DNA from: Prasinococcaceae sp. CCMP 1430
Taxonomy: Eukaryota; Plantae; Prasinodermophyta
NCBI GenBank assembly: GCA_013416795.1
Contig: RQSC01000032.1
Coordinates: 62,001-126,000 of the forward strand
DNA: 64,000 nt
Direction of reading: 5' to 3'
The notes under the pieces: model-generated
The model's input: the letters and a program-made list of their open reading frames with translations, nothing else
Database searches by the model: none
Told to the model about the DNA's origin: nothing
Program-made: the position numbers and the translations under genes
Part shown: piece by piece, positions 1 through 64,000 of the stretch
How the letters are laid out: the number at the start of each line of letters is the position of its first letter
How positions within the stretch are numbered: the stretch's first letter is position 1

Positions 1-1945
1 GCAGAGAGGGCGTATAGTAAAACTGAGGACGCACACCGGCATTGGAGGCAAGGAAAGCGCGCTCGTCGGCGTTCTCCCCGTCGTTCCTTTCAACCTCCTG
101 CTGCACGGAAGATGATGCGCGCACCCCCACGGCGCTGATGATTGCATCGAGAGCCTCGCCAACAGCCGCCTTGCGCTCGGCTGCATCGAGGTGCGCGCAC
201 ACTTCCGCGCGCTCGAGCACCGACGTGTCGCGCGCTCGCGATATGCCACGCGCGTGCACTGTCATCGCCGCGCCCCCTTTCGCGACCGTCGGCAGCGGCG
301 GATGCGTGCGCAGCGCCCAGCGCCTCGAAAAGCAGCCCGCGTGACCATCAGGCCGGAAAGCCACTGTGAATGTGCGGCGCTCGCCCGGCAGCAGAGAGCC
401 CTCGTCGGCGTTCAGCGTGAGGGCGCTTCCGGCTCCTCCTTGCCCGCTGGCAAAGGCGAGAGAGCTGACGGCACGTGAGCGCGTGACGCCGGGGACGGCG
501 ACAGGCTCGAGCTCATCCCACGCAAAGTACAGCACAGTTGTGCCAGCATTGGCGAGCTCAAAAGTCGCGCGTGAGGACTCATGCGCTCCGCAGGCGACGC
601 ACACGCGTGGCGTGTCCAGCTCGGCGGCGGGGCCCTCGACCAGGCCGCGAAGGCGCAGCGCGGTCGCCTCCGCTTGGGCGGCAATCGCCGCGGCCGCCGC
701 GCGCGCCTCGGCCTGTTCGGCGAGCGCGGCGCGTGCTTTGCACACCGCCTCCCAGCCACTCGGGTGGTACTGCTCGAGCTCCGCCTCGCATTCGGCCAAC
801 GTGACTACCGACTCGCCCATGGCGGACAACGCCGCCTCTACACTCACGCCGGTGACCTGCAGGCCACGCGCGTCGTCGTGGTCGGGCAGGTGGCCGACGA
901 GCTCGGAGATCTGGCGCGCGTACTGCTTCTTCTTGGCCTTGAATGTAGCGTCGTTAGACCAGTGCGTCTTCACCTCCGAGCGCGGCACTTTGGGCTTGGC
1001 GGCAAGCGGCCTGCGCACGAGCTCAACCTCTTCGGCTTGCGGCCTTTCCGGCACAGGGCAGAAAAGCCCCGAGAAGATGTTGCCCACGGGTACGAAGCGC
1101 GTCCAGTTATCACGCAGGCTCATGGTCCACTGGTCGGAGCCGCGGCGCCTTTCGGCAGGCACGGCCAGGTGCAGCATGTCGTTCTCCTCGCGGCGCTCGC
1201 GAAAGTCCTGGTGGCGCTCCATCACGAGCTCGCTGGGTTCCTTGTTGAATTCCTTGGCAAGTGCCTGCTGCACGGCTGACCACTCGGCTTCTTGGCGATC
1301 GAAGTGGTCCAGCGCGCGCTCCTCCGCACCCGCAATCACGCGCGCGCTGATCGTCGAGTTCAGGTCGGTCGTGCGCACACTGGCATCGGCGTCGGCCCCG
1401 AACGCCTGTGCGCGCGCCTCGCGGAGCCGGACTGCGACCTCGCCCGCCTGAAACCGCGCCTCCGAGCGGCGCGAGAACGCGTCGAGCAGCGCCTCTGCGG
1501 CAGCGGGTTCGATGTTGCCGAGAGCTTGCGCCTCAGCGGCTACTTCCGCGGTCGGGCTGAATGCGGCGCGCGAGCGCTGCTGCGTATCCCTGGTGGGCGA
1601 TGGGCTCGCCACGGGCGTGCTCGTCTGCGCGGGCGCGGAGCGCCGCTCGAGCTCGGCCTGGAACGCCGCCACATCGCCGAGCACGTTCGAGGCGTTGACC
1701 TCTCCACCGACCAACACTGCGTCTGCCACCGCCACCCCGTCCACACCACCGTCTGCGCTGCCACCTTCCGGTTGCGTCACCGGCGCCTCCGCCTGCTGCG
1801 CGGGAGGTGCGGCACCGTCCGCGGCCTGCCCCTCCGGCGGGGCAACGCGCCGGCGCACCTTGAGCGTGCGCCGCCCCGGCGGTGGCCCGGGCCGCACGAG
1901 CTTGTCGACAGCCGTGGGCTCTAGGTGCACGAGCACGTCCGTCAT
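1..1945 (-). CDS. MYCBP-associated protein (MYCBPAP/FAP147-like, ciliary central apparatus), 3' end outside the window
   Basis: Manual translation: ATG at 1945, open to position 1 with no stop, so absent from the ORF track. Contains QQALAKEFNKEPSELVMERHQDFRERREE, WTMSLRDNWTRFVPVGNIFSGLFCP, ELANAGTTVLYFAW and GSLLPGERRTFTVAF...WALRTHP, resembling the MYCBPAP family. Confidence 0.7.
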   Translation of the reverse strand, partial: MTDVLVHLEPTAVDKLVRPGPPPGRRTLKVRRRVAPPEGQAADGAAPPAQQAEAPVTQPEGGSADGGVDGVAVADAVLVGGEVNASNVLGDVAAFQAELERRSAPAQTSTPVASPSPTRDTQQRSRAAFSPTAEVAAEAQALGNIEPAAAEALLDAFSRRSEARFQAGEVAVRLREARAQAFGADADASVRTTDLNSTISARVIAGAEERALDHFDRQEAEWSAVQQALAKEFNKEPSELVMERHQDFRERREENDMLHLAVPAERRRGSDQWTMSLRDNWTRFVPVGNIFSGLFCPVPERPQAEEVELVRRPLAAKPKVPRSEVKTHWSNDATFKAKKKQYARQISELVGHLPDHDDARGLQVTGVSVEAALSAMGESVVTLAECEAELEQYHPSGWEAVCKARAALAEQAEARAAAAAIAAQAEATALRLRGLVEGPAAELDTPRVCVACGAHESSRATFELANAGTTVLYFAWDELEPVAVPGVTRSRAVSSLAFASGQGGAGSALTLNADEGSLLPGERRTFTVAFRPDGHAGCFSRRWALRTHPPLPTVAKGGAAMTVHARGISRARDTSVLERAEVCAHLDAAERKAAVGEALDAIISAVGVRASSSVQQEVERNDGENADERAFLASNAGVRPQFYYTPSL

Positions 1946-2477
1946 GGCCGCCGCCGTCTCTCCCGTCTCCGCTTCCTTGGCCCCCTCCCCGTGCCCGGGC
2001 CAGCGCCGGCGCGTCCACGCGGGCCACTGGGGAACCGAAAGGGAAAAAGGGTGAGCCCAGGCACGCTCGCGCGCGCGCGCGGCCCGGACGCCCCCAACCG
2101 GCTCCCCGAGCCGCGCCGCGCCGCGCGTGTGGCGCCTGCGTGCCAAGCCCCCACCTAACCCTTTGTCTCAACCCCTCGGGACGCCCAAGCCGCGCGCGCG
2201 CGCGCGCGCATCCTTTGCCACCCCCACCACCTCACCCACCCCGGCCTTGGCGCGCGCGCGCGCCCCGACCTCCGAGCTCTGTGCCCAAACCGGGGGGGGG
2301 GGAACACCCCGTGATTCATGGTTCAGGTTAGGCTTGGATTATTTTAGGTTTTAGGGTTTCAAATATGGCGCGGGCTGCATGAGCTCGTTGGGGCTCGGTC
2401 CTAGCTAGACTCTACAAGGCTCTTCCTATTGCGTACGTGCGAGAGATGCCACGCGCTCGCTCTGCGATGGACAAGAG

Positions 2478-4013
2478 CTACAGCGCACCGGTGACGTCCG
2501 CGGGCGCACGTGCACTTGCGGCGATTCCCTCACGCTCGTTTGCACCTGCTGCGCCCTTGGTGCTCGTCGCCGTCGCCTCAGCCTGGCTTTCGCGTCCCGG
2601 TGCTGCCCCCTTCGAAAACACGCGCATTTCTATCAACGAATGTGTCGCCAACGTCAAGAGAATTGCACAGCCAGCACCCAGCCCAACGTCGGAGGGCCTC
2701 TCGAACCCCGCCGCCCACACAAGGAGGGGCGACACAGCAAGCTCGAAGAGCATGATGAGGCTCACCTCGGCGCCGGGTATGAGCACGGCCGCGTAGGAGA
2801 GCAAGGTGAAGCTCGCAGGGATGACGACGAGTCCCACAGCGAGCACTGCACACAGCGCACCCGCGCTGTCGGGCGCCAACGCGCCAAACGTCTCCCCCCG
2901 CTCGCCGTGCAGCGCGATGACAGCCATAAGCGCGGCCAGCAAGTTGCCCAAGATGACGACCATCACCGGCGTGTCGTCTGACTCGGAGTGCCTGTCGATG
3001 CCGCACTTATCGCTCTCGCCCGCCGTGGGCACGCCGACCACCGTCAAGGCGTGCGTGTGCGCGTGCGGCACTTCTAATGCATGCGGATGAGAGGGCTGAC
3101 TTCCCAGTGCCTGCTTCTGGACCTTTGACGAGCCGTTCTTGGCAGGTTCCTTCATCGCGCAGAAGTACAACCCCATGGCGAGCGGCACCGTGAGCGCGAT
3201 GAGGTCGCCCTCGAGGGCGGCAGACGTTTCGCCCTGGCGCATGTACGAGTCTGTGATGACTGCGGCGACAAAGACGACGCATATGCCACACGCGATCCAG
3301 GTGTGCCGTTGAAGCGCCATGCCCAACAGCACATGTTCCCAAACAGCGCCACAGAGCGGCATGAGAGCAACGATGATGAGAACGTTGGCAATCGACGTCA
3401 AATTGGCGGCCAGTTGGAATCCGATGCTCTGCGCGGCGTACAGAATTGAGCCGCCCAGCAGGCGGCGGCCGCGGGCTGCGCGCACGCGATGCGAGTTCAT
3501 GCGCCGGAGCAGCGCCTTCGGGTCGGCCCGAGCTCGTACCACCATGAGCAGGAAAAGCACCGCGGCGCTGCACACGCCACGCCACTCAAGCTGAGCCCAT
3601 CCGTTCAAATTCTAGGGGCGACCATCGTGGCAGGGGCAGTAGCGATGCCCGGACGAGAAGACAAGCCGGGGGGGGCGCCGTCGAGGCACGCGTGCGCGAG
3701 CATGGCGAGTGGGCTTAGCGTCAGTGTTTCATCGCTAGACTAAAAAAAGGCTACAGCGCGGATGGCGCGCGAAGGCACACACGCCTAGCACGCGCTGGCA
3801 GCTGTGGAAGTGCCGAGTGCGCACGCTGTTGGCGCGCCTTGATCCGCGTTGGACAAACAAGCGCGCACGCGCGCAGGTAGCGCGTGTACGCACCTGCCTA
3901 GTGCTGAGCTGCCCGTATCGGATGAGAAGGCCGTCAGGCGTGAGGACCAGGATGCCCAACGCTGCCAGGAGGCGCCCTCGCCCCTTGTCGGACTTGGCAA
4001 TGTCGCTTATCAT
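2478..4013 (-). CDS. EamA/DMT-family transporter, 2 exons (3894-4013, 2478-3611)
   Basis: Exon 1 LLAALGILVLTPDGLLIR, donor CAG|GTGCGT, acceptor CCCCTAG|. About 10 hydrophobic segments in two EamA-like halves (SIANVLIIVALMPL; IPGAEVSLIMLFELAVSPLLVW). Confidence 0.8.
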
Positions 4014-4923
4014 CCGCTCTCCCCACTCTCTCGCGCGCTCTCACTCTTTCTTGTGCACGCGCCCTACAACCGCACCGGCCGCGGCCGCGGCCGCACTAGT
4101 CTCGGCCGCAGCCGCGGCCGCGGCCACGGACGCGAGCGCGCGCCGTGCGCTCCCTGGCCGAGCTCTGCCGCCAGGCTTCGAGCACGAGTCTCCCCCCTTT
4201 CCCCGCCCCGGGCCGAATCACTCCTTGCACCCTTGTCCTCCCCACTGCCCTTGCCACAAACAACTTCTCCCGCTAGCTAGCTCGAGAGCGAGAGACACAG
4301 GATGCGAAGGAGGGAGGGAGGGAGGAAGGGAGGGAGGGAGACGCCGTGCCGTGCGGCGCCGCGCTCCCTCAACCGCAGTGCCGCCGCGCGCGCGCGCCGC
4401 GCGCGCAATTTCTGCCCGCATGCGTTTTGATGGCGCACCCGTTCCCCTCGCGGGCGCGCGGCCCGGCGGCTCTCGCGCTGCGAAGGTTCGGCTCGGCGCA
4501 TGCCTTTTTGATGGGAAGATTGGGCATGGATGTAGGCGAGGAGCTCGGATTTGTGCTAAACGTCGCCCGACGCTGGCTTTCGAACGGGTCTTTTCATCGC
4601 ATCAAACTGGCAGAGGCGTTGCGTTGCCTTCATGCCTGACGCGTCGTTAGAGGGGAAGCACGGGGTGTGCCGCACATCATGTAGTACCATCTGATGGTCG
4701 AATGAGTGCCTTTCGAGCTTGAATCATGCACCAACCAAGAGGACATGCTCCTGGTCGGGCTTCCACATGCGGACGGGCGACGGGAGGGTGTCGCCACACC
4801 GCCCTGGCTCCGAGGGCCGGGGGCGCCGCGCCGCGCCTCGAGGCGTGAGGGTCGAGGGAGAAGCAATTGCCGCGCGAGATCGACGACAACTACTGCACAG
4901 CTTCTTACAACATTCTGCCAAGC

Positions 4924-6863
4924 TCACATGTGTTCCTCCACGGCGAGCTCAGTGGCGGCCCAGCGCATGTAGCGCTGCGCCTGGAACGGCCTCGCCTTCT
5001 GCACGCGCTTTGCGGGCTGAAAGAACTCGTAGGCGCCCATGAACAGATGCAGGTAGGCAGCGGCCGCGGCAAAGCCAACGCCCATGAACCCGCCGACGCT
5101 GGCGTAGCACGCAAGCCGCTCGCGCAGCGAACGTCGCGGTTGTCCGAGTGCGTCCTGGTACACGACTTCTGTGCGCTTGGCCACGTCGGGCCACGAGTAC
5201 ATTGCGGCAACGCGCGCGTGCACTGACGCACGCGCGGTCTCGGGATGGGCGCGCTCTATGCCCTCCAACACTGCCGCAGCGAGGGCGCCTGCCTCGGGTT
5301 CTGCCAGCAGCATCAGGTCCGGCGGCAGAACCTGCGCGCGGCACGGGAACACCGACAGAAACGATGTCGCCATCCGAGTCCGCACGCGCTCGCGCTGGCG
5401 TCAGTGCAGGCATGGGATGTGCCCGCGCCCACCGAGCGGGTGGGGAGGCAGCAGACGATGCAGCAGATGGCGCTCTGTGTGTTCGTGCACGCGCGCAAAT
5501 TCGCACCTCCGGCACCCCCCCGACGCGTGTGCTGACTACCATGAGCCCGGCGGCAGCCGCCTCCACTACTGCCATGCAGAAGGCTTCGGTGAGCGAACAG
5601 CTGAGAAACACGCGTCCGCGGTTGAGCACACTGCACACGTCGTCGTGGCGCACGCCCCCCAGCAGCTCAACTCGACGCTGCAGGCCATGAAGCTCTACCA
5701 TCTGTTCGAGCTGCCCACGGCGTGGGCCATCGCCACCGATCACGAATCGCACGCCTGGGTGAGACGCGCACACTGCAGGCACCACCTGCACCAGCAGGTC
5801 AACGCCCTTACGGTAAGTCAGACGGTTCATCACCACCACCGTCAGGTAAGGGTCGGCGGAAGACACATCTGTACCAGTGCCTCCAGCGTCATCAATCGCG
5901 CTGGACGCGACTTCGCCACTGCTGCTGACGTCGGCTTGGCCGTCGCTCTCATGTCCGTGGCACGAATCAGGTCTCTCGCCAGAGTGCGACGCCTCGCGGG
6001 GCGCAAATTGCTCGGCATCCACGGCATTGGGAATGACGTACACCAGCTCTGGCCGCACGCCACTGCGCAGCACTGAGTTCTCCTTCGAGACGTGGGATAC
6101 ACACACCACCGCCTGAATTTCCGCCAGAGTCCACCTGCGGTCGGCGCGGGCCATTGGCGTGCAGGACAGGCACAGAAGCGCGCCAGCAGCAACATGCGCC
6201 GGTCAATCACACACCCTGTATCGGTCAACGATCGCCAGCGCGCGTCGTTGCACCCGCGCTGGAGTGCGCGCATGCCCACGCACCTTAGGAGTTGGTTGGT
6301 GAGTATGCTGGCGGTATCCGCGAACCCGAAGAGCGAGTGATCGGTGAAGACGCACGGGATACCCAGAGCACGAGCGGCGTGCACGGCCTCGTGGGCGAGC
6401 GCCGAGCAGTTCTGGTGCGCGTGAACGACGTCAATCGCTTCGCGCAGTGCGACGGCACGCACGAGCGCCGCGCTGCCGAAGGCAGTTGGCAGCGACGTGC
6501 CCCAAGGCATCTCGAGCCTCGGCGCGTAGTACACCTGCGCATGTAAGGGTTGCAACACATTTGCACGAGCAGGCGAGGGTGTGAGCGGTGTGCACGTTGG
6601 AGCGTTGCCATGCGCGCGCGCACGAGCGCCTGCAAGTGTGAGCCCGTGCGTGTGCGCGATTGCAAGATCCCCTCCCGCACCTTGAGCCCGTTTGTCATCC
6701 ACCTCACACCCCTGCGTGCGCCGCGCGAGCGCGTGAGAACACACACGGCGTGCCCGCGTGCGATGAGCCCCTGCGCGAGCGAGTACACGTGGCACTCGAC
6801 GCCACCGGCATCAGGGTAGAAGAAGTCGGTCGACATCATGATGCGCAGGGGCCGGGCCGCCAT
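4924..6863 (-). CDS. PIGA: Phosphatidylinositol N-acetylglucosaminyltransferase subunit A (GPI biosynthesis), 4 exons (6681-6863, 6284-6534, 5507-6134, 4924-5331)
   Basis: Motifs [47 protein letters not shown] and [14 protein letters not shown]. Canonical GT-AG junctions keep the frame. Confidence 0.95.
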
Positions 6864-7126
6864 CTCGGCGTGCGCGCCGCGGGCGCTCGCGCTAGCGCCT
6901 GAGCGCGTGCACGGCGCGGCCCAGCATGCAGCGCGCGCGCGGGCGCGCAGCAGCGCCTGCCCACGCGGGCGCGCCTCTCCACACGCGTGGCGCAGGAGCG
7001 CTCCTCGGGGGCGGGCGCGCGCCGGCCGGCGCCGCGCAGGCCGGCGCTGCAACGCACCTTGCCGCGTTGCTCCGGGCTTGCCACAGTCCCCACCCCACCC
7101 CGTCGCCGGCCATCTTGGCGACCGCG

Positions 7127-8698
7127 ATGGCATTTTCTTCCGCTGTGCGCATCGCCGACGTCAACGACTTCATCGCGCCCTCGCAGGCATGCGTCGTGGG
7201 CATCAATGGTGGTAGCAAAGACGCCAAGGCGGCGTACGCGCTCGAGACAGCAGCTGTAGTGGGCGACGCGGGCGCCGTGCAGATTCACGGCCGCGACGAC
7301 GACCTGAGCATGGCGCCCACACCGTCGCCGGGCGGATTTGGGTTTGCGCAGGCGGGGGTGGATGGAGGCACGACTGCAGTCAAGGTGACGCTCAACGACT
7401 GCCTCGCGTGCAGCGGCTGCGTGACGAGCGCGGAGACGGTGCTCATGGAGGCACAGAGCGGCGAGCAGCTGCTCACGGCGCTAGACGCCGCGGCACAAGG
7501 GGCGGCGGGCGCCGCGCGGGTAGTGGTGTCGCTCGCGCCGCAGACTATCGCGAGCGTGGCAGCTGCTGCTGGCCTGAGCGTGGCCGTTACGCGGCGACGA
7601 CTCTGTGCGGCGCTCAAGCGCGGCCTCGGCGCAGCGGCGGTGTACGACGTGGCGGAGGGCCGTGACCTCGCCCTGGCGGAGGCGTGCCTGGAGTTCGTCC
7701 AGCGCTACCGTGGCCGGGCAGCAGGCGCGCCGCTGCCGCTGCTCGCATCGTCATGCCCGGGCTGGGTGTGCTACGCAGAGAAAACGGCCGGTAGCTACGT
7801 GCTGCCACACATCTCGACCGTGAAGAGCCCGCAGGCAGTTGCCGGGGCGCTCATCAAACGGGCAGCTTCGGGTGCAGGCGCGAGGGTATTGCACGCCGCA
7901 GTGATGCCATGCGCCGACAAGAAGCTGGAGGCCAGCCGTGACGAACTCACACTCGGCGGTGAGCCCGAGTGCGATCTGGTGCTTACTACAATCGAGCTGC
8001 AGGACATGCTGCGCACCCGAGGCATTGATATTGCTGCTGGAGGGGGCCCAGAGGATGACGTTGATGCGCTCATCGAGCTGGTCGCTCCACGCGCCGCGGC
8101 GGACGGCGGTACGGAGACGATGGACATTGACGGTCTCGCGGGGGACGCGCAGCGGGCATCGGCACCACTCGGAGGCTCGGGCGGGTGGGTGGAAACAGTC
8201 GCGCGCTTTGCATGCACGGAACTCTTTGGCACCCCGCCACCGCCAGGGCCGCTGCCGCTCGCGCCGCTGCGCAAGCGCTCAGGGGCTGACTTCCAAGTGT
8301 GCGAGCTGCCACCTCCACCAGGGGTCGACATGCCGCCGCTTCGATTCGCCACCGTGTACGGGTTCAAGTCCATCCAAGGTCTGCTGCGCAAATTGAAGAC
8401 CAAGACCTGCGACTACGATTACGTGGAAGTGATGGCCTGCCCGGGTGGCTGCCTGAATGGCGGCGGCCAGTTGCGCCCGCCCGAGGGCGTCACGGCACGA
8501 GAGAGGCTCGCCGAGGTGGACAGCGCGTACCACTCGGCAGCAGAGCAGGACCAGATGCCATGGCGCGCGCCGCTGGTGCGCGCTACCCACGGCGCGCTCG
8601 GCGGCGATGGCGGCGCGTCCACAGCCGCGAGGGAGGCGTTGCGCACCAGCTACAAGCTCCGAGAGAAGCCAGCCGCGCTGCAGGCGACCAACTGGTGA
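7127..8698 (+). CDS. NAR1: Cytosolic Fe-S assembly factor NAR1/NARFL (hydrogenase-like)
   Basis: [62 protein letters not shown] and [17 protein letters not shown]. Confidence 0.95.
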
Positions 8699-8787
8699 CG
8701 CGGCTGCTCGCGCGCGGGGCAATGCTCCTGGTGGCCGGCGGTAATGAATTAATATGATACATACGTAGGCAGCAGACGACGCGCTGA

Positions 8788-11214
8788 CTAGGAAACTGAC
8801 AGGAGCTCCATTCGCAGCCGAAGGACATCGTTCCGAAGCTGCTCGTCGAGGAGATCCTCTCTTAGCTCGGCATCTAGCTCGGACCACTTCTTCGCGAGAT
8901 AGCATAGGGCCTTGTCGCGAGCAGCGCTGAAGGCAAGCAAAGGGTACATACCTGAAGCGACACGCGCAGCCGCGGCCGCGGCCTCGGCTTTGACGTCACA
9001 TTCGGAGGCGGGCCGCACGTGAGCCCCGCTACAGCCATCATCAAGGGCTTCCAACAACGCGCGCTCGATGGCGCTGGCTGCGTCATCCTCTTTGCTAGCA
9101 CCTCCGTTGTTGCCAATGCCGACGAGACTGGGGCCAATCATCCACAAGTCGGCAAGTGTAGCCGCGTTGGCGAGGGCAGGCAGCGAAGTAGCCCCGCGCG
9201 GCAGCGTGCGCGTGCACATCCACATCCACAGAGCATGAGCACCCGACGTACTCACTCCCTGCTCTGCTGGCGACCGCGTCCAGCGTTCAGCAGCGAACGC
9301 ATCGCGGATGCGGGGGCTGAAGAGTGGGCTGTGCGCTGCAAGGACCGCCAAGCTCATGCGCACGCACGCGCGCGTGTGAGCAGGCCCTTCCGAGTCTGCG
9401 ACACTGGAGGTGCTTGAAGCATCGCCGTCGTTGCACCTTCCTTCCATCATTTCATCGCAGCACTGCACCATAAAATCACAGTAGCTGGCCCGGTCCTCCG
9501 CTGACGGCTGTGATTCAGTGCATCCTCTCTCGCGAGCAGCCCCAGCGTTCTGTGCACTCTCGTCGACGCATTCTTTGGGCGCGAGCACGACGGGCGACCA
9601 GAGTGCTTCGATCCCAACCGCGAGAGGCAGGCGTACCCTCAGCGCGCTCGCCAGCTTGTGAAGGCCCAGAGCCTTTGAGAGTGCGAGCAAGTTGGCGGCT
9701 TGTTCGGGCGCGTCGTCGAGCGTCGCCTCTCCGCAATAGATGTGCTCGAGTGCCGCATCGAGCGCCGCCGCACCCGCCGCCCTCGTGGCGTCGAGCACTT
9801 TCTCGTCTCTTCCTTCAGCAGCCGCGAGGAGTGGTGGGCACCGTGCACTCAGCACTATGCCATGTGCTCGTCGCGAGTGTGGCAGCTGGACGTCGGCGTA
9901 CGCGCCCTGGAGTGGGGCGCCGCGCAACAATATGCGTAGGCGCGCTCCAAGCGCGCATGGCAGCCCCACATGTAGCCGCCCGGTGAGGCGCGCGGCAGCG
10001 GCACGCGCGGCGGAGGCCCACTTGCGCGAGTTAGGCGCACGGCGCTCTGCGCAGAGAGCACTGAGCGCAGGCTCAGCACACACCGCTAGCCACGCTAGCT
10101 CGTCGTTGGAGATGAAAGCCGCGCCAGCCTCGATGAGTACCGCCAGCAGCCGGCAGCGCGCCTCCACGGTGGCCTCGTTCAACGCGCCCCCTTCTACCGC
10201 CGACGCCGTCTCCGGCATCGCCCGCAGCAGCGCCTCTGGTACCCCACGTCCGATCATGGCCTCGCATGTGGACGGCAGGCCACACAACGCGCTCGCCAGA
10301 AGTGCCTGCTCGGCGGCCATGGTAAACCTCTTACCTGGTTCGGTCCATCCGCCGATCAGCGACAGCAACGAGTCGCTGGGCTTGCCATCCAGCACATCCA
10401 CGGGCTCGCCTGCCAACGGCAAGCTCCAATCGCCGACCGCAACGACCAGCCCCGCGGCAAGCGCGCCACGCGCGAGTGCGTCGGTCGCGGCCCTAGCATG
10501 GCCAAGCGCTATCCCATCGTGTCGTTGGTGGTGGGTCATCAACGTGATGACGTCCGCAGCGCATGCCGCCGCAGCCAGTGATGGCGGTGGGCGCGCAGGC
10601 GTGCCGAGCGAGCACGTCGCCGCTGCGAGCGAGCGCACGGCCACCTCGACAACGCGGAAGAGCTCCTCGTGCAGACAACGCGTGTCCTTCGCACGCGTGT
10701 GCGCAAGGGTCGCTGCGCAGCGCCTCGCGACTCGCCACACGCGCTCGCCATCGCGCACGTTCCACAGCGAGAGATTCGGGTCCATGGCCGCCAAGGCCGC
10801 GCGCGCGCAGAAAGCCGAGCGTGCCAGCGCCTCGGCAGTCATGCGACCGGTTGTCCCGCTTCCGAAGGCGAGCGCCTCAGCTACTCGCAGTGCGCTCACT
10901 GCAGAGGACTTTGGCGCCACGCGCGCGCACGCCTCGGCGACGGCCTCCGCTGCAGAGTGCAGTGCTGTCAGCGCAGTACACGTGCGCTCGCGCCAACACT
11001 GCCTGGCGCGCAGCCTGGTAGCGAGGGTCGAGCGCGCGCACGTACCCGCCGCGTCGGCGACTTCTCGCAGGACGTCATCGCCTCCACGGGCCGCCGCGGC
11101 ACTGGCCGCCTGCGCGCTCACCGCCCCGAGCGCAGCGCGCCGCACAGCCGCATGTGGGGAGCGCAGCAAGCGTGCCGTCTCGAAGAGGCTCTCCTCCTCT
11201 GCCGCCGCCGGCAT
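8788..11214 (-). CDS. ARM-like plus double BTB/POZ protein (At1g04390-like)
   Basis: Helical Ala/Leu-rich N-half, then BTB-like RAHGIVLSARCPPLL...LDAALEHIYCG and a second BTB-like MSLAVLAAHSPLF...LWMWMCT. ATG at 11214. Confidence 0.6.
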   Translation of the reverse strand: MPAAAEEESLFETARLLRSPHAAVRRAALGAVSAQAASAAAARGGDDVLREVADAAGTCARSTLATRLRARQCWRERTCTALTALHSAAEAVAEACARVAPKSSAVSALRVAEALAFGSGTTGRMTAEALARSAFCARAALAAMDPNLSLWNVRDGERVWRVARRCAATLAHTRAKDTRCLHEELFRVVEVAVRSLAAATCSLGTPARPPPSLAAAACAADVITLMTHHQRHDGIALGHARAATDALARGALAAGLVVAVGDWSLPLAGEPVDVLDGKPSDSLLSLIGGWTEPGKRFTMAAEQALLASALCGLPSTCEAMIGRGVPEALLRAMPETASAVEGGALNEATVEARCRLLAVLIEAGAAFISNDELAWLAVCAEPALSALCAERRAPNSRKWASAARAAAARLTGRLHVGLPCALGARLRILLRGAPLQGAYADVQLPHSRRAHGIVLSARCPPLLAAAEGRDEKVLDATRAAGAAALDAALEHIYCGEATLDDAPEQAANLLALSKALGLHKLASALRVRLPLAVGIEALWSPVVLAPKECVDESAQNAGAARERGCTESQPSAEDRASYCDFMVQCCDEMMEGRCNDGDASSTSSVADSEGPAHTRACVRMSLAVLAAHSPLFSPRIRDAFAAERWTRSPAEQGVSTSGAHALWMWMCTRTLPRGATSLPALANAATLADLWMIGPSLVGIGNNGGASKEDDAASAIERALLEALDDGCSGAHVRPASECDVKAEAAAAAARVASGMYPLLAFSAARDKALCYLAKKWSELDAELREDLLDEQLRNDVLRLRMELLSVS

Positions 11215-11648
11215 CCTGGCGTGGCACGACGGCACGGCGCTGGCCAGCGCAGGCCCGCCGAGCGGCTGCGGGACGCGCGCCCGTCCTTCCTTCGCGGCCG
11301 CGGCCACGCGGCCGCGGCCGCAGCCGCGTCACCCGCGCTGTCGAATTCTTCCTCCGGGTAGGTGTCCCGCAGCCGCGTCCCACGCGGCCGCTCACCACAC
11401 GGTCGCGCAGCCTTGCCGGCGCAACTTGTGGCGCTCGCGCGCGGCGCGAAACGTGTGGGCAGTGGAGGGAGCGGACCCCCGCGACGCGCCGCCACAGTCC
11501 GCGCGCGCAGACGGCGGCGCGGGCGGCGCCCGTCGGGCAGGCCGCGGTACGGGCTGGGGCGGGGCGTGCGCGGCAGTGGATGCCAGTGCTGCAGGTCCCT
11601 GTGCTAAGCGCGGAGGGGCGCATCCTGGGCCGCACCCATCCGCAGCCC

Positions 11649-13247
11649 ATGGCGCTCTCCAGTCAGCCCCTCGTCAGCTCGCGCCGCTCGTGGCTTGGTG
11701 CGCGCGGTCGGGGCATACGCCTGCGGCCTCGCTCCCAGGGTGATAGCAGCGGTGGGGGGCGGAGCGGCGGGGGCGGTGACGACGCCGGAGGTGGTGGTAG
11801 CGGCAGGTACCGCCTTCGCGCGAGCGCGCGCCGGCGGCGCCGACGCGCACCAGGAGCGCCGCCGCAGGCTCCGCCGCCGGCGGGAGATGGCGGGGTGCAG
11901 CGTGCCGAGGAGCAGACCGCACAAGCAGTGCAGGCTCGCGAGCGCCTGCGCGCGAGCGGCTGGGCGGAGGCACCGGCGGCGGTTGGGGGCTGGGCTGACG
12001 ATGCGCGCTCGCACCAGGGTGCGGGCGCCCGCATGTCGGAGGTGCAGCAGATGGGGCGTTGGGAGGATGACCAGGAGGAGGAGGCGATTCCGCCGCGGCA
12101 GCCACGCGACAGGGTGGGCGAAGGGCGAGGGCGCAGACGCGTGCTGTACGCAGACGGCGCGCTGGGCACTGCACAGCGCGCCGGCGACTGGCTCGACGCC
12201 GCCGCAGAGCGCATCGCGCTCGCAGCGGCGCCAAACGCAACACAGCGCACCGCGCGAGCCACGCGCGCTCTCGTGAAAGGCGGCCTGGTGCTTGGCGCGC
12301 TCACGCTGCTCAAGGGCGTCGCAAGTGCCGCGTATGGTGCCGTGGCGCTCGCTGTCGCGTGCGGCGTTGCCCTGAACGCATGGCTCGCCGTCAGTGCCCG
12401 CGACGGCGCCGCGCGGGCACCGCCCCCCGCTGCCGACTTGCGCGGACGCCGAACGCCACCGCCCGCGCGGGAGGCTCAGGGCTACGACTACGTTCCTCAG
12501 CCGCAACGTGCGCGATCACAGTCGCGAGCGCCGTCCGCCGCGGAGGCCTGGACGTACGCAGAGGGTCCGCGAGGCGCGCAATCGGCCGGGGCTGCGCCCG
12601 CCGCAGCCGCTGCTGGGTTGTCGTACGCCACGTGGCTGAGTGAAAGCGACGAGGGCGACGCCATCAGCGAACATGAAGGAGCCGGCGTAGGCGACGGGAC
12701 AAGCTGGAGTGACGTAGGTGGCAGCGACCTCGGCACTCGTTCTCGCAGCGAGGGGGGTGGATGGACGAGCAGCGACAATGGCAACGAAGGTGGCCGAGAC
12801 CTCTTCGACGGGATCGGCGATGGGGAGGGGTATGGTGACGGCGGCGATGGTAGCTCGGTGGCCGAGGAGCTGCGCTCGACCTCGGCATCCGCGGCCAATG
12901 CACTGCGTTCAGCTCTTGAGGACGGCCGTGATGCAGCTGAGACGGCGGTCTCGGCGGCCGAGTCTGCCGCAAAATCAGCGGCTGCTGCGGCCACGGCTGC
13001 CGCCGACGCGGCCCTGGACGCCGACACGGTGGTGCGAGACGCCACTAGCGCCGTGAGCGCAACCGTCGAGTTCTGGAAGGGCCGATTTGCCGAGCGCTTC
13101 GACGGACTCGGTGGCGGTGCCGACGTTAGTGGCGCGGGCGGTGACCTCGATTTTGACTACCGCGCCGATGACTGGGCGCCTGGCGAGGGCGACAAGCGCG
13201 GCGGCCAAAGCGGCGCGGAGGGCAGCAGCGGCAAAGCTGGGCGCTGA
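11649..13247 (+). CDS. Unknown protein with plastid transit-like N-terminus and a hydrophobic hairpin
   Basis: ATG 11649 starts MALSSQPLVSSRRSWLGARGRGIRLR (S/R-rich). Hydrophobic GGLVLGALTLLKGVASAAYGAVALAVACGVALNAWL, then a long acidic tail. Confidence 0.55.
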   Translation: MALSSQPLVSSRRSWLGARGRGIRLRPRSQGDSSGGGRSGGGGDDAGGGGSGRYRLRASARRRRRRAPGAPPQAPPPAGDGGVQRAEEQTAQAVQARERLRASGWAEAPAAVGGWADDARSHQGAGARMSEVQQMGRWEDDQEEEAIPPRQPRDRVGEGRGRRRVLYADGALGTAQRAGDWLDAAAERIALAAAPNATQRTARATRALVKGGLVLGALTLLKGVASAAYGAVALAVACGVALNAWLAVSARDGAARAPPPAADLRGRRTPPPAREAQGYDYVPQPQRARSQSRAPSAAEAWTYAEGPRGAQSAGAAPAAAAAGLSYATWLSESDEGDAISEHEGAGVGDGTSWSDVGGSDLGTRSRSEGGGWTSSDNGNEGGRDLFDGIGDGEGYGDGGDGSSVAEELRSTSASAANALRSALEDGRDAAETAVSAAESAAKSAAAAATAAADAALDADTVVRDATSAVSATVEFWKGRFAERFDGLGGGADVSGAGGDLDFDYRADDWAPGEGDKRGGQSGAEGSSGKAGR

Positions 13248-13404
13248 GGAGGCCATGGCCTTGAGCAAGCTCTCAGACAAAACATAATACCCAACCGTGC
13301 GGAAGGATCCCTGCGCGCGTGCGATGTCGCGGCGACTGAAGCGCGCGTGCGGAATATGATGCATGTACGAGCATTACAGCTGCTACGCGCTCGCGCGCGC
13401 GTTA

Positions 13405-14210
13405 TCAGCGGCCGAGATGGAACTCATCCACCAGCTCCAGCCAAGTCTTGAGGATGGCCTTGCCCTCGGGAGTGATTATCGACTCTGTGTGCCGCAGCGA
13501 ACATGGGGTATCAGCTTCGCGCGTCAGCGAGCTAGGAGTGAGGGTGCGGCGTGGGACACGCGCGATCGCGGCGACGCAGCCACAGCAAGGGACACGAGGG
13601 AAGGGGGGGGAGGGGGCAACGCCCGTTCTGGAGCACACTCACGGGCACTTTCCCCGCCGCGCTCGCGTGCGCTCTCACGCACCTGGGTGAAACTGCACTC
13701 CATGTATCGGTAGCGTCCTGTGGCGCAGCGCCATGACCATCCCGTCATCTGACCACGCGGTGGGCTCCAGATCCTCGGGAAAGGTCTCCTTGTCGACCAC
13801 AAGGGAGTGGTAGCGCGCAGCCATGAAGGGCTGCGGCATGTCGCGCAGCACGCCGAGGCCCTCGTGGTTTACCATGCTGGTCTTCCCGTGCATCACCCCC
13901 ACTGGCGCGCGCGTCACCTTGCCGCCGTACGCCTGCCCGATGCATTGGTGCCCCATGCAAATCCCCATCACCGGTGTGTGCTTGCCCACTTGCGTGCACA
14001 CGCCCAGGCTGATGCCGCTGTCCTCGGGCGCGCCCGGGCCGGGCGAGATCAGCACGGCCCGGGGCTGCAGGGACGCCGCACGGTAGGAGCGCGGTGGGGC
14101 GCGTGCGGGATGTGGGGGCAGGGGGCGGGGGGCGGTTGGGGTCGAGGGAGGGGTCGGAGGCGAGACAAGGGTGTCAGAGGCAGCACGCGTGATCGAGGCG
14201 CGCCAGAACG

Positions 14211-14244
<34 letters not shown>

Positions 14245-14438
14245 CGAGAGCGCAGCGCGCCCCCGCACTCGCTCGCCTCTCTCCGTTGTGTGCGCACCTT
14301 GGCGGCCTCCAGCTCCTCGAGCGTGATTTCGTCGTTTCGGACGACGTCGAAGTCGCAACCGAGGTCACCCAGGTACTGGCACACGTTGTACGTGAAGCTG
14401 TCGTAGTTGTCCACCACCACGACCACGCCTTCGCGCAC
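13405..14438 (-). CDS. trpG: Anthranilate synthase beta subunit / TrpG-type glutamine amidotransferase; exons 14298-14438+, 13683-14064, 13405-13484; start unresolved
   Basis: [38 protein letters not shown] and GVQFHP|ESII. Splice junctions are canonical. No in-frame ATG upstream. Confidence 0.9.
14214..14244. repeat. Poly-G run (31 nt) inside the trpG intron
   Basis: Directly visible homopolymer. Confidence 0.9.
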
Positions 14439-14518
14439 CGGCGGCGCGGCCGCCGCGGCCGCCGCGCACCTCGCAGCGCGCCACAGCGCGGCGGGGGGTG
14501 GGGTGTACCGGGCTCGCG

Positions 14519-14877
14519 ATGGACGCGGCGCAGCGGCAGGCCGCCGAGGCGGCGGCCTTCCGGTCGCTGGTGGCGCACCTGGACGCGTGCGGCGGCGCGG
14601 TGCAGAACATCGACCTCATGAACCTGGCGGGCTTCTGCCGCAACTGCCTGTCGAAGTGGTACCTCGCGGGCGCGCGCGCGGCCGGCGCGGCGGGCCTCAC
14701 GTACGACGACGCGTGCGTGGCCGTCTACGGCGAGCCGTACGCCGACTGGAAGAAGAAGCACCAGAAGAAGGCCACCGCCGAGCAGCTGGAGCTCTTCGAG
14801 CGGATGAAGGCCATGCACGCCCAGCACGACCCCGCGCTCACCGCGCCCCCCCCGCCGCCCGCCGCCGCGCCTTGTGA
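14519..14877 (+). CDS. DUF1244 (SMc04008-like) family protein
   Basis: [12 protein letters not shown]...[21 protein letters not shown]...[18 protein letters not shown] is the DUF1244 signature. The 3' end is uncertain: the frame reads on to 15301, but a TGA at 14875 lies in another frame just after a C8 run. Confidence 0.85.
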
Positions 14878-15111
14878 CCCCCGGGTCCTCGCGCGCCGCA
14901 CGGCCAGCGCGCCGACGCGCGCGTACTCTGTGCAGGCTGTAGACCCTCCTCCCCCCCAAAAATGCACGCGTTCTCAGCCTCGCGCTTCGACGTCCAAAGT
15001 GCCGACGCGAAGCTCGCGGAGCGCTTCCGCACACGTGCACAACGAGCCTGCGTCCCTCCCTCGCAATCAAAAGCTGGCCAGAGGCTTGCGCACCGGAGTC
15101 GAATGGGACGA

Positions 15112-15560
15112 GAGGATGCGTTTAGCCGATCGGACCGCGGCCAAACGTACCATCCGGATGGTACAGTACAGGACCGTCCGGGATGGTATGCACAGTATGT
15201 ATTGTACCATCGATGGTAGACTTCCGGAGGAGACTTCCGGAGGGTTCAGGTTCGCTGGCGTAGACCCGGTCATTCCCAACGACGGACCGGGTTCAAAGTA
15301 GGCACACCGCGCTCTCCTTACCACGCCCCCACCAAACATCAAAGCCTCCTTCCTTGGCTGGGGTGTGCGCGAGCGGTGTTGTGATGGCCCGGCTGCGTGT
15401 CGTCCGGCTGGGCTCCCTTTCCGTTCAGCCCACGCGCGGATCCGGATCTCCAGCGGCGCGGCCCTGGCTGGCGGCGCGCGCCCCGCCCCGGGAGAGAGTG
15501 GTCAGACCGGGGTGATCCGATCGGATCGAACCGGGTGTTCGCGCGAAGACCGGGTGTAAA
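15112..15560. repeat. Intergenic cluster of short palindromes and a 13-bp tandem duplication
   Basis: GTACCATCCGGATGGTAC 15147-15164, TACCATCGATGGTA 15205-15218, AGACTTCCGGAGG x2 15218-15243, GATCCGGATC 15439-15448 and GATCCGATCGGATC 15514-15527. Confidence 0.8.
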
Positions 15561-15959
15561 CGGTGAACTTTCTGTAGTCCCATGAGCGCGCGGCGCGCGG
15601 TGTCAGGCGGCCGGCCGGGGCCACAGCGCAATCTTATCCGCTGTCGGTCCGGCGGACGGCCGTGGCGCGCGCAGCAGCCGCCGCGCCCGGGGCAGCGCAC
15701 CTCAGTCTGCTGGGAGTGGCGGGGGCGGGCGAGCGCCTTCCTCGCGAGAGAGATGGGCAAGTTCAACGGGGGTCCCCAACCCCAAGTGTCCCTTGAGCCT
15801 AGCGAGGGAAGGGCAAAGGGGAAGGCCCAGCGGGGCCCGGTGCGCATGTGTGAACGGTAGCGCGCGCGCGCGCGCACGCGTGGCGCGGCGCACGGGCGAC
15901 GGCGCGACGACGTGCAGCGCCGTGCCGGCGCCGCGCCGCGCCGCGCGGGCGCGCGCTGC

Positions 15960-16481
15960 ATGGCTGGCAAGAAGGAGAAGCAGAGCTTCATGGACTGTGC
16001 GTTGGCGCGCCGCTGCGGCTGACTGGCGCGTGGTACTCCGCAGAGCGCGCGTGCGGCGGAGTGTGCGGCGCTGTGGGCGTGCGAGCGGGAGGGCAGCGCG
16101 CACAAATGCGGCGCCCACCGCCCGGCACCTGGCCCGTTGTGGGCACCTGGCCCGGCCCAGGAGGGCCCGGCCCAGGCGCCGGTGGAAACGCGGCCTCGGG
16201 CTTGCGCGCTCGTTTTTGTCGCGCTTGCGCGCGACGCGTAGCCATAGCTGACCTGTACATGCGCCCGCTGGCTCACTCGCTCCGCAGGGTTCATGGAGGC
16301 TGCCGTGAAGGACTCGAGCGCGTACGCCGGCTACGAGAGCGAGCTCAAGAGCAAGGAGTCTATCGCGCAGTTTGGCAAGTTCAAGGCTGACGCCGCTAAG
16401 GCCAAGGCCGCGCAGAAGGGCAAGTCCCCCTCTATCCTGAGCGGACTGTTCTCCTCGGGTGGCGTTGTATTCAAGAAGTGA
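15960..16481 (+). CDS. Small TSP9-like (thylakoid soluble phosphoprotein-like) protein, 2 exons (15960-15996, 16288-16481)
   Basis: Spliced product MAGKKEKQSFMDWFMEAAVKDSSAYAGYESELK...SILSGLFSSGGVVFKK. Donor T|GTGCGT, branch GCTGAC, acceptor CCGCAG|. Resembles plant TSP9 (KQEKSFVDWL...GGLFAKK, from memory). The ATG of the transit peptide was not found. Confidence 0.5.
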
Positions 16482-16726
16482 GCGGCGCGCACGGCGGCAG
16501 CGGATGCGCGACCGGCGCAGCACTGTCTGAGTTGAGCCCATGCATTGCGTGGCGCGGGCGCTCCCGACGGCACACTGAGACTACGTGTACACGATACGAG
16601 TATTTCAGAAATAAATCGTTGCGGCCGACCGTCTGCGCCCGGCGCTGCGAGCGTCCACGTCCGTGGCGCGGCCGCGCTGCGAGCGCGCGCCGCGACTTTC
16701 CCTCGCCTCGACCGAGCCTCGCTGGA

Positions 16727-18448
16727 TCACTTCGTCCGCGGCTGGCGACCCTCGATAGCCAGCAGCTTGTCAATGGCGCCGTCTTTGTTGTACTCAGCGA
16801 CCACGCGCTTGGCGGTCTCGGGTATGTGTGCCTCGGCGTGCTTCGGGGAGAAGTGCCTCTTGACGTAGAGATAGTTGCGGATGGTGTGGTAGTCGAGCGA
16901 GTACCTGCCGAACTCAAGACCCTTCGGACCGATCTTCTCGAGCGCCCATGCAAGTACGCGTCCGGCGACGATGGGCATGGGCTTCTCCGGGCCCATTCCG
17001 AAAGCCGCGTCGTCGTCCGCCTCCACTGTCTGCATCACGAACGCACGGCGATCGCCGCTGCTCACCGTCGGCAAACTTCGCGCGCGCACGTGTCAGGGGC
17101 GACGGTGGCGGGGGGGCGCGTGCGCACGACAGGCGGCATCGCACACCGGCAAGCTGGCGCACGCTCACATGTACATGTCCTTGGCCACCATGTCGAACAT
17201 TTCACGTCCGCGCCTGTTGCGAATTGTCACGTACTGCGGATGCTCGGTCATATCCACGCCGTACCATGGGACGCCCACTGCGGGCGCGGGCGCCAGCGAG
17301 CGAGCGGGCGCGCCAGGCGTGTGCGGGTTGTGCGGCAGGGAGAGACGTCGAGAGTGGCGCACGCCGTCAGCGTATGAGCGGCGGGCGGTCTGCCGCGGGG
17401 CACTTGTCTAGTGCGCAGGCAGCGCATGCAACGCACTGTATCCGACCACCATGTCAGCCAGGTTGTTGGGATAGTCAAAGCACGAGTAGCACGAGGGCGC
17501 GATGACATCCCTCAGATCGTTCGCTGGGAGGCTGAAGTACGGGACCTTCTCCGTGCGGCCGTCCTCGTGCTTGAGGTGCACGTTGTAATCCTGCATGAAC
17601 TCGTAGTGCTTGACTGTCGCCGGATCGTCCGAGGCCGCGTTAAGGAACGTGTCCAGCGCTCCGGGCGGGCCGTTGTCTGTGCAGTTGGTGCCCAGCACGT
17701 AGAGCTCGTCGAGCTGCAGGTACTTCTCGACCGACCGAAGCGCCTGCACGGCGCAGCCCACGCCTATGAAGAGCAGCTTCTTTATGCCTCGGGCCTCTAC
17801 CTCTGCCAGTACGCTCAAGTTCGGGGAAATCGAGGGCTTGACGCCCCTCGAAGCCATGATGTCCTCCTCTGTGAGCGCCAGCACGGGCTTGGGCGCGCGC
17901 GGGTCGTCGTCCTGCCCCTGGACGCACACGACGCCCTCGACCTTCCCGCTGCGGAGCATCTCCAGCGCGACGCTGGTCACGATGCCCGTCCATTGCGCCC
18001 CCTCCACCGCGCGCCGCCGCCGCGCGTAGAGCAGCTCCTCGTGAACCCCAAAGTGCTTCGTGTCCTCGCACGCCACGTCGCGTGCCTTGCCGTGCACGCG
18101 CTCCTCCATGGCCTCGATTCGGCTCATGCCGTCGCCAATGAAAGGGCACGACTCCTTGACGTGTGCGATGTAGTACGTGTCGCACACGCCACAGCGCGAG
18201 CAGTGCTCCCGGGCGGGGTAGACACCGCCCGGCTTGATCGGCCTTGCTCGCGACCGCCAGTCCCTTTCTCCCGCGCCCTTGCTGCTCCCACCGACCGCCT
18301 CCCCGCCAGTCGTCACCGCCGCTGCGCGCCGCCGCGCCGTCCCCCAACCCCAAGTCTGCCGCCCCAAGCAATGACCGCCACGCTGCGGCGCCGCGCGCAC
18401 CGCCGTGCACGCCGCCGCAGCCGGGAGGGACGCCACGCTCGTAGCCAT
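16727..18448 (-). CDS. HCAR: 7-hydroxymethyl chlorophyll a reductase, 3 exons (17437-18448, 17169-17277, 16727-17075)
   Basis: Transit peptide, then YPAREHCSRCGVCDTYY, GAQWTGIVT, GVGCAVQALR, GTNCTDN, APSCYSCFDY and GPKGLEF. Confidence 0.95.
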
Positions 18449-18768
18449 CCTCGCCCTGCCTTGAGCCCTCCCGCTGCCCCCCTGGCGAGGCCCGCCCCGC
18501 TGGCGCCGCGCTGCGCGCCTGGAGTGACCGCGCGCCCGCCGGTGCATTTGGGTTGGCACGTCCCTTTTTTTTCCCTCGTCAGGCACAGGGCACAGCCCGC
18601 GTCCCGCGACGTACGCTGTGGCGGACGCTGATGACTGATGATCAAATGAGGTTGACGTGTCTCAACGTGACGAAATCCGTTAAAACTGTGCGCGCTGTGC
18701 GCGTTTCGTGGCGGCGCGCAGGGCGAGCGGCACTCTCCTAACTAATATGGTGCTGCTCTCGCCTGGGC

Positions 18769-20136
18769 TCACAGCGTCTTGGGCAGCACGCTGCCACTGG
18801 CGCCACCGTTGCCACCCCAGCAGCTGGATGGCGCCAGCAGCGTCACGGCTAGCAGGGCCACGCCTGCGATGACGAGGCCGCCGCCGAGCCAGCGCTGCCA
18901 GCCTGAGGTGGCTCCCCTCCCGAGCACCCCCACCGCCGAGGTGGAGGTCTCGCGCACGTTGCGGCGGCTAATGAGCTCATGGGCGACGTCTGTGGCCTGA
19001 GCGCTTTCCTCGGCTGCCGCATGGGCCTGCCTGAGGCGCTGGGCGCCCTCGCGGAGCCGCGCGGCGGCCTCGTCAGACTCTCGGGTGGGGTCGAGCAGCG
19101 GGTCGTGCGGCCAGCCTCGGCGGTCGCGCTGGCGACGCATTGTGTCAGCGATCATCTGCTCGCGCTCCGGCGTTCCGATCTTCGTCCCGTTGAGCAGCGA
19201 CAAGTCCACAGTCGACTCGTCCTCAAAGCCGGGAAGGCCGAGTTTATAATACGGCGGAACTGCCGCGATCGCCGCATCGAGCGTGATGTTCCACGGGACC
19301 GGGGAGAAGTGCAGAAAGGCGTTGGCGTACCAAGCACCCCTGAGCACGGTGGGGCGGGCGTGCACGAGCTTGCCGCCCTCGTAGTGGAGCATCTCGCCTG
19401 CGTCCAAATTCACGGCGTGGTACCGGCCAAAGTGATCCCTGAGCACGAGCGGCCATGGTTCGAGGATGTCGTGGGCGATGTGCAAGACAGAGCTGATGAT
19501 GTGCGTCTCCTTTTTGTCGAGGTGCTGGGCTAGCACGGTCTGGTCGAAGTAGACCCTCACGCCGTACAGCGCGTTGAACTGGAGCTTGCACTTGCACCAG
19601 CGCTCGTGGATGGGCTGCAGCGTCTCGATGATCTCCTTCTGCAGCTCCTTTGGCAGCCAGATCATGGCAGGGAGGGCTGCGCGCGAGGTGATTGCCGAGG
19701 ACGGATCCGTCACTCCCTCCTCAATCTTCATCTTGTCCACGTTGTCGTGCACAAACTTGTAGAGCTTGTTGTAGAGAGGCCTCGGCATCTCTTCCACCTG
19801 CAAGCCTTTGGCCGTCATATTTGGTATGAAGAGCTCCTGTCCGAACACGCGCCAGTTATCGAAGCGCTTGTTGGGATCCATCTCCTTCATGAGCTCGGCC
19901 TCGCGCTGGGCGAGTTCGCGCGGGTCGCGGAAGTTGTACGGCGAGTCCAGTGGCCACTCGTGCCCCCAGTTCCGGTAGTACTTCGCATCTCGCTCCGTGC
20001 TGTCCCAGCCCGCCGAGTGCGCCTTGGGTGCGCTCGTGACGAGCAGGAGGAAGGCGAAGAGCAGCGCCCCGGTCGCGGCAGCCGCCCGTTGACAAGCACC
20101 GCCTCGTCGCGCTCGACGCGCTGGCAGCGCGGCCAT
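18769..20136 (-). CDS. Secreted or membrane-anchored 2OG-Fe(II) oxygenase-like protein (algal prolyl-hydroxylase-like family)
   Basis: Signal-like GALLFAFLLLVTSA, YGVRVY...HLD (HxD), EPWPLVLRDH...YEGGKLVHARP...YANAFLHF, and a C-terminal TM segment WLGGGLVIAGVALLAVTLL. Confidence 0.7.
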   Translation of the reverse strand: MAALPARRARRGGACQRAAAATGALLFAFLLLVTSAPKAHSAGWDSTERDAKYYRNWGHEWPLDSPYNFRDPRELAQREAELMKEMDPNKRFDNWRVFGQELFIPNMTAKGLQVEEMPRPLYNKLYKFVHDNVDKMKIEEGVTDPSSAITSRAALPAMIWLPKELQKEIIETLQPIHERWCKCKLQFNALYGVRVYFDQTVLAQHLDKKETHIISSVLHIAHDILEPWPLVLRDHFGRYHAVNLDAGEMLHYEGGKLVHARPTVLRGAWYANAFLHFSPVPWNITLDAAIAAVPPYYKLGLPGFEDESTVDLSLLNGTKIGTPEREQMIADTMRRQRDRRGWPHDPLLDPTRESDEAAARLREGAQRLRQAHAAAEESAQATDVAHELISRRNVRETSTSAVGVLGRGATSGWQRWLGGGLVIAGVALLAVTLLAPSSCWGGNGGASGSVLPKTL

Positions 20137-20279
20137 CGCGGACTCTGCCGGCACGCCCCCGCGACAGCTGGAGTCGAGTCCCGATGCGCACTCAACACCC
20201 CTCTCGCAGCGATCGGGCGGGGGCGCCGCCACTCGCGCTGGGCCGCCGCGCCGCTCCTCGCCCGCCCGCGCGCCCGCCC

Positions 20280-20803
20280 NNNNNNNNNNNNNNNNNNNNN
20301 NNNNNNNNNNNNNNNNNNNNNNNNNNNNNNNNNNNNNNNNNNNNNNNNNNNNNNNNNNNNNNNNNNNNNNNNNNNNNNNNNNNNNNNNNNNNNNNNNNNN
20401 NNNNNNNNNNNNNNNNNNNNNNNNNNNNNNNNNNNNNNNNNNNNNNNNNNNNNNNNNNNNNNNNNNNNNNNNNNNNNNNNNNNNNNNNNNNNNNNNNNNN
20501 NNNNNNNNNNNNNNNNNNNNNNNNNNNNNNNNNNNNNNNNNNNNNNNNNNNNNNNNNNNNNNNNNNNNNNNNNNNNNNNNNNNNNNNNNNNNNNNNNNNN
20601 NNNNNNNNNNNNNNNNNNNNNNNNNNNNNNNNNNNNNNNNNNNNNNNNNNNNNNNNNNNNNNNNNNNNNNNNNNNNNNNNNNNNNNNNNNNNNNNNNNNN
20701 NNNNNNNNNNNNNNNNNNNNNNNNNNNNNNNNNNNNNNNNNNNNNNNNNNNNNNNNNNNNNNNNNNNNNNNNNNNNNNNNNNNNNNNNNNNNNNNNNNNN
20801 NNN
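20280..20803. other. Assembly gap (524 N)
   Basis: Run of N between two divergent genes. Confidence 1.
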
Positions 20804-23800
20804 GCGGCCGCCAAGGCGGTGGCGGTGGGGGGTGGCGATGCAGCGGGCGACGGCGGCGCGGAGAGCGCGGACGCGATGGGCGGCGCGGAGGAGGCGACGC
20901 CCTCGCCTGCTCCAGGCTCTGGCGAACGCGAGGGCGGCGGCGCTCAAAGCGCGCCCGCCGACGCGTCCGGTGGCGGCGAGTCGCCCGACGCCACAGGGAA
21001 GCGCAAACGCGTCGTCAAGGCCAAGACCCAGGAGCAGAGCGACAAGCTCAACGCTCTCTGGGAGCTCACCGAGGATCCCACACAAGAGGAGAGGGAAGCG
21101 CTCGCGAAGGAGCTCGGCTTGGAGCGCAAGGTCGTCACCAAGTGGTTCAACTCGAAGCGCCTCCGGAAGAAGCGTAAGGGCGCGGGGGGCGATTGGGGCG
21201 CCACGCCCGCACCGCGCGCCGCCTCGGGCGCCTCGGGCGAAGAGGGCACGCCGACTGGCCAGGGATTCGCGACTCCGGGCGCGGCCGGCTCCAGCCCGAT
21301 GGGCGCGCTCGATACCAGGGAGCAGCGCGCGGCGGGCGCCGAGGCATGCGCGGCCGAAATTCTCGAGTTGGACGCAATGCTCGATTGCTCTGCCGATGCG
21401 GCCAAGGAGGCCGCCCAGGAAGCCGCAGCGGCAGCCGCCGCCATCGAGGGAGCGACCCTGCAATCGATTGCGGCGGGGGCCGCCGAGGGCTCGCCGCTGC
21501 CGCTCATGGGCCTCGCCACCATCGTGCTCAACGCGGCCAAGGCGTCTGGCCTCGAGGGCGTAGGGCCCATGCAGGTGATGCCCGCGATCGTCGGCGTGGC
21601 GGACCGGACTGCCGTGGGTGCTCAGCCAGCTGTCGGCACGGACGCGATGGCAGACACGTCGTCATCGTGCGTGTGGCGCTGGCACTGCAAGGACCTCAGC
21701 CAGCTGTGCGACGCCAGCCGGAAAGCCCAGGCCGCGGGCGCCCGCATCGTGTGCGCGCAGGCGGCCGCGCGGCGCGCGGCGCTCGCCGAGATGGCGGAGG
21801 CGCTCGCGCTGGTCATGCAGGCCCAGGCGGAGAGCCAGGAGAGCCAGAGCCTGGAGGCCGCGGCTGCTGTGTACTCCGCGGAGGCGCGCCTGGCCAAGGC
21901 GCAGAACATGCTCAAGGGCACGAAGACCGCCGCGAGCATCGCCGCGAAGACCGAGCAGGTCATGCAGTCCGCGGCACAGAAGCAGGCGAGGCTAGAGGAG
22001 CTCGAGGCTGAGAAGGCCCGCAAGGCCGCGGAACGCGCCGCCAAGAAGGCCGAGCTCGACGCAGAGAGGGCAGCCAAAAAGGCCGCGCTGGATGCGGAGC
22101 GGGAGGCCAAGCGGGCCAAGGAGGAAGCGGAGAAGGCCAAGCGCGAAGAGGAGCGGCTTCGCAAGCTGAAGGAGCGCGAGGAGAAAGAGGCCGAGAGGCG
22201 CGCGCTCCGCGAGGCCAAGGAAGCGGAAAAGGCTGCCGCCGACCAGGCCAAGCGCGCGGAGGAGGATAGACTGGCCAAGGCCAAGGCCAAGCAGCGCAAC
22301 CTGATGTCGAGCTTCTTCAAGAAGCCCGCCGCAGCCGCTGTGGGCAAGGATTCTACCCCTGAGGGGCGCGGGCCTGCCGGCCCGGCCGGGGTGGCGAGCC
22401 CAAGCCCCAAAGGCGAGCGGCCGCTCTTCGTGAAGCCAAACGAGTACATGTACACGACCTTCAGGCCGCCACCGCTCGCGTCTGAGGCAGACGCCTCGAC
22501 CCCCGTGGTGCTGCCAATCCGAAACGGCAGGCGCACGCCTGCCACCCAGTGGTACAAGCGCCGCGCCGCGCCTGGGTGGCAGAAGATCGTGGCACCCGCG
22601 CGCGAGCTGCTGCTGTACAGCGCCACAGGCTCGGGTCTGGAGGAGACGCGCCAGGAGCGTCGCCGCCTGGATTCTGCGCTTCCCAAGGACGCAAGTGCGC
22701 CGGCGCCGCACGCCGACGGCAACGAGGACGATGACTGCATGATGATGGATGCTGCCCAGCCCGCCGGTGCCGGCATGGAGTCGCACAGGCAAGCCGAGGG
22801 CCCGCGCGCTCCCGGCGTGTTCAAATACCTAAACTTTCATATGGTGCTTGACGAGGATGGCGAGTGGGTCAACACCAATCGGCCGGCCTACCACGGAAAC
22901 AGGGTGCAGTGGGAGACACATGGCGCCAGACTGAGCTCGACCGCTGGCGGCGGGCCGAGCGCCCGCAACCCTTTCAGAAAGCACGATGAGGTTGACTACG
23001 AGGACTACTCGGACTTCGAATGGGAGGACGAGGGGGAGGGTGAAGAGATCGGGAGCGATAATGAGATGGATGCGGACCCGGCCGACAACTCCCCAGCTGG
23101 CAGCGAGGTTGACTCTTTCATCGTCGGAGACGACTGCCTGTCTGAAGGCGCTGTTGATGACGATGAAGACATGCACGACTGCGCCGAGTCACAGGAAACC
23201 GTCGCGGGGCCAGGCGACGTACCAGCGGACGCGCTGCGGCTGCTGCAGCGCTACAACAGCGCGCTTGCGCGTGCAAAGGCAAACGGCCGTGCGGTGGTGG
23301 TGCAGTCTGGCACCGAAAATGCTCACTTCCTGTCGGCGTTCGCGCCGCGCATGATGAGCCCGGACGTGTCAATCGCCACTGGGGTGGACCAGGAGCGGGA
23401 GGTCGAGGAGGCCGAGGCCGTTGCTGAGGCTGCAAAGGCGGCCGCGAAGGCCGCTGAGGCAGCGGTGAAGGCTGCGGCCGCGCCGCCCAAAGCTCCCAAG
23501 GAGGCTGCCAAGTTCAGCGCGGAACAGCTTGCCATGCTCAAGGCATTCGTCCAGGAGCAGCGCGACGCCGGCAATGTGACCATGACCAAGAAGAAGTACG
23601 AGCAGGAATTCGCCGCGATGAGTGGCCTGCCCAAGGTGACCGTGCAGAGGAAGCTCATGGAGGTATTGGAAAATCGCCCCGGCGAGAAAGGCTTCTTCTT
23701 CAAGGAGTCGATCGTCATCGGCGACGAGGGCCTCGCCCCTGCCGCGGGCAGCGAAGATGGTTCGGCCGCTGCCGCAGCGACGCCGGACGCCACGCCGGAC

Positions 23801-25087
23801 GCCACGCCGAAGGCCACGCCGAGTCCCGCTGCGAAGCTCGCCGCGAAGGGGACGCCAGGGCAGGGGGCGACGCCTGAGCGGACCCCGCCATCTGGCCACC
23901 GGTCCATCGCCGCCATGTTCGCTCAGGCCGCGAGTCCCAAGCCCAGCCCCAAGACTCCAGCCTCTGCCGTAGCCCCGGTACGATTCGACCTCCTGCAGAC
24001 CAGCGCCCCGGAGGACGCCAACGGCAGCTCTGTTGTGGACTTCGACGAGGTCATCTCACGGGCCGATGAGGCAGCAAGGACGAGCGACGAACCGCACGTT
24101 GATGAGCACTTTGGGGTCTTCGCCGCGGAAACGCTCGGCGGCGAGGCCGGCGCGATCAAGGCCCTGCGCGCGCGCACCGTGCGCAGCATGGTAGGGCGCA
24201 TGGGTGATCCGGAGTGCCCCACCAACCTACGCGCGTCGCTCTGCCAGGCCCTCTACTGCGTCACTGTGTGCCTCGGGGACGTCTCATCCAAGACACACGG
24301 GACGGCCGACGATGTGAAGGGCCAGGCGCAGGACGCGGATGCCGCCATCACCGCCTCGGATCTCGTCGACACTCCCGGGCTCTTTGATGCCATGCGCACC
24401 TGCGCCGAGGCGAACGACGTGCTATCCGCACGCAGGTGCCTGATGCTGATCGGTGCTCTCGCGCGCAGGAGCCCAGGGAAGGCTGCCACCCGGGTGCTGA
24501 TGGCTCTGGCGGAGCCCCACTGGCTTCGTGCCTTGACCGCCGCTGCCGAAAAGCACAACGACGGTGACTTTCCAACCGCGAACAAGGGCGCCTACGTAGC
24601 TAGCGCGCTGCTCACCGACGAGGATGCTGCTGGCGCAGCCGTCACGTCGGGTGGCAGCCGCTGCCTACTTGATGCGCTCATTGCCGCGCTCTGCAGCGTC
24701 GGCACCGCCGCTGCTGCCAAGGCTGAATCGGCGGCCGCTCGAAAGAAGAATGTGCCCAAGAGCACGCGCACCGTGGCGAAGCTCGCGATGAATGCGCTCT
24801 GTGGCGCGATGGTGCACGTGGGAATCCCGGACGTCAGGCCCGCAGTGGAGTGCGCTCGAAGGCTCCTTTCCGCACATGGCCTGCTTGGGGCCCCGGCGGC
24901 CGAGCAGGCCCTCACATTCGCCAACGAGCTCGCCGCTGCAGACGCGGAGGCGCGATTGGCTGCTGACACAGATGGGTTGCTGGCCGCGCTGCGCGCTCTC
25001 GAGGCAGATGAGGCACTTGGCGCGCGCGCGACGCACGCGGCGCGCGCGCTTGAGAAGGCCGCGGTGCCTGCAGCGGCGTGCACGTGA
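20804..25087 (+). CDS. Chromatin assembly factor 1 subunit A (FAS1/CHAF1A/Cac1-like) with an N-terminal homeodomain; 5' end may lie in the gap
   Basis: One ORF, open from the gap edge (first ATG 20876). Homeodomain about 20999-21180, K/E/R coiled coil, PIP-like QRNLMSSFF, CAF1A block FKYLNF...RPAYHG...RNPFRKHDEVDYEDYSDFEWEDE, WHD-like segment about 23510-23670, then a helical tail. Confidence 0.85.
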   Translation, partial: AAAKAVAVGGGDAAGDGGAESADAMGGAEEATPSPAPGSGEREGGGAQSAPADASGGGESPDATGKRKRVVKAKTQEQSDKLNALWELTEDPTQEEREALAKELGLERKVVTKWFNSKRLRKKRKGAGGDWGATPAPRAASGASGEEGTPTGQGFATPGAAGSSPMGALDTREQRAAGAEACAAEILELDAMLDCSADAAKEAAQEAAAAAAAIEGATLQSIAAGAAEGSPLPLMGLATIVLNAAKASGLEGVGPMQVMPAIVGVADRTAVGAQPAVGTDAMADTSSSCVWRWHCKDLSQLCDASRKAQAAGARIVCAQAAARRAALAEMAEALALVMQAQAESQESQSLEAAAAVYSAEARLAKAQNMLKGTKTAASIAAKTEQVMQSAAQKQARLEELEAEKARKAAERAAKKAELDAERAAKKAALDAEREAKRAKEEAEKAKREEERLRKLKEREEKEAERRALREAKEAEKAAADQAKRAEEDRLAKAKAKQRNLMSSFFKKPAAAAVGKDSTPEGRGPAGPAGVASPSPKGERPLFVKPNEYMYTTFRPPPLASEADASTPVVLPIRNGRRTPATQWYKRRAAPGWQKIVAPARELLLYSATGSGLEETRQERRRLDSALPKDASAPAPHADGNEDDDCMMMDAAQPAGAGMESHRQAEGPRAPGVFKYLNFHMVLDEDGEWVNTNRPAYHGNRVQWETHGARLSSTAGGGPSARNPFRKHDEVDYEDYSDFEWEDEGEGEEIGSDNEMDADPADNSPAGSEVDSFIVGDDCLSEGAVDDDEDMHDCAESQETVAGPGDVPADALRLLQRYNSALARAKANGRAVVVQSGTENAHFLSAFAPRMMSPDVSIATGVDQEREVEEAEAVAEAAKAAAKAAEAAVKAAAAPPKAPKEAAKFSAEQLAMLKAFVQEQRDAGNVTMTKKKYEQEFAAMSGLPKVTVQRKLMEVLENRPGEKGFFFKESIVIGDEGLAPAAGSEDGSAAAAATPDATPDATPKATPSPAAKLAAKGTPGQGATPERTPPSGHRSIAAMFAQAASPKPSPKTPASAVAPVRFDLLQTSAPEDANGSSVVDFDEVISRADEAARTSDEPHVDEHFGVFAAETLGGEAGAIKALRARTVRSMVGRMGDPECPTNLRASLCQALYCVTVCLGDVSSKTHGTADDVKGQAQDADAAITASDLVDTPGLFDAMRTCAEANDVLSARRCLMLIGALARRSPGKAATRVLMALAEPHWLRALTAAAEKHNDGDFPTANKGAYVASALLTDEDAAGAAVTSGGSRCLLDALIAALCSVGTAAAAKAESAAARKKNVPKSTRTVAKLAMNALCGAMVHVGIPDVRPAVECARRLLSAHGLLGAPAAEQALTFANELAAADAEARLAADTDGLLAALRALEADEALGARATHAARALEKAAVPAAACT

Positions 25088-25327
25088 GGCCGACAGCGAC
25101 TGCAAGCGATAAAGATATTCATCGGCGCGTGGATAATTGTCAAATTGGGATCAGTCGCACCCACCAGATCGTGCGTTCAGCGCGCCTCGACCTGCCGCAG
25201 CGAACTCGCGCCAGTGCCAGAGCGTCCGTACGTGGCATGCAAGTGTTACAAGATAGCAGAGTGGCATGGCGCCCGTAGGGCACGGCCAATACGATGTACA
25301 TCTCTGTGTGCGAGCGGCACGCCTCAC

Positions 25328-26838
25328 TTAGACGCCCTCCTGTCCGAACTCGGCGGTGAACCTGTCATGGACCTCTAGGTCGTCCTTGGACACTGTCGGG
25401 CGCGCGCGCTCGAGCACCGTTTCGAAGTCCGCACGGCTGATGAGTGGGACCTGGACGCGATCAGCAAACCCCTTGGCGGCCAAGTCCATCAGAGTGGCCG
25501 AAAAGGCACCCTTGGCCCGCGGCGCGCAAGGGGCGTAGTACACACCCGGCCCAGCTGGACCGTCGGCCTGCACCTGCCTAAAGTGCGTGGCCTCTTGCGT
25601 CTTGCGGACAGGCTGCATGAGCACGTCCTTCACCGCCACGGACACGTCGCTGCCGGAGAAGCCTTCAGTCATGTCTCCAAGGTCACGGAAGTCGTCTTCC
25701 GTGAGCGAGCTCGGAGTGTCGCCGAGGTGCACCTTGAACATGTGCGCGCGCGCGTGCGGGTCCGGCAGCGGGATGTAGATGCGCTTGTCGAAGCGCCTGC
25801 GCAGCGCCTGGTCGAGGTTGTATGGCAGGTTGGTCGCCGCTAGCACCAACACATTGTCCGTGCCCCCTCCTACGCCCTGCATCTGCACCATGAACTCAGT
25901 TTTGATTCGCCGCGCCGCCTCAGACTCCCCCTCTCCACGCGCGGAGCACAGTGAGTCGATCTCGTCGATGAAGATAATCGAGGGCGCCTTCTCACGCGCC
26001 ATCTCAAAGAGCTGCGCCACGAGCTTTTCACTCTCACCCATCCACTTCGACACCAGGTCCGATGAGCTGACGCTGAAGAAGGTCGAGTCGGCCTCGGTGG
26101 CCACGGCTTTGGCCAAGTAGGACTTGCCCGTGCCCGGTGGGCCGTAGAGGAGGAAGCCCTTCCACGGCTTGCGCTTGCCCGTGAAGAACTGCGGGAATTT
26201 CACGGGCAGGATGACCGCCTCCTTGAGCGCGTCCTTTGCCGCGTCCAGGCCGGCCACGTCATCCCACTTGATGTTGGGCTTCTCGCTCACGATGGCACCA
26301 GACATGGCCTCGCGGAGCTTTTCCGTCTCCTTGTCAGCGCCCTTCGCGTTGCCCCCACCTCCTCCAGCCCCCCCATTTGCGCCGGCGCCGCGCGACAGCT
26401 GCGCGTTCGCTCCGCCACCAGCGCTGTCGCCCCCGGCCGCCGCTGGTTGTCTGCCGTCGAGCACCCCCTTGAGAGCTTCGGCCCTGTCAAGGTACTCCTT
26501 GAACTTCTCGGTGAGCGTCTTCTTGATGGCGGGATTCTTCTCGTACTTGAGCGCGGTCTTGAAGTACTCGAGTGCGGTCACGTACAGCTGCGCGGGAGCG
26601 GCGGGGGGCGCGGCACGCGCGGGGCAAAAGCGCGCGTGAAACGCGCGCGTCAGCACGGAGGCGCGCATGTCGCAAGGAGTCCGCACGATGGTGACTCGAC
26701 GATCGCGCGTCACGCCGCATCTGGAGGCCCCGCGCGACAGCACACCTTGTACGCCGACTCGTAGTAGCCCGCGGTGTCCTCAGCGACGGCCTTCTTCACA
26801 TACTCGATGGCCGTCTCCTTGAAGTTGCTGAAGGACAT
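25328..26838 (-). CDS. VPS4: AAA ATPase VPS4/SKD1, 2 exons (26746-26838, 25328-26587)
   Basis: MIT domain, Walker [24 protein letters not shown] and C-terminal FTAEFGQEG. Confidence 0.97.
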
Positions 26839-27308
26839 GGCGACAGATCCCGCCCTCACCCACCGCTGCCTTCAACCCCTGCCCCACCGAGAGGCCGCTG
26901 CTCGTACGCGTCGGCGCCCGCCTTGGCGCCTGCGTCCGCCCGCCCGCCCGCGCGTGTGGCGCCCGCAGCCCAACGCCACGACGGTGCCGAAGCACAGATT
27001 GTAGTGCACGGTGAAGCGCACCCAGAAGACGCCCGCAGCCCAACGCCCGGCGCCCAGCGCTGCGCCGCGCCCGCGCGAGGGCGCCACGCGCACGTGGACA
27101 GAGAGGTGCCCGTGCCACCCCTCCGTCGCCGCGAGGGTCTTCACAATCCGCCGCTCCGCCCCCTCCCCTTCGCGCCCCCCCACACCCACCCGCGCGCAAC
27201 CAGTGGCGCGCGGCGTGGGGGCGATGGGGGGGCTGCTCGCGCTCGCGCCTCGTGTCGCGAGCGCGCACGCGGTGCTGCTGCGCGCGCGCCCACGTCAAAA
27301 ACGAATCC

Positions 27309-27716
27309 CACCCCCAACTCCTTCTCGCCACCCAGACCCGAAGTCAAAATACATGAAGATCTCGAACCACAGACCCTCATTTGATGTCGATACCCAATTG
27401 GCGCGCGCGGCCGCGCCCGCGCGCCAGGTGGAAAAAACGGAAACAGGAGGGCGCCGGAGGCGCGCTCGCTCGACTTCCCCACGGGAGAGTTCGATCCCAT
27501 CGCAGCTGCAGACCCACGGACGGTCCCATGCACTGCGCGTCTGATGGCAAATGAGCATCCTGCGGGCGCCCATGCTCCGTCCCGGTGCGCTTTTGGTACG
27601 CTGTACCATCAGGATGGTACGTGTGCATGCCACCCCCAACCCCCCATCGCCCACCCACGTCGAAGTCAGAGCAAAATGCGCCAGGTTCCCTCGACACAGA
27701 CCCTCATTTGACATCC
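27309..27716. repeat. Degenerate direct repeat pair in the VPS4-CBP3 intergenic region, flanking a palindrome
   Basis: CGAAGTCA at 27339 and 27661; CACAGACCCTCATTTGA at 27368-27384 and 27695-27711; palindrome GTACCATCAGGATGGTAC 27603-27620 lies between them. Confidence 0.7.
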
Positions 27717-27739
27717 AGTCTCACAAGATACTGTGTCCC

Positions 27740-28783
27740 ATGATGGTACTGTACCTCAAAGGCGCGCCGGCCGGACGGCCCAGACGATGGGATCGCGCCA
27801 CGCGGCCGCACCCACCGCCGCGGGCTGTGCAATCGGCTGGACGGCGGGAGCGGGATCCGCCCCTGCTGCGGCGGGGCGGCGGGCGCGCGCGCCATAGCAC
27901 CGAGGAGGCAGCGGTTGGCTGTGGCGCCCGCGGCGCCGTCGGTGCGGCGTGGCGACCGTCCGCGTTCGCCGGCGCACCGGGCGGCGCGCCGACGCGCGGC
28001 ATCTTTCGTGGCGCTGTGCTGAGCGGGGTGGGGTCAAAACAGGAGAAGGAGGCCGCGGACGCGTGGTACGCGTCGCGCTTCCTGACGCCTACTGCGCCGC
28101 CAACGCTCGCGTGGCCACCGGGGCTCGCCGCGCCGCCCGAAGAGTGGAACAAGCCCGGGCCGACGCAGGAGCTCAGCCGCGAGATGCTGCCCGACTGGAA
28201 GTACTGGATCCTGTACTGGGGCGGGTACTACAGTTACACCACGAGCTGCGCTCGCTCGGCGCGACGGCTGCACGAGCTCGCCGTCGCCCCCGCCGCGCGG
28301 CAATGCGTGGCCGAGGGCAACCCGTTTGGCCTGCGCGAGTCTTTCGCGCACGAGTACACCATGCTCGCGCTGCATGCGTGGGTGCTGCACAAGCGGCTGC
28401 GCAGGGTGTTCGGCCGGCCCGGGCAGGACCTCTCGCAGGAGCTGCACGGCTTCATGAACGAGGACGTCGAGATGCGCGTGTACAAAATGGGCGTGCGCCT
28501 GCGCGCCTCGCACTGGAACAAGCAGATGGAGAATCAGTTCTACCTCTTGTGCACAGAGCTCGACCTCGCGGCGGGGGACAAGGGCGCGGTTGTGGACGTG
28601 CTCCGGAATCGCGTGTACCTTTTCGATGTTGAAATGGACGACGACGACATTGGCGAGGCCGGCGTGGAGCGACTCGCGGACTATCTCGAAGAGACGCACG
28701 CTGCGCTAGCAAACACAGAGGAGGAGGCGCTGCTGTCTGGCGAGATCCGATTCCGCGTGCCCGCGAACGGCTCAGGCACATGA
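27740..28783 (+). CDS. Ubiquinol-cytochrome c reductase chaperone (CBP3/UQCC1 family); start uncertain
   Basis: FGLRESFAHEYTMLALHAWVLHKRL...DLSQELHGFMNEDVEMRV...KQMENQFY. R/A/G-rich presequence-like N-terminus. Confidence 0.8.
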   Translation: MMVLYLKGAPAGRPRRWDRATRPHPPPRAVQSAGRRERDPPLLRRGGGRARHSTEEAAVGCGARGAVGAAWRPSAFAGAPGGAPTRGIFRGAVLSGVGSKQEKEAADAWYASRFLTPTAPPTLAWPPGLAAPPEEWNKPGPTQELSREMLPDWKYWILYWGGYYSYTTSCARSARRLHELAVAPAARQCVAEGNPFGLRESFAHEYTMLALHAWVLHKRLRRVFGRPGQDLSQELHGFMNEDVEMRVYKMGVRLRASHWNKQMENQFYLLCTELDLAAGDKGAVVDVLRNRVYLFDVEMDDDDIGEAGVERLADYLEETHAALANTEEEALLSGEIRFRVPANGSGT

Positions 28784-29453
28784 ACGCGTCGCGCACGCGC
28801 GGCCACTCGCTGCGACGCGCTCTGCGCGATGGTCGGTGCACGCCATCGATAGCGCGCGTGGAGCGCCGCGCTCGACGCTAGTTCACATCCGCGAAATCAG
28901 GCATTCATTCGAAGCTGCGTCTCCTGCAGTCGGTCGCGCGTTCGTGCGCGCGTGGTGTGCACCGCCGGGGCGCCCGTGCTTGCTAGCCCGCACATCACCC
29001 AGTGCGAGGGCGCGCGTGAGAGCACGTCCTGCCGTAGAGCTTGAAACCGCCGCCTCGGGTCCGATGGCCTTCTGCGTGCGCACGCCTGCGCAGGACGGCG
29101 TCCAGGGACGATGCCCGTCCTTGAGCTCGCTCCACTGCTTGATGCGTCTCCGCGCTCTTTCCCACCTACAAACCCTCAAATTAACCCTTACTGGTCGATC
29201 AGTGCATGCTGGCACCGTGGGGAATGTTTGCGGTTGGTACAGTAGGTGGGTCGTGAGGTAACCCTAACCTCAGGCGCTCAATGCGCGAAAGGTGCTTGGG
29301 ACAGCCTGGCATGAAGGGGTACATGTACGGCGCTGGGGGGGAGGGGGGGGGGGGAGTGTGTACGGGGGAGGGCGTCGGCGGTGGCCACAGCGCCCGCGGT
29401 GGCGAGTGTGTGACGGCAGCGATAGCGTGCAGGGACCTTGGAGCTGCAAGTGG

Positions 29454-30221
29454 ATGGCGGATGGGGCGCGGACTGTGGGCGGCGATCGCGCGAGCGGCAG
29501 CGGAGCCGATGTGGCCGCGTGGCTGCGGACGGCGACGCGGGCCGTGCCCCGCGCTCTACGCGGCGCGCCCACGGCGACTCTGCGCCGCGCCATGCGGCCG
29601 GCAAGGCGGCTCGTGGCGAGCAGGAGCGAAGGCGCCGCATCGCCGATGCCCCGGGTGAGGCTTTTCGACGAGGCGAGAGCAGCTGCGGCTGAGCGCCTGC
29701 CAGACAAGTCCGACACTACCGTCACCGCGCCCTCCGCTCGCGACAAAGAGGCACTCGAGAGGGCGGGCGCCACCTCCGCGCTCGCAGGCACACAGCGCGC
29801 AGCGGTGCGCCGGCGCGCGCCTCGCCAGAGGCAGCGCAAGAGAACCAGGACGAGCTACACCGGTGCGACGGTCGAGCGTGCACGGAAGGTATCGCGACGC
29901 GCTGCCTCGAGCGAGGCTGCGCCTGCACGCGACTCTAGAGTTCCAGCTGGTGCGTATGAGGTCGGACGCAAAGGCGTGCTTCCTCCCGCGGCAGGCAAAG
30001 AATTTGCGGGGAGGAGCTATGAGGTTGCCGAATTCAGCACTCGTGGCCCGCACGCAGGCAAGCACCGCGTCGTGATTGAGCACGGGAAGGCGCTCTGGCT
30101 GCGCCTGCGGACGACACACTCGAGAGCGTCCGGTGTAGCGAGCCCCAAGGACAACGACAGACATATCCTCAGCGTCGCCTCTGCCGACAGCACGCTGCAG
30201 AGTGAACGCTCGCGCTTATGA
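29454..30221 (+). CDS. Hypothetical basic protein, possible Tudor-like C-terminal segment
   Basis: 256-codon ORF from ATG 29454. YEVAEF...GKHRVVIEHGKALWLRL loosely resembles Tudor-type beta modules. Confidence 0.3.
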   Translation: MADGARTVGGDRASGSGADVAAWLRTATRAVPRALRGAPTATLRRAMRPARRLVASRSEGAASPMPRVRLFDEARAAAAERLPDKSDTTVTAPSARDKEALERAGATSALAGTQRAAVRRRAPRQRQRKRTRTSYTGATVERARKVSRRAASSEAAPARDSRVPAGAYEVGRKGVLPPAAGKEFAGRSYEVAEFSTRGPHAGKHRVVIEHGKALWLRLRTTHSRASGVASPKDNDRHILSVASADSTLQSERSRL

Positions 30222-30340
30222 ATCGACAAGTCGCCTTCGCGCACAAATGGGCTCCTTCGCCACGCAGGATGCGGCCGCGGGTGCGCGCGCGCACAGATTG
30301 CGCACTGAACGCGCGCGGAAGTGACGCGAGATGTGGATAC

Positions 30341-31481
30341 TCACTCTGTAACGTTGAGGGTGCAGAAGGCCACGACGGAAGTCCGCCCGCCCGCGTCCTT
30401 GCTCGTTGCCACCCTGTGCGGCGCCGCCCGAAAGCCCACCTTTTCCTCGCCCTGCACGCCAGCAAGCACAGCCACGGCATCCTCTGCAGCGTCCATTCTG
30501 ACCCATCCATCGCACTCGTCGAGCACCTCGAGCCCAGGCGAGCCGCCCTGCCATACGAGCGTGATGCACGATAGGTCTCGATGCGCACCGTACAGCAGCC
30601 GCACGGCCTCTCCACCGCTTCGGCCATCACTCTTTGAGAGCGAGCGAGAAATGCTCTCCTCTGTGCCCTCCTGCGCCTCGATCGCCTCAGCACCGGGCCT
30701 GTAGCTCGTGACGCGCAGGGTGACCTGCAGCGCTTCGCTCTCTCGGCCGGCGTCGACGCCGAGTGCACCGGCAGCGAGAGCAGCCGCAGCCGCGTGGGCG
30801 TCGCGTAGTGACGGCTCTAGCGAAGCCGGCTCCCCCGGAACCGCATCGGAGCCATCCATGCGCACCTGAGCGAAGCGTCCAGGCGCGTTCGGCGAAGCGG
30901 GAGCCGCGCAACGCGTGCGTCAGCAAATGCAAACTGCAACGTACTACCCACGGGATGGGCGGAAGCGTGCACGAGCGTACCTGGAGCGACTCTACGCCAC
31001 GCCCGCGCTTTGTCCAACACCATCGCTTCGATTCGCTGCCGGTCGCACTCGAGGACGCCAGCGCTGCGTGCGCAAGCGCGACCATGGCGCCTCGCTGGCG
31101 CGCTTCCTCGCCGCCGCAGAAGAGCTCGTCAGCCGCCACGCGCACCTCCGCGGCCGCAGCGACGAAGGCGCCGACAAGGTCGTCGTCAGCGTTCCGTCTG
31201 CTCGACCGCAGCGTGGCCGCGCCGAGGCGCCGCATGCGCATTAGCGGCAAGGCCACCTCGCTCGCTCTCCTCCCACCGTCACCGTGTGCTGCACCTCCCA
31301 CGCATCCCGCGAGACCGCACCGGCACAGCGCGCGTGTGAGCTCGCCCACATCCGCGCCACCAGGCGCCCCCTCGGCGGCAGGCGCCGTGCCCCACTCCCC
31401 CTCTGCGTAAAATCCGACCGGTGCCTCCTGGCGAAGCCGCCTGCGCCGCGGCGCGCGGCGCGACGACGCCGGCCCACCCAT
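30341..31481 (-). CDS. 2-oxoglutarate/Fe(II)-dependent dioxygenase (IPNS-like), 2 exons (30981-31481, 30341-30865); alternative ATG at 31787
   Basis: Donor CAG|GTACGC, acceptor CTCAG|. HRD (HxD) in YGAHRDLSCITL, PGLEV, distal His in APHRV and RxS in GRTSV. Confidence 0.75.
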
Positions 31482-31800
31482 GCTCGGGGGCGCGGCGGCG
31501 CGCGCCGGTGCAGCCTGAGCTCTGACACCGTGCTTGGCCGCGCCGCGCGGGCCGCGCCGCGCGGAGCGCCCATGCCCTGGCGCATGCTGCGCCCCCCCCC
31601 CCCAGTTGGCATGCGCCAGCTTTGGCGGTGGCCCGCAGCCGTCGTCTGTCAACCGATTGACGCATGCGAACCGGTCGCAGTCGTCCTCGGAAGGCGCTGC
31701 GACCCCTCGAAGAATCCATCTCCGCGCAGGCAAGCAGTCGCGCGCCAGCAGCGCCGTGCGCGCGAACCCACGATCCGATCTGCGCATCTTCAGTCAGTGC

Positions 31801-31860
31801 GTGGGGCGACCGTCGCGTGGGGCGACCGTCGCGTGGGGCGGCCGTCGCGTGGGGCGACCG
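31801..31860. repeat. 16-bp minisatellite, 3.75 copies, with an internal hairpin
   Basis: GTGGGGCGACCGTCGC x3 (one with a single substitution) plus a partial copy; each unit carries GCGAC-C-GTCGC. Confidence 0.9.
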
Positions 31861-32382
31861 GTGCGCCGCGAAACCTGATCGAATCCTGGCCTCGGTCGGT
31901 TCGCGCCAGCGACGCGGCGGCGGGCTGCGCGTCGCGCAGAACGAGCGAGAGAGGGAGCGAACAGGGCACACCTTGATCAAAACGCAGGCGTTGGGCGCCG
32001 TTCGAGAACGGCGCGGCGAGGCGAGGAAGCGAGGCCTGCGCGCTTTGCGCACGCGCTGCGGTTGAAGGGGGGTGAGGGGGCGGGGGGGGCGGGCCACTGC
32101 GCGGGCGCTCTGCGGAGGTGGCGGACGGAGGCTCACAGAGGTGAGGGTTTCTTGTGGAGGGCGTGGCCCGTCCGGCGCGCGGCGAGTGTGTTCGCGCGAG
32201 GGGTGGGCGCAGGGTGCACCGCCGCCCTCCCCCCTCACGTCGCCGTTTCTTTTCTCGTTTTCGAGGCACACACGTCCCCCCGGCGGGAGGGGGGGGGTCG
32301 AGGGAGCGAAAGAAGGAGTGGCGCGGCTCTCGGCGACGGCCGCAGGGGCCTCAGGGGTGACGGGCGCGCACACGCCGGCGCC

Positions 32383-33762
32383 ATGACTTCGGGGGCGTCG
32401 GATGGCGTGGGCACGCCGGGCACACCGCTCGTCTCAGGCCCGCGCCTGCTGTCCGCTTCGTTCAACCAGAACTTCGAGTGCGTCGCGTGCGGCGCCCAGA
32501 AGGGCTTCCGCGTGTACAACGTCACGCCGTTCGGCAAGACGCTGCAGCGCGACTTCGGCGGTGGCATCGCACGCGTCGAGATGCTCTTCCGCTCGAACAT
32601 CCTGGCGCTGGTGGGCGGCGGGCGCTCTGCGGCGTACCCTCCGAACAAGGTCATGATATGGGACGACCACCAGAGCCGCTGCATTGGCGAGCTCTCCTTC
32701 AGGAAGGAGGTGCGCGCGGTGCGGCTGCGCAGGGACAGGGTGGTCGTCGCGCTCGAGCACAAGGTGTACGTGTACAACTTCAGCGACCTCAAGCTGCTAC
32801 ATCAGATTGAGACGGCCTCCAACACCATCGGGCTGGTCGCCCTCTCGCCTGGCAGCGCATCCACCGTGCTCGCGTGCCCCGGTATTCACTCGGGCCAAGT
32901 CCGCGTCGAGCTGTACGACTTGCGCCGCACCAAGTTCATCAACGCCCACGATGGAGCGCTCGCGTGCCTCTCCCTGTCCCTGGACGGTAGCACGCTTGCC
33001 ACCGCCAGCGAGCGCGGCACGCTCGTGCGCGTGTGGAACGCTGCGGAGGGCACGATGCTGCACGAGCTGCGCCGCGGCGCGGACAGGGCGCACATATACT
33101 CCATCGCGTTCGCTCCCGAGGCGCCCCTGCTAGCGGTGAGCTCCGAGAGGGGAACGGTGCACCTTTTCTCGCTGGCAGATAAAGGCGGTGGCTCCGACGG
33201 AAGCGCGCACAACTTACCGGGCGCAGGCGGTGGCGCCCAGGTGCAGCAGGTTGGTGGCAGCGGAGGCGGCGATGAGGCGTCCACGGCGAGGGCGAACAAA
33301 AAGAGCACCTTTGGCTGGCTGGGCGGAGTGCTTCCAAAGTATTTTAAGGTGCGACCGCGTGCGGTGCGACCGCGCCACCAGTGCGGCCTCGCCGCGTGGG
33401 CGCGCGCTGAGACTCCGGGTGTGTCCCAGGCTAGGAGTGCGCGTCGCCCGACAAGCAGCCACGCGCGTCGTGTCCCTGAAGCTGACCGCCCGAACTCTCC
33501 CTGCACTCTGCGTGTGCCCGCGCACCCTGCGCTGCGCCAACAGTCGGAGTGGTCCTTCATGCAATTCAAGCTCACAGAGGGCGTACCCTCGTCTGTGGCG
33601 TTTGCCGGGCCCAACGAGCTTGTCGCTGCGCTGGTGGATGGCACTTTCTATCGCTTCGAATTCAACGCTGCCAGCGGCGAGGGGAAGCAGGTCGCGGTCG
33701 AGAGGCTCATCACCGACGAGGAATCAGAGGCAGCGGGTGAAACCGTAGGGGGGAGCGTTTAA
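32383..33762 (+). CDS. ATG18: Autophagy PROPPIN ATG18a/WIPI3-like, 2 exons (32383-33348, 33544-33762)
   Basis: EMLFRSNILALVGGG, YPPNKVMIWDD, ATASERGTLVR, ELRRG (L/FRRG motif) and LPKYF|SEWSF. Confidence 0.95.
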   Translation: MTSGASDGVGTPGTPLVSGPRLLSASFNQNFECVACGAQKGFRVYNVTPFGKTLQRDFGGGIARVEMLFRSNILALVGGGRSAAYPPNKVMIWDDHQSRCIGELSFRKEVRAVRLRRDRVVVALEHKVYVYNFSDLKLLHQIETASNTIGLVALSPGSASTVLACPGIHSGQVRVELYDLRRTKFINAHDGALACLSLSLDGSTLATASERGTLVRVWNAAEGTMLHELRRGADRAHIYSIAFAPEAPLLAVSSERGTVHLFSLADKGGGSDGSAHNLPGAGGGAQVQQVGGSGGGDEASTARANKKSTFGWLGGVLPKYFKVRPRAVRPRHQCGLAAWARAETPGVSQARSARRPTSSHARRVPEADRPNSPCTLRVPAHPALRQQSEWSFMQFKLTEGVPSSVAFAGPNELVAALVDGTFYRFEFNAASGEGKQVAVERLITDEESEAAGETVGGSV

Positions 33763-33936
33763 ACACAGAGGGCGACGCAGGAGCATTGAGTAAGTATGCA
33801 CTTGCCGGCGCGGCGCGAGAGCAGCTCCAAGGGGTGCCTGTAGGCCCACTCGGGCTGTTTTGAAATTCGCATTGTTGTCTGCCTCGCGGTGCGTGTCCGT
33901 GGTTGCACTCGCGCGTGCGAGAGCTCTGCGCACTAG

Positions 33937-34661
33937 CTAGCTTGAGTCACCACCAAAGCCAAATGGCAATCCGAACCCGCCGCCGTCCGGCTTCTTGCCC
34001 TTGCCCTCCTGCTCTTTCCACGTTTGAAGCAGCTCCTGTGCGTGCGTGCGCGCGCGCGCGTACATGTGCGCGTGTCAGCGTGCATTTGTGCATGTGTGCG
34101 TGCGTGCGGGCGGGCGGGCGGGCGTGCAGGCGTGCGTGCCTCGATCATCTCGTCCTGTTCATCGAAGCCGAAATCATCGCGCACGCCGCGCTTTCGCAGC
34201 GCGAAGTAGTCCTCGTAGTTGCGCCTGTAGTAGCTGTCGAGCCTCTCCTTATCGTACTTCTCCTTGTTGGCCTTGGAGCGCTCGAGGAGCTCGGCGATGA
34301 GCGGCGACGTCTCGGCTGTCGCCTCATACGCTGGAGGCGGCGCCTGCGGTGGCATTCGAGGCGAGCGCGCGCTCCCCGCGTCAGCGCGCCGCACATGCAT
34401 GCGCGAGCTCCGTCACTCGCCGACATCTTGCTTGCAGCGCCCATCCCTCGCGCCGCACCTTGGCCTGAGCGCTCCCCTGTGCCAGCGCGGCCGCCCCGAG
34501 CGCCACACCGGCGAGTGCGCCACGGCGCCCCGTGCCGCGCGCCGCCGCCGCCGCTGGCCAGTCCCGCTGCAGCGACGCGCCGCCGGTCGCCGCTGCCGCG
34601 CGCGCCCAGCCGCCGCCGCGGCCGTTTGCGCCGATGACGACGCTCCCACCGCTGCTCCCAT
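33937..34661 (-). CDS. PsaN-family thylakoid lumen protein (At1g49975-like), 3 exons (34459-34661, 34140-34343, 33937-34035), with an apparent 1-nt frame break in exon 1
   Basis: ELLERSKANKEKYDKERLDSYYRRNYEDYF. Tat signal TGRRGALAGVALGAAALAQGSAQA. The transit peptide from ATG 34661 is in an adjacent frame. Confidence 0.75.
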
Positions 34662-34853
34662 CGCCTCCCTCTCCGACCCCCACTCGCGCGCCCTACGCCC
34701 CCTCTGTGCCACACTGTCGGCCGCGGCCAGCCCTCGCGCGCGCCCCTGCTGCGCATGCCACGAGCGCGCCAGCGCCAGCCCCAGCCCGGGACCACCAATT
34801 CCGCCTCCCAGCGAGGTCTCATCACACGCGTGGGAACCGGTCCCGGATGGGCG

Positions 34854-36293
34854 ATGGTCTTTCAGCGCCCGCCGGCGTCGTTTTTTCAAACGGTGGCCGG
34901 GTGCGGGTGTTGTGGCCACAGTGACGCACGCGAGCGCCCTGGGGCGGCGGCGAGGGCGAGGGGTCGCCGCCTCGCTCGCGCGCGGGCGCTCGCTCCCAGC
35001 GGCGCTTGGCCTGGCGCTGGCCGCGGTGGGGGCATCGCCCGCGCCTGCGCACGGCCGTGCGGCCAACGCGGCCATCCCGGAGGTCGCGCGCCGCTGCAAG
35101 GGCAACTCGTTCGTGAAGAGCTCGTCGGAGCGCGTCGGTCCTTCCGTCGTCCGGCTCGACACGGAGCGCGGTGGGCACCTGCGCGGAGGGGTGGGCGACC
35201 TCGACACGGGCGGCGCGGACGATCCGCTGCGTGCCGAGAAGGAGGCGCGCAACCAGCTGCGCAACTTCTTCGCGCCGGACGAGGCGCTCGTGCTCGGCAT
35301 GCCTGCTGCGCGACCGCGCTACCATCAAGGGCAGGGTTCGGGGCTGGTGCTCAGCAAGGAGGGCCTAATCCTCACCAACGCGCACGTCGTCCAGGGTGCC
35401 GACACGGTGCGCGTCACATTCACTGACGGCCGCACCCTCGAAGGCGTCGTGGCGGGCGCCGACGAGCTGACGGACCTGGCCGTTGTGCGCATCACCGAGC
35501 CCCTGCATGGCACGGAGCTCAAAGTCGCCGCACTTGGCGACAGCAGCGACCTGGACATCGGCGACTGGGTGATAGCGGTGGGCAATCCGTTCGGCCTCGA
35601 CAATACCGTCACGCTTGGCATTATCTCCAACCTGCACCGCACAAGCGCTGAGGTTGGTATCCCCGACAAGCGACTCGACTTCATACAGACTGACTGCAGC
35701 ATCAATCCGGGAAACAGCGGCGGTCCGCTCGTGAATGAGTTCGGCGAGTGAGTAGCTGCGTGCCTGCATGCCTGCCTGGGTTCCCCACCCACCCTCCCAC
35801 CCATCCACCCGCGTGCGCCAGCACACGCACCGTCGTGCTGACTTCGCGCGCTCGCAGGGTCGTCGGTATCAACACGGCCATCCATGCGGACGGGGAGGGC
35901 ATTGGCTTTGCCATACCTATAAACACGGCCAAGCGAGTGGCTGCAGCGCTCGGAGAAGGCAAGCGCGCGCGCCACTCGTACATCGGCATACAGATGGCTA
36001 ACACTGCGAGCGAGGCGGCGCGTCGTTTCGTCGTCGAGAGTGGCAGCGGCAGCAGGGCTGATCTACCGTCGGGGGTGCTCGTGCTGGGCGTTGGGGCGGG
36101 TAGCCCCGCGGAACAGGGTGGCCTTCGTGCCGGCGACGTGGTCACGCGCGTGGGTCGCAGGCCTGTGACGACCACATCCGACCTGCAGGCACAGGTTGAA
36201 GCAGCGGACGTGGGGCAAGATATCAAACTGCGCGTCCTCCGCGGCGGCAAGGCCACCACCGTGCTGGTGAAGGTTGGCGACTTCAGGCGCTAA
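34854..36293 (+). CDS. Deg/HtrA serine protease with PDZ domain (HhoA-like, organellar); intron 35748-35857; start requires a 1-nt correction
   Basis: GSGLV...LTNAHVV, DELTDLAVV, DCSINPGNSGGPL and PDZ SPAEQGGLRAGDVV. Confidence 0.9.
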
Positions 36294-36438
36294 CAGTTCG
36301 AGCGGGCTTGCGCGAGCGTGCGGCCTCCTGCCGAGCTACATATGTGGCTCGGGAGTGTACTAAATGTATGTACGATTCATTCGCTCCCACGTTCCGCTCC
36401 GGTCAAGCTCGGCGCGGGTCGCCGCGGGGCCAGTCCTG

Positions 36439-37641
36439 TCACAGACCTGGAAGGTCGGGCATCTCCAGCATGTCAGACTCGGCCTCGAACTCATCCGAGT
36501 CGTCTGTCTCGGCGTCTACGCTTTCGATGAAGTCGGCGTCGTCGATCTCCCCCGAGCGGTCGCTGGCGCTCATGTGCGAGCCCACCATGTCCATCGATAG
36601 CGCGCCCATGCCGCCGGACATGCCCTCTGAGTCCCCGCTGTACGACTCCTGAGAGAAGTCTTCTTCGATGATTGACTCGCTTTGCACTTCGTCAGCGGCC
36701 GCTGCACTGTCGAACCCAATGGCGACCTCATCGCTGCCCTCGCCTTCCTCTGCGTCGCCACTCCCGTCGCCCACTCCCCCGCCGCTCGGGAGCGCGGCCT
36801 GCGCGTCGACATCAGCTGCCTCGCCGGTGGGCCCCTCTGCGGGACTTTGGGGCCCACCTGCAGGCGCTGAGCTGCCGAGGGAGGGTGCGTCAAGCGGTTT
36901 GCCGCCGAGCGGCGTCACCCCGAGCGGCGCCAGTGGTGCGGGCTTGCCACCCAGGGGCGCGAGTGACGTGAGCGGCGCAAGGCCTCCCTTTGACGCACGC
37001 CCCTTGACATCAGGAAGCGCGCCAAGCAAGTCCGCACTGGTTTTCGGTGCTCGCCCGTCGCTTGCGTCCTGCGCCGGCCCTCTAGCAGCCTCTTGCTGCA
37101 GCGCCTGCTCCTGTTCCTGCTGCTGGTCGTCGTCTGCCGAATCGCTGAATGGCTCCTCGACTGTGTCCTCAAACTCGTCTTCGATGGAATCGTCGGTCGC
37201 GTCGTCTGCGCTGACAGCGGGGCCAGCAGTCCGCCTGGGGACGTCTGCGTCGAGCAGAGCGCCGAGCACCGTCACGAGTATCGGCTGGGCCTCATCGCTG
37301 CCGTCGATGCCGCATTCTGAGGCGATGCCTGCGCGCGTGAGTTGCGCCTCGCCCTCGGGCAGCTGCGCCTCGGCCGCGAGCACTTCCGCCGTGTGGCCGA
37401 GCCCCCCCCACGTGAGAAACTCGCGCACGATTGCCGCCGCGAGCGCCCCCCGCGGCGTCTCCACCGCCGCGGCCAGCCTGCGCGCCGCGGGCGACTTGCG
37501 TGTCGCGCCTTTGAAACCGGCCTTAGCGCGCTCCTCGACGGCGAGGAAGACGTTGGCGCGCACCGACGCTCGCAGCTCGGCGAGCACGCCGCGCCTCTCG
37601 AGCGCGGCCGCCACGAGCTCCTTCAACTCGCCGGTCTCCAT
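36439..37641 (-). CDS. FGFR1OP/FOP (CEP43)-like centriolar LisH protein
   Basis: ELKELVAAALERRGVLAELRASVRANVFLAV and AIVREFLTWGGLGHTAEVLAAE (FOP dimer/LisH), then an acidic tail. Confidence 0.8.
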   Translation of the reverse strand: METGELKELVAAALERRGVLAELRASVRANVFLAVEERAKAGFKGATRKSPAARRLAAAVETPRGALAAAIVREFLTWGGLGHTAEVLAAEAQLPEGEAQLTRAGIASECGIDGSDEAQPILVTVLGALLDADVPRRTAGPAVSADDATDDSIEDEFEDTVEEPFSDSADDDQQQEQEQALQQEAARGPAQDASDGRAPKTSADLLGALPDVKGRASKGGLAPLTSLAPLGGKPAPLAPLGVTPLGGKPLDAPSLGSSAPAGGPQSPAEGPTGEAADVDAQAALPSGGGVGDGSGDAEEGEGSDEVAIGFDSAAAADEVQSESIIEEDFSQESYSGDSEGMSGGMGALSMDMVGSHMSASDRSGEIDDADFIESVDAETDDSDEFEAESDMLEMPDLPGL

Positions 37642-38253
37642 GCCCGCCGTCTCCCTCCGGCCACCCCGCACCCGCCACCCCGCACCCAACGCCCTCGCCT
37701 CTCCCTCCAGCGCTCTCTGCCCCTCGCCCCCACCACAGGTCACCCCATCCCACCCCCAGCGGCGCGCGCGCGCACGCTCTGCGCTGTGCCGCGGCGGCCG
37801 CTGCCGCGCGCCCCCCGCCCGGCCGCGCGCGCGCTCGGGGAACCAACCGGCGCCGATTTGAAATTTGGCACAACCGCAACCGCAACCAACCGCCCTTGCC
37901 CGCCGCCACCAAAGTTCACCAAAACGAAGCCAGCGCTCAAAACATTCGAAGTCACATCAATTTAACCGACGGGATAGCCATCTCACCCTGACCCCGCCGC
38001 CTCGGATGGGCCCCACCACGTCGCACGAGCGGCACGTTTGAAATGGGGTTCGAAACGTTGCGGCGATGCGCGTGCGCCTCTGCGCCGTGTGTGGGCCAGT
38101 GCGCGCGCGGTGGGCGGGCAGTGGCTGGGCGGGCGGGCGAACGGGCTCGTTCGCGGTCGGGAGGGCCCGCACATTGTAAGGCGGGGTTGGCTCCTGTGCG
38201 TTCGACGCGCTGGCTTGGCGGCCACGGGCAGGTCGCGGCGACGGCCGCGCGAG

Positions 38254-39060
38254 ATGGCGCCGCCGCGCTTCACTGCGCTCTACGAGCTGCTCGGCGTGCC
38301 GCCCGACGCGTCGGCGAGCGCGATCAAGAAGGCGTACCACAAGCTGGCGGTCGCAACGCACCCGGACAGATGCGCGGACGCGGACGCGACGGAACGCTTC
38401 CAGAAACTGCAGGCCGTCTACGAGGTACTACGCGACGCGGAGCGCCGTGCGCTCTACGACGAGACGGGCGCGACTGGCGAGGACGACGCGGGCATCCCGG
38501 GCGCAAACTGTGCGGACTTCGACGAGCTCAAGGCCTTCTGGAAGAGCATGCACGAGGAGGTGACGGAGGAGAAGATCGCCGAGTTCGCCGCGAGCTATCG
38601 CGGCAGCGAGGAGGAGGAGGCTGACTTGCTCGCCAACTACGAACGCTTCGGTGGCGACATGCGGCGAGTGTACGAGGTGTCGATGTGCTCGGAGGAGGGC
38701 GAGGACGACGGGCGCCTCAAGGATTTCTTCGACGCCAAGATCGGGGCGGGGGACATTGAGGCGACGGCGGCGTACAAGAAATGGGCGAAGAAGGTCGCCA
38801 GCGCAAAGCCCAGGAGGCGGAAGGGCGCCAAGGCCAAGCAGCAGGAGCAGGCGAGCATGAGCGCGCTCATCGCGCAGATATCTGGCCGCAGCGCGGCGCG
38901 AGCAGCCGGCGGCTCGTGGGCGGACCGCTTCGGCGTCAACATGGACGACGACCCGCTGGCCTCGGACGACGCCTTCCTTGCGGCGCAGGCCAGGCTAGGC
39001 GTGAGCAGGGGAGGCGTCGAGAAACCCAGGAAGGGCAAGGGCAGGGCGAAGGCGCGGTGA
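38254..39060 (+). CDS. DnaJ protein, DNAJC9-like
   Basis: J domain LYELLGV...[15 protein letters not shown]...RALYDETG, and [12 protein letters not shown] typical of DNAJC9. Confidence 0.9.
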
Positions 39061-39341
39061 GCGCCAGCGCGCTCCGCACCTCTCGCGCTCGCCGCTGGCG
39101 GTCATGTATCCCCTCGCTAGCTGGCACGCCCCGGCCCGCGGCACATGTACTCTACACCGTCTCTCGCACGCGACGCCAGCCTCCGCGCCGCCGCTCTGCG
39201 CCGCGCTACCCACGACGCCGACCTGAGCTGAAGGTGGTGTTGTCGTCGAGTTTGCTTTCGATTTGCCCTGATTTTTTAGCGAGCGAGTGCGCGAACGCGA
39301 CCGCCGCCGCACACTGCGCGCCCATCGCGGGGCGCGCAGGC

Positions 39342-41162
39342 ATGGCGGCCATGGCGGAGACGCAGGCGCCGGCTCCGGCGCGCTGGCGCACGGCCGAGTT
39401 CGGGGCGTACTACGTGGTCGTCGCAAGCGCGCTCGCGTGGATGGTCGTGATGGGTGCGCGCGTGTCGGATTCGCTCGCAGCGCGGACGGGGCCTGAGGCG
39501 CTGCGCGGCGTGATGCTGCACGGCGCGTGGATCCCGGGGCGGCGTGTCGACGCGTCTGACGGGCAGTGGCGCGACATGCGCGCGGGCCTGCCGGCGCTCG
39601 TGACGCTGCTTGGCGCGCACGCGGCGATCTCGCGCGCCGCGCACGCGGCGGGCGGGCCGCGCGTGCAATTTGCTGTCCGCTCGGCGTTGAGCGCGGCGTT
39701 CGTGTTCCACCTACACGGCGCGCTCGCGCTGGCGCCTGTTGCGCTCGCGGTTGGCAACTACGCGCTCGCGAAGGGGCTGCACGCTCTCCACGCTCCGAGG
39801 GCCATCGCGATTAGCGCGCTTTGGGGCGTCAATGTGGCGATGATGTTGCACGTGTATGTGCACAGGGGGTACGGCGTGCAGGTCGCGGGAGTGCTCGCGT
39901 CGCTGTGGGGCGGCACACAAGCTGGGGCCGGAGCACAGGCCGGCCACCTGCGCGCGTGGCAAGCGCGCATCACCGGCGTGCGCGACTGGCACGGGACGTG
40001 CTTCAATTTTCAGGTGCTGCGTATGGTGAGCTTCGCCCTCGACTACTGGGATGCGCGCCGTGGCGTGCGCGCTCGCGCCTGCCTCGAGGCGGGCTCTTAC
40101 GCTGCCGCCGTCGAGGAGAGCCTCCCGGTGGAGGCGTATGGCCTCTCGACGTACCTGCTGTATATCTTCTACACGCCGCTGTACCTCGCTGGTCCGATTG
40201 CTACATTCAACGCGTGGGCCGCGCAGGCGTGGCCTGGTAGCGCGGGCACTCAGCCTAGCACCGTTGGCAGGAGCGGCGCTAGTGGCAGCACGGATGGCGG
40301 GGGGGGCGATGGCGGGGGCCGTGCTCTGGCGGATGGCCAGGACGCTTCCAGCCCGCGCGTGCGGTCCGCATGCTCCGCGCGGGCTGTTCTCACCTACGGC
40401 GCGCGCTGGGGCATGCTGCTGCTCCTGTTGGAGACAATGACCCACTACCTGTATTTTAATGCGATCGCTACCAGCCCGAGCGCGTGGGACAGGGCGCGCA
40501 ATCTGGTTGGCGCGGCCCCCGCGAGTGTGTTGTGCGCCTACTGGGTGCTCAACTTCATGTGGCTCAAGTTCGCAACTATCTGGCGGCTTTTCCGTCTGGG
40601 CGCGCTCGCCGATGGCGTGGAGTGCCCTGAGAACATGACGAGGAATGTGAACGAATCGCTCGACATTCAGGGCTTCTGGAAGGGGTGGCATGCCAGCTAC
40701 AACAAATGGCTGGTTCGGTACATGTACCTGCCACTGGGTGGCAGCAGGTGGAAGTTGCTCAATATGTGGCCCATCTTCACGTTTGTGGCGCTGTGGCACG
40801 ATCTCGAGATGAAACTGTTTGCGTGGGCTTGGGCAATGGCACTCTTTGGCGCGCCAGAGGTCATTGCAAAGACCCTCAGCGCGAGGCTACTGAGCGAGCA
40901 GGCTCGGGCATCCGACAGCTTCCGCTGGCTCACGGCCTTTGGCGCCTCGTGGTACATCGTGTTCTTGATGGCCGCCAACCTGGCGGGCTTCGTCGCAGGC
41001 CCGGAAGGCGCCGTTCGAGCGCTCAGGGATGTTTTTGTCGACGGCGGTCTGCAAGCCAAGCGCGTCGCTGTGGGTGCGATGCTCTTCTTGTTCAGCCTCG
41101 CGCATCTCAACCTCGAGAAGCGCGCAGGGGAGGACAGGCGCAAAAAGTCCAAGTCGACGTAA
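39342..41162 (+). CDS. MBOAT acyltransferase, GUP1/HHAT-like
   Basis: [54 protein letters not shown] and FTFVALWHD. Confidence 0.9.
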
Positions 41163-41165
41163 TAT

Positions 41166-41189
41166 TAGTGGTAGTGGTAGTGGTAGTGG
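41166..41189. repeat. (TAGTGG)4 microsatellite just after the MBOAT stop
   Basis: Directly visible. Confidence 0.85.
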
Positions 41190-41565
41190 CACTAGACCAA
41201 ATCCTTTCTCCCTCCAGTAGCAATGCTTCTCCGCGTCGGAGCGCAGTAGAGCCGCAATCGCCTCGTCGAGCGTCGCCGGGCTAGGGGGGAGCGTCGCGGA
41301 GCTACTCCAGCGCGCTCGCATGACGGGCGACCATGCTGGCGCGCCCTTCCCCGCCACGGGCCGCGGGCTCTGCCCGGGCGGCACCATCCGCGCCGCTCGC
41401 GCGCACAACACGCGCCTGCCGCATGTGCGGATTCTGGCGCGCATCCGTTCACGAATCGGAGGAATGACTGGGGGTCTGCCCCGCTCGCCACAGCGGCAGC
41501 TCGCCACGCGGGTGTGCCCGGGGAGGGGGGGGGGGGAGGGGAGGTGCCCGCCCCGCCCCGCAGCG

Positions 41566-43308
41566 ATGGGCGATGCAGGGGCGGGGCGCGCGACGCGCGC
41601 GGCGCAGCGCGCGCTCCTCGAAGGGGGCTTCTGCAGCGACGTGGTGCTCCGCGTGGCCCGTGGCGGTTGGAGCGCGCCCGCTGGGGCTGCGAGGGCGAGC
41701 AGGTGGCCGCCCCCCACCAGCGAGGAGCCCACGGACGGCGGCGAGGGCGGCGCGCTCGACGCGGATGCGCGCGCAGCGCTGGATGAGCTCTTTGCTCGCG
41801 ACGCGTGGCCGCTGCACAAGCTCCAGCTCGCGCTCAACGGCGACAGCGAGTACTTCCGCACCGCCTTCCAGGGCGAGCGCTGGAGCGAGAGCAGTGGTGA
41901 GGTGGCGCTTCCCGCAGACGTTCCGGGCGGGCGCGAGGGCGTCTGGCTGTGCATCATGCACTGCTATCAATACGACGCCGTCGCGGAGGCGCGCTCGAAG
42001 GGTCTCCTCTTGCATCTGCTCGCGGCAGCGGAATACCTCCAGTTTGCCAATGGCGAGCATACACTCGTACGCTGCGCGCAGGCAGCCGTGCGGGAGGAGC
42101 TCGGGGCGCACGGCGCTGAAGGCGCGGCTGCGGCCCTGCTGGCGAGCATGCAGCCGGAAGCATTCGGGGCGAAGGTCGACGGCGACGTCGATGCTGTCGA
42201 GGCCTGTTGTGTCAACCTCGCCGAATCGCTGGTAGAGCTCGGTGGGACGGACAAGGAAATCGCGGTGCGCGGGGTGGTCGAGATCATCAAGGACCTGCCT
42301 ACGGATCTTTGGCGCGAAGTGTTGGACGCAGACGCGATGGCCGTTGCGACGCCAGAGGCGGTGGGGACCCGCGCAAACCTTGCGTGCTCTCTGCTGGCGG
42401 CTCGAGTCGACCTGGTGCGCGATGCGAACGCAGCTGATCTGCAATACTTCGTCGAGGTCATACGGGCGGTGGAAGACTCGGACGACTTGTGCTGGGATGT
42501 GGAGGACGCCAAATACATCGCGGCAATCGGCGTCGCGATGGCGCGTCGCGGGAGTACTGCGGATGCCAAGCTCGTTGAGGTTCACCTCAGGGTGGGAGAT
42601 GATGTCCGCGTGTCCGTCAGGACCGCTGATGCAGAACACAACGTCGAGATGGCCTGCTCGATGCTGTCGGCCAACCTCGAGCTGCTGGTCGAAGACTGCG
42701 AGGCCTTCCACTTGCTTACGGCGCTGCCAGTCGCTCTGCTCGCCCGGCTCGCCCCTAAGGTTGCAGACCTGGATCTAGCGGCAAGCGCCGCATCGTTTGC
42801 CGTTGACCAGCTGCTGTACCGCGCACAGGAAGAAGACACTTCGGCTCATCCAACCGCACTGGACATCCTGGCCACGTGCCAGGCGTACGACCTTGGTGCC
42901 CTGACTCCGCAAGGCCACGAGTCTCTCTTCGACCTCGTTGACGTGGCGGCTCGAAAGCTGAGCGCCGCGGGGCGGCCGGGTCCTGCCGCGGCAGAGCTGG
43001 GCGCGAAGCTTGGCGCGTTGGTGCAGTTTGAGCTCTTGTCCGACGACGCTATCGAGCGCGCGTTGCAAACGCCGCTACTTCCTGCGGCGAACATCGTGAG
43101 GTCGCTACTGCGTGGCAGACGGCAAAGCAATTTTGAGGGGGAGAGCAAGATAGCGAAAGAGCGGACCAATCTTCTGAGGGAAAACAAGATGCTAATCGAG
43201 AGGATTGGCAAGCTCGAGCGGGAGAACACAGCGCTGAGGGCGAAAGGGGGGCGGCGCACACCGCGCGTGCGCAGCTCGTACAACGGCGCGCGATTCTACC
43301 AGTACTGA
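41566..43308 (+). CDS. BTB/POZ protein with an NPH3-like C-terminal domain and coiled coil (NRL-like)
   Basis: BTB: SDVVLRV...WPLHKLQLALNGDSEYFR. NPH3-like: HESLFDLVD and LLSDDAIERALQTPLLPAANIVRSL. Coiled coil: LLRENKMLIERIGKLERENTALR. Confidence 0.6.
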   Translation: MGDAGAGRATRAAQRALLEGGFCSDVVLRVARGGWSAPAGAARASRWPPPTSEEPTDGGEGGALDADARAALDELFARDAWPLHKLQLALNGDSEYFRTAFQGERWSESSGEVALPADVPGGREGVWLCIMHCYQYDAVAEARSKGLLLHLLAAAEYLQFANGEHTLVRCAQAAVREELGAHGAEGAAAALLASMQPEAFGAKVDGDVDAVEACCVNLAESLVELGGTDKEIAVRGVVEIIKDLPTDLWREVLDADAMAVATPEAVGTRANLACSLLAARVDLVRDANAADLQYFVEVIRAVEDSDDLCWDVEDAKYIAAIGVAMARRGSTADAKLVEVHLRVGDDVRVSVRTADAEHNVEMACSMLSANLELLVEDCEAFHLLTALPVALLARLAPKVADLDLAASAASFAVDQLLYRAQEEDTSAHPTALDILATCQAYDLGALTPQGHESLFDLVDVAARKLSAAGRPGPAAAELGAKLGALVQFELLSDDAIERALQTPLLPAANIVRSLLRGRRQSNFEGESKIAKERTNLLRENKMLIERIGKLERENTALRAKGGRRTPRVRSSYNGARFYQY

Positions 43309-45696
43309 GCGGCAGCTCGCGCCATCCTGGCGGTGCGTATCCTCGTCACAGGCGCGCGCGCCGGAAGTAGTAGACTTCGAGTTGGACCACTGGTGCATTA
43401 GAGAGGGCTTAATACTGTAGCTGTTGCGTAGCACGCGCTGGGGACCTGGCATGCCGCACTGTTGCCGCGCCGAGAGCTCGCGCCACGTCGACGCGGCGCC
43501 GAACGTTCCTCTTCTTTGCCATTTGGGTCAGACCCTGTTTCGGCGTCGCGTCGTCGAGGGCGGATGCGTTTTGATGGCGGATGCGTTTTGATGGGAATGC
43601 GCCGCGTTCTGGACGGGCGGGAGTGCACGGCGGCCGTCCCAGCCGCCGGGCAGCCGTCGGCGCACTGCCATCAAAATGAGTGCGTGCGAGCAGGCGTGGT
43701 TAGGGCGCAAGGTCGCGGCCGCCACAGGGTGGGCAGCGCGCGCCGCGGCGACGCGGCGACGCCGGCGCAGGAGGAGGAAGAGCGAGAGGGTCGCGGGTGG
43801 CGGCCTGGAGGGTGGAGAGGGAAAGCTGCACGCGCCCGACGCCGTTATTGCCGCCGATGCCGCCACCTCGGGGACGGCGCGGTCCGGGCGCGCGTCCGGC
43901 GGGTGGCGGCAGAACCCTGTGCGGGCGCTGGCCGGCTCGGCGCGGGGCGGTGTAGGCCCGCGCGCGGGTGGGTGCCTCGGACGGCGACGAGGTACGCTCG
44001 AGCGCGTACAGCCACCAGCTGACGCGAACCGCGCTCCTGGCCGTGCTGATCATAAACTCTAATCGTCCAGCTCACTACTAGAAGCGCCTCACTGCCCGGG
44101 CACAACATTTGCTTTCGTGCTCGGGCGCCGGGGAAAAGCTCAATGACGAGACTTATGCGTTCCACGTTTACACGTCCTATTCTGAACGGCCCTTTCTGTC
44201 GCCTGAGTGGCGCACGACTGCCCCCGCCGTGGTTGCGGCGCGGTGCCTGCCCTCCTCTTCCGGAGGCATGCCGCGCCGCACCGCGCGCGTGGTGCATGCG
44301 TCGCCAGCGCGACGAAAGTTTTTGGCGCGAGCGCCCCATGCCCAGCCAGCCTCAGCGAGTGCTGACCCCGGGCCGCCGTTCCCACGCGACCGCAGGCTGC
44401 TTGGCATGCAGGAAGCTAGCGCGCGCGCCGCCATGGGCCCGCCTCCCAAGCACAGCTGGAGGTACGCCGCACGAAGTGCGCCCGCAGTCGTCCGTGGCAC
44501 CCTGGATGTGACGAACGTGCCAAAATATTTCTGACACCTCTTGTACGAGGCGCATGTGGGCGACCCTTGCGCTGATGAACGGAGTATGCACCCAATCCGA
44601 TCCTCGCTGCGCGGAACGCGCGCCAGATGTGCAGTCAGCGGGCGAGTGGGCTGACCCCAAGGGCTGTGCGCTCTGCATCGCAGGATGTCGGCGTGGAGCG
44701 CATGCGCGACGGCCTCGACGGCCGCAGGCTTCTTGACGCATTGCGGCAGCCTCGTCTGAGGGTACGTGTTGCCACGCTGTTACGCGACACGCACTGCGCT
44801 GCCTGCCGCGATGTGCCCGGGCAATGATGAAAACCTCTTGAGGCTGTTTGTTAGAAGTGGCTTGCCACTGTGCGCATACCAATCACCAAATCGACTTCTT
44901 CTTCCACTGCCAGCCCTTGGGCGCACTTCGCGCGTACTTTGGACGAAGCGAGCACGCGCATCGTGCTGACATGCAGCTCGGCCTGTGATGCGCGTGGTTG
45001 CTCCTCTCAGGTTGGTCCCTGGCGTGCCTCCTCCGCTCTCTCGCCCTCACCAGGACCGCAATGGCACCGGGCAACGCCCTGGCAAAGGTGTGTTTCCCCT
45101 TCGCCACGGTGCTTTGCACCGCTGAGCGTGCGACACCTTGGCCTCTAGGTATCTAGTACTGTGATCCCTGATCAGATGCTTCAGAAAATTGGCCGACAGT
45201 GAAACGATGCCTTCTTGCGACGCGCGGGCGGCCACACCATGCTGCTACGTGCTACTATCCGGCGCGGACATTGCCGCACTTGCGTGCATGCTCAATGCGT
45301 GCATCCGTGCACGCCCCGCTGCCGTCGCTGACGTCGGCCTCTGCCACATTTGCCACGTACTCAGGCATAGCCAAGACCTACGTGCCGACGCGGCACGGGT
45401 GTCGCTGACAAACACCTCAATTCGAGGGGCAAGCGAGGAGAAGGACCACGCTACGAATGGTGTCTTCCTGACACCGGCACTTTGGACTGGTCCGGGCCAT
45501 CACCCTTCGCACCTGCGTTCCGATGCCTGCTCGCGCTGGTGTCGCCTCGTGTGTCGCGTGCTCGCGTGGCGATTGGCATCTTGTGGTGCATGGGTGCCAT
45601 GGAGTGGGGGACGCGCGACACCGCGCGCGGTGGAGCAGCACATGGAGTGTGTGGCCTATGTTTACAAGGGGACGTTGCTCGTCTCTGCGCGGTAGA

Positions 45697-46512
45697 TCAC
45701 TTGAGCAGCGCGCGGGCGAGCTGTTCGCGCGCCGAACCAAGCGCCTGTGAGAAGGACTGCTCGCCGATGGGCGTGTCCTCAGCCCCCCGCATAGCCACAC
45801 GGCTCGCGACGATGCCCGGGTCGGTCTCGAGCACGTTGCCCCCGTCGACGATCTCGTCGAGCACCAGCAGCACCAGGTCGAGATTCTCCAGCAGCGTGCG
45901 ACGCTCCACCCCCGAGCGAACCAAGATCCCGATGGCCTCTGTGAGCGCCGTCAGCACGATGTTAAGGACCAGCTCGTTGTCCTCAGCATCGCCAACAACG
46001 AAGAACATGAGGTCACCGATGAACTTGTACACAACAATCACGTTGTCAAACATGATGATCTCAGCTGTGCAGGAGTGCGCGAGACGGCAGGTGCATGCGT
46101 CAGCCGAGTGCGCGCGAAGGGCGTCGTGCATTGTGCGTGTGGGTGGGGGCGGGAGACGGGGTGAAAAGGGAAGGGGGGGGGGGTGAAGAGGGGGGGGCAA
46201 ACGGCGTCGGCGAACCGGACAAGAGACAATACCGGGCGGGATTGGACTGCCACGGCATCAACCCTAAGAAGAGTTCGTACGCTATGAAGGCATGGCCTGG
46301 GGCGTCACGCCAGCTCGCGCCTGCCGCGCACGTGCGCGCTGACGCACCCTCCCCACGCGCATTCGTTCGGCTGGTCTTCGCATAGAGACTTTTCTCGAAG
46401 GCCAGCTGCTCGCTCAGCTCCTGTGACTCCGCGTCATAGTACTTGACCGCAACTCGCTTGCCGTCCGAGTCGAGCACAAGCATCGACTTCACAGCCGGCG
46501 TCGATGCGCGCA
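45697..46512 (-). CDS. COPZ1: Coatomer subunit zeta; exons 46348-46512 and 45697-46064; first exon/ATG unresolved
   Basis: VKSMLVLDSDGKRVAVKYY, FEKSLYAKT, DNELVL and LLENLDLVLLVLDEIVDGG. Confidence 0.93.
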
Positions 46513-47017
46513 CTGCAACGCAGGCGCGGACGTGGAGAGAACGGCGCGGAGGACGACAGGAGTAGAGGGGTCAGTTGAGGGTCGCGTTGCAGGAGGTACA
46601 CGCCTGCCGCGCGCTGCGCATGCGCTGCACGCGTGCTGGCGCTCGCGCTGATCGGATGTGCGGAGCGAACGCAGAACCGCACCCTCAACGCGCGCTCTCC
46701 CCGCGGGCGCGGGAGACGCCGCGAGGCGCCGCCGCTCGGCGCGCAGCGCGCTCTGGCCGGCGCCCCCGGCGTGCGCCTTCGCGTGCGGCGCGGCCCCGCC
46801 GCCAGCTCCCAACACCCCCTCTTTCCCAACCCGTGCGCTTTGATCTGCGCCCAAATTTCATCATCGAAGTTCCTGAAAGTCGTCTCGTTTTTCATCGTTC
46901 TTTATGGACGAAAATGCGGGAAGTGTGTGAATCCGCAGCCCGGCGTCCCCGGCCGCGCCACTCTCACCCCCTCCAGCGCGCGGGCGCGAGCAGCACGCGC
47001 GCGGCTCGCGTTCCTTG

Positions 47018-49111
47018 ATGCGGACAACTCATTATCAAGCATGCTCGGGCGCCGGGCGGCGCGCGTGGGGGGTCGCGGGCGTGTGCTTCGCGCGCTTCGC
47101 GTGGGGGATCACCGTCGCTGCGCTGCAGAGGGCGGCCGCGCGGCGGGTCGTCGCGCAGCCGCACGCGGACACGCAGGCTGTGAAGCGCATCTACGACGCG
47201 CTCGACGCACTGTCAGTGGCGGGGAGCGCACTGTCTGTCGGCGAGGCGGTCGCCGCTGCGCTTTTGACAGCGGCGGCCGCGACATGTTCGGGTGCGAGGG
47301 GGCTGTCTTGGGCGGCCGTCGCACTCGCATGGGTGGCCTTCGCAGCCTGGGCTGGCCGAGGCGCGCTCTCGTGGCGCAGGCTGCTGCGCGGCGGAGGAGA
47401 GGACGCGTGGTCGGCACACATGCACCAGAGCATTCGCGCATTTCATCGCCGCACGCTGTGGGCTGCCGCGTTGTTCGCGTGCGATGGTCCGCTCCCCGTT
47501 GACGTTGGCGCGGCGGCCTCGAAGGCCGCTGATGCGCCTGCCGCACTGCTCGTGCCGGTCCGGTCTACCGGTCTAAACGTGCGTTGGCTAGTGTGGGCGA
47601 TGGCAAAGAATGAGCGCGCGGCGCGCGGGAACTGTGGCGATGAGATGTGCGGCGATCACGCTGGCAGCACGCGTGGCCAGCGACCCGGTGCCGACGAGCT
47701 GCGACGCATCGCGCGCGCCCTGCACTTCTCCGTAGCCGCGTACACGGGACCGACGCTCGACTTCGGCAGGGCCGCAGCGTGCCTGCCGCCGATCGGCCCA
47801 ATGGCCCTATGGGCGTACCGACAGGGTGCGTGCACTCCATGGCGGTGGGGCCGCACGCAGGCCGTCCGTGGGGACAACATGATCGGCGGGCATGGCACTG
47901 CATGGCGCGCGTACCTGTCTCGCGGCGGAGTCGGAGGGGAGCTGCTCCACGCACGCTTGCCGCAGCGGGGGGCGCCAGCGAGCGAGCACTCGCACTTCTT
48001 TCTTCATGCCGATGACGAAAAGCGCGAGCTCGTGCTCGCTGTGCGCGGCACGAGCCGCGTGCTCGACTGCGTCATGGACGCCAGCATGCGCCCCGTCAAA
48101 TGGAGCGATGGCATGTACACGCACGGATGGGCAGCCGCTCTCGCCGACGGAATCCTGAAGGAGCTACGCGGTGGGGAGATGCTCGACGTTATGCTGCGCG
48201 AGGGAGGGCGCTGCCCCGGCTACGCCCTGACCCTCACTGGTCACTCCCTCGGTGCCGCTGTTGCCACGCTCCTGACCCTCAAGCTGCGCGCGTATCTTGG
48301 CGAATCTGTTCGTGTGCTGTGCGTGGCCATCAGCCCGATGCCATGCCTGAACGCTTCGGCGGCGCGCACGGCAGGCGTGGACTGCATGGTGACATCCGTC
48401 GTCTACAACAATGAAGTGGTGCCGTACCTTAGTATGGCACACTGTGCGCGCCTAATTGCAGCAGCCTCGAGCGGCGCAGCGGAGGGGGATGGCACGCCAC
48501 CGGCAGACTGCCCAGGTGTCGCGCGAGGGCAGTGCTTCAGTACCTGCGCAGGCCTCGGTCTTCAGTGCGCGTGCGGTTCATGCCGTGGCTCGGGTGCTGC
48601 ATGGGCGAGGCACGACGCGTGGGCGGGCACGACTTCCGACGTCCTCGTGCAGGCGCAAAGCACCAGTGGTCAATCGCAGGCGAGCACGGCGCCGATGGGC
48701 TCTGATGAGGGCGAAGGCTTGGGTGCCGAGGACGACGCTCCGCGCGAACTCGTTGCGCCGCAGGCACCGCCCGCCCCTCGTGAGCCTGAGCTCTCTCAGA
48801 TTTCGGTCGGCGCCGGTGAGGCCATCATCGCGATAGACGTGGATGTGCCCCCAGCGACACGCGCCGATCGGTGTGCCGCTGGCGCGAGCGCCGTGTGCGA
48901 GCTCGTGGAGGACCTCTATATCCCGGGGCGCGTGGTGCACGTGCGCCGCGATGGAGCGAGGTGGGGTGGCAAGCACATTGCTGAGGTGGTCGAGCTGGGC
49001 GGTTTGGACCAACGCTGGCGTGAGTTGCGGCCGCTCAGGCCTCGTGCTCTCGTGGACCACGTCCCGATGCGGCTCGAGGCCGCTTGTAGGGAACTGCTCG
49101 CCGAGCTCTGA
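47018..49111 (+). CDS. Lipase class 3 (DAG-lipase-like) with N-terminal hydrophobic segments
   Basis: ELVLAVRGT, nucleophile elbow LTGHSLGAAVA, VVYNNEVVPYLS, LYIPGRVVH and LVDHVP. Confidence 0.85.
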   Translation: MRTTHYQACSGAGRRAWGVAGVCFARFAWGITVAALQRAAARRVVAQPHADTQAVKRIYDALDALSVAGSALSVGEAVAAALLTAAAATCSGARGLSWAAVALAWVAFAAWAGRGALSWRRLLRGGGEDAWSAHMHQSIRAFHRRTLWAAALFACDGPLPVDVGAAASKAADAPAALLVPVRSTGLNVRWLVWAMAKNERAARGNCGDEMCGDHAGSTRGQRPGADELRRIARALHFSVAAYTGPTLDFGRAAACLPPIGPMALWAYRQGACTPWRWGRTQAVRGDNMIGGHGTAWRAYLSRGGVGGELLHARLPQRGAPASEHSHFFLHADDEKRELVLAVRGTSRVLDCVMDASMRPVKWSDGMYTHGWAAALADGILKELRGGEMLDVMLREGGRCPGYALTLTGHSLGAAVATLLTLKLRAYLGESVRVLCVAISPMPCLNASAARTAGVDCMVTSVVYNNEVVPYLSMAHCARLIAAASSGAAEGDGTPPADCPGVARGQCFSTCAGLGLQCACGSCRGSGAAWARHDAWAGTTSDVLVQAQSTSGQSQASTAPMGSDEGEGLGAEDDAPRELVAPQAPPAPREPELSQISVGAGEAIIAIDVDVPPATRADRCAAGASAVCELVEDLYIPGRVVHVRRDGARWGGKHIAEVVELGGLDQRWRELRPLRPRALVDHVPMRLEAACRELLAEL

Positions 49112-49276
49112 GCTACGGAGCGCCAAGTGCGCGCGTCGCCCTTGTAATCTGAAACGAATTGTATATGTACACACGATGATACAGGTGGGTTGGATGGCGC
49201 GCAGGTGCGCCAGTGTCGAGATCCTCAGCGCGTCGCCGTGCCATGGATTCCATAGCATGCGGGCTGAGTGCATGCC

Positions 49277-50116
49277 TCAGCTGGTGCCAGTCACGTGCGC
49301 ATGCAGCGGCGACGATGGGTCGACGAGTGCAACATTCCGGGCGACACTTGAGCTCGGCATTGCTGGCCCCGCGGCGGCCGCTGCTTGGCCCGTAGCGCTG
49401 CTGCCGCTCACGTCTTCAGCTTCCCCTTCCACAGTAAGTGCCACGGGTACAAGAGTCGCATACGCATTCGCCTGCACCGCCTGAAGGTGCGCGTTGAAGA
49501 TGTCAGCGAACGCGCGCGCGTCTGCGTTGCCACCGAGAAAGCTCAATGTGAATTGGCCGGCGCCGACGAGCCCACTGCAATACTCGGTCGGCTCGACGAC
49601 GCCGCTCAGTTCCCATCCGCCGAACATCTTCTTGCGGCCCTGTGTGCACGCATGTTGTGCCGTCGAGCGTGACCATCGGGTCAGCAGGCGTACGCAGGCG
49701 GAGGCGACACGGCGAGGGGTGGCAGCCCACAGCGGTGCAGGTGAGCGCGGCGCCGCGCGGCAGCAGTGCGTAGAGACGAATACCGCCATTCGCACACAGC
49801 GCGCACACACCTTGGCCCCTTGGCGCACATTCAGGTGAGGCATCTCAAACCCCACGAAGTGCATCGCCGATGGCGATGTCACGAAGACAGTACGCTGATT
49901 CGACACGAACGCTCGGCCCTGGCCGTAGTGCGAGCCGCCGAGCCCAGGGTGCCCGCCGCCAGACTCGATCGCAAAGCGCACGTTTGGGTGGAAGGCGAGC
50001 ATCTGCTCGTGCTCGCGCAGCGCGGGGGCGCGCTCGCCGGACTCGAGCAGGTCTTCATCGTAGATGCACGACATCGCGGAGCCTTTGCCAGGATTGGCAC
50101 CGGGCGACGACGCCAC
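49277..50116 (-). CDS. WBP2/GRAM-like PH-fold protein, 2 exons (49811-50116, 49277-49639)
   Basis: GQGRAFVSNQRTVFV, FEMP, KMFGGWELSGVV and FTLSFLGG; canonical intron. Confidence 0.6.
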   Translation of the reverse strand: MASSPGANPGKGSAMSCIYDEDLLESGERAPALREHEQMLAFHPNVRFAIESGGGHPGLGGSHYGQGRAFVSNQRTVFVTSPSAMHFVGFEMPHLNVRQGAKVCARCVRMAVFVSTHCCRAAPRSPAPLWAATPRRVASACVRLLTRWSRSTAQHACTQGRKKMFGGWELSGVVEPTEYCSGLVGAGQFTLSFLGGNADARAFADIFNAHLQAVQANAYATLVPVALTVEGEAEDVSGSSATGQAAAAAGPAMPSSSVARNVALVDPSSPLHAHVTGTS

Positions 50117-50468
50117 TCGTGGCGGTGCCGCCGCCGCCGCCTCTGACGCGCGAGTGTGCCGAGCTCACCGTGGCACCGCCCACCCTCGCTCCACCTGTCT
50201 CCGCCTCCCGCGGCCGCGCCCCGGCACCAGGTGACACGAGGACCTCCTTCTCCCTCCCGTCCACCGCCGCGGTCCGCCTTGCCACCACGCGGCGGGCGCC
50301 GCACGCGCATGGTGTGGCGAGTGACATCAGACACCTGGCTGTCACCTGCCGTAGAACGAGCAGTTTCGTTTTGCGTACCGCTGTCGCCCGGGGGTGCTGC
50401 CACACCGCGAGCGCAGCGCGCTGGTGGCGACGCAGGTGGGCCGGTGTGGGTATGTGTCGGGGGTGCGA

Positions 50469-52784
50469 ATGGCCAGGCGCGTGCTAGGGCGAGTGATGCG
50501 GGCTAGGGGGCGAGCGGCGCTGGTGGCGCTCGCGACGGTGCTGGCATGCGCTGCGCCACATGCGCTGGTGGCGCGAGGCGTCCCGGCGTCAGTTACGGAG
50601 AACGCGCTGCCTGGTGCGCCGCGCACCGAGTGGGACGTGAACGCCGCGGGCGACCCGTCGCTGCAGGGCTTCGCGCGTGCGCAGTCATACGCGCAGGGTG
50701 AGGTCGCGCGCATTGCCGCACGGGCGCTCGGTGACTTCGAGTGGCGCGCCGATGTGTACCGTCTCGGGTACTACTCGGGGGAGGGCGCGCGCCACGTCCT
50801 CACGCTGCGGCCCACTGCTGCGCAGGCAGAGGCATCACGCGCGCAGCCTGAATGCGTGCTCGTGGAACCCGCCACGCTGCTCTTCGACTGTGCCAATTGG
50901 GCGACCTCGCTTGAGTTCGTCGTGCCGAACGATGCTACATCGGGTTTGTACGTTGCGCGCCTCGTGCGGACTGGCAGCGGTGACGACAACGGTGGCTGGC
51001 GGGCGGACGACGTCGGGCTCGACACATCCGCCACGCCGCAATTCGCCAAGGCGGGCGCCGCGGCAGGGACAGATCCCCGACCGGCGAACAGCACGCATTC
51101 GTACGGGGCGGCCGGCCATGGCGACCTTCGCGACAAGCTCCGCGAGCCGCGCGCATCGCACGTGTGGTTCGTGGTCAGAGCAGCGGACGCCGACCCGGAT
51201 TCAGCCGGACGTGGCACGGAGCGCGCTGCTGAGCGCAAGCGCAATGGCGTGCTTGTGCAGACGGCCGATACGACCTGGCAAGCGTACAATCGCTGGGGGG
51301 GATCGGGCCTCTACGGCGGAGTCGGCGTGGGCCACGGCCCGAAGGACTACGGTGGTGGCGGCCTCGACCCTGACGCACCCGCGCGACGCTCATTCAAAGT
51401 CTCGTACAATAGGCCGCTCGTCACGCGCGACTATCGCTCCATCAATATGCCGCTCGGCGCTGAGCTGCCCGGCATCATGTGGCTCGAGAGAAATGGCTAT
51501 GATGTCGAGTACGTGTCAGCCGGAGATGTCGACCGACTGGGAGCGGCTTTGCTGGGGCAGTATGCGGTCTTTCTCTCTCTGGGCCACGACGAGTACAGCA
51601 CGCAGCGTCAGTTCGAGGCGCTGCAGCGAGCTCGCGCGCACAACGCCACCAGTCTCTTTTTCTGGTCCGCAAATGAGTATTTCTGGCGCGTGCGCTGGGA
51701 GGCCGACCCCGCTGGCGAGGCCAGGCGCGTCATGGTGTGCTACAAGGATACGCAGGCCGACGTCAAGCTCGACCCGCTGCCGGGCGAGTGGACGGGCACG
51801 TTCCGCGACGCACGTCCGCAGAATCCGCTGGGTAGCCAGCCCGAGAATATCTTATCGGGCACTATCTTCACGGTAAACGCATGGCGCAACGACGCGCTGG
51901 AGGTGCCCAGCGAGATGGCGGCGCTGCGCTTCTGGCGACACTCGGATATGTTTGAGAGGGCTCGCGGCAGTGGCGCTGCCTATTTACCTCGAGGCGTGCT
52001 CGGGCATGAATGGGACGAGGACGTGTGCAACGGCGCTCGTCCCGCGTGTATCGCTCACCTCAGTCGCACCCAAGTGGACGGCGTCATGTACGTCCAGGAC
52101 CATGGTTCTGTGTATGACACCGGCAGTGCAACCCACCGAATGGTGGCGTTCAGGCATCCGACGTCGGGCGCTCTGACATGGGGCACTGGTACCGTGCAGT
52201 GGAGCTGGGGGCTTTCGCCGCTACACGACGGCGGCGCCGAGGGGGGGGTGCCGCCCGAGAGGGCCAATCCGTTCAACACGCGCGTGCGTCGAGATGTTGT
52301 GGGCACCGACGTGTCCGCGCAGCAGCTGAGTGTCAACATGTTTGTGGACGCGGGCGTGACCGCGCACACGCTGCAGCGCGAACTCACGCCGCCCGCGCGC
52401 TCCACGGACACAAGCCCACCGCGCTCGCGCGTTTCCTCGCAGAGCCACGATGCCATTTACGTGTTGGCGCGGGACGTCGGTGGTGGGCGCGTGGCTGGTG
52501 TCGAGTTGAGCTTCGACGGTGGTAGCTCGTGGCACTTCGCAGAAAGAGCGGCACACGCGTACGCAGGCGAGACTGGCGGTGGCGAAGGTGCTGCTCATTC
52601 GCAGAGAGCGGCTGCGTCTGCAGCCTCGGGGGCCGACGAGCTCTTCGTGCTGCGGCGTCGTGTGGGCACCCGTTGGCACCCTGGCGCGCCGCTGCTCGTG
52701 CGCGCCGTCGACGACTCGCTGAACTGCGAGACCGCGCACGCTGGCAGCGATGAGATGCGGGTTCGGGACGCCTCTGAGCTCTAG
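50469..52784 (+). CDS. Secreted N,N-dimethylformamidase beta subunit-like (DUF6605-type) protein with a C-terminal Ig-like segment
   Basis: Signal peptide, then ENALPG, VYRLGYYSG, CANW, SGLYVARL, DTTWQAYNRWGG, VSYNRP, WLERNGYDVEY, GHDEY, ENILSG, LGHEWD, GTVQWSWGL, and VAGVELSFDGGSSW. No introns. Confidence 0.85.
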   Translation: MARRVLGRVMRARGRAALVALATVLACAAPHALVARGVPASVTENALPGAPRTEWDVNAAGDPSLQGFARAQSYAQGEVARIAARALGDFEWRADVYRLGYYSGEGARHVLTLRPTAAQAEASRAQPECVLVEPATLLFDCANWATSLEFVVPNDATSGLYVARLVRTGSGDDNGGWRADDVGLDTSATPQFAKAGAAAGTDPRPANSTHSYGAAGHGDLRDKLREPRASHVWFVVRAADADPDSAGRGTERAAERKRNGVLVQTADTTWQAYNRWGGSGLYGGVGVGHGPKDYGGGGLDPDAPARRSFKVSYNRPLVTRDYRSINMPLGAELPGIMWLERNGYDVEYVSAGDVDRLGAALLGQYAVFLSLGHDEYSTQRQFEALQRARAHNATSLFFWSANEYFWRVRWEADPAGEARRVMVCYKDTQADVKLDPLPGEWTGTFRDARPQNPLGSQPENILSGTIFTVNAWRNDALEVPSEMAALRFWRHSDMFERARGSGAAYLPRGVLGHEWDEDVCNGARPACIAHLSRTQVDGVMYVQDHGSVYDTGSATHRMVAFRHPTSGALTWGTGTVQWSWGLSPLHDGGAEGGVPPERANPFNTRVRRDVVGTDVSAQQLSVNMFVDAGVTAHTLQRELTPPARSTDTSPPRSRVSSQSHDAIYVLARDVGGGRVAGVELSFDGGSSWHFAERAAHAYAGETGGGEGAAHSQRAAASAASGADELFVLRRRVGTRWHPGAPLLVRAVDDSLNCETAHAGSDEMRVRDASEL

Positions 52785-52921
52785 GTCTAAGTGAAAGCCG
52801 TGCTACACCGCTTCGGCCTGAGCACACTCTCGGCGCCGAGCGAGAATCCTTGTGTGATGCCAATCAATACCGCGACATTACTCGAGCCATTGCCAGCCGG
52901 CGACAGTAGCTGACAAGACAA

Positions 52922-54898
52922 CTATACAGAGCCTTCGCTGTCAGTCGCGGCGTCCGTTCCCGCCCGTCCCGGGTCGGACATTGCGCTCTCCGACAGCGCC
53001 CGTGAAGCGCAAGTCTCGCGCGCCTCGGCAAATGCCACAGAGCAGTCCGCAGCGCTGGGTCGTTCGGCTGGATTCGTCGCCATGGCCATGCGCAGGAGCC
53101 TGCATAGAGACTCCGACCCCCCGCGCGGTGGGGTGAACTCTCCGGTCGCAGAAAACTTGACAGTGCCAAAGGCTACCTGCGCAACGATGAGTCCAGCCAT
53201 CCAGACGTCGATCGCCGCGCCGGGCGCTGCTGGCGCGCGGGTAGTGAAGTCGATCGCGCCGCCCCCGCGGAGGAGCTCCGGCGGCCGCGTGGTCAGGCAG
53301 CACGCATCGAGCGCAACGCGAGCGAGCTTCCAAAGAGGCGTCTCGCTCTGTTGAGCCTGCGATAGCTCAGGGGCGTGCATGTGCTGCTGCCTGACGTTGG
53401 GACCTGCATCGCCGAGGTCGCTCCCCGCCGCATTCGCGACGTCCGTGCGGTTGCTACGTGCAGCAGAGCTTGCAGGTCGGCTTACGCTCGGCTGAGGAGG
53501 CTGCCACGTCGGCATTTCGGCCTCTGAACCCGCGCTGCTCGCTCTGCTACTCGCCTTCGAGGACCTTCCGGCGTCTGCGCCTGCAGTCGTCAGATCGCGC
53601 ACGCAGTGTGCGAAGCGAGCGATTTTCCAGAGCCCGTCCTCCCCGAGTTCGATGTCCTCGGGACTGAGGGTGAGCACGGCGTGCCCAGCAGCGTGCACGG
53701 CGGCGAGGCCACCCATGATGTCCTCGCCGATTGCGTAAATTTCAAGTTCGACCTCTGTTAGGTCGAGACTGTGTTGCGACCTGCGGTGAGCAGTAAGAGT
53801 CAACGTCGGGGCTGCCCGCGTGGCTGACTCGGCACCCGGGGGGGGTGGAAGCGGTTGCAGCGGCAGCAACAGCGGTGGCTGGCTCCGCATCCAGGACGCA
53901 AGCGTGCCCCCGGGACAGAACTCTGTGAGGAGAAGCACCTCCGCGCAGCCTGCACTCCCAACCGCGGATCGCCTCGAGTCCCGCGCCACGAGTCGTGCTA
54001 CGTTCGCCGACGACGCACACGCCAGCTGCAGCGCGGCCTCGCGCTCCACCGCTGCGGCCTCCTGCGGTGCACTGTCGGGTAACAACCGCCGCCAGAGCGC
54101 CATGAGCCGTCCCTCGCCCCCAACCTCGACGCATTGAAAGCCCGCCGTGAGGTCAGGCAGGGCTGGCTTTGTCTGCTCGTCTGCGGGCTCGGTGTCGCCA
54201 ACGACAGCGGCGCGAGCCTGCTGCTGCCAGCGCGGCCGCGAGGCGGACGAAGATTCGATCTTGCGCAGCACCTGCACGGTGATGCCACCTACGACTAACG
54301 TGCTGCCAACGTCGGGCGGGCCCGATTGCTTGTGTTCGTCCTCGGGCTGGTGGTGAAGCGCCACGGGCACGCGGGTGCGCGCCTCTTCGACGGCGCGACG
54401 CGCCTCTGGGCTGTCGTCAAAGCCGCTACCGCTCGGCGGAGTGTTTCGTTGGGGAGAGAGAGGCTCCCGCAGCGCGCGATCGCGCGCGCGCCAGCCTTGG
54501 CGCGACGGCGAGCCCACGAGTTCCGGGTCCATTTCCTCAAGCATGACGGTGTATGCGGACCGAGCACTCTTTTTCTTTCGCCCCGGTAGTAGGAAGCTAC
54601 CAGTGCGGCTCGGTGACTGTGGGGCCGTGCTCCCGCTCGGGCGTTCCCCAGCATCGCCAGTACCCCTCGCCCCGCCAGTTGCCCCCCTCTTCGTACCGTC
54701 GTTGGGGCCGAGCCCTGCCCCGCCGCCGTCACGCTCCAGCAGCGTGCGCACGAAGCGGGCATGCACGCGTCGCCGCCGGGCGAAGCGCGCAAAGCACCAG
54801 ATGAGCAAACCTAGCAACGCTAGGCCGCCGACGCCCGCGCCGACGCCTATGCCTACAGCCGCGCCCGTGCTCAGGCCTAAGAGCTTTCGGCCCGGCAT
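52922..54898 (-). CDS. Single-pass membrane protein with a degenerate (pseudo)kinase domain
   Basis: TM GIGVGAGVGGLALLGLLIWCF followed by RRRR. Kinase-like EREAALQL, EVLLLTEFCPGG, HAPEL, IDVWMAG and NPAERP. HRD and DFG motifs are absent. Confidence 0.7.
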   Translation of the reverse strand: MPGRKLLGLSTGAAVGIGVGAGVGGLALLGLLIWCFARFARRRRVHARFVRTLLERDGGGAGLGPNDGTKRGATGGARGTGDAGERPSGSTAPQSPSRTGSFLLPGRKKKSARSAYTVMLEEMDPELVGSPSRQGWRARDRALREPLSPQRNTPPSGSGFDDSPEARRAVEEARTRVPVALHHQPEDEHKQSGPPDVGSTLVVGGITVQVLRKIESSSASRPRWQQQARAAVVGDTEPADEQTKPALPDLTAGFQCVEVGGEGRLMALWRRLLPDSAPQEAAAVEREAALQLACASSANVARLVARDSRRSAVGSAGCAEVLLLTEFCPGGTLASWMRSQPPLLLPLQPLPPPPGAESATRAAPTLTLTAHRRSQHSLDLTEVELEIYAIGEDIMGGLAAVHAAGHAVLTLSPEDIELGEDGLWKIARFAHCVRDLTTAGADAGRSSKASSRASSAGSEAEMPTWQPPQPSVSRPASSAARSNRTDVANAAGSDLGDAGPNVRQQHMHAPELSQAQQSETPLWKLARVALDACCLTTRPPELLRGGGAIDFTTRAPAAPGAAIDVWMAGLIVAQVAFGTVKFSATGEFTPPRGGSESLCRLLRMAMATNPAERPSAADCSVAFAEARETCASRALSESAMSDPGRAGTDAATDSEGSV

Positions 54899-55373
54899 TG
54901 CCACAGCGGCACGCACCACACTGCCTCCCTTGCTGGCAGCGTGGAGGGTCTGCAATGCCAGTGACAATGTTTCGCAGCCCCAGCTGCCTCGCGCTCTTAA
55001 GGAGCGACTGGTCACGCGCACGTTCACCACGGCCGCGGCCGCGGCTCGGCCGCCGCGGACCTTCGCGCAGGCCCAGGGTTTCGCGGGGCTCGCGCCCGTG
55101 CGGGCTGGGGCCAAGGGCGGCGCTGCACGCCGCGCGTGCGCGGTGTGGTGGCGCGGTGGTACCAGGTACCACGACTCGTTGCTTCAAAGTACGAAGGCAG
55201 TACACGTGGAGGTGCGCGAATCGAGCTGCGCGCGCATTTTTTGAATGTCAACGACTCGTCGTGGACTTGGTTGTGGAGGTTCTTGAGCAATTTTACAAAA
55301 TCATTTGGGAGAGGTGTGTGGCACCATTTAGTGCTACATGGGACGTGTCGTTTCTCGTTGACCCGCAAAAAAT

Positions 55374-56593
55374 CTAGTCCGCGACGCACTGCCATCGGCC
55401 GCTCGCGCATCTCGACTGATTGAAGAAGTACATGGCGTCGTAGAGGCTCGGGTCGTCGCTGGCGGTCGTGTTCCAGTCGGCAGTGAACTGCGGCGCGTAA
55501 TTGGTAATGACGAGGTCCATCTCAACGTCGCCGCCGGGCGGAGCTGCGCGTGCGTCGTAAGAGCGCCGCGCGGCGTCGAGGAATGAGTTGCTGACAGCCT
55601 GCGCGAGCGCAATCGCCTCGCGCGTGTGCGGCACGGCAAAGCTCGGCGACCACTCAAACGCAGGCTTCTCTGGATGGAATTGCGTGCCGGAGATCGGTAG
55701 CCCCACCGCCTCGAAGGACGACACGTAAAGAGAGCCGTTGCGGTCGGGCGAGGTCGTGATGAGCGTGTAGGCAGACTCGTTCCCGAGGTATGCGTTTCCA
55801 CGGAACGCTTCGGGGCTCACGCCGCGGCTGTGATCCTCGAAGACGATGGGGGGCAGCACGTCGGTCGCCGCGCGCTCGAGGAGCTCTGGCGAGGCGCGCG
55901 AGTATAGCTGGGTCGCCTCGGGCTTCATGAGGTTCGCGCTGGCAAATTGAAGTGGCGAAGTGGAGTTCAGCGCATCAAACTCGCTGATGATTGACCCCGT
56001 CTGGTTCTCCAACGTGCTGTTGTCTTTGCCCAGTTGTAGGAGCAGCATCTCATGTCCGAGGCAGGTGCCATGTAGGGGGAAATAGCGCCCGCGCGCGTTC
56101 TCCTCCAGCACGAGATTGAGGAGGATGTCACCTGGACCTCTCGCGCGGGTTTGCGCGCATGAGCATGCCGCGGGCGCGCGTTAGAATGGATGGGTGCGCC
56201 CAGGGGCGTGCGCGACACTGCATGCGCGAGAGAGCGCCCTTGCGCACCTGCCTCGCGCAGGGGCTGCCCGGCGAAGACATAGTTTGCGCCGCCGGGGAAG
56301 ACGAGGCCGTCCAGCGCCGTCACGAGCGCGGCGAGCTGCTCGTGCGTGGCGTCGTATGGCACGGGCACCGCGCGCCCGCCGCCACTCTCAATCCACTTCA
56401 CATAGGAGGCCGCGAGGTAAGGCACGGTGTCGTTGGCCGTCTGCGCGCCAGGCGGCCACCACGGCTGCGTGAGCACCCCGACTAAGGGTCGTGCGGACGA
56501 GCCCCCGACGGTCGCCGCGAGGCTCTTCGCGGCCGCTGACAGCGCCATCGCCGCAGCGGTAAACAAGCGCGTTGCGAGGGAAGGCGCCAGCAT
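55374..56593 (-). CDS. GGH: Gamma-glutamyl hydrolase (peptidase C26), 2 exons (56248-56593, 55374-56131)
   Basis: RPLVGVLTQP, YLAASYVKWIESGGGRAVP, FPGG, GTCLGHE and TQFHPEK; signal-like N-terminus. Confidence 0.92.
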
Positions 56594-57179
56594 GGCGGGC
56601 GCGGGCGGGCGCGTGGTGAGGACTGACGGCGTCTCCACGCATTCTACGCGAGCCTCTCTCCGAGTGCGCGCCCTTCCAATTTATGCGTTTTTGGCGCAGG
56701 CACGAGCTTGGCGCAGGCTTTTCCGGCGCGGCCAAAAAAAAAAAAAAAAAGGAATGACATGACAGGGGGCGCTGCAGGGGCCGCCAGGGGGAGCGACCGG
56801 CGACCGTCCCGCCGGCGAGTGCCGCTGCCAGACCGCGGGCGGCAGGGAGGGCGTTCCCTTCCGAGGCGCAGAGGTGCTCTCAGACGCCGTGCCGTCCGGC
56901 TCCCGCGCACGGGGCGGTGCTGGGCACGACGCCGGGCCACTGGACCCCGCGAGCGCAGTTGCGCGTCCGCGGGCGGCCGCACGCTAGTATCGCTGGCGTT
57001 TCGTGCGCGCGGGCGCGTTCTGGGGGCGAACAGCCACATTAGCACGTGAGGGCTGGGGCCTGTGCAGGTCCGACTGCAAGAGCAACAGCCACGCGGCAGA
57101 CGCCCGCGCTGGCCGGTGGGTCGACGACGGGGGTGGAGGACACCGCGCGTGTTTCGGCGCGTTTGGAGAAGCCGGAGGC

Positions 57180-60100
57180 ATGCTGCCCAGGCTGTTTCGC
57201 GTGAACTCACCCGAGTTTGAGCCAGCCCCTGAGCCCGGCGATCCGGACAATGAGTCCAATCAAAGTGGCGCCAACGATGAGGAGGTCTCCCAGCAAGCGC
57301 CCGGAGGGGACGCTCGGGATGTGGAACAGCGAAGAACTCCCCGGGTCACTGCTGCGGCCATGCTGCCGAGGCTGTTCCGCGTAGATTCCCCTGAATTCAC
57401 ACCCAGGCCTGAGCCCGGTGACCCGGACTACGAGACTGCTGACGGAGCCGGCGGCTCAGACGTCACACAGCAGCCCCCCGGTGATGAGCAGTGGGAGCAT
57501 GTCTTCTTCCCCGGAGCCACCTCAGCCGCTGGCGACGGCAGTCCCACCTTACCCTCCGCGCCTGTTGCGGCCGCTGCGGGCACCGCAACATCTCTGCAAG
57601 AGCAACCGCCGATTGATGCCTTCTTCGACGATCACGCATTCGGCGGCAAGGCATTCGCTGCTGATGGGGAGGCGACGGGTCACTCCGAGTTTGAAAGTGA
57701 TCCGCTGCAGAGCCTCTCGATAGGCCGTTCTGAGCAGGAGGAGGCGCACGCGACGCAACAGCACACCACGACGCCGTCGGTGGATACGTGGTCAAGCAGC
57801 GACAATGACGACACCCCGGCGCGTGCCGCCGAGCGACTTGAGGTGACCGAGGTCGACCACTCGTCGGCGTCGGAGGACATTAGCAAAGATCGACGCCTGC
57901 ACTTCGAAGAGGTGGGAGTGTTGCGCGTTTCTCTGCCGGACGCGAATGCCGACGATGGCTCTTACGCTGGCAGCGTTGACGACGCCGGCGGGTGCGAATG
58001 GGAGGTTCAAGCGGTCGCCTTCCATCCGTTCGAAGAGTCGATTGCCGTTTCCATTGTTGCCTGTGCCCCGAGCTCCAGCGTGTGCGCTCGCGACGCTGGC
58101 TCGCACACGCGGGCGAGCGTGCGGCTCGTGGATGTGCCCACTGGGGCGACCATGGCGCTGGGGAGAGTGCCCGAGAGCTTTAATGCAGCTCTAACGGCGC
58201 TTGACTTTGCGCCCGGTCCACCGCTGACGCTGGTGGGTGTAGCTGCGGGTGACAACCTGCCAGATTCCCTCGGCGGGTCGCAAAGATGCCATGCGAGTCA
58301 CGCCGTTCTTGTATGGCGGGCGGCGCCAGGTGACGGGCTGCGCCTGCTCTGCACAGTTTCACTGGATGACATGCATACTCTGCTGACGCCGACGGTCGGC
58401 CAGCTTCAGAACAAGAGCCTGCTTAGCGGGAGCACGCGCGCACCCGTACGGCCTCCGACGGCGCTCCTGTCTGTCGCGAAGAAGTCAACGTGTAGCGCGG
58501 GCTCCTCGTGCCGTGCCTTCGTCGCATTCGCTGGCGAGTCTGCGCAGCCCGCGGCAGTGCGAGTCAACGTGCCCCTGCCCTCAAAACCGCAGCGGGGCCG
58601 CATCGACCGCGCCCCGGACGCTTTCATGCTCAGCGAGCTGCCAGCGGCGGAACGCAGCGCGACCAACTCATGCACGCTTGGGACGGGAGGGAGCAGGGAA
58701 GAAGAAGCCGCGTGGCAGAGTGGAAGAGAAAGCAGAAGCTCGGCAACCTCTGCCTCTTCGACCGCCGCCTCAACGTCACTGAGCACCGTGGCTGGCCTCG
58801 GCACCGCAGCTGTGTCTATGGTTGGATCAGCAGCGAGGTCAGTTCAGTCGGTGTCGGCGATGTCAGCTGCCGTCGGCGGACAGATGGCTGCGGCATCCGT
58901 CGCAAGCAAATCGCCACCTGTCGTTTCCATGGACATGCACCCCTCACAGCCTATGCTTATGGTGGGAAAGGCCAACGGCACGCTACTCTTCTATCGCGTC
59001 TCCTGCGACCATCCTGCCAGAAGTGATACGCGCGACAGTGTGTCCCCGCTCGCGCAAATCGACACTGGAGCGCACGCTCTGCGGTGGGCATCGTTCTGCG
59101 CCAGCAGTACACGGAGCGGCAATGCGGGCTCGGGTGGCTGCGCGCTGGTCATGTGCGAAGGGCGAGCTCTGTGTGTGGATGTTATGGACGCTCTCCAGCG
59201 CGTCGCAAACAGGCTGCACCACGGCGCGGGGCCCGTTATGCCCTTCACGCCAAGCGTCGTGGCGTCCACCATGCTACCGAGCGACTCGCATGTGCATGGC
59301 CAAGCAAGAAAGGGAAGCACTGGACGCCCCCTACCGAGGCAGCTCGTCCATGGCGGGCTATGCTACTCGCCTGCGCTTGAAAGCAAAGGGTCGAATGGCG
59401 TCCTTCCTGCTGAAACGCTCTTCGTATGGGACGGCGCCGGGCGTATGCGCGCCCTGGTGCTAATGGCATCGACAACACCCTCACACGGCACCGCGGCGCG
59501 CGCTGGTACGGCAGGTGCTCAACTGCACACGACTGCCAGCACGCAGATACCAGTCCAGTCGCTTTCGGCGTCGGCTCCACGCTGCCTCGCGTTGCATCCA
59601 GACAAGCCCTTGTTGTGCACACCTATTCCCGGGCTGCCCGACGAAGGAGCGGGGAACGGCTGCGTCCTCAAGTTCTACTCGGCAAGCGCCTACTTTGATT
59701 CCGTCAGCGCGAGCGCCACGGACGCTGCTACGCCGACCGCCGCGACCACGACGCAGTGGCTCGGGGCCAGCAGAAGCGGTGAGTCTGCGATGAGCCAGAT
59801 GCACTCCGCACATCGAGGAGTCGGAGCAGAAACACAGTCCTCTTCAAAAAGGATGCCGTTCATCAGAGTTGGATCATCCGCGCGCGCTCGTGCCGTCGCC
59901 GCGTGTGCAGCGGCGCACGCCCCCTCGCTGTACGCACTTCTCCCGGTGGCGACAGACACGGGCGTAGCTCCCTATGGAGACACGGGCGGGGCAGAACCGA
60001 CCGCCAGCCCCCCGGATAGCCGTGCCGCGACGTCACCACTGGAGCAGGAGGGTGACTGGGCTAGTGTGTCCGTCCCTGCCACAGTTCCTTTCGTCGACGG

Positions 60101-62780
60101 CGACAAAATCTGGTGTCTGAATCTAGCGGACACTCACAGTAGCGCGAGGAGCGGCGACGGCGCGTTCGAGCTCGTCGGCACACTCCCTGCGGGGTTCGAG
60201 GCAACGGCTCGCTTGATTTTCAGCCGACCCACTGGGGTGATGGTGGCGTTCGGAGAGAACAGCTCGAGCGGCGACGCGGCGGGAGCGTATGTCATCCGCC
60301 ACTCGGCGAGTGCAGGCTCCGAGAGCGTCGTAGCGGTCACGCCTTTGGCAGCGAGCAGCGCGGCTACGTGGACTCCCGAGTACGTCAGTGGTGGGAGACA
60401 TGGCGCCTTTTTTGGTGAAGACAAGGGCCATCTCGTGTTGCTATGCAAGGGAGACGAACATGGTCGTGTCCCGACAGGGCCCGTCGACACCGCGGAGCTA
60501 AAGGAGGATGGGGTCACAGGACTATGGCACTATGTCGTTGGTGAGCGAGGGCTAGAGCCTTTTGAGGATGCATTCGCGTCAGCACTGCTGCCCTTACCTG
60601 CAACAGCTATGTTTGCCATGCCACACTTGGGCTCGCGTGCTGCACTTCTTGTCTGCTTCAGCGACCGCGCACAACCACGCCGCCGCGTGCTAGCGCTCGT
60701 GAGTGATATTGCCTCGGTGCCGTCGGACGATTCGCTCATCACGAGCGGGTCGTTCGAATTGGGTTTGTCAGAGAGGGTACTCGACGCCGTCTCAACGACC
60801 TTCCCCGTAGACGACCTGGTGGCGCGTACCGAAGATGTGGTGGCCGTGGTCGTTCTCACCGATTCGCGTGTCATCGTGCTTCTGGCATCATCGACGGAGC
60901 AAGGCGGCCCGGCGCTGCGACTCGTCACGTCGACCGGGGCGCACGCGTCCAGCACTTGCTCTGCCCACGCGGCGTCGAGTGCGCGCTATACCTCAATGGT
61001 GCTCGGTGGCCCGTGCGTATTCTTGCTCGATAGCCTGGGCATGTTATCATGGATGACATTCAGTGGTCGTACGGGCCCGATGAGAGCCCTGCCGGTCCCT
61101 ACCGGATTGGGCGTGTCATACGACGTCGGCGGGCTGTCCCTGGCTGCCGTGCTGCCCGACAGGGTCGTCTACACGGCATCCGGGGACAACGGCGGTCAAG
61201 TGCGCGCGTACGAGATCGCCGTTGGGCTGTTGGAGCCACTGGCGATAGGATTCCTTGACCTTGCGAGCGTCGCCAGGCACGCGGCCCCGCACGGAATCAG
61301 CAGCAAACTCCCGGACGACTTCACTATCACCTGGCTGCGCTGCGCGCTGGGTGTGTACAGCGCAGCAAACGCAACACCCAGGCTCGTGCGCGCTCTTCTG
61401 CGGGAAGGGTACGCCACACTCGCATCGGCTGTCGCCGATGTCGCGCACGTGGCCGGGCGGGTCTCAGCCGCGCAGACGCGTGCGGTGAAGCTTCACACTC
61501 TCGACGACGCGCAGCTGTCTCAGTGCGCGGCAGATTTGAGGCGCGAATTCGAGCGCAATCCGGCGTTCCCGGGTCTATTGGCCGAACAAGCCACGCTCGA
61601 CGGGACTGCGTGCGGACAGACGAAGTCTCTCCGGATGCAGATACGCGACCTGGCCGCCGCGAGCAGACGCGCGGGGGACCTCACGACCTCCGCGATAGCT
61701 GCTGACATGCTTGGCAACCCGTGGGGAGCATTGCAGTCGCTGCTTGCGACGCGCTCCGTGGACGGGGTAGTTCGCATGGCTGCGAACGCGGCCGCTGCTG
61801 CTTACGAGCTAAAGCAGCGGCGGGTCCTGCGGCAGCGTGGCTCTGTGCCCGCCGCGGGTCGCTACGACCTCTTGACGCTCGGATGCGTGCACGCCACGTG
61901 CATGGCATGGCTAAGGATGCAAGAGACAGCCATGAGCGACGAGACCACCACAGCTGCCACAGCCGTCGCTGGTGCCTCTGCCACTTTCAAGAGAGGTAGC
62001 CAATCATCGCCCTCAGGACGACCGCGTGCGCTGCTCCTCGACGACAAGGGCCTCATCTCGTCCGAGTCTGGCGACGGGACTGGTCAGCTGACGCTGGCAC
62101 CTGACAAAGCACAGGTTACGATAGCAGATTGCGTGGATCTCGTGAGTGCCCGAGCGGAGCCTGACGTGACCATGCGCGCCGACGCAGACGGCGCGAGGAC
62201 GCCACACATGCGGACGCGAGCGACCCTGTGGGACGCTTGCCAGCCACTGTCTGCGCAAGACAATGCATCGGCGAGAGGGGCGCAGGATCGCGCCCAGGAA
62301 GGCTCGGTCGCCAGCTTCAGCTGGCCATCACGCTCGCCGTCCCGTCCCAGCGGAATCGGCTCGACTGCATCTGGTGCACCTTCCCCTCACGCCACCGCCG
62401 GTACCCTCGACCTCGAGGATCTGATGGCCTTCTCGCCCCGCGGGGAGGACGACTCGACAGAGGTCAGCTCCGCGGTGCCTGGCCAGGACCTCTTCGGAGC
62501 AGATCCGTTTGGAGTGGGTGCAAGCATACCTGGTCCTGGCGCACGCGCGGTGCAAGACTCAGACTCTGACGACGATCCGTTCACTTTCGGCGCGAAGAAG
62601 AGCAAGTTCCGCGTGCACATCCGTGGCAAGGACGAGGCGATCGCACCAGCGGCCGCCGTGCCAAAGTTGGATATCAGACTTGGCGGCGGGGAGGTGGTGG
62701 GGACCGGCGAACCCTCCGGGAAGCAGTTCGCGTTCCGCATGTCCTCCAAGCAGCGCGGCTCGGACTCCGACTCCGACTGA
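57180..62780 (+). CDS. Large WD40/beta-propeller plus solenoid protein, TWD40-1/TTRAY-like (TPLATE/TSET complex)
   Basis: Intronless ORF of about 1866 aa. WD-like segments (VAFHP, MDMHPSQPMLMVG, LALHPDKPLL). GRHGAFFG, AVGLLEPLAIGF and C-terminal KKSKFRVHIRGK resemble plant TWD40-1 (from memory). Confidence 0.6.
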   Translation: MLPRLFRVNSPEFEPAPEPGDPDNESNQSGANDEEVSQQAPGGDARDVEQRRTPRVTAAAMLPRLFRVDSPEFTPRPEPGDPDYETADGAGGSDVTQQPPGDEQWEHVFFPGATSAAGDGSPTLPSAPVAAAAGTATSLQEQPPIDAFFDDHAFGGKAFAADGEATGHSEFESDPLQSLSIGRSEQEEAHATQQHTTTPSVDTWSSSDNDDTPARAAERLEVTEVDHSSASEDISKDRRLHFEEVGVLRVSLPDANADDGSYAGSVDDAGGCEWEVQAVAFHPFEESIAVSIVACAPSSSVCARDAGSHTRASVRLVDVPTGATMALGRVPESFNAALTALDFAPGPPLTLVGVAAGDNLPDSLGGSQRCHASHAVLVWRAAPGDGLRLLCTVSLDDMHTLLTPTVGQLQNKSLLSGSTRAPVRPPTALLSVAKKSTCSAGSSCRAFVAFAGESAQPAAVRVNVPLPSKPQRGRIDRAPDAFMLSELPAAERSATNSCTLGTGGSREEEAAWQSGRESRSSATSASSTAASTSLSTVAGLGTAAVSMVGSAARSVQSVSAMSAAVGGQMAAASVASKSPPVVSMDMHPSQPMLMVGKANGTLLFYRVSCDHPARSDTRDSVSPLAQIDTGAHALRWASFCASSTRSGNAGSGGCALVMCEGRALCVDVMDALQRVANRLHHGAGPVMPFTPSVVASTMLPSDSHVHGQARKGSTGRPLPRQLVHGGLCYSPALESKGSNGVLPAETLFVWDGAGRMRALVLMASTTPSHGTAARAGTAGAQLHTTASTQIPVQSLSASAPRCLALHPDKPLLCTPIPGLPDEGAGNGCVLKFYSASAYFDSVSASATDAATPTAATTTQWLGASRSGESAMSQMHSAHRGVGAETQSSSKRMPFIRVGSSARARAVAACAAAHAPSLYALLPVATDTGVAPYGDTGGAEPTASPPDSRAATSPLEQEGDWASVSVPATVPFVDGDKIWCLNLADTHSSARSGDGAFELVGTLPAGFEATARLIFSRPTGVMVAFGENSSSGDAAGAYVIRHSASAGSESVVAVTPLAASSAATWTPEYVSGGRHGAFFGEDKGHLVLLCKGDEHGRVPTGPVDTAELKEDGVTGLWHYVVGERGLEPFEDAFASALLPLPATAMFAMPHLGSRAALLVCFSDRAQPRRRVLALVSDIASVPSDDSLITSGSFELGLSERVLDAVSTTFPVDDLVARTEDVVAVVVLTDSRVIVLLASSTEQGGPALRLVTSTGAHASSTCSAHAASSARYTSMVLGGPCVFLLDSLGMLSWMTFSGRTGPMRALPVPTGLGVSYDVGGLSLAAVLPDRVVYTASGDNGGQVRAYEIAVGLLEPLAIGFLDLASVARHAAPHGISSKLPDDFTITWLRCALGVYSAANATPRLVRALLREGYATLASAVADVAHVAGRVSAAQTRAVKLHTLDDAQLSQCAADLRREFERNPAFPGLLAEQATLDGTACGQTKSLRMQIRDLAAASRRAGDLTTSAIAADMLGNPWGALQSLLATRSVDGVVRMAANAAAAAYELKQRRVLRQRGSVPAAGRYDLLTLGCVHATCMAWLRMQETAMSDETTTAATAVAGASATFKRGSQSSPSGRPRALLLDDKGLISSESGDGTGQLTLAPDKAQVTIADCVDLVSARAEPDVTMRADADGARTPHMRTRATLWDACQPLSAQDNASARGAQDRAQEGSVASFSWPSRSPSRPSGIGSTASGAPSPHATAGTLDLEDLMAFSPRGEDDSTEVSSAVPGQDLFGADPFGVGASIPGPGARAVQDSDSDDDPFTFGAKKSKFRVHIRGKDEAIAPAAAVPKLDIRLGGGEVVGTGEPSGKQFAFRMSSKQRGSDSDSD

Positions 62781-62965
62781 AGAGCCCTGCGCGTGACAGA
62801 TACGGCCTGAGCCCTGGCCCACCGGTGGCGCGCCCGCGCCGGCACGAGCGCCGTCTCAGCACGCGTCACCCTCAGCCCCCGCCCCCTTTCCTCCTCTCCT
62901 TCCCATCATCTACCACCCACAAGCGCTCCGCGCCGCCGCCTTGCCTCCCCCGTGGCCGCCGCAGA

Positions 62966-62966
<1 letters not shown>

Positions 62967-63011
<45 letters not shown>
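62967..63011. repeat. Poly-C run (45 nt)
   Basis: Directly visible homopolymer. Confidence 0.9.
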
Positions 63012-63012
<1 letters not shown>

Positions 63013-63168
63013 CCCGCAGCCCCGAGCTCCGCCCCTGCAGAAGGCGGGGCCGGGGCCAGGCGCGGCGGCAGTAACGGCTCTTGGCGGCGTGCTGAAGGGG
63101 CACCTACGTACTCCGCGCGCGGTGCGCGCGCGCACGCGCCGCGAAGGGGCAGCGCGCCGGCAATGCAT

Positions 63169-63186
63169 CTCTAGAAGGTTCCAGAG
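63169..63186 (+). promoter_or_regulatory. Heat-shock element-like array
   Basis: CTC-ta-GAA-gg-TTC-ca-GAG: alternating nGAAn/nTTCn pentamers (2 perfect, 2 with one mismatch), about 140 nt upstream of the ClpB-like ATG. Confidence 0.45.
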
Positions 63187-63325
63187 AACCCCGGCGCTTT
63201 TTCCCGCGGCGCAGGCGCGCGTGCGGGCAGCGGCGGCGGCGCCACAGGGCGCGCGGTGGACGCCCCCGCAAGCCGCTCACCCCCGTGCCTCTTCCCCCAT
63301 CCCCCCCCCCCAAAAGGGGGGCGCC

Positions 63326-63415
63326 ATGGCGCCGGCCCCGATGCAGTTCACTGAGGTGGCGCAAAAGGCGCTGGAGAACGCGCGGGCGGCGGCGCAGCGC
63401 GCGGGCCACGCGCAG
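63326..63415 (+). CDS. N-terminal fragment resembling ClpB/Hsp101 (Clp N repeat)
   Basis: MAPAPMQFTEVAQKALENARAAAQRAGHAQ matches the Clp_N pattern FT..A..AL..A...A...GH. The similarity breaks into low-complexity sequence immediately afterwards. Confidence 0.45.
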
Positions 63416-63923
63416 AGGAGGGGGGGGGGGGAAGGAGGCCAGACCGCGCCGCCACGGCGCGCGCGCGCGGTGTGCGCGGGGCATCGCGCCATCAAAACGC
63501 ATGCGCGCGCGACCGCACGAGCAACAAACAACACACACGGGGCGCCAATGAAAAAAAGGGGGGAAAAAGATAAAAAAAGGCATTTGACCTGCACGTATCG
63601 TACTTTGAAAAACGGGCCTAAAAGTTATTTTTCCCCAAAAAAATAAAAAAAAGGCTCGGAACCCTTCGTACGCCAGGCGGACACTGCTGTATTTTTTGTT
63701 TTTTTTTTTGTACCTGGGTACTGTAGTCACTACTGTACAGAGGTCTCCAAAAAAATCGTACGCCTCGCCAGGCGGATGTACGCCCGCCCAAAAATCGTTC
63801 CAGCGCGCGCCGCTTGGCCAGGGCGCCCAGTTTTACCCGCGCTACTCATAGAGACTTTCCGCACCCCCGCCGGTGCAGCGAGGCGCCGTCATGCGGGGCG
63901 AAATGCCCCCGCGCGCGCGCCTC

Positions 63924-63927
<4 letters not shown>

Positions 63928-63977
<50 letters not shown>
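63928..63977. repeat. Poly-A run (50 nt)
   Basis: Directly visible homopolymer ending an AT-rich island. Confidence 0.9.
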
Positions 63978-63979
<2 letters not shown>

Positions 63980-64000
63980 AATCGCGGAGCGGAGCGCGCG

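Follow-up and report, generated by a model that had tools for sequence, protein, structure and literature searches.

The window analysed here (64,000 nucleotides of contig RQSC01000032.1, Prasinococcaceae sp. CCMP 1430) contains a gene whose product is probably a CAF-1 large subunit (a FAS1/p150/Cac1 orthologue) to which a low-specificity DNA-binding homeodomain and a peptide-binding armadillo platform have been joined. Every part of the CAF-1 layout is present in the protein (plant-type N-domain, KER, PIP-like motif, acidic core and winged helix), and both additions, the homeodomain and the armadillo-like domain, are kept in the same gene by relatives. The locus is assigned to Prasinoderma coloniale or a very close relative (Prasinodermophyta), and the neighbouring genes fall in 90% clusters with P. 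coloniale PRCOL_00000046 and PRCOL_00000043; the first-pass annotation had spoken of a green alga, which is right at the level of the kingdom, the host being more exactly Prasinoderma, a marine lineage that branches deeply. Coordinates of all features are collected in the table.

Table. Features of the homeodomain-CAF-1 locus (positions in the window)
Feature	Position	Strand	Basis or remark
Assembly gap, 524 N	20280..20803	.	Conceals gene 5' end and promoter
Homeodomain-CAF-1 large subunit ORF, visible part	20804..25087	+	Stop at 25085-25087
60-residue non-TALE homeodomain, basic N-terminal arm, basic tail	20999..21178	+	Pfam, sequence, AF2
Low-complexity linker, predicted disordered	21179..21316	+	pLDDT <50; indels relative to orthologue
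Plant-FAS1-type N-domain: helices and beta hairpin, CVWRWHCKD, then long helix	21317..21850	+	Alignment, pLDDT 82-95
KER (Lys/Glu/Arg/Ala-rich) helix	21971..22285	+	PF11600
PIP-like motif QRNLMSSFF, directly after KER	22292..22318	+	ORF aa 492-500
CAF1A acidic (ED) core, histone- and p60-binding region of CAF-1 large subunits	22763..23260	+	PF12253
Cac1-type winged helix	23501..23716	+	hhalign
Armadillo/HEAT-like alpha solenoid, ~350 residues	24041..25078	+	AF2, Foldseek

The reading frame, described at first pass as a single uninterrupted ORF, indeed runs from 20819 to 25087 on the plus strand through 1422 codons with zero stops, and stays open further upstream to 20804, the first base past the run of N; because it remains open up to the edge of that run, the true start codon is hidden. 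The gap, whose closure had been called for, is bridged by Tara scaffold L001, on which the gene called at L001:6329-10765 gives 56 extra N-terminal residues that are not conserved in the longer form of the orthologue. Besides the window, the unbroken ORF is found in three independent contigs of the same species, and two Logan contigs with the full protein represent genomic DNA and not transcripts, because Vps4 is also on them. Short contigs from metatranscriptome libraries, which may contain DNA, tile 21040-21605 (from the homeodomain to inside the N-domain) as well as other parts of the gene, with no joints; these were the only RNA matches, and no full-length or bridging transcript was seen among them. 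Ten candidate reference models for this ORF were looked up by exact match, and none was present.

These data bear on the possibility that a small homeobox gene and a neighbouring CAF1A gene were read as one through the gap, a missed intron or stop, or a chance GC-rich ORF. Such a misreading would be helped by the long spurious ORFs present in all frames of GC-rich DNA, by the location of the 5' end within the gap and by the lack of a bridging transcript among the short metatranscriptome contigs, and it might seem to be favoured by the calling of the gene of one relative, L008, as two ORFs. It is nevertheless highly improbable, and close to refuted: the gap ends upstream of the homeodomain, which is followed in the same frame, ~45 residues on, by the FAS1-specific N-domain; the ORF is continuous in the three other same-species contigs and in the relatives P0002, P0008 and P0034; the break in L008 falls after the PIP-like motif, not at the junction of homeodomain and CAF1A; and polymorphic codons among four near-identical haplotypes (28 synonymous vs 11 non-synonymous) give a pN/pS of ~0.13 across the ORF. 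The CAF-1 large subunit described here is taken to be encoded by one intronless gene.

Around the LWxWExRD motif, the N-domain can be aligned with a FAS1-like protein of Colocasia and with every algal relative; it matches no Pfam family, and a PDB search gave no convincing match for it (Z ~7.5-8, generic helical hairpins only), a search that was dominated by the homeodomain, for which reason no claim of a new fold is made. The KER coil reported at first pass corresponds to PF11600 (CAF1A_acidic/KER), which scores 25.8 bits in the window ORF (aa 389-512), just under the cut-off of 26.4, and 27.3 bits in the near-identical protein P0001, a score at the threshold in a region of biased composition. 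The motif QRNLMSSFF had been called PIP-like, and it stands at the expected place directly after KER, where every relative, as well as CAF1A of plant and tick, has an xxFxSFF-type motif; its spacing, however, is non-canonical when counted from Gln, the aromatic pair lying one residue beyond Qxx[LIM]xx[FY][FY], and canonical when counted from Arg. The same layout of KER followed by PIP occurs in S. pombe Pcf1 (PMC10942606). The acidic CAF1A block is recognized by PF12253 (CAF1A_dimeriz; 32.4 bits vs a cut-off of 25, aa 686-754), and a profile of the algal cores finds the human CHAF1A chains 7y5k, 7y5u and 8iqf at E 2e-24. No direct Pfam match was obtained for the winged helix; the WHD-like segment was recovered instead by hhalign against Cac1_C-bearing sequences (PF21796), with a probability of 96.5% and E 9e-10.

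The homeodomain string quoted in the first-pass annotation is present in the ORF and is recognized by Pfam Homeodomain (PF00046) at 34.3 bits vs a cut-off of 22.9 (ORF aa 68-119), with sequence matches to DUX4 and engrailed structures at E 1e-8. WFNSKR in helix 3 pairs with WFQNRR/WFQNER of DUX4 with no loop gaps; the domain is therefore non-TALE and its position 51 is Ser, as had been proposed, in place of Asn51. Residue 50 is Asn, residue 52 is Lys and position 8 is Lys, and the alignments show the core and backbone-contact residues L16, aromatic 20, W48, F49 and R53. The AF2 model has a confident three-helix fold (pLDDT 85-91) that superimposes on solved homeodomains with an rmsd of 0.6-0.9 A (VIA Z 9-9.9), and haplotype polymorphism inside the domain is synonymous or conservative. 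The comparisons made here did not place the algal homeodomain in any of the 14 plant homeobox classes.

Relatives extend this picture. The orthologue P0002 (51% identity) also adjoins Vps4 and has the same order of parts end to end, and in three more distant algal lineages the homeodomain lies within the same gene; in P0008 and P0034, of lower-GC lineages, homeodomain and CAF1A form one called gene. The search of other algae for the same architecture that had been suggested returned P0002, P0008, P0034 and L008, whereas a homeodomain occurs in 0 of the 12 non-algal CAF1A-core proteins recovered, in keeping with the initial statement that CAF-1 large subunits have none. Whole-protein and core word searches were swamped by KER-like low-complexity candidates and returned 1-3 proteins, so that missing named orthologues are not to be equated with absence; an exhaustive profile search gave 18 matches, each of them made by the acidic core, and the composition of the Prasinoderma sequences is too biased for such a search to reach far. 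No relatives were found in the JGI metagenome contigs scanned, and an ESM Atlas feature search gave nothing usable.

Within the homeodomain, P0001 and P0002 share L16, P26, L34, G39, L40, V45, W48 and F49, and WFNSKR and KKRK are fully identical. Across the family W48 and R53 persist, F49 is kept in four of five lineages (Leu in the fifth), and the basic arm and tail are retained; positions 50 and 54 vary, and position 51 is N in P0008, K in P0034, S in the window protein and in P0002, and Q in L008. The P0008 domain scores 49.6 bits and has a canonical WFENRR, the degenerate L008 domain reaches 18.7 bits, below the Pfam cut-off, the degenerate version in P0035 is not detected by Pfam, and P0022 has no homeodomain and keeps everything else; because of these low or absent scores the homeodomain may be dispensable or decaying.

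Such variation bears on the reading of the homeodomain. If it directed CAF-1 to specific sequences (repeats, silenced loci, origins), in sequence-targeted assembly or in a double role as transcription factor, then the complete fold with its basic N-terminal arm, the canonical WFENRR of P0008, and a helix 3 identical between two species only 51% identical overall, which is compatible with a lineage-specific recognition code, would all be accommodated. Yet the main base-reading residue differs among the five lineages, together with positions 50 and 54, which argues against a conserved TAAT-type readout, and some members have a degenerate domain or have lost it; sequence-specific targeting is weakened for both reasons, and we regard it as rather unlikely. 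The varying position 51 and the degenerate members are compatible either with non-specific DNA binding or with a protein-binding role. Substitution of Asn51 usually weakens DNA binding by homeodomains, and the domain may no longer bind DNA at all, serving as a protein-interaction surface, as an NLS carrier through its basic arm or tail, or surviving as a slowly decaying relic of the fusion. The replaced Asn51, Lys at position 8, a Pfam score lower than that of P0008, and the degeneration in L008 and P0035 and loss in P0022 point in this direction; the conserved core and helix 3 of P0001 and P0002, the confident AF2 fold, the synonymous or conservative polymorphism, and retention of R53 together with the basic flanks, parts that touch the DNA backbone in solved homeodomains, point away from it, and we regard this reading as unlikely. 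The preferred reading remains a homeodomain that binds DNA with specificity that is probably low or altered, because the backbone-contacting features persist and the base-reading Asn51 is not kept.

The C-terminal helices had been estimated at ~400 aa and described as ARM-like. The armadillo-like fold is upheld by AF2 (pLDDT 83.5, pTM 0.82; right-handed stacked helical repeats), and the length is corrected to ~350 residues. Foldseek matches designed armadillo proteins (E 6e-5, TM 0.5-0.68), and Atlas comparison gives TM 0.62-0.72 to ARM/HEAT clusters; Arm and HEAT repeat profiles of Pfam gave no match in P0001 residues 1100-1478 at E up to 10. As modelled, the solenoid resembles armadillo/HEAT proteins in fold only. 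Its polymorphic codons are 10 synonymous and 0 non-synonymous, and the CAF-1 large subunits of plants, yeast and human have no such domain.

Taken together, the parts suggest that the protein would still act as a replication-coupled H3-H4 depositor kept at forks via PCNA, with the homeodomain as a putative third DNA-contacting module beside KER and WHD, where it could raise DNA affinity or help to sense free DNA beside the deposition site; the armadillo domain would probably offer a groove for an extended peptide, for example a histone tail or a partner. The genes of p60 and p48, the partners with which a CAF-1 large subunit forms its complex, lie outside the window. The first-pass suggestion that the homeodomain may be an additional DNA-binding module for targeting or spacing nucleosomes is a plausible one, since CAF-1 is already dependent on such modules, KER and WHD (PMC10335832, PMC10942606). 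A bolder proposal, that nucleosome assembly in Prasinodermophyta and allied picoalgae is partly sequence-directed, WFNSKR steering CAF-1 and the armadillo domain reading a histone tail or partner, is distinctly unlikely; if true, it would make this CAF-1 a natural 'programmable' histone chaperone and its homeodomain a new class dating from near the base of green plants. The way in which CAF-1 locates and measures free DNA in the wake of the fork is being actively studied, and a CAF-1 with a putative third DNA-binding fold offers a ready comparative experiment on the effects of affinity and specificity on tetrasome placement. For homeodomain evolution, the family is a case of recruitment into core chromatin machinery, in a phylum that diverged earlier than the separation of Chlorophyta and Streptophyta (PMC7455551), and one in which Asn51 is, unusually, free to vary, and the armadillo-like tail, a second uncharacterised addition, may point to a new CAF-1 partner.

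Compared with typical non-TALE homeodomains (DUX4, engrailed, LMX1A), the algal domain has the same 60-residue spacing, three-helix fold, W48, F49, R53 and basic N-terminal arm; unlike them, it has Ser51 in place of the near-invariant Asn51, with Asn50 and Lys52, and resides in a histone chaperone rather than a transcription factor. The CAF-1 mechanism includes binding to DNA through accessory modules (PMC10335832, PMC10942606, PMC5404915), and the KER helix and winged helix are the only such modules described so far (PMC10335832, PMC10942606). In the literature searched, no paper on algae joins a homeodomain or homeobox with CAF-1, FAS1 or CAF1A; for each Ostreococcus species, Mukherjee et al. 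(PMC2775110) record a single non-TALE homeobox gene as 'uncharacterized', with no description. The plant DDT-class proteins, in which a homeodomain is joined to DDT-WSD chromatin-remodeller partner domains (Mukherjee et al. 2009, PMC2775110), provide a green-plant precedent, unicellular algae included, for a homeodomain on chromatin machinery and not on an activation or repression domain; their partner domains are different, and the likeness is one of analogy alone. Human CHAF1A (p150), S. cerevisiae Cac1 and S. pombe Pcf1 share the order KER, PIP (PIP-like in the alga), ED core and WHD with the algal protein, CHAF1A also through the core profile match given above, and differ from it in having no homeodomain, FAS1-type N-domain motif or armadillo domain; the N-terminus of CHAF1A carries instead PIP1 and an HP1-binding motif. 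Plant FAS1 (represented by Colocasia esculenta P0007, MQL76201.1) shares the N-domain with its LWxWExRD...LP motif, a KER with a Q/K-x-x-F/L-M-x-x-F motif behind it, the acidic CAF1A core and the C-terminal Cac1-type winged helix. Unlike the algal protein, however, it has no homeodomain and ends soon after the WHD, so that the algal protein is longer by ~120-180 residues in front (homeodomain and arm) and by ~450 residues behind (linker and armadillo-like domain).

The plus-strand ORF joins a homeodomain in frame to the large subunit of CAF-1 (FAS1/p150/Cac1). The homeodomain (ORF residues 68–119) scores 34.3 bits in Pfam, where the curated cut-off is 22.9, and the homeodomain string quoted in the first-pass annotation occurs in the ORF exactly as given. 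Sequence matches to homeodomains of solved structure include DUX4 (E 1e-8), engrailed and LMX1A, among others; in the alignment to these the loop between helices 1 and 2 is ungapped, which makes the segment a typical 60-residue non-TALE homeodomain, as had been claimed from the sequence. In the same alignment WFNSKR falls on WFQNRR/WFQNER, giving Asn at position 50, Ser at 51, Lys at 52 and Arg at 53, and thus bearing out the earlier report of Ser51. An AlphaFold2 model of residues 105–400 of P0001 (the product of a near-identical gene on the Tara scaffold L001), based on 7 aligned sequences, gives the homeodomain a pLDDT of 85–91 and fits crystal homeodomains at 0.6–0.9 Å over 50–52 residues (VIA Z 9–9.9); the alignments under the structure models are shallow (6–7 sequences).

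It is very unlikely that the fusion is an artefact in which neighbouring genes were merged into one reading: the ORF runs without interruption in the window, in three further contigs from this species and in relatives from three other lineages; the FAS1-type-specific domain starts at most ~45 residues after the homeodomain; and across four haplotypes the whole ORF carries 28 synonymous versus 11 non-synonymous polymorphic codons, a pN/pS of ~0.13 (1062 synonymous and 3207 non-synonymous sites). In the armadillo region of the same four haplotypes, all 10 polymorphic codons are synonymous and 0 are non-synonymous. The evidence is weakest at the transcript level: contigs from marine metatranscriptome libraries map to 21040–21255, 21255–21403, 21455–21605 and later parts, and none of them contains a splice joint, but at 150–280 bases each they are too short to prove a single mRNA, and their source libraries may include carried-over DNA.

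The first-pass description of one uninterrupted ORF, free of stops, was upheld. Because the ORF is still open at the downstream edge of the N run (no stop upstream of 20819 back to 20804, the first base past the run), the 5′ end of the gene is hidden in the window. The gap, whose closure the first-pass annotation had called for, was closed with L001 (20.4 kb, Tara Oceans metagenome), which carries the same gene gapless, with ~20 substitutions in 4269 bases relative to the window. P0001, from L001, has 1478 residues, 56 more at the N-terminus than the window ORF; these show no conservation in the longer form of the orthologue P0002, and the Met at 20876 is therefore a possible true start. Under either start choice the homeodomain is downstream of the translation start. 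Just past the homeodomain, ORF residue 126 is Trp in the window (TGG, position 21194) and Gly (GGG) in all three other haplotypes, as also in two contigs whose runs are RNA or presumed to be RNA; Trp126 is either a strain-specific change or an assembly base error.

Coordinates of the fusion ORF, its neighbours and related features
Feature	Window	Other sequence	Strand	Remarks
Homeodomain–CAF1A ORF	20819..25087		+	1422 codons, uninterrupted
Assembly gap	20280–20803			524 N
FAS1-type N-domain	21317–21850	P0007 ~95–215		~180 residues
Vps4 (MIT, AAA, Vps4_C), convergent neighbour	25328–26743	L001:11006–12516	-	
Divergent upstream neighbour, running into gap	18769–20279		-	455 residues on L001
Orthologous gene on L008, two called ORFs		L008:4011–5771 and 6001–7539		separated by a stop and ~230 bases

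The remainder of the protein has the full layout of a plant-type CAF-1 large subunit; the homeodomain is followed by a disordered linker, a FAS1-type N-terminal domain (N-domain), the Lys/Glu/Arg/Ala-rich helix (KER), QRNLMSSFF, the acidic core, a winged helix and an alpha solenoid. In the N-domain (pLDDT 82–95) helices and a beta hairpin lead into a long helix; the domain contains CVWRWHCKD and aligns with the N-terminal region of P0007, a Colocasia esculenta FAS1-like protein (MQL76201.1; LWCWEVRDLKLLP), and with all algal relatives; the motif LWxWExRD...LP is common to the algal proteins and the plant protein. The Pfam scan found no model for this N-domain, which seems to be a plant-lineage domain, not yet described, at the N-terminus of CAF-1 large subunits. 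In the P0007 model the acidic block is present twice, likely a gene-model artefact. The Pfam scan, proposed in the first-pass annotation, placed Homeodomain and CAF1A_dimeriz (32.4 bits, cut-off 25; residues 686–754) above their cut-offs and CAF1A_acidic, covering the KER region, just below (25.8 bits, cut-off 26.4; residues 389–512). QRNLMSSFF lies immediately C-terminal to KER, the place held by the PCNA-interacting (PIP) motif of S. pombe Pcf1 (PMC10942606), and relatives have xxFxSFF-type motifs there. The algal acidic-core profile matches the human CHAF1A structures 7y5k, 7y5u and 8iqf (E 2e-24), and profile–profile comparison matches the segment earlier termed WHD-like (P0001 951–1022) to the Cac1_C winged helix of CAF1A proteins, those of plants among them (probability 96.5%, E 9e-10). 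The last ~350 residues, rather than the ~400 first estimated, are modelled as an alpha solenoid (pLDDT 83.5, pTM 0.82) whose best matches are armadillo repeat proteins (Foldseek E 6e-5, Atlas TM ~0.7), confirming the proposed ARM-like helices; the Pfam scan detected no sequence family in it.

The host is identified as Prasinoderma coloniale or a very close relative (Prasinodermophyta, not a mamiellophyte), since the L001 neighbours Vps4 and WD40 cluster at 90% identity with P. coloniale PRCOL_00000046 and PRCOL_00000043 and the window GC of 66–70% matches the 69.8% of P. coloniale (PMC7455551). The MIT domain of Vps4 is encoded partly in the main ORF and partly in a short ORF upstream of it, a pattern that points to a single putative intron close to the 5′ end of that gene. 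The divergent upstream neighbour has a signal- or anchor-like N-terminus and no Pfam family on record; as both divergent genes lose their 5′ ends in the N gap, their shared promoter region is absent from the window.

The same architecture, which the first-pass annotation suggested seeking in other algae, is matched fully by P0002 (1409 residues, 51% identical), with identical part order including WFNSKR and Vps4 also adjoining. The more distant algal relatives P0008 (1265 residues) and P0034 (1318 residues; the two are 42% identical over the searched region 490–1265) share the homeodomain and CAF1A within a single called gene each, on contigs of ~48% GC where the adjoining gene is plastid OEP24. 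Pfam scores these two homeodomains at 49.6 and 40.1 bits, and that of L008, a locus in synteny on a metagenome contig of 771 kb, at a weak 18.7 (WLCQRR). In L008 one ORF holds homeodomain, N-domain, KER and PIP-like motif, and the core lies in the following one; the break may reflect an intron, an error in the long reads or a genuine split. Synteny (G-patch, CUE, CAF1A gene, OEP24) is kept between L008 and L004, another lower-GC lineage. In the GC-rich relative P0035 (1581 residues) the homeodomain-like stretch is degenerate, with an insertion. Residues ~118–260 of P0035 (on L009) apparently hold two consecutive degenerate homeodomain-like units, versus one in other relatives, with helix-3 remnants WCKSFK and WLKHHRR; Pfam detected neither unit. 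P0022/P0005 (UniRef A0A7S3XD52) have the entire architecture, armadillo-like tail included, without the homeodomain. Among CAF1A-core proteins from an exhaustive search, a homeodomain is present in one of 16 (P0008) and in none of the 12 outside the algal family. A further public CAF1A-core protein, P0018, has its core joined to a ribosomal L5e fragment, likely a merged model.

In the literature searched, no description was found of a CAF-1 large subunit bearing a homeodomain, whether from algae or from other organisms; 'chromatin' and 'homeobox' are both absent from the main text of the P. coloniale genome paper (PMC7455551), and for each Ostreococcus species Mukherjee et al. list a single non-TALE homeobox gene, uncharacterised and given with no details (PMC2775110). 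Automatic Pfam tables already show the Homeodomain and CAF1A pair on metagenomic proteins; the combination is therefore machine-visible, yet undescribed.

Residue 51 differs between lineages, being Asn in P0008, Lys in P0034, Ser in P0001 and P0002 and Gln in L008; Trp48 and Arg53 are kept in all five, Phe49 and the basic N-terminal arm in four (L008 has Leu49 and a weaker arm). Identities between the P0001 and P0002 homeodomains cover the structural core and the whole WFNSKR..KKRK stretch. Because of this pattern, the homeodomain is read as folded and constrained, and probably independent of the canonical Asn51–adenine contact. It may target CAF-1 sequence-specifically, or it may no longer bind DNA; the most economical interpretation, which we infer for both parts, is that the homeodomain is an added DNA-contacting module and the solenoid a peptide binder. 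The algal large subunit would thereby have gained a further DNA contact of weak or lineage-specific base specificity and also a peptide-binding solenoid. CAF-1, which deposits H3–H4 behind the fork, requires DNA contacts made by KER and, in some species, by the winged helix (PMC10335832, PMC5404915); the winged helix of S. pombe CAF-1 does not bind DNA (PMC10942606), and the set of DNA-binding modules in CAF-1 thus differs between lineages.
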